The translations under genes were made by a program, and so were the position numbers. From positions 1 through 15,825 of the forward strand of contig JBIKWN010000058.1 in the NCBI GenBank assembly GCA_044356295.1: a DNA stretch of 15,825 nt. The letters are read 5' to 3'. Origin of the DNA: Bdellovibrionota bacterium (lineage in GTDB: Bacteria; Bdellovibrionota_C; UBA2361; JBIKWN01). Under the pieces are notes generated by a model that saw only the letters and a list, made by a program, of their open reading frames with translations, searched no databases and was not told where the DNA came from. Each line of letters opens with the position of its first letter. The stretch's first letter is position 1. Positions 1 through 15,825 of this stretch are shown piece after piece.

Positions 1-789
1 CTGTTCCATGATTTACTCAAGAGTATACCGACACCATCAAAAGAAATTTCTTTTGCTTCTTCGGTCGTTTCTCCAGAAATTGTTTCGACTTTTCCAAAAG
101 AACCACAGACTTCCTTACAACGGCCCTCTAAGAAGTTCTTTATATTGAGTGCTCTTTTTTTGTTGTTAGGAATTTTTGCATCATGGTTCTTTTTTGTGCT
201 TCCTGAACAAGGTGATTTTTCTGATTCTTTTTCAGAAACAAGTATGACGTCACTTGCCAATGTTTTAGAGCCCGAGCGAGACGACGTCTCAAATCTTGAT
301 GCATTAATGTACAATGTTCAAGAAGATGAGCAACGATCAATAAGTACGCCTGTGCCTCAGATTGTAGCAGCAGAGAAATTACAAGTTCCAACTGTAGTCC
401 CAGCTCTCCCAAAAACACGTGCAACAATTGATACATCTGGCCCAGTTGAGCCACGTAAAGTTGAGGATTTATTTAATAGTAAGAATGCTTCCCGATATGA
501 AGGTGATGCGCCGCGGGAAATTCGAGAAAGACAACCCGACCCTGAGCCACTTTCCAGACGAGATCCACCGTCTCGTCCTGGTCGGTTCGAAACTGGAATT
601 CGGTATGAAATTATGATTAATACGAGCGTTTTCGATCGACCATCATTTACAGCTAAAGAAGTTGAAGAGCTGTATGTTGGTGATAAGGTTAGAGTTGAAG
701 CTCGATTGGGAAGATGGTTAAAGGTGCGTTCTCGAAACGGAGAGCCTGGATATATTATGTCCCAGGATGCTCAGAAGCTTTTTGATTGA
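1..789 (+). CDS. 5'-truncated membrane-anchored protein with C-terminal bacterial SH3 (SH3b-like) domain
   Basis: Frame 1 is open from base 1 (LFHDLLKSIPTPSKEISF...KKFFILSALFLLLGIFASWFFFVLP), so the TTG at 145 is internal. A hydrophobic TM segment follows KK, then a Pro/Glu/Arg-rich linker. The C-terminus SVFDRPSFTAKEVEELYVGDKVRVEARLGRWLKVRSRNGEPGYI fits the SH3b pattern (W-x-K-V...G..GYI). Stop TGA at 787-789. Confidence 0.75.
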   Translation: MFHDLLKSIPTPSKEISFASSVVSPEIVSTFPKEPQTSLQRPSKKFFILSALFLLLGIFASWFFFVLPEQGDFSDSFSETSMTSLANVLEPERDDVSNLDALMYNVQEDEQRSISTPVPQIVAAEKLQVPTVVPALPKTRATIDTSGPVEPRKVEDLFNSKNASRYEGDAPREIRERQPDPEPLSRRDPPSRPGRFETGIRYEIMINTSVFDRPSFTAKEVEELYVGDKVRVEARLGRWLKVRSRNGEPGYIMSQDAQKLFD

Positions 790-800
790 GAACTTAAGTG

Positions 801-876
801 CCGTGATCCTGAGCGTGAGCCTGAGCGTAAACTTAAATTATTTGGGTCACGCTCAGGCCTACGCTCAAGGTCACGG
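801..876. repeat. REP-like palindrome with two arms of five hexamers (CGTGAG-like) and a 14-nt loop; related to the MITE cargo at 8187-8263
   Basis: Left arm cgtgat-cctgag-cgtgag-cctgag-cgtaaa (802-831), loop cttaaattatttgg (832-845), right arm gtcacg-ctcagg-cctacg-ctcaag-gtcacg (846-875). It lies between convergent stop codons (789 and 978) and may also act as a terminator or mRNA stabiliser. Confidence 0.85.
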
Positions 877-977
877 GGTAGAACAGTAAAATTCTTAAGA
901 AGCCATAACTTCTAAAATTAAGCGTTTTCATTGTGTTAAAAATATTTTTATCACCGTAAATCAAACTAATACTCTCT

Positions 978-2189
978 TCAAGGAATCTCTTTCACACGAA
1001 GTCCTGAATCTTTCAAAAGTATAAGCATCGATTCTTTATGTTTTTTATCACGTAGCTCTAATAAGAATTCAATTGAAACGTGCCCTGGAAGCTCAGTACA
1101 GATACGATCGTGAGAAACGTTAATGACATTTGCGCCAGCCTTCGATAAAAGATTAGTAATATAATTGAGCGAACCTGGACGATCAGGGACAGAGAATGAA
1201 AGTTTGCATGATCTACCTTTTCGAATGAGATCTCGAGTAAGTAAACGAGAGATCAGATCCATATCAATATTAGAACCACAGGTTACGGCAACCACATGTT
1301 TTGGAAGCTTTTTAATTTTATGTGACATGAGCGCTGCTATTGCCGCCGCACCAGCACCTTCAATTGCGGTTTTTTCAAGTTCTAAAAGCTTGATAATTGC
1401 ATCACCAATCTCATCTTCATTGATAGTAACAATTTGATCGACATACTTTTTAATAATAGGAGCTGTACAGGTTCCGATTGTTTTTACTGCTATACCATCT
1501 GCAATTGAGCTCGGTGCAAACGGTGCAATTTTTACAGGGCTTTTTCTTGCATTGATAACCCATTCTGATTGAACACCGATAATTTTAATCTTTGGATCTG
1601 TTTCTTTTATAGCAGTTGCGATTCCTGAGATCAGTCCACCACCTCCAATAGGCACGATAATCGCGAGCGATTTTTTTTGTTCAGATGATAATTGAGAAAG
1701 AATTTCCAATCCGCAGCTTCCTTGCCCATTAATGATTCGTTCATCGTTGTATGCTGGTACAAAGGTAATTTTTAACTTCGCAGCAATAGTTGAAGCTTCT
1801 GTGTATGCTTCTTGGAAACTTGAGCCAAAGAGGGAAACTGAAGCTTTGTATTTCTCTGCATTTCTAATTTTCACCATTGGTGCCCACGTGGGCATGACTA
1901 CACTGCATGGGATATTCATTTTCTGACAATAGTAAGCAAGTGCAACTGCATGGTTTCCAGCACTCGCAGCGATGACGCCTTTTTTTTTGTCGCTCGTAGT
2001 CAGGGAATTGAGGAAATTAATAACTCCTCTCTCTTTAAAAGAGCCAGTTCTTAGCTGGTTGTCCCATTTGATATAGATTTCTTTACCCAAATACTCAGAA
2101 AAAAAGTGTGAGTGCGTCAACGGAGTTGGATTCCAGAAAGTACGAATTATCTGAGTAGCTTTATCTATGGTCTTTACGGTAACTGGCAT
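978..2189 (-). CDS. ilvA: Threonine ammonia-lyase (PLP-dependent, medium form with single C-terminal ACT domain)
   Basis: TGSFKERG (PLP lysine), ASAGNHA, PIGGGGLISG, SIADGIAV, EGAGAA, GSNID; C-terminal ACT domain VPDRPGSL...GANVINVSHDR. Confidence 0.93.
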   Translation of the reverse strand: MPVTVKTIDKATQIIRTFWNPTPLTHSHFFSEYLGKEIYIKWDNQLRTGSFKERGVINFLNSLTTSDKKKGVIAASAGNHAVALAYYCQKMNIPCSVVMPTWAPMVKIRNAEKYKASVSLFGSSFQEAYTEASTIAAKLKITFVPAYNDERIINGQGSCGLEILSQLSSEQKKSLAIIVPIGGGGLISGIATAIKETDPKIKIIGVQSEWVINARKSPVKIAPFAPSSIADGIAVKTIGTCTAPIIKKYVDQIVTINEDEIGDAIIKLLELEKTAIEGAGAAAIAALMSHKIKKLPKHVVAVTCGSNIDMDLISRLLTRDLIRKGRSCKLSFSVPDRPGSLNYITNLLSKAGANVINVSHDRICTELPGHVSIEFLLELRDKKHKESMLILLKDSGLRVKEIP

Positions 2190-2207
2190 GACAGAATTCT
2201 ATCCATG
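2187..2207. promoter_or_regulatory. Candidate symmetric bidirectional promoter giving leaderless transcripts for ilvA and the lyase
   Basis: CATGACAGAATTCTATCCATG. Minus strand: TAGAAT (2201-2196) + 6 nt + ATG (2189), with TTGGAA 16 bp upstream. Plus strand: TGA-CAGAAT (extended -10-like, 2189-2197) + 7 nt + ATG (2205). There is no room for conventional 5' UTRs. Confidence 0.55.
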
Positions 2208-3131
2208 TCACGAGTGATTCCAACAGAGGTAACTATTAGAGAAGTCGGTCCCCGAGAAGGGCTACAAACCAGTAACCAGCCAATATCAGCAAAATCAATT
2301 CTTGAATTGATAACACTTTTGTCTGAATCAGGTATTTCAGAGGTTGAAGTGGCCTCTATGATTCGAAACGACAAAGTTCCATCTATGAATATAGCTGATG
2401 ATATTTGTAAAGGGGTTTCTCAGGTATCAACATCTCGTTATTCAGCGCTGTACTTAAATGAGAAAGGGTTTCAGCGTGCATTGCAATTTCCTCAAATAAA
2501 AAACGGTGGCTGGATTCAAACAGCAGTGAGCGAAACGTTCCTGAGTAAGAATGCTAATACATCATTTGAGAAAAATCTTTCATCGATTGATTCGCTTGTG
2601 AACTCTTTTCAACATAATAACATACCGCTTGAAGGAGTGATGCTTTCTTGTGTGTTCGGGTGTCATTATGAGGGAAACATTTCGACTGACATTATCCTAC
2701 AAAAGGTAAACAAAATTATTTCGACGTTACGAGAGCTGAAACAAGAGCTTCCTTTACTCGTGTTAGCTGATACTGCAGGACTTGGTTCACCTGATCGTAT
2801 AACGGAGGTCATCACCGCTATTGGTCGTGCATATCCAAAAGTAAGACTTGGACTCCATCTTCATGATACTCGTGGTCTTGGGATTGCTAATGCGTATGCT
2901 GGGCTACAGTGTGGAGTTGATTACTTTGATTCTTCAGTAGCTGGTGTAGGTGGTTGCCCATTTATGACTGGCGCATCAGGTAATATAGCTACTGAAGAGC
3001 TTGTTTTTTTATGCCATGAATTAGGTATAAAAACAGGTGTTAACTTCGATCTCTTGTTGAAAGCTTCACGTTTTGCTGGAAAAATTTTCGGGTCTCAAGT
3101 TTCATCGAGATTATTAAAAGCATCCAAATAA
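2205..3131 (+). CDS. HMG-CoA lyase-like DRE-TIM metallolyase (hydroxymethylglutaryl-/citramalyl-CoA lyase family)
   Basis: IREVGPREGLQ, FGCHYEG, LADTAG, LHLHDTRGLG, GVGGCPFMTGASGNIATEELV. Start moved from 2112 (which overlaps ilvA) to the in-frame ATG at 2205 (MSRVIPTEVTIREVG). Confidence 0.88.
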   Translation: MSRVIPTEVTIREVGPREGLQTSNQPISAKSILELITLLSESGISEVEVASMIRNDKVPSMNIADDICKGVSQVSTSRYSALYLNEKGFQRALQFPQIKNGGWIQTAVSETFLSKNANTSFEKNLSSIDSLVNSFQHNNIPLEGVMLSCVFGCHYEGNISTDIILQKVNKIISTLRELKQELPLLVLADTAGLGSPDRITEVITAIGRAYPKVRLGLHLHDTRGLGIANAYAGLQCGVDYFDSSVAGVGGCPFMTGASGNIATEELVFLCHELGIKTGVNFDLLLKASRFAGKIFGSQVSSRLLKASK

Positions 3132-3140
3132 AAATCCATT

Positions 3141-3782
3141 ATGGATATCCACATTGAACATCTTTTCAAATCTTTTTCGGGAAAGGTCATTATTAATGAC
3201 TTTTGTCGGCAGATATCTGGTGGTTCAATCACATTTATCACGGGTCCGTCAGGATGTGGCAAAACAACTCTTTTACGAATCATTGCTGGGCTCGAAAGTG
3301 CTGATGTTACCGTACCACCATGTCAGATATTATTTGGACAAAAGAACGTAACTCATATTCCCGTTCAAGAAAGAAATGTTGGTTTTGTTTTTCAAAACTA
3401 CGCGTTGTGGCCACATATGACGGTATTTGAAAACGTTTCTTTCTCAATACGAGTAAAACGTTCACTCAACGATCAAGATGTATCTTCTGTAACCGACCTT
3501 TTGACTCAGCTGGGACTCGGCATGTTACTAAAGCGTTATCCTCATGAACTATCAGGTGGTCAGCAACAAAGGGTAGCTCTTGCTCGAACCGTTCTTGCCA
3601 AACCGAACGTATTACTACTCGATGAGCCTTTTTCTAATCTAGATGCAGCTATGCGAACAGATGCTAGAAATTTGATTAAAGAAATTCATAATCGCTTCTC
3701 TCTTACGACATTAATTGTGAGTCATGACAGTGAGGACAGAGATGCTCTTGCAACTGATGAGATTAAACTCAAAACGTTATGA
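3141..3782 (+). CDS. ABC transporter ATP-binding protein (FbpC/PotA-like), short form without C-terminal regulatory domain
   Basis: Walker A GPSGCGKT, Q-loop VFQNYALWPHMTV, signature LSGGQQQR, Walker B/D-loop LLLDEPFSNLD, H-switch VSHD. Confidence 0.93.
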   Translation: MDIHIEHLFKSFSGKVIINDFCRQISGGSITFITGPSGCGKTTLLRIIAGLESADVTVPPCQILFGQKNVTHIPVQERNVGFVFQNYALWPHMTVFENVSFSIRVKRSLNDQDVSSVTDLLTQLGLGMLLKRYPHELSGGQQQRVALARTVLAKPNVLLLDEPFSNLDAAMRTDARNLIKEIHNRFSLTTLIVSHDSEDRDALATDEIKLKTL

Positions 3783-5416
3783 AAAGTCGTTTTCGAACCG
3801 TTTTTCTGTTTGGAATTTTATTTTTTCTACTGTTATTTTTCCTTTATCCAGTAGTCCATATCCTTTTTCGTTCGTTTTTCATTGAGGGTGCTTTTCGGTT
3901 TTGGAACTTTTCACTCTTTTCCCTTGATACGGTCGGACAGAACGCACTTATTCAAAGTCTTCTCATAGCAGGTGCAGTAGCTATAGGGGCATCCGTCGTC
4001 GGTATAATTACAAGTGTTGTCATGTTTCGAATCTCTTTTTGGGGAAAGTCATTTGTCGACATCTGTTTTTTAGCTCCATTTTTCCTGCCACCTTTCATAG
4101 GACTTGTGGGGCTTAAGAGTCTTTTTAATCCGTTTGGATTATTTCCAGTACAACTATTTAGTGCCGGTTCATTTTGGGGGATTGTGATTCTCCAAGTCAT
4201 CCACTGTTTTCCGCTTTGTTATCTTACTATTCGGAGTTCTCTCGAAAAAATTCCTGTTGATGCAATTGAATCAGCAAAAATTCTAGGAGCAGATTCTTAT
4301 TCTATTATTTTTCGCATTATAGCACCGCTCTTGCTTCCTGCCGTCGCCTCTGGTGCAACTCTTAGTATCGTAGCAAGTCTTTCAGATGTGGGCACACCTC
4401 TTTTATTCGAATTCCGAAATCATATCGCTGTTCAAATATTTAATACTGTTTTTGAACTTCCCATCATGAGTAGTGGTTATGTCCTTGCTCTTATTTCTAT
4501 GTTGATTATTTTACTTGTTTTTATCTGTAAGAATTATTTTGAAAAACTGCCAACCCATTTTGATACTCGTACTGCTCGACCATGGTCGCCAATAAAATCT
4601 CAAACGATACTTTCATATGTATCAATAATCCTCTGTTTCACTTTAGCTCTGATAAGCATTCTGCCACATCTTTCGCTTTTTCTTGTTTCTCTTTCAAAGA
4701 CGTGGTTTATGTCGATTCTGCCAGAGCACTATTCCCTAGACGCCTTTATTCAAGCATGTATTCATCCACTTACGACAAGAAGTTTCTTTTATAGCTTTGG
4801 TTTGTCCTTTATTTCCTCTTGTTTTGTTGTCTGGATAAGTTTTTTTATTGCATTCTCTTCCCAGTGGTATCCAACTCGAATCGGTAAAGTTACAACTTTT
4901 TTAAGTCTTCTCCCATTAGCGATTCCTGGATTAATAATAGGATTTGGTATGGCTACTGGTTTTGCAGGAACATTGATCGATCCCAAAAATTCACCCACCA
5001 TTCTTCTTATAGCGGCTTATGTTATTCGAAAACTTCCCTTCGCTGTTATTCTTTTAAGCTCAACGGTTAAACAAGTACCTAAAGTATATGAAGAAGCTGC
5101 GGTTGTGTGTGGAGCTTCGAATTTTAATGTTTTTCGATTCATATTATTCCCACTGTTTCGAAGTGTTCTTGGATCTATTTTTATAGTCGTATTTCTTTCA
5201 TCACTTTTTGAGGTCAGTACAAGTTTATTATTACCGATGGAAGAAAAATATTTCCCTATTTCAAAAGCTTTATATGCCCTTCAAAGTCGACCCGATGGAG
5301 CAAGTCTTACTGCTGCCTATGCAACTATTGTAATGACAATTGTTATAGCAGGTTTTTATTTGACATCAATTTTTCAACGCCGCTCAATAGCCTCATTAAT
5401 ACGAGGGGTATCGTAA
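3779..5416 (+). CDS. ABC transporter permease, fused double-domain FbpB/AfuB-like
   Basis: 545 aa, highly hydrophobic, with two EAA loops (ESAKILGA; EEAAVVCGAS). ATGA overlap with the ATPase gene. Confidence 0.92.
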   Translation: MKSRFRTVFLFGILFFLLLFFLYPVVHILFRSFFIEGAFRFWNFSLFSLDTVGQNALIQSLLIAGAVAIGASVVGIITSVVMFRISFWGKSFVDICFLAPFFLPPFIGLVGLKSLFNPFGLFPVQLFSAGSFWGIVILQVIHCFPLCYLTIRSSLEKIPVDAIESAKILGADSYSIIFRIIAPLLLPAVASGATLSIVASLSDVGTPLLFEFRNHIAVQIFNTVFELPIMSSGYVLALISMLIILLVFICKNYFEKLPTHFDTRTARPWSPIKSQTILSYVSIILCFTLALISILPHLSLFLVSLSKTWFMSILPEHYSLDAFIQACIHPLTTRSFFYSFGLSFISSCFVVWISFFIAFSSQWYPTRIGKVTTFLSLLPLAIPGLIIGFGMATGFAGTLIDPKNSPTILLIAAYVIRKLPFAVILLSSTVKQVPKVYEEAAVVCGASNFNVFRFILFPLFRSVLGSIFIVVFLSSLFEVSTSLLLPMEEKYFPISKALYALQSRPDGASLTAAYATIVMTIVIAGFYLTSIFQRRSIASLIRGVS

Positions 5417-6729
5417 TGAAAAATATTACAAATGTTTTCATTTCATATGTATTCTTTTTTTTATATTCATTTTTTGTTCAAGCAGAATCGTTAGTGATTG
5501 TAAGCCCACATTGGGATGGGTTTCGCAGAGAGTTTGAATGGGGATTTCAAGATTGGATTAAAAATAAAGGTATAAAAGACAGTGATGTTACATTTCGATG
5601 GCTTGACCTGGGCGGAGCTTCTGATATCGCAAAGACATTGATTGCCCGAAAAAATGCAGGTTCACCATTAGAAATTGATATTTTGTTTGGGGGCGGGGTT
5701 GATAGCTTTGAAAGTTTAAAAAGCAAAGGCCTGCTACTTTCATATGATTGCAAAGAGAGATCTTTGCAATCAATCCCACAATCAATAAATGGAAATCCAC
5801 TCTATGATCCAGATGGATACTGGTATGGAGTCAATATTACGAGCTTTGGTTTTGCCATAAATAGAGAGCTCCTGAAGCGCTTAGATATTTTGGAGCCAAA
5901 ACGTTTTGAAGATTTAGTTTCACCTCAATTTCGAACACTTATTGGATCAGCAGATCCACGTAAAAGTGGCAGTGTTCGATTTATCTATGAACTTATATTG
6001 CAACGATATGGTTGGGAACACGGATGGCAACTTTTATATCAGATAACTTCAAATATAAGATCGTTCAACAATAACTCTTCACAGTCACCTAAGGATTTAT
6101 CCACAGGAGACGTAGCAATTGCATTTTTAATTGATTCATACGGTCTTGATGTAGAATCAAAATTTGGCAGCGACAAGATTCATTTTACCGTACCAGATGA
6201 TCTGAGATCCTTTTTTGCCGATCCGGTTGCTATAGGCGTTGATGGAAAGAATCATGATTTAGCGAAATTGTTTGTTGATTTTTGTCTATCTCGTGAAGGT
6301 CAGAGGTTATTACTAAAAAATTCAGGATCAAGTAGCGGCCCTAAAAAATATACTTTAGCCAGATTACCTGTGGCACCAAACACCTACACTGAAACACCTC
6401 CCTCTGAAAAATCAAGGGCTGAAGATCCATTCTCGATGAACCAATCAAGTTTTTTATATGATGCAAAAACTGCAAAGCTTCGCTGGCAGGTTGTGACCAA
6501 ACTATTAGGAGCGATACTTGTAGATAATAAAGATGCTTTAGCAAAGATGCGCTACGTGGACAAGATTGATCTGTCAAAATCTTTACCTCCTGTTTCTGAA
6601 GCTGAATTACATGCGCTAATCAATGAGCAGCAGGGTGGTTCTGCTGAAAACCTATTTACTCTAGAGAGTTCTATTTTAAAGATTCGAACTGATGCCCTTG
6701 AAAAATTAAAAATGCAGACTTATAAATAA
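5416..6729 (+). CDS. ABC transporter substrate-binding protein (Fe3+/thiamine/sugar-phosphate SBP superfamily; substrate unknown)
   Basis: Signal peptide ending VQA; motifs DILFGGG, YDPDGYWYG, ADPRKSGS, YGWEHGW, AKLFVDFCLSREGQ. TAATG overlap with the permease gene. Confidence 0.88.
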   Translation: MKNITNVFISYVFFFLYSFFVQAESLVIVSPHWDGFRREFEWGFQDWIKNKGIKDSDVTFRWLDLGGASDIAKTLIARKNAGSPLEIDILFGGGVDSFESLKSKGLLLSYDCKERSLQSIPQSINGNPLYDPDGYWYGVNITSFGFAINRELLKRLDILEPKRFEDLVSPQFRTLIGSADPRKSGSVRFIYELILQRYGWEHGWQLLYQITSNIRSFNNNSSQSPKDLSTGDVAIAFLIDSYGLDVESKFGSDKIHFTVPDDLRSFFADPVAIGVDGKNHDLAKLFVDFCLSREGQRLLLKNSGSSSGPKKYTLARLPVAPNTYTETPPSEKSRAEDPFSMNQSSFLYDAKTAKLRWQVVTKLLGAILVDNKDALAKMRYVDKIDLSKSLPPVSEAELHALINEQQGGSAENLFTLESSILKIRTDALEKLKMQTYK

Positions 6730-6736
6730 CAGTCGT

Positions 6737-7027
6737 ATGAATAAATTCTACATTCCATTTCATGGTAAGAAGCCTGCTAAGCTTGAGATAAATGGTCATC
6801 GCTTGATGCTTTTAAGCCGTGATCCTGAACTTTTAGAAGATGCATTGGAGTCTGTTGGAGCAGATGCAGTGAAAGAAGTTAAGGTTGGCGATGGTGAAAA
6901 GGCAGAAGTCGAATTTTTCACAAAGCTTTCTGAAAAAAATCAAGCTGGCGTACTTGTTGTTTCATCCGATCTCACATTTTCAGATTTACAATTCAGCCTT
7001 CATCAAAATCTTCCTTGGGTTCAGTAA
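6737..7027 (+). CDS. Small hypothetical protein (96 aa), probably last gene of the operon
   Basis: ATG 7 bp after the SBP stop; protein-like composition; ends 9 bp from the convergent gene. No family recognised. Confidence 0.7.
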   Translation: MNKFYIPFHGKKPAKLEINGHRLMLLSRDPELLEDALESVGADAVKEVKVGDGEKAEVEFFTKLSEKNQAGVLVVSSDLTFSDLQFSLHQNLPWVQ

Positions 7028-7036
7028 GGGTTACCC

Positions 7037-8026
7037 TTAGTCGTTTGGAAGTAATGAATCGTATTTTATTTTAGATAAAAACTCTTGAGGAAGTTGGCTA
7101 ATTTTGGCTAATCCAATTTTCTTTAACTCATCTTCATCTGGATTTGATTCTCTGAGTTGTCTTGCTGAAAGTAGGTTCCATTCAGGTTCAACTGACCAAG
7201 AATGAGAAACTTCCCCCAGTTTGAGAAGTAAAGCCAATTTAGTGAAGCATAAATCAGTCACATCAAGTGATAAAGCATATACGCCATTTTCATTTTTAGT
7301 TCTTGCTGGATTGACAACAAGAACTTCTTTAATATTTTCTCCTAACGATCCTAAGGGTTTCCAATTAAGATAAGCATGCGCATGATTTAATATCAAACCA
7401 CCTTCTGAGTCTTCAATGTAATCAATGTCTATAAGAATGCTCCCAAAAAAACAAAATTGCTCTTTTACTGCAGGGTATAATAGCTTTTGTGTTTCGTTGT
7501 CAGGATTTTTGGAATTGTTTAGTACAAGATTTACTATATGACGAGGTTGTTTTAAAACACTTTCAAGTCTAAGTAATGTATTTTCAAAAACTTCAGCACT
7601 TATTTTTGATTTTGAGTCTATCAAGTCAAATGATTCCGAGAACTGATGCACGAGTTCTAAGTTTTCATCGATGACTTCACAATATGTCTCAACTAGTTCC
7701 CTCTCTAAAAACTGACGTAATGCAGATATATATGCGGTTTGAAAAGCTTCCTCTGCAGGTAACTCTTCTGCAATAGAGTAGATATTAAACTCCACTTCCC
7801 ATATATTAATGAAGTCAGTTGATTCTTTAATCTCTTCAAGATTATAACCAAATTCGAGTGCGATAGATTCAAGTGCTTCTTGATCTGTTGTATTGAGAGC
7901 TTGCCTTGGATCATTTAGTAATCCTATCACTAAATGAATAAGATTTACGTTGTGCTGATAACCAGCACCCAAATTACTTTCTCTTAAAAATCTTACATGT
8001 TCAGGATCTTGAGCAAAACCGTTCAT
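7037..8026 (-). CDS. Hypothetical acidic protein (329 aa)
   Basis: Long uninterrupted ORF filling the gap; Glu/Leu-rich; no signal peptide or recognised motif. Confidence 0.75.
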   Translation of the reverse strand: MNGFAQDPEHVRFLRESNLGAGYQHNVNLIHLVIGLLNDPRQALNTTDQEALESIALEFGYNLEEIKESTDFINIWEVEFNIYSIAEELPAEEAFQTAYISALRQFLERELVETYCEVIDENLELVHQFSESFDLIDSKSKISAEVFENTLLRLESVLKQPRHIVNLVLNNSKNPDNETQKLLYPAVKEQFCFFGSILIDIDYIEDSEGGLILNHAHAYLNWKPLGSLGENIKEVLVVNPARTKNENGVYALSLDVTDLCFTKLALLLKLGEVSHSWSVEPEWNLLSARQLRESNPDEDELKKIGLAKISQLPQEFLSKIKYDSLLPND

Positions 8027-8159
8027 GTGGGTGATATGCCTTTATTGGAGATAAATATACTTAAAAAAGTATCCATGAGGGATGTTCAAGGTTTCTAAAA
8101 AACAACCATGTAATCAGTTGAATATATGGAGTTTTATTTTTTACCGCAGGGGGACGCAG

Positions 8160-8291
8160 CAATGTCATTAAGTTAAGAACTTACGGCCGTGACCTTGAGC
8201 GTGTGCGTGAGCGTGACCCAAACAATTTAATGTCACGCTCACGCCTACGGTCATGGTCAACGGGTAGGAATGCCTTAACTTAATGACATTG
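8160..8291. mobile_element. 132-bp MITE, IS4-family-like, with 18-bp perfect TIRs and 11-bp target-site duplication
   Basis: TIR-L CAATGTCATTAAGTTAAG (8160-8177) is the exact reverse complement of TIR-R CTTAACTTAATGACATTG (8274-8291). The direct repeat GGGGGACGCAG flanks it at 8149-8159 and 8292-8302. TIR length, the AATG...AGTTAAG pattern and the TSD length resemble IS4-subgroup elements as recalled. No transposase is encoded. Confidence 0.9.
8187..8263. repeat. Hexamer-periodic palindrome carried inside the MITE
   Basis: Left arm cgtgac-cttgag-cgtgtg-cgtgag-cgtgac (8188-8217), loop ccaaacaatttaat (8218-8231), right arm gtcacg-ctcacg-cctacg-gtcatg-gtcaacg (8232-8262). Confidence 0.85.
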
Positions 8292-8441
8292 GGGGGACGC
8301 AGAGGTCCGCTGAGGGGAATATGCATATATTTCAATGTTGTTAGATTGTTTTGATTTCCTCTGCGATACCCTGCGCGCCTCTGCGGTAAAAAATACAAAG
8401 GCTCAAACTATCAACTCATTTAAAGCATAAATAAATAAACC

Positions 8442-9626
8442 TCAATCAAAATGAAATTCAATCTTACCTGCAGCGCGTCTTGCTTTCTCTCTAGCCGCAT
8501 CGAGTGTGGTATCTTTTGCAAGTATTACACCGAGCCGCCTAGAACCATCGATTGAAGGCTTACCAAATAATCGAAGTTGAGTATCGGGCTCAGCAAGTGC
8601 CTGACTAATCCCACTGAAAGAAATATTTTCACTTTTGCCTTTTGCTAACAGAGCAACAGAAGCAGAAGGACCAGTCTGTGTTATTAGTGGGATGGGTAGG
8701 CCAAGAATCGCCCGAACGTGCAGGGCAAACTCGGAAAGATCTTGAGAGATAAGCGTTACCAGTCCTGTATCATGCGGACGAGGTGAAACTTCACTAAAAT
8801 AAATTTTATCTTGCTTCACAAATAACTCGACACCAAAAATTCCATACCCCCCGAGCGCGTCCGTTATTTTTTTAGCACAATCTTTAGAGGCAGCTAACGC
8901 TTTATCTGACATTGGATGGGGTTGCCATGATTCACGGTAGTCACCATCAATTTGAATATGACCAATTGGATCGCAAAACGAGGTGCCGCCTGCATGCCTC
9001 ACTGTTAAAAGAGTAATTTCGTAATCAAAGTCGATAAAACCTTCAACGATTACTTTTCCTTCTCCGGTTCTGCCTCCTGTTTGCGCGTAATCCCAAGCTT
9101 TGTCGATATCGCCTGAGGTTTTAATAACACTTTGACCTTTTCCAGATGAACTCATTACTGGTTTAACAACACAAGGCGTTCCAATTTCTTCAACCGCTGC
9201 CAGGAATTCTTGTTTAGTTACAGCAAATCGGAAAGGCGATGTTGGTAGTCCTAACTCTTCTGCTGCGAGTTTACGAATTCCTTCACGATTCATTGTTAGA
9301 TTGGCAGCTCTTGCTGTCGGAATAACGGTTTTTCCATTTTTCTCGAGAGCTATAAGTGTTTCAGTGTTAATCGCTTCAATTTCTGGAACGATAAAGTCTG
9401 GATTTTCTTTTTCGATTAGATTTTTTAATGCGTCAGGGTCGAGCATCGAGATTGTGTGACTTCTGTGTGCTACCTGCATCGCAGGTGCGTTGTCATATCT
9501 GTCGACTGCAATTACCTCAACACCGAGTCTTTGAAATTCAATTGCGACTTCTTTCCCAAGCTCTCCTGAGCCTAAGAGGAGTGCCTTAGTTGATGAAGGG
9601 GTGAGGGGGGTTCCTATTTTTGTCAT
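8442..9626 (-). CDS. purT: Formate-dependent phosphoribosylglycinamide formyltransferase
   Basis: [75 protein letters not shown]...RRLGV. Confidence 0.97.
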
Positions 9627-9660
9627 GAGTCATTATAGCTTTCCAGCTAGATTTTTTTAA
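9627..9660 (-). promoter_or_regulatory. Candidate sigma70-type promoter for a leaderless purT mRNA
   Basis: Minus strand: TTAAAA (9660-9655), 17 bp, TATAAT (9637-9632), gactc, ATG (9626). No Shine-Dalgarno sequence. Confidence 0.5.
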
Positions 9661-9749
9661 AGAGGGGGGTGAATTTAACCTCTTTCGAGAACAGTGTATT
9701 ACTGATAATTTTCTTAAAGGTTTAAGTTGGTTTTACTAAGGATTCTTCT

Positions 9750-11228
9750 ATGAAGGTTAAAAATATATTCAAATTTTTTTTGACTATAGCAATTGTTATA
9801 TCTTCTTCTGATGCTATAGCGCTGACGATTGAGACTTTCGAAGCTAATACAAGATTAATATGTGACGAGGGAGATGTTCCTAAGTATACAATGACTACTT
9901 CTGCTGGTTCGTTAGGTGGAAAACAAACTTTGAGATGTGAAAAAACTACCCCAGGTCTTGGGTCTGAAGTCACAGCCAGATCTACAGGTTTTCAACTCTA
10001 CAGGCACAGTCAAGAAAGTGGATCTGCAGGAGTTACAGAAATTGAGTGGGATGGTGATTCTATTTCTGCCCCTCCTGTTAACTATGATGGTTTAGCTTCT
10101 ATCGATCTCATCCAAGATAGTGGCGACGCTATAAGAATTAACAATATGGTGTATGACTGTGCTGGTGTATCACCAAACGCAGTAATGTCTATTACTATTT
10201 ATGATGCACGTGATCCAAATGGTGGAAGAAGAATCTCTTTTAACTACCAACTGCCATGTTGGACAACGTTTAATCCAGGAAATCCTCAACATGTAAAAGA
10301 TCAATTGTATGGTTATAATGGTTCCTATAATCCCGATACAGGAATCTCACTAGTTTTCCCTTTTGCTGATTTTACCCAGGCTAATCCATCAACTCCTGCT
10401 GATATTAGAAAAGTTGGAGCGGTTAATATTACAATCACAGGTGTTTCCAATGATGCAGATATAAGTTTTGGAACAATAGGAACCAACGGTTCATGTTCTA
10501 ACGTCCCAGATCCTGTTACAGGAGTAGCCTGTACTCCGACTCCAACCAGTACACCTACAAACACACCTACTAGCACTCCAACCAATACACCAACTGTAAC
10601 CCCAACGAACACGCCAACGCTGACTCCTACGTCTACCCCAACTCCAACACCTACGAATACCCCAACGAACACACCAACGTTGACGCCAACCCCAACAAGT
10701 ACTCCAACTGCTACTTTGACAAATACACCAACGGTAACTCCTACAAGTACTGTAACGAATACCCCTGAGGCAGTTTTAAGTTGTACAAGAGTTGCACCAA
10801 CAGCTGAAATGAAAGCGATTGGTTCATCACTTTTAAAATCCACATCAACAATCAGCCGCATAATCAGAGCAGATGCATCGCGTGCAAAATCCGCTAAATC
10901 TTGTAATGGTAAAGTAAATCCAGCGAGACTCCTTTCGATCGTTCGTCAAACTGAGAAAAATATCCGTGATGAAATAAACTCTGAGATTTTGAAATCTATT
11001 GAAGTGTGTGGAGTAGATTGTGTTAAGGTCAGTTTCTTGACTGAGGTTTCTGTAGTTAGGAAGATGATCAAAAACTACGGAGCTGTCGCAGCTTCTAATG
11101 CAAAAAAAGTTGTTGCCTGTGCTAAATCCATTCGCGGCAACGGTTCAGGACCTAAGACGTCTTCACTGAGTTCGATAACCAGCGCCCTAAATCGACCGGT
11201 TAATGTTACCTGTAACATCTGTAAATAA
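9750..11228 (+). CDS. Secreted/surface protein: signal peptide, beta-rich N-domain, 78-aa Pro/Thr linker, basic Cys-rich C-terminal domain
   Basis: AAGGA upstream of the ATG; signal peptide MKVKNIFKFFLTIAIVISSSDAIA; 6 Cys before the linker and 7 after it, ending TCNICK. Confidence 0.85.
   Translation: MKVKNIFKFFLTIAIVISSSDAIALTIETFEANTRLICDEGDVPKYTMTTSAGSLGGKQTLRCEKTTPGLGSEVTARSTGFQLYRHSQESGSAGVTEIEWDGDSISAPPVNYDGLASIDLIQDSGDAIRINNMVYDCAGVSPNAVMSITIYDARDPNGGRRISFNYQLPCWTTFNPGNPQHVKDQLYGYNGSYNPDTGISLVFPFADFTQANPSTPADIRKVGAVNITITGVSNDADISFGTIGTNGSCSNVPDPVTGVACTPTPTSTPTNTPTSTPTNTPTVTPTNTPTLTPTSTPTPTPTNTPTNTPTLTPTPTSTPTATLTNTPTVTPTSTVTNTPEAVLSCTRVAPTAEMKAIGSSLLKSTSTISRIIRADASRAKSAKSCNGKVNPARLLSIVRQTEKNIRDEINSEILKSIEVCGVDCVKVSFLTEVSVVRKMIKNYGAVAASNAKKVVACAKSIRGNGSGPKTSSLSSITSALNRPVNVTCNICK
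10533..10766 (+). repeat. Coding low-complexity T-P-T-(S/N/V/L) repeat linker
   Basis: TPTPTSTPTNTPTSTPTNTPTVTPTNTPTLTP...TNTP. Synonymous codons are diversified, so the repeat is conserved at the protein level. Confidence 0.92.
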
Positions 11229-11243
11229 TCAGATAGACGCATC

Positions 11244-11280
11244 TATGAAGCTGTAGTATAAAAGTACTTTCAGCTTCATA
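11244..11280. terminator. Intergenic hairpin (possible terminator, processing or operator site)
   Basis: Perfect 10-bp IR tatgaagctg (11244-11253) / cagcttcata (11271-11280) plus inner agta/tact pairing; followed by ctcttt (weak U-tract). Confidence 0.45.
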
Positions 11281-11291
11281 CTCTTTCAAAT

Positions 11292-12089
11292 ATGCGATTC
11301 TCTGTCCTTTCATCAGGCTCTAAAGCTAACTCTACATTTATTGATACTGGTAATGCCCGTATTTTGATTGATTGTGGACTTTCAGCCAAACAGTTAGAGA
11401 TTCGATTGAATCAGCTTGGTGTTAATCCCGCCTCGATAGATGCAATCCTGGTTACTCACGAGCACTCGGATCATATTCATGGTGTTCCAACACTAAGCAA
11501 GCGTTATAAAATTCCTGTTTTTGCAAATTTCCAAACACTCAAACAGATACCAAAATCATTTCACTTTGAGCAATTCCAAAATGGAGTTGATTTTTGGGTT
11601 GGAGCAACTCGAATCACACCTTTTAGTATAACCCATGATGCAGTAGATCCCGTTGGGTTTTCATTGTTTTCTGAAGGCTTAAAATTTTCTCAGGCAACTG
11701 ACCTTGGTCGAGTTACTCTTTTAGTTACAGAGCATCTGAAAGATTCTAATTTTATCGTGCTCGAATCAAATCACGATCAAGAGATGCTTCGTAACTGTGA
11801 ATATCCTTGGGAGCTTAAATCAAGAATATCTTCCAGCTATGGTCATTTAAGTAACGATGATTCAACGGCTCTTTTAAAAGAGATTGCCCACAGCGATCTT
11901 CGACATGTGGTACTTGGTCATTTAAGCGAGCATAGTAACACTCCAAGCCTTGCCCTTCAGACACATCTGACGAATTTCGACTCTGAGACGCTAAAAGACC
12001 TACCATTTCAACTTCAGTGCGGATCTGTTCACCAAGCAACGCCATTTCTTGGTGTTGATCAACTTTGTCTGCAACTACTTGCTAGCTAA
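11292..12089 (+). CDS. MBL-fold metallo-hydrolase, YycJ/WalJ-like
   Basis: LSSGSKAN, LIDCGLS, THEHSDH, HDAVDPVGF, ATDLG, LESNHD, YPWELKSRI...GHLSN, LGHLSEHSNTP. Confidence 0.9.
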   Translation: MRFSVLSSGSKANSTFIDTGNARILIDCGLSAKQLEIRLNQLGVNPASIDAILVTHEHSDHIHGVPTLSKRYKIPVFANFQTLKQIPKSFHFEQFQNGVDFWVGATRITPFSITHDAVDPVGFSLFSEGLKFSQATDLGRVTLLVTEHLKDSNFIVLESNHDQEMLRNCEYPWELKSRISSSYGHLSNDDSTALLKEIAHSDLRHVVLGHLSEHSNTPSLALQTHLTNFDSETLKDLPFQLQCGSVHQATPFLGVDQLCLQLLAS

Positions 12090-12161
12090 GTGCCGAAATT
12101 TCTACTTAGGATTTTCCAAAAACAGAAATAATTGGTATCTTTTAGTCGGAGAAACCTTAAC

Positions 12162-13469
12162 ATGATACCCCGCTATAGCCGCCCAGAAATGACCAAAATA
12201 TGGAGTGATGAGAATCGCTTCAAAATCTGGCTTGAAGTTGAACTCACCGCACTAGAAAAAATGGCTGAGCTTGGACTTGCTCCAGAGTCCGCATATCTGA
12301 ATGCTCGTAAACTTGCAAAATTTGATGCAAAACGAGTTCTTGAAATCGAAGACGAAGTAAAGCATGACGTTATCGCATTTCTTACAAATGTAGCTGAGTA
12401 TGTTGGTGAGGATTCAAGATTTATTCACCGCGGAATGACTTCCAGTGATCTTTTAGATACTTCGTTTGCTCTTCAATTAAAACAATCTGGTGAGCTGATT
12501 TTAGCTTCACTAGAAAAAGTGATCGTTGCAACTCTTACCAGAGCTGAAGAGTACCGCTATACACCAACAATTGGACGTTCTCATGGAATACATGCAGAAC
12601 CAACTACATTTGGATTAAAAGTCCTTTCATGGGCAGTTGAACTTACTCGTGCTAAAAAAAGAATTCAAAGTGCTTTGCACGAAGCGTGCGCAGGGAAAAT
12701 ATCAGGTCCTGTTGGTACATTTGCGCAGCTTCCTCCTGCAGTAGAAGAACATGTAATGAGTAAACTTGGTTTAGTTTGTGAACCAGTTGCTTCACAAATT
12801 GTACACCGTGACAGACACGCAAGTTTCTTTTCTGCACTTGCTCTTCTTGGAAGCTCAATTGAAAGGTTCGCTGTAGAGATTCGCCATCTTCAAAGAACAG
12901 AGGTTCGTGAAGTTGAAGAAAAATTTACAGCTGGACAGAAGGGTTCTTCTGCGATGCCGCATAAACGGAATCCAATTCTTTCTGAGAATTTAACTGGATT
13001 AGCAAGACTTCTTCGAGGGTATGTTGTTTCTGCAATGGAAAATATTGCTCTCTGGCATGAACGAGACATTAGTCACAGTTCAGTTGAGCGAGTCATTGCT
13101 CCTGATGCATGTATCGTTTCACACTTTATGCTACATCGTTTTCTTTCTTTGGTAGAGGGCATGGTTGTATACCCAAAACGTATGCAAGAGAATCTTGATT
13201 CATCACGTGGACTCATCTTTTCAGGCTCACTCCTTGTTGCACTTGTTGATGGTGGTATGGTTCGAGAAGATGCGTATAAAGAAGTCCAACTCCATGCGCT
13301 TGCTGCGTGGGACGGCGGAGACGACCTGAAAGGAAGGGCATTAAAAGCTGAAAAAATTCTTTCATTCTTATCTGTAGAAAAAATCAACGAGATATTCGAT
13401 ATCAAGCGGCATTTTCAACAGGTTGACTATATTTTTGAACGTTCATTAAAAGAGATAAATCATGGTTAA
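12162..13469 (+). CDS. purB: Adenylosuccinate lyase
   Basis: MIPRYSRPEM, HDVIAF, HRGMTSSD, GRSHGIHAEPTTFG, GSSAMPHKRNP, LWHERDISHSSVER. Start placed at ATG 12162 with GGAG at 12148-12151 rather than TTG 12132. Confidence 0.97.
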   Translation: MIPRYSRPEMTKIWSDENRFKIWLEVELTALEKMAELGLAPESAYLNARKLAKFDAKRVLEIEDEVKHDVIAFLTNVAEYVGEDSRFIHRGMTSSDLLDTSFALQLKQSGELILASLEKVIVATLTRAEEYRYTPTIGRSHGIHAEPTTFGLKVLSWAVELTRAKKRIQSALHEACAGKISGPVGTFAQLPPAVEEHVMSKLGLVCEPVASQIVHRDRHASFFSALALLGSSIERFAVEIRHLQRTEVREVEEKFTAGQKGSSAMPHKRNPILSENLTGLARLLRGYVVSAMENIALWHERDISHSSVERVIAPDACIVSHFMLHRFLSLVEGMVVYPKRMQENLDSSRGLIFSGSLLVALVDGGMVREDAYKEVQLHALAAWDGGDDLKGRALKAEKILSFLSVEKINEIFDIKRHFQQVDYIFERSLKEINHG

Positions 13470-13704
13470 GATACAAGTACTCGTCCGATTAAAAAATGGT
13501 GTTCTTGATGTGCAAGGTAAAGCTATTGAAGGCGGATTAAAAGGTGTTGGCGTTGAAGGAATCTCTGGAATGAGAGTCGGCCGCCTTGTTGAGTTCGAAA
13601 TTGATGCAAAAGATTTTGAATCTGCAAAACCATTAGCGGTGAAACTTTGTGATGATCTTTTAGCGAACCCAATTATTGAAAGTTACGAGATTAAAAGTAT
13701 ATGA
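13462..13704 (+). CDS. purS: FGAM synthase subunit PurS
   Basis: LKNGVLDVQGKAI, RVG, LCDDLLANPIIESY; overlaps the purB stop. Confidence 0.95.
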   Translation: MVKIQVLVRLKNGVLDVQGKAIEGGLKGVGVEGISGMRVGRLVEFEIDAKDFESAKPLAVKLCDDLLANPIIESYEIKSI

Positions 13705-14396
13705 AGATTGCTTGCCTAGTTTTTCCTGGAACGAATTGTGACCATGATGTTGAGCATGCTTTCGGAACGCTTTTAAAGGGAACCGTAACACCGGTTTGGC
13801 ATCGTTCAAAAGATTTAGGAAATGCAGATCTTGTCGTTGTACCAGGCGGATTTTCATACGGTGATTACCTTAGAACAGGAGCATTAGCAAAAATATCTCC
13901 AGTCATGGAGTCTGTTATGAAATTTGCAAAAGCTGGTGGAAAAGTTATGGGAATCTGTAATGGTTTTCAGATTCTTTGTGAAGCTGGATTACTACCTGGC
14001 GTCCTTTTAACTAACGCAAGTTTGAAGTTTGCTTCTAAATTTATTCATATCAAAGTTCAAAGTAATAATAATTTCTTTACGAAAGATATGGCTGTTGGTT
14101 CTGTTATTCACTGTCCCGTTGCGCATTTTGATGGCAATTATTTTGCAGATGAGAAGACAGTTGAGGAATTAGAAAATAATAATCAAGTAGTTTTTAGTTA
14201 CTGCAATGCATCAGGAAAAATAGATGCAGCAGATCCACAGATTAATTTTAATGGTTCAATTCATGCGATAGCAGGAATAAGTAATCGTGATGGTAATGTC
14301 GTAGGTTTCATGCCGCATCCTGAACGTGCTGTTGAAGAGATAGTTTCAAATGGGTGGGGTAATACTGCTGCTCCTCTGATCAATGCATTAGGGTAA
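13701..14396 (+). CDS. purQ: FGAM synthase glutaminase subunit PurQ
   Basis: FPGTNCD, PGGFSYGDYLR, GICNGFQIL (catalytic Cys), MPHPER (His/Glu). ATGA overlap with purS. Confidence 0.96.
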   Translation: MKIACLVFPGTNCDHDVEHAFGTLLKGTVTPVWHRSKDLGNADLVVVPGGFSYGDYLRTGALAKISPVMESVMKFAKAGGKVMGICNGFQILCEAGLLPGVLLTNASLKFASKFIHIKVQSNNNFFTKDMAVGSVIHCPVAHFDGNYFADEKTVEELENNNQVVFSYCNASGKIDAADPQINFNGSIHAIAGISNRDGNVVGFMPHPERAVEEIVSNGWGNTAAPLINALG

Positions 14397-14611
14397 GACT
14401 TGTTAGAAAAATCAAAACTTCAATGAAGGCCAATTCTGGTTCAGCGTGACGAAGAAGATAAGGGTTTGTTTTTTTTTGTTTATGAATCTCAGCAGAGTCA
14501 GTTTCGGTGAGTTTCTTTCTCTCACTCCTTTCGCGACAGAAGTACCAACCATACTACCATATTATTGACTCGTATGGTTAAGGGGTGTGTGCTGAAAGAA
14601 GTCTTACTTAA

Positions 14612-15475
14612 TCAATTTACATTACTGAACTTCTCTCGTAGCGCACGCTGTTCAGCAAAGAGCTTGTCAGCAACCATGTAGGTTTCAACGTGATATTGCG
14701 ATGTCAGCGGACGCAATTGTTCGAGGAGGGCTTCAAAGGATTCATCTTTTCGTCCATAAAGTTCTGTAAGAAGTTTATGAAGTTTTTGACTTTTAATATG
14801 CCCTTCACCTGTTACGATTGCTTTAACTAAGACATCATCTGGAAGTTTTTCTAAAGAAATATTGAGCGGTCCTTCGGTGCTCGTAATGAGGTGCTTAAGA
14901 ACGCATTCTGATAATTTGGGATTATCACTAACAAGGCAGTTTTCGAGCTCTGGATGTAAAGGCGATCCATCCACTTTTTGTGCAAAGGCAATTCGAACAG
15001 TTAGATTATGAATTTTTTCATCACGAGACAAACTTAATGCTATGCTGATTTTCTCTTGCCCTCCTTTTGCACCATACACATCTTTTAAAAAGCCTCTTAC
15101 ATATTTTTGATCTAATTCAGTTTGGCCGTTCTCAACATAGTGGGTAAAAATTGCTTCTTGTAAATCTTTTAGAAGTGCCTCTTCTCTGGGTGCTAAGGGA
15201 GCTTTTCGATGTGCAAGTGAATGCGCGATTTTACAACCCAAAACGATATTGTGGCCATCATTAATATCTGCAATGAGAAATGGAATTGTTTCACTTGGAT
15301 CAGCTTTACATTTATCAAACGCAGCTTGATCACGTGCTAATAGTAGAATTCTTTTTTCATCATCTCTTAGCCCCTTCAAGGCTGGATCTTTTCCATCTTC
15401 TTCGAACAGTGAAAGCATTTCCGGAAATGATAACTTGCTTACCTGTACTTTAGCTGAATTGATTCGTCCACACAT
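14612..15475 (-). CDS. Hypothetical helical protein (287 aa)
   Basis: Long ORF with AGGT upstream of the ATG; Leu/Lys/Glu-rich; no recognised motif. Confidence 0.75.
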   Translation of the reverse strand: MCGRINSAKVQVSKLSFPEMLSLFEEDGKDPALKGLRDDEKRILLLARDQAAFDKCKADPSETIPFLIADINDGHNIVLGCKIAHSLAHRKAPLAPREEALLKDLQEAIFTHYVENGQTELDQKYVRGFLKDVYGAKGGQEKISIALSLSRDEKIHNLTVRIAFAQKVDGSPLHPELENCLVSDNPKLSECVLKHLITSTEGPLNISLEKLPDDVLVKAIVTGEGHIKSQKLHKLLTELYGRKDESFEALLEQLRPLTSQYHVETYMVADKLFAEQRALREKFSNVN

Positions 15476-15751
15476 ATAACCTGTTTGCTCGTGAAAATAA
15501 TAAACTTATTATTAATGATATGATGAACATACTTATCTATGTGCGATAGAAATAGCAGCAGATTATTGAAACAATCAGTTGGTAAAAGCCATATAATTTT
15601 AATAAGTTACGCTGTCCATTAACGAGCGGACAAAAAAATCCTAAAGAATTACTGTAAAATTGTTGGGAATAGCAAAATCAAAGTCTATTCAGTCAATAGT
15701 TGTTAGATATGAATTTTTTAGTACATGAGCTTAGTCAAAATGATTTTTTGC

Positions 15752-15823
15752 TTAAGCTGATTGAATCCTGTCTGCCCTAAGTTTGGATCTTTCAAAAAGT
15801 GTGAATATGTTCGTATTTACTTT
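15752..15823 (-). CDS. Possible 3' end of a gene entering from beyond the window
   Basis: A minus-strand frame is open from the window edge (KVNTNIFTLFERSKLRADRIQSA*). Its stop overlaps an imperfect hairpin at 15728-15758. Too short to confirm. Confidence 0.25.
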   Translation of the reverse strand, partial: KVNTNIFTLFERSKLRADRIQSA

Positions 15824-15825
15824 CA

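What the first reader, a model, noticed from the sequence alone, without database searches (positions are those of the whole stretch)
8149..8302. Nested mobile system: IS4-like MITE carrying one REP-like palindrome inserted into a different REP-like palindrome
Seen: perfect 18-bp TIRs (8160-8177 / 8274-8291) and a perfect 11-bp target duplication GGGGGACGCAG (8149-8159 / 8292-8302) define a 132-bp non-autonomous element. The duplicated target is one CGCAG unit of an outer palindrome. Nearly all of the interior is a second, unrelated hexamer-periodic palindrome that also occurs at 801-876. Established: IS4-family elements have TIRs of about this length and 10-13-bp TSDs, and some IS elements target REP sequences. 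Inference: a trans-acting DDE transposase uses one repeat family as a safe intergenic landing pad and spreads a second repeat family as cargo. That would be a dispersal route for REP-like palindromes independent of RAYT/HUH enzymes. The perfect TIR and TSD suggest a recent insertion.
Basis: partly seen in the sequence, partly recalled or inferred. Interest (0 to 1): 0.82.

Follow-up and report, generated by a model that had tools for sequence, protein, structure and literature searches.

The report
IS4 mini-transposon carrying host hairpin repeat
This 132-base gene-less mini-transposon has the same ends as a known jumping gene (IS1675), about twenty relatives in this genome and a host hairpin repeat as its filling; identical ends wrap many unrelated hairpins in other bacteria, which likely lets such repeats hitch-hike, but here it lands on loosely GC-rich spots rather than on one dedicated repeat.

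Summary
It is a type II MITE with 23 two-ended copies in the genome. Its TIR is identical to that of IS1675 and of full-length IS4-family elements (YREK motif) in other phyla. No matching transposase is in this assembly, and no empty allele was seen in contigs of five runs.
The inner palindrome is not a RAYT REP: it is the arm pair of a four-helix-bundle gene cassette and exists without TIRs; 32 of its 75 loci keep a TIR. The outer palindrome is a GxxExxY-cassette arm pair. The 801-876 copy is most likely a decayed MITE.
The 'landing pad' claim fails as stated: 2 of 33 sites are in the outer family, 10 of 15 rebuilt sites are in no multicopy repeat, and targets follow a symmetric GC-rich pattern, with hints of family preference.
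Elsewhere the same TIR bounds 40 short elements with 31 unrelated interiors, 28 hairpin-forming, so capture looks recurrent. Precedents: QMITE2 (MITE holding a REP), ISRm22 (REP-targeting IS4). This scan reported the family in this genome and similar nesting in other genomes before.

The parts
8160..8291 (.). 132-bp type II MITE (interior type A), no ORF
   Evidence: 23 two-ended copies in the genome
8160..8177 (+). left TIR, identical to the IS1675 ends
8274..8291 (-). right TIR, perfect complement of the left
   Evidence: I18
8149..8159 (+). target duplication, left copy (11 bp), one unit of the outer left arm
8292..8302 (+). target duplication, right copy
8187..8262 (.). cargo: hexamer-periodic inverted arm pair; same arms flank a four-helix-bundle gene (TIGR02436) at G000:C60 and its deleted remnant at C124
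8137..8159 (+). left arm of the outer CGCAG palindrome (continues 8303-8305), interrupted by the MITE; arm family of GxxExxY cassettes
   Evidence: MITE-free paralogue at G000:C74, 82% over 123 bp
8358..8393 (-). right arm of the outer palindrome
786..900 (.). second copy of the inner palindrome (arms 801-828 / 849-876) with MITE spacers but no TIR within 4 mismatches: likely decayed MITE
8442..9626 (-). purT, upstream neighbour; its stop is 150 bp from the MITE
7037..8026 (-). 329-aa ORF without NCBIfam match, downstream neighbour; its start is 134 bp from the MITE

Best explanation
The element is a gene-less IS4-family MITE whose IS1675-type ends enclose a host palindromic repeat, likely captured from the arms of a four-helix-bundle cassette, and it was likely moved in trans by an IS1675-like transposase that is missing from this assembly. 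Shown: ends, duplications, copy family, identity of both palindrome families with cassette arms, symmetric GC-rich target pattern. Inferred: the transposase cuts at the TIRs and makes a 10-11-bp staggered cut at sites that are GC-rich at both edges and AT-rich in the middle; in a 36%-GC intergenic background such sites are often in or beside palindromic repeats, and purifying selection removes insertions in genes, so nesting in the outer repeat is a frequent by-product with at most a mild family preference. Inferred: shells of this clade have picked up local palindromes many times independently, and a shell that amplifies multiplies its cargo (here about 40% of the cargo's loci). How capture happens is untested; aborted gap repair after excision, or deletion of a shell that held an arm-gene-arm cassette, are the likeliest routes.
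For: 75 loci of the inner palindrome: 20 with both TIRs at <=4 mismatches, 12 with one, 43 with none; 23 two-ended after inspection, 5 with perfect and 6 with one-mismatch 10-11-bp duplications. TIR exact at both ends of IS1675 and bounding 9 elements of 1438-1697 bp, 7 of 8 long ORFs with the YREK motif, NF033592 above cut-off. End signature and duplication length fit subgroup IS4 in Table 1 of PMC2266710. TIR-free copies: 18 of 26 other copies aligned have their own loop and no TIR (by eye); arms flank the four-helix gene at C60 and a remnant at C124 ending in the same 12 residues. Outer arms flank GxxExxY remnants in two congeners. Targets: GC 0.60 vs 0.37, GC peaks at -11..-9 and -4..-1 with a trough at -6, 28 of 33 non-coding against 9.4% of the genome. 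Recurrent capture: congener G001 has the same TIR around a different palindrome; 40 short elements elsewhere fall in 31 unrelated clusters, 28 with fold z <= -3, none resembling full-length IS interiors beyond one 20-bp hit; cargo also found TIR-free in 3 of 4 genomes tested (7, 15 and 14 of 30 rows; 1 of 30 in the fourth).
Against: No transposase with this TIR in the assembly; the only relic belongs to a sister clade with a TIR 3 bases different. No empty orthologous allele in contigs, so mobility rests on duplications and dispersed copies. 9 of 23 two-ended copies have no recognisable duplication. Two families are individually enriched even under the GC-weighted null (outer 2 vs 0.11, p 0.005; GTAG repeat 3 vs 0.22, p 0.0015), G001 adds two ends in the outer family, and relatives in other genomes are strict repeat targeters, so real family preference is not excluded. 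The fold control was not clean: 3 of 9 joined IS inner ends also reached z <= -3. Direction of capture is inferred from loop diversity, not from a tree.
Confidence: 0.72

Rival explanations
1. Dedicated repeat targeting: the transposase recognises the outer CGCAG palindrome, or hairpins in general, as a safe landing pad.
For: Outer family hit 2 times among 32 events against 0.11 expected and twice more in G001; GTAG repeat hit 3 times. Same-TIR MITEs in Flavobacterium soyae: 17 of 20 at CCC-N3-GGG sites of one repeat; a related IS in G031 mostly at one GTAG-type repeat. ISRm22 is a published IS4 case.
Against: 10 of 15 rebuilt sites match fewer than 2 other places in the genome; 5 of 15 vs 395 of 2500 random intergenic sites (p 0.074) and 110 of 507 GC-rich ones (p 0.21). 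The two largest palindrome families got 0 hits against 2.6 expected (one insertion at C60 lies in a degenerate arm my pattern missed). Without the window's own copy the outer enrichment is 1 vs 0.11, p 0.10. Empty sites fold no better than GC-rich intergenic DNA (p 0.097). Cut positions differ between hits.
Confidence: 0.12
2. Reverse history: the palindrome family arose inside the MITE and TIR-free copies are MITEs that lost their ends (the reading given to QMITE2 in Coxiella).
For: 7 of 26 other copies share the MITE loop or spacers, including 801-876; PMC5896051 reads TIR-less REP copies as truncated MITEs.
Against: 18 of 26 have private loops, no spacers and no TIR; the arms flank a four-helix gene and its deletion remnant; hexamer-periodic arms flank four-helix genes in relatives lacking this TIR.
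Confidence: 0.08
3. The shell first captured a whole arm-gene-arm cassette (a mobile insertion cassette) and the MITE is its internal deletion; cargo did not come from a free hairpin.
For: Free hairpins arise this way in this genome (C124). In G031 a related TIR lies about 190 bp past a four-helix gene and its arm (L359). An earlier unchecked note describes IS4-shelled four-helix cassettes (e1-9865580).
Against: No two-ended shell with the gene was found in G000 or in 22 TIR loci of G031; many cargos elsewhere are GTAG-type or other repeats.
Confidence: 0.08

Closest known systems
IS1675 (Lactococcus; annotated 'IS4-like element IS1675 family transposase', record NZ_AP018500.1) and IS4 family subgroup IS4 (De Palmenaer 2008, PMC2266710)
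   Same: 18-bp TIR identical at both ends; end signature and 10-13-bp duplication range of subgroup IS4 fit.
   Different: No transposase; similarity confined to the TIR (plus a few bases). Subgroup assignment of IS1675 itself was not checked in ISfinder (not available).
QMITE2 of Coxiella burnetii (Wachter 2018, PMC5896051; abstract and passages)
   Same: 150-190-bp MITE with 7-11-bp duplications that contains a REP, coexists with TIR-less copies of that REP, and is itself a target for another IS; here a third element also interrupts the cargo.
   Different: QMITE2 holds a GTAG REP and the paper reads the TIR-less copies as truncated MITEs; here the cargo is a four-helix-cassette arm pair that exists independently, and the parent IS clade is identified.
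ISRm22 of Sinorhizobium meliloti (Tobes and Pareja 2006, PMC1525189; passages)
   Same: IS4-family element found inside palindromic repeats.
   Different: ISRm22 is autonomous and 10 of 10 copies sit at one position in one REP; here 2 of 33 sites are in the outer family.
Nezha and Chunjie MITEs (as reviewed in Delihas 2011, PMC3184786; passages)
   Same: 130-235 bp, TIRs shared with an IS, strong folds; for Nezha the parent IS was found only in another species.
   Different: No cargo identified as a separate host repeat family in the passages read; their TIR sequences were not compared.
Paired tandem-unit repeats of Geobacter metallireducens, classes 1-3 (Aklujkar 2009, PMC2700814; passages and supplement legends)
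   Same: Inverted pairs of arms built of 7-9-nt units with variable spacing; two transposons noted near class 1.
   Different: Read there as regulator binding sites; different unit sequences; supplements not opened.

Membership tests
Type II MITE (Minnick 2024, PMC10969869) | <500 bp, TIRs of 4-30 bp, no coding capacity, flanking duplication | tested here: met
   132 bp, 18-bp TIRs, 11-bp duplication
Type II MITE | dispersed multicopy family at unrelated sites | tested here: met
   23 two-ended copies on 20 contigs, 108-141 bp
Type II MITE | similarity to an autonomous IS confined to the TIRs | tested here: met
   TIR exact in IS1675; interior has no hit to 9 full-length interiors
Type II MITE | cognate transposase available in trans | tested here: inconclusive
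   none in the 93.6%-complete, 128-contig assembly; a transposase half beside this TIR in order relative G007; sister-clade relic at C113
Type II MITE | filled and empty orthologous sites | tested here: inconclusive
   no skipping joint in contigs of runs X1-X5 at two loci; only an empty paralogue (C74); no orthologous intergenic match in 40 relatives
IS4 family, subgroup IS4 | end signature -AATR--------WTW---- and 10-13-bp duplication | tested here: met
   Table 1 of PMC2266710 against the TIR; duplications 10-11 bp. Full-length elements elsewhere give 9-10 bp, partly below the range
IS4 family | single-ORF DDE transposase with Y(2)R(3)E(6)K | tested here: met
   met in the TIR-sharing full-length elements, not in the MITE: 7 of 8 long ORFs, IS1675, NF033592
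REP-targeting IS, type 1 association (Tobes and Pareja) | all copies at the same position of one REP family | tested here: not met
   2 of 33 sites in the outer family, 3 in a GTAG repeat, 28 in none of five named families
RAYT-associated REP/REPIN (inner and outer palindromes) | arms flank a Y1 (RAYT) transposase gene | tested here: not met
   no inner or outer arm in the four PF01797 loci; arms flank TIGR02436 and GxxExxY genes instead
RAYT-associated REP/REPIN | mobilised by a HUH enzyme | not testable with these tools
   needs biochemistry

The most novel reading that the evidence does not exclude
One IS4 clade with an 18-bp end conserved across phyla acts as a general vehicle for host palindromes: empty shells repeatedly capture whichever hairpin repeat is local (RAYT REPs, GxxExxY arms, four-helix-cassette arms), a hairpin interior is favoured because it helps the short element transpose or be tolerated, and this gives orphan repeat families with no known transposase a second route that can account for nearly half of their copies in a genome.
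Probability: 0.3. Interest if true: 0.65.

Novelty: new variant of a known kind. Interest (0 to 1): 0.4.

Why it matters
Locally this is ordinary selfish DNA. The wider pattern bears on two open points: how type II MITEs get interiors unrelated to their parent IS, and how palindromic repeat families without a known transposase spread. Because the same 18-bp end bounds a named IS in a food-grade bacterium and an estimated 12,000 stored stretches, both questions become testable with one transposase and swapped interiors. It also warns that repeat counts in such genomes mix two dispersal routes.

Tried and rejected
Cognate transposase in the genome: PF01609 and PF13006 gave 0 matches; tblastn and a profile of 8 TIR-linked transposases gave one weak hit that proved to be a sister-clade relic. 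Empty allele: none in contigs of X1-X4 at the window or X1, X2, X3, X5 at the C107 copy; contigs drop rare variants and X1 may be the source sample. No RNA holder listed. Same TIR-plus-cargo junction or the cargo arm in metagenome and viral collections: 0 exact matches; exact long patterns are insensitive. The window's arm matched both flanks of four-helix genes in only 2 of 29 relative loci at 5 mismatches; others have arms of different sequence. Rfam: one chance-level hit. No promoter-like or terminator-like site at 7950-8500. RAYT link rejected. General hairpin targeting not significant. Literature searches for GxxExxY or four-helix genes with repeats, for IS1675, and for MITEs capturing REPINs found no description of this pattern; PMC3189936 and PMC3733652 passages held nothing on it. 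The library lacks most subscription journals and ISfinder was not available.

Full report
OBSERVATION. All coordinates check: perfect 18-bp TIRs at 8160-8177 and 8274-8291, an exact 11-bp direct repeat at 8149-8159 and 8292-8302, inner arms 8190-8217/8232-8259 and outer arms 8132-8159/8371-8398. The element folds at z = -12.0 (0 of 200 shuffles); a crude chance estimate is negligible. It lies between purT (8442-9626, minus strand) and a co-directional unknown ORF (7037-8026). The host is an uncultured genome of 2.96 Mb, 38.6% GC, 128 contigs, 93.6% complete; the two best runs holding the region are lake-water metagenomes. Earlier notes call it Bdellovibrio-like; I did not check that.

THE FAMILY. 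blastn with the element and its interior at E <= 1e-3 gave 75 loci: 20 with both TIRs at <=4 mismatches, 12 with one, 43 with none. Three of the 12 have a degraded second TIR, giving 23 two-ended copies of 108-141 bp. Their best 9-12-bp flanking duplication is perfect in 5, has one mismatch in 6, two in 2, three in 1 and is unrecognisable in 9. The alignment (read by eye) shows two interior types, A (18 copies, including the window) and B (4), plus one A/B chimera. The window copy differs at 4 of 133 columns from its two closest kin, which are identical to each other. Among 91 genomes of the order, 6 have the TIR at <=1 mismatch: 37 matches here, 3 in one congener, 1-2 in four others, 0 in all reversed controls. 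The amplification is thus lineage-specific.

THE PARENT IS. An exact-match scan of 1 of 64 parts of the genome collection returned 128 stretches (estimate about 12,000 in all). Pairing ends in the loci held gave 9 elements of 1438-1697 bp and 43 of 72-346 bp. Seven of 8 long ORFs carry Y(2)R(3)E(6)K; one scored above the NCBIfam IS4 cut-off; 6 of 9 have perfect 9-10-bp duplications. The end matches the subgroup IS4 signature in Table 1 of PMC2266710. No such transposase is in this assembly or the two congeners; 11 of 91 order genomes have homologues, and G007 has a C-terminal half beside this TIR. The relic at C113:7768-7974 is 52-54% identical to a sister clade whose TIR differs at 3 positions; cross-mobilisation is possible but untested.

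WHAT THE PALINDROMES ARE. Neither flanks the four Y1 transposase loci. The inner arms flank a four-helix-bundle gene at C60 (TIGR02436), and at C124 they enclose a remnant ending in the same 12 residues. Of 26 other copies aligned, 7 share the MITE loop or spacers (801-876 among them, hence a likely decayed MITE) and 19 have private loops, 18 of them with no TIR. So the family exists independently of the shell, most likely as emptied cassettes. In 29 relative loci four-helix genes often have periodic inverted arms, but only 2 matched this arm on both sides. The outer family has 9 arms here, a MITE-free paralogue at C74, and flanks GxxExxY remnants in both congeners; the intact GxxExxY gene here has a related CGCGAAG arm family. 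I had seen these links before reading earlier notes with the same idea; those notes are not independent evidence.

TARGETING. Flanks of 54 ends show GC peaks at -11..-9 and -4..-1 and a trough at -6; duplications average 0.60 GC against 0.37; 28 of 33 sites are outside ORFs of 100 codons or more, which cover 90% of the genome. For the 15 of 23 copies with a usable duplication, 5 rebuilt sites match 2 or more other places, against 395 of 2500 random intergenic sites (p 0.074) and 110 of 507 GC-rich ones (p 0.21). Five named repeat families hold 5 of 33 sites: more than uniform (1.25, p 0.0075) but not more than a null weighted by the GC pattern of the other 28 sites (3.2, p 0.21). Against that, two families are individually enriched: outer 2 vs 0.11 (p 0.005; 1 vs 0.11, p 0.10, without the window's own copy) and a GTAG repeat 3 vs 0.22 (p 0.0015), with five families tested, while the two largest got 0 vs 2.6 (after merging two half-copies into one event). 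G001 has two more ends in the outer family. In other genomes same-TIR or related elements range from strict (17 of 20 at one motif in Flavobacterium soyae; G031) to scattered (Thiosymbion). Verdict: loose sequence preference with possible mild family bias here, not a landing pad.

RECURRENT CAPTURE. G001 has the identical TIR around a CGCGAAG palindrome, 177 bp with a 10-11-bp duplication. Of 40 short elements from other genomes (3 same-locus duplicates of the 43 dropped), interiors form 31 unrelated clusters, 28 fold at z <= -3 with TIRs removed, and only one 20-bp hit links any to a full-length IS interior; the control was imperfect, 3 of 9 joined IS inner ends also reaching z <= -3. In four genomes tested, the top 30 rows held 22, 10, 10 and 12 two-ended and 7, 15, 1 and 14 TIR-free rows (rows include both-strand duplicates and, in the third, many contig edges).

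AGE AND ACTIVITY. Contigs of X1 carry both junctions and X2, another study, the right junction; no contig skips the element. At the C107 copy X1 and X2 carry both junctions and X3, with 3 flank differences, the left one. The insertions look fixed in what was sampled; contigs cannot show rare empty alleles.

MECHANISM. Shown: anatomy, family, parent clade, cassette origin of the arms, target pattern. From established IS4 biology (recalled, in line with PMC2266710): cut-and-paste by a DDE enzyme with a one-turn staggered cut. Inferred: supply in trans by a lost or unassembled IS; capture of a local palindrome once or twice; amplification; decay. Untested: capture route, any benefit of the hairpin, any effect on purT read-through (no consensus promoter or terminator; no Rfam match).

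KNOWN VERSUS NEW. Read as passages: PMC1525189 (IS4-family REP targeting is known), PMC5896051 (a MITE holding a REP and hit by another IS is known), PMC10969869 (type II definition), PMC3184786, PMC3733652, PMC3189936, PMC2700814 (supplements not opened and could bear on the arm families); PMC2266710 abstract, passages and one part of the main text. Ten searches found no account of one IS clade's ends recurring around unrelated host palindromes. This scan has noted the family in this genome and similar nesting with other IS4 subgroups in at least six other genomes. I class it as a new variant of a known kind, interest 0.4.

Noticed in passing
G000 C46:18931, C91:232 and 3331, C94:239, C52:5036, C107:2760: Both ends of another multicopy element interrupt the inner palindrome, in MITE-borne and free copies, at 6 contig ends. 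C46 and C107:2680 are the two halves of one MITE with a 10-bp duplication. The element's ORF starts MPW, which I recall as IS481-like (not tested). A third layer of nesting that looks like true repeat targeting.
   Followed up: partly
G000 C113:7676-7974, C12:22190, C23:29419, C126:2519; L308-L311: A sister IS4 clade with a TIR 3 bases different: full-length in order relatives with 10-11-bp duplications, here a truncated relic and lone ends lying in or carrying the GGTACAAGGTAAC repeat family.
   Followed up: partly
L188-L208 (Flavobacterium soyae): The 9-mers flanking several same-TIR MITE copies are reverse complements of each other rather than direct copies; could reflect insertion into an extruded hairpin or conversion between repeats.
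   Followed up: no
G000 C3:9274 vs C107:1560: Two copies identical over 133 bp, one with a perfect and one with a degenerate duplication; with the C119 chimera this hints at gene conversion among copies.
   Followed up: no
G000 C6:6623: A lone TIR followed by a CGCGAAG palindrome, likely a decayed shell with the cargo type seen in G001.
   Followed up: no
L359, L365, L374 (G031): Related TIRs directly followed by a four-helix gene with arm, or by hexamer palindromes.
   Followed up: partly
G000 C60:4206-4337: An old MITE copy sits in the right arm of the four-helix cassette, the very repeat family it carries; the gene upstream appears frameshifted near its end.
   Followed up: partly
G000 genome: About 67 copies of a repeat that I recall as type I-E CRISPR-like; four Y1 transposase-like genes.
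   Followed up: no
window 10532-10765: 12-bp periodic stretch encoding a Pro-Thr linker in the 492-aa ORF; ordinary.
   Followed up: no
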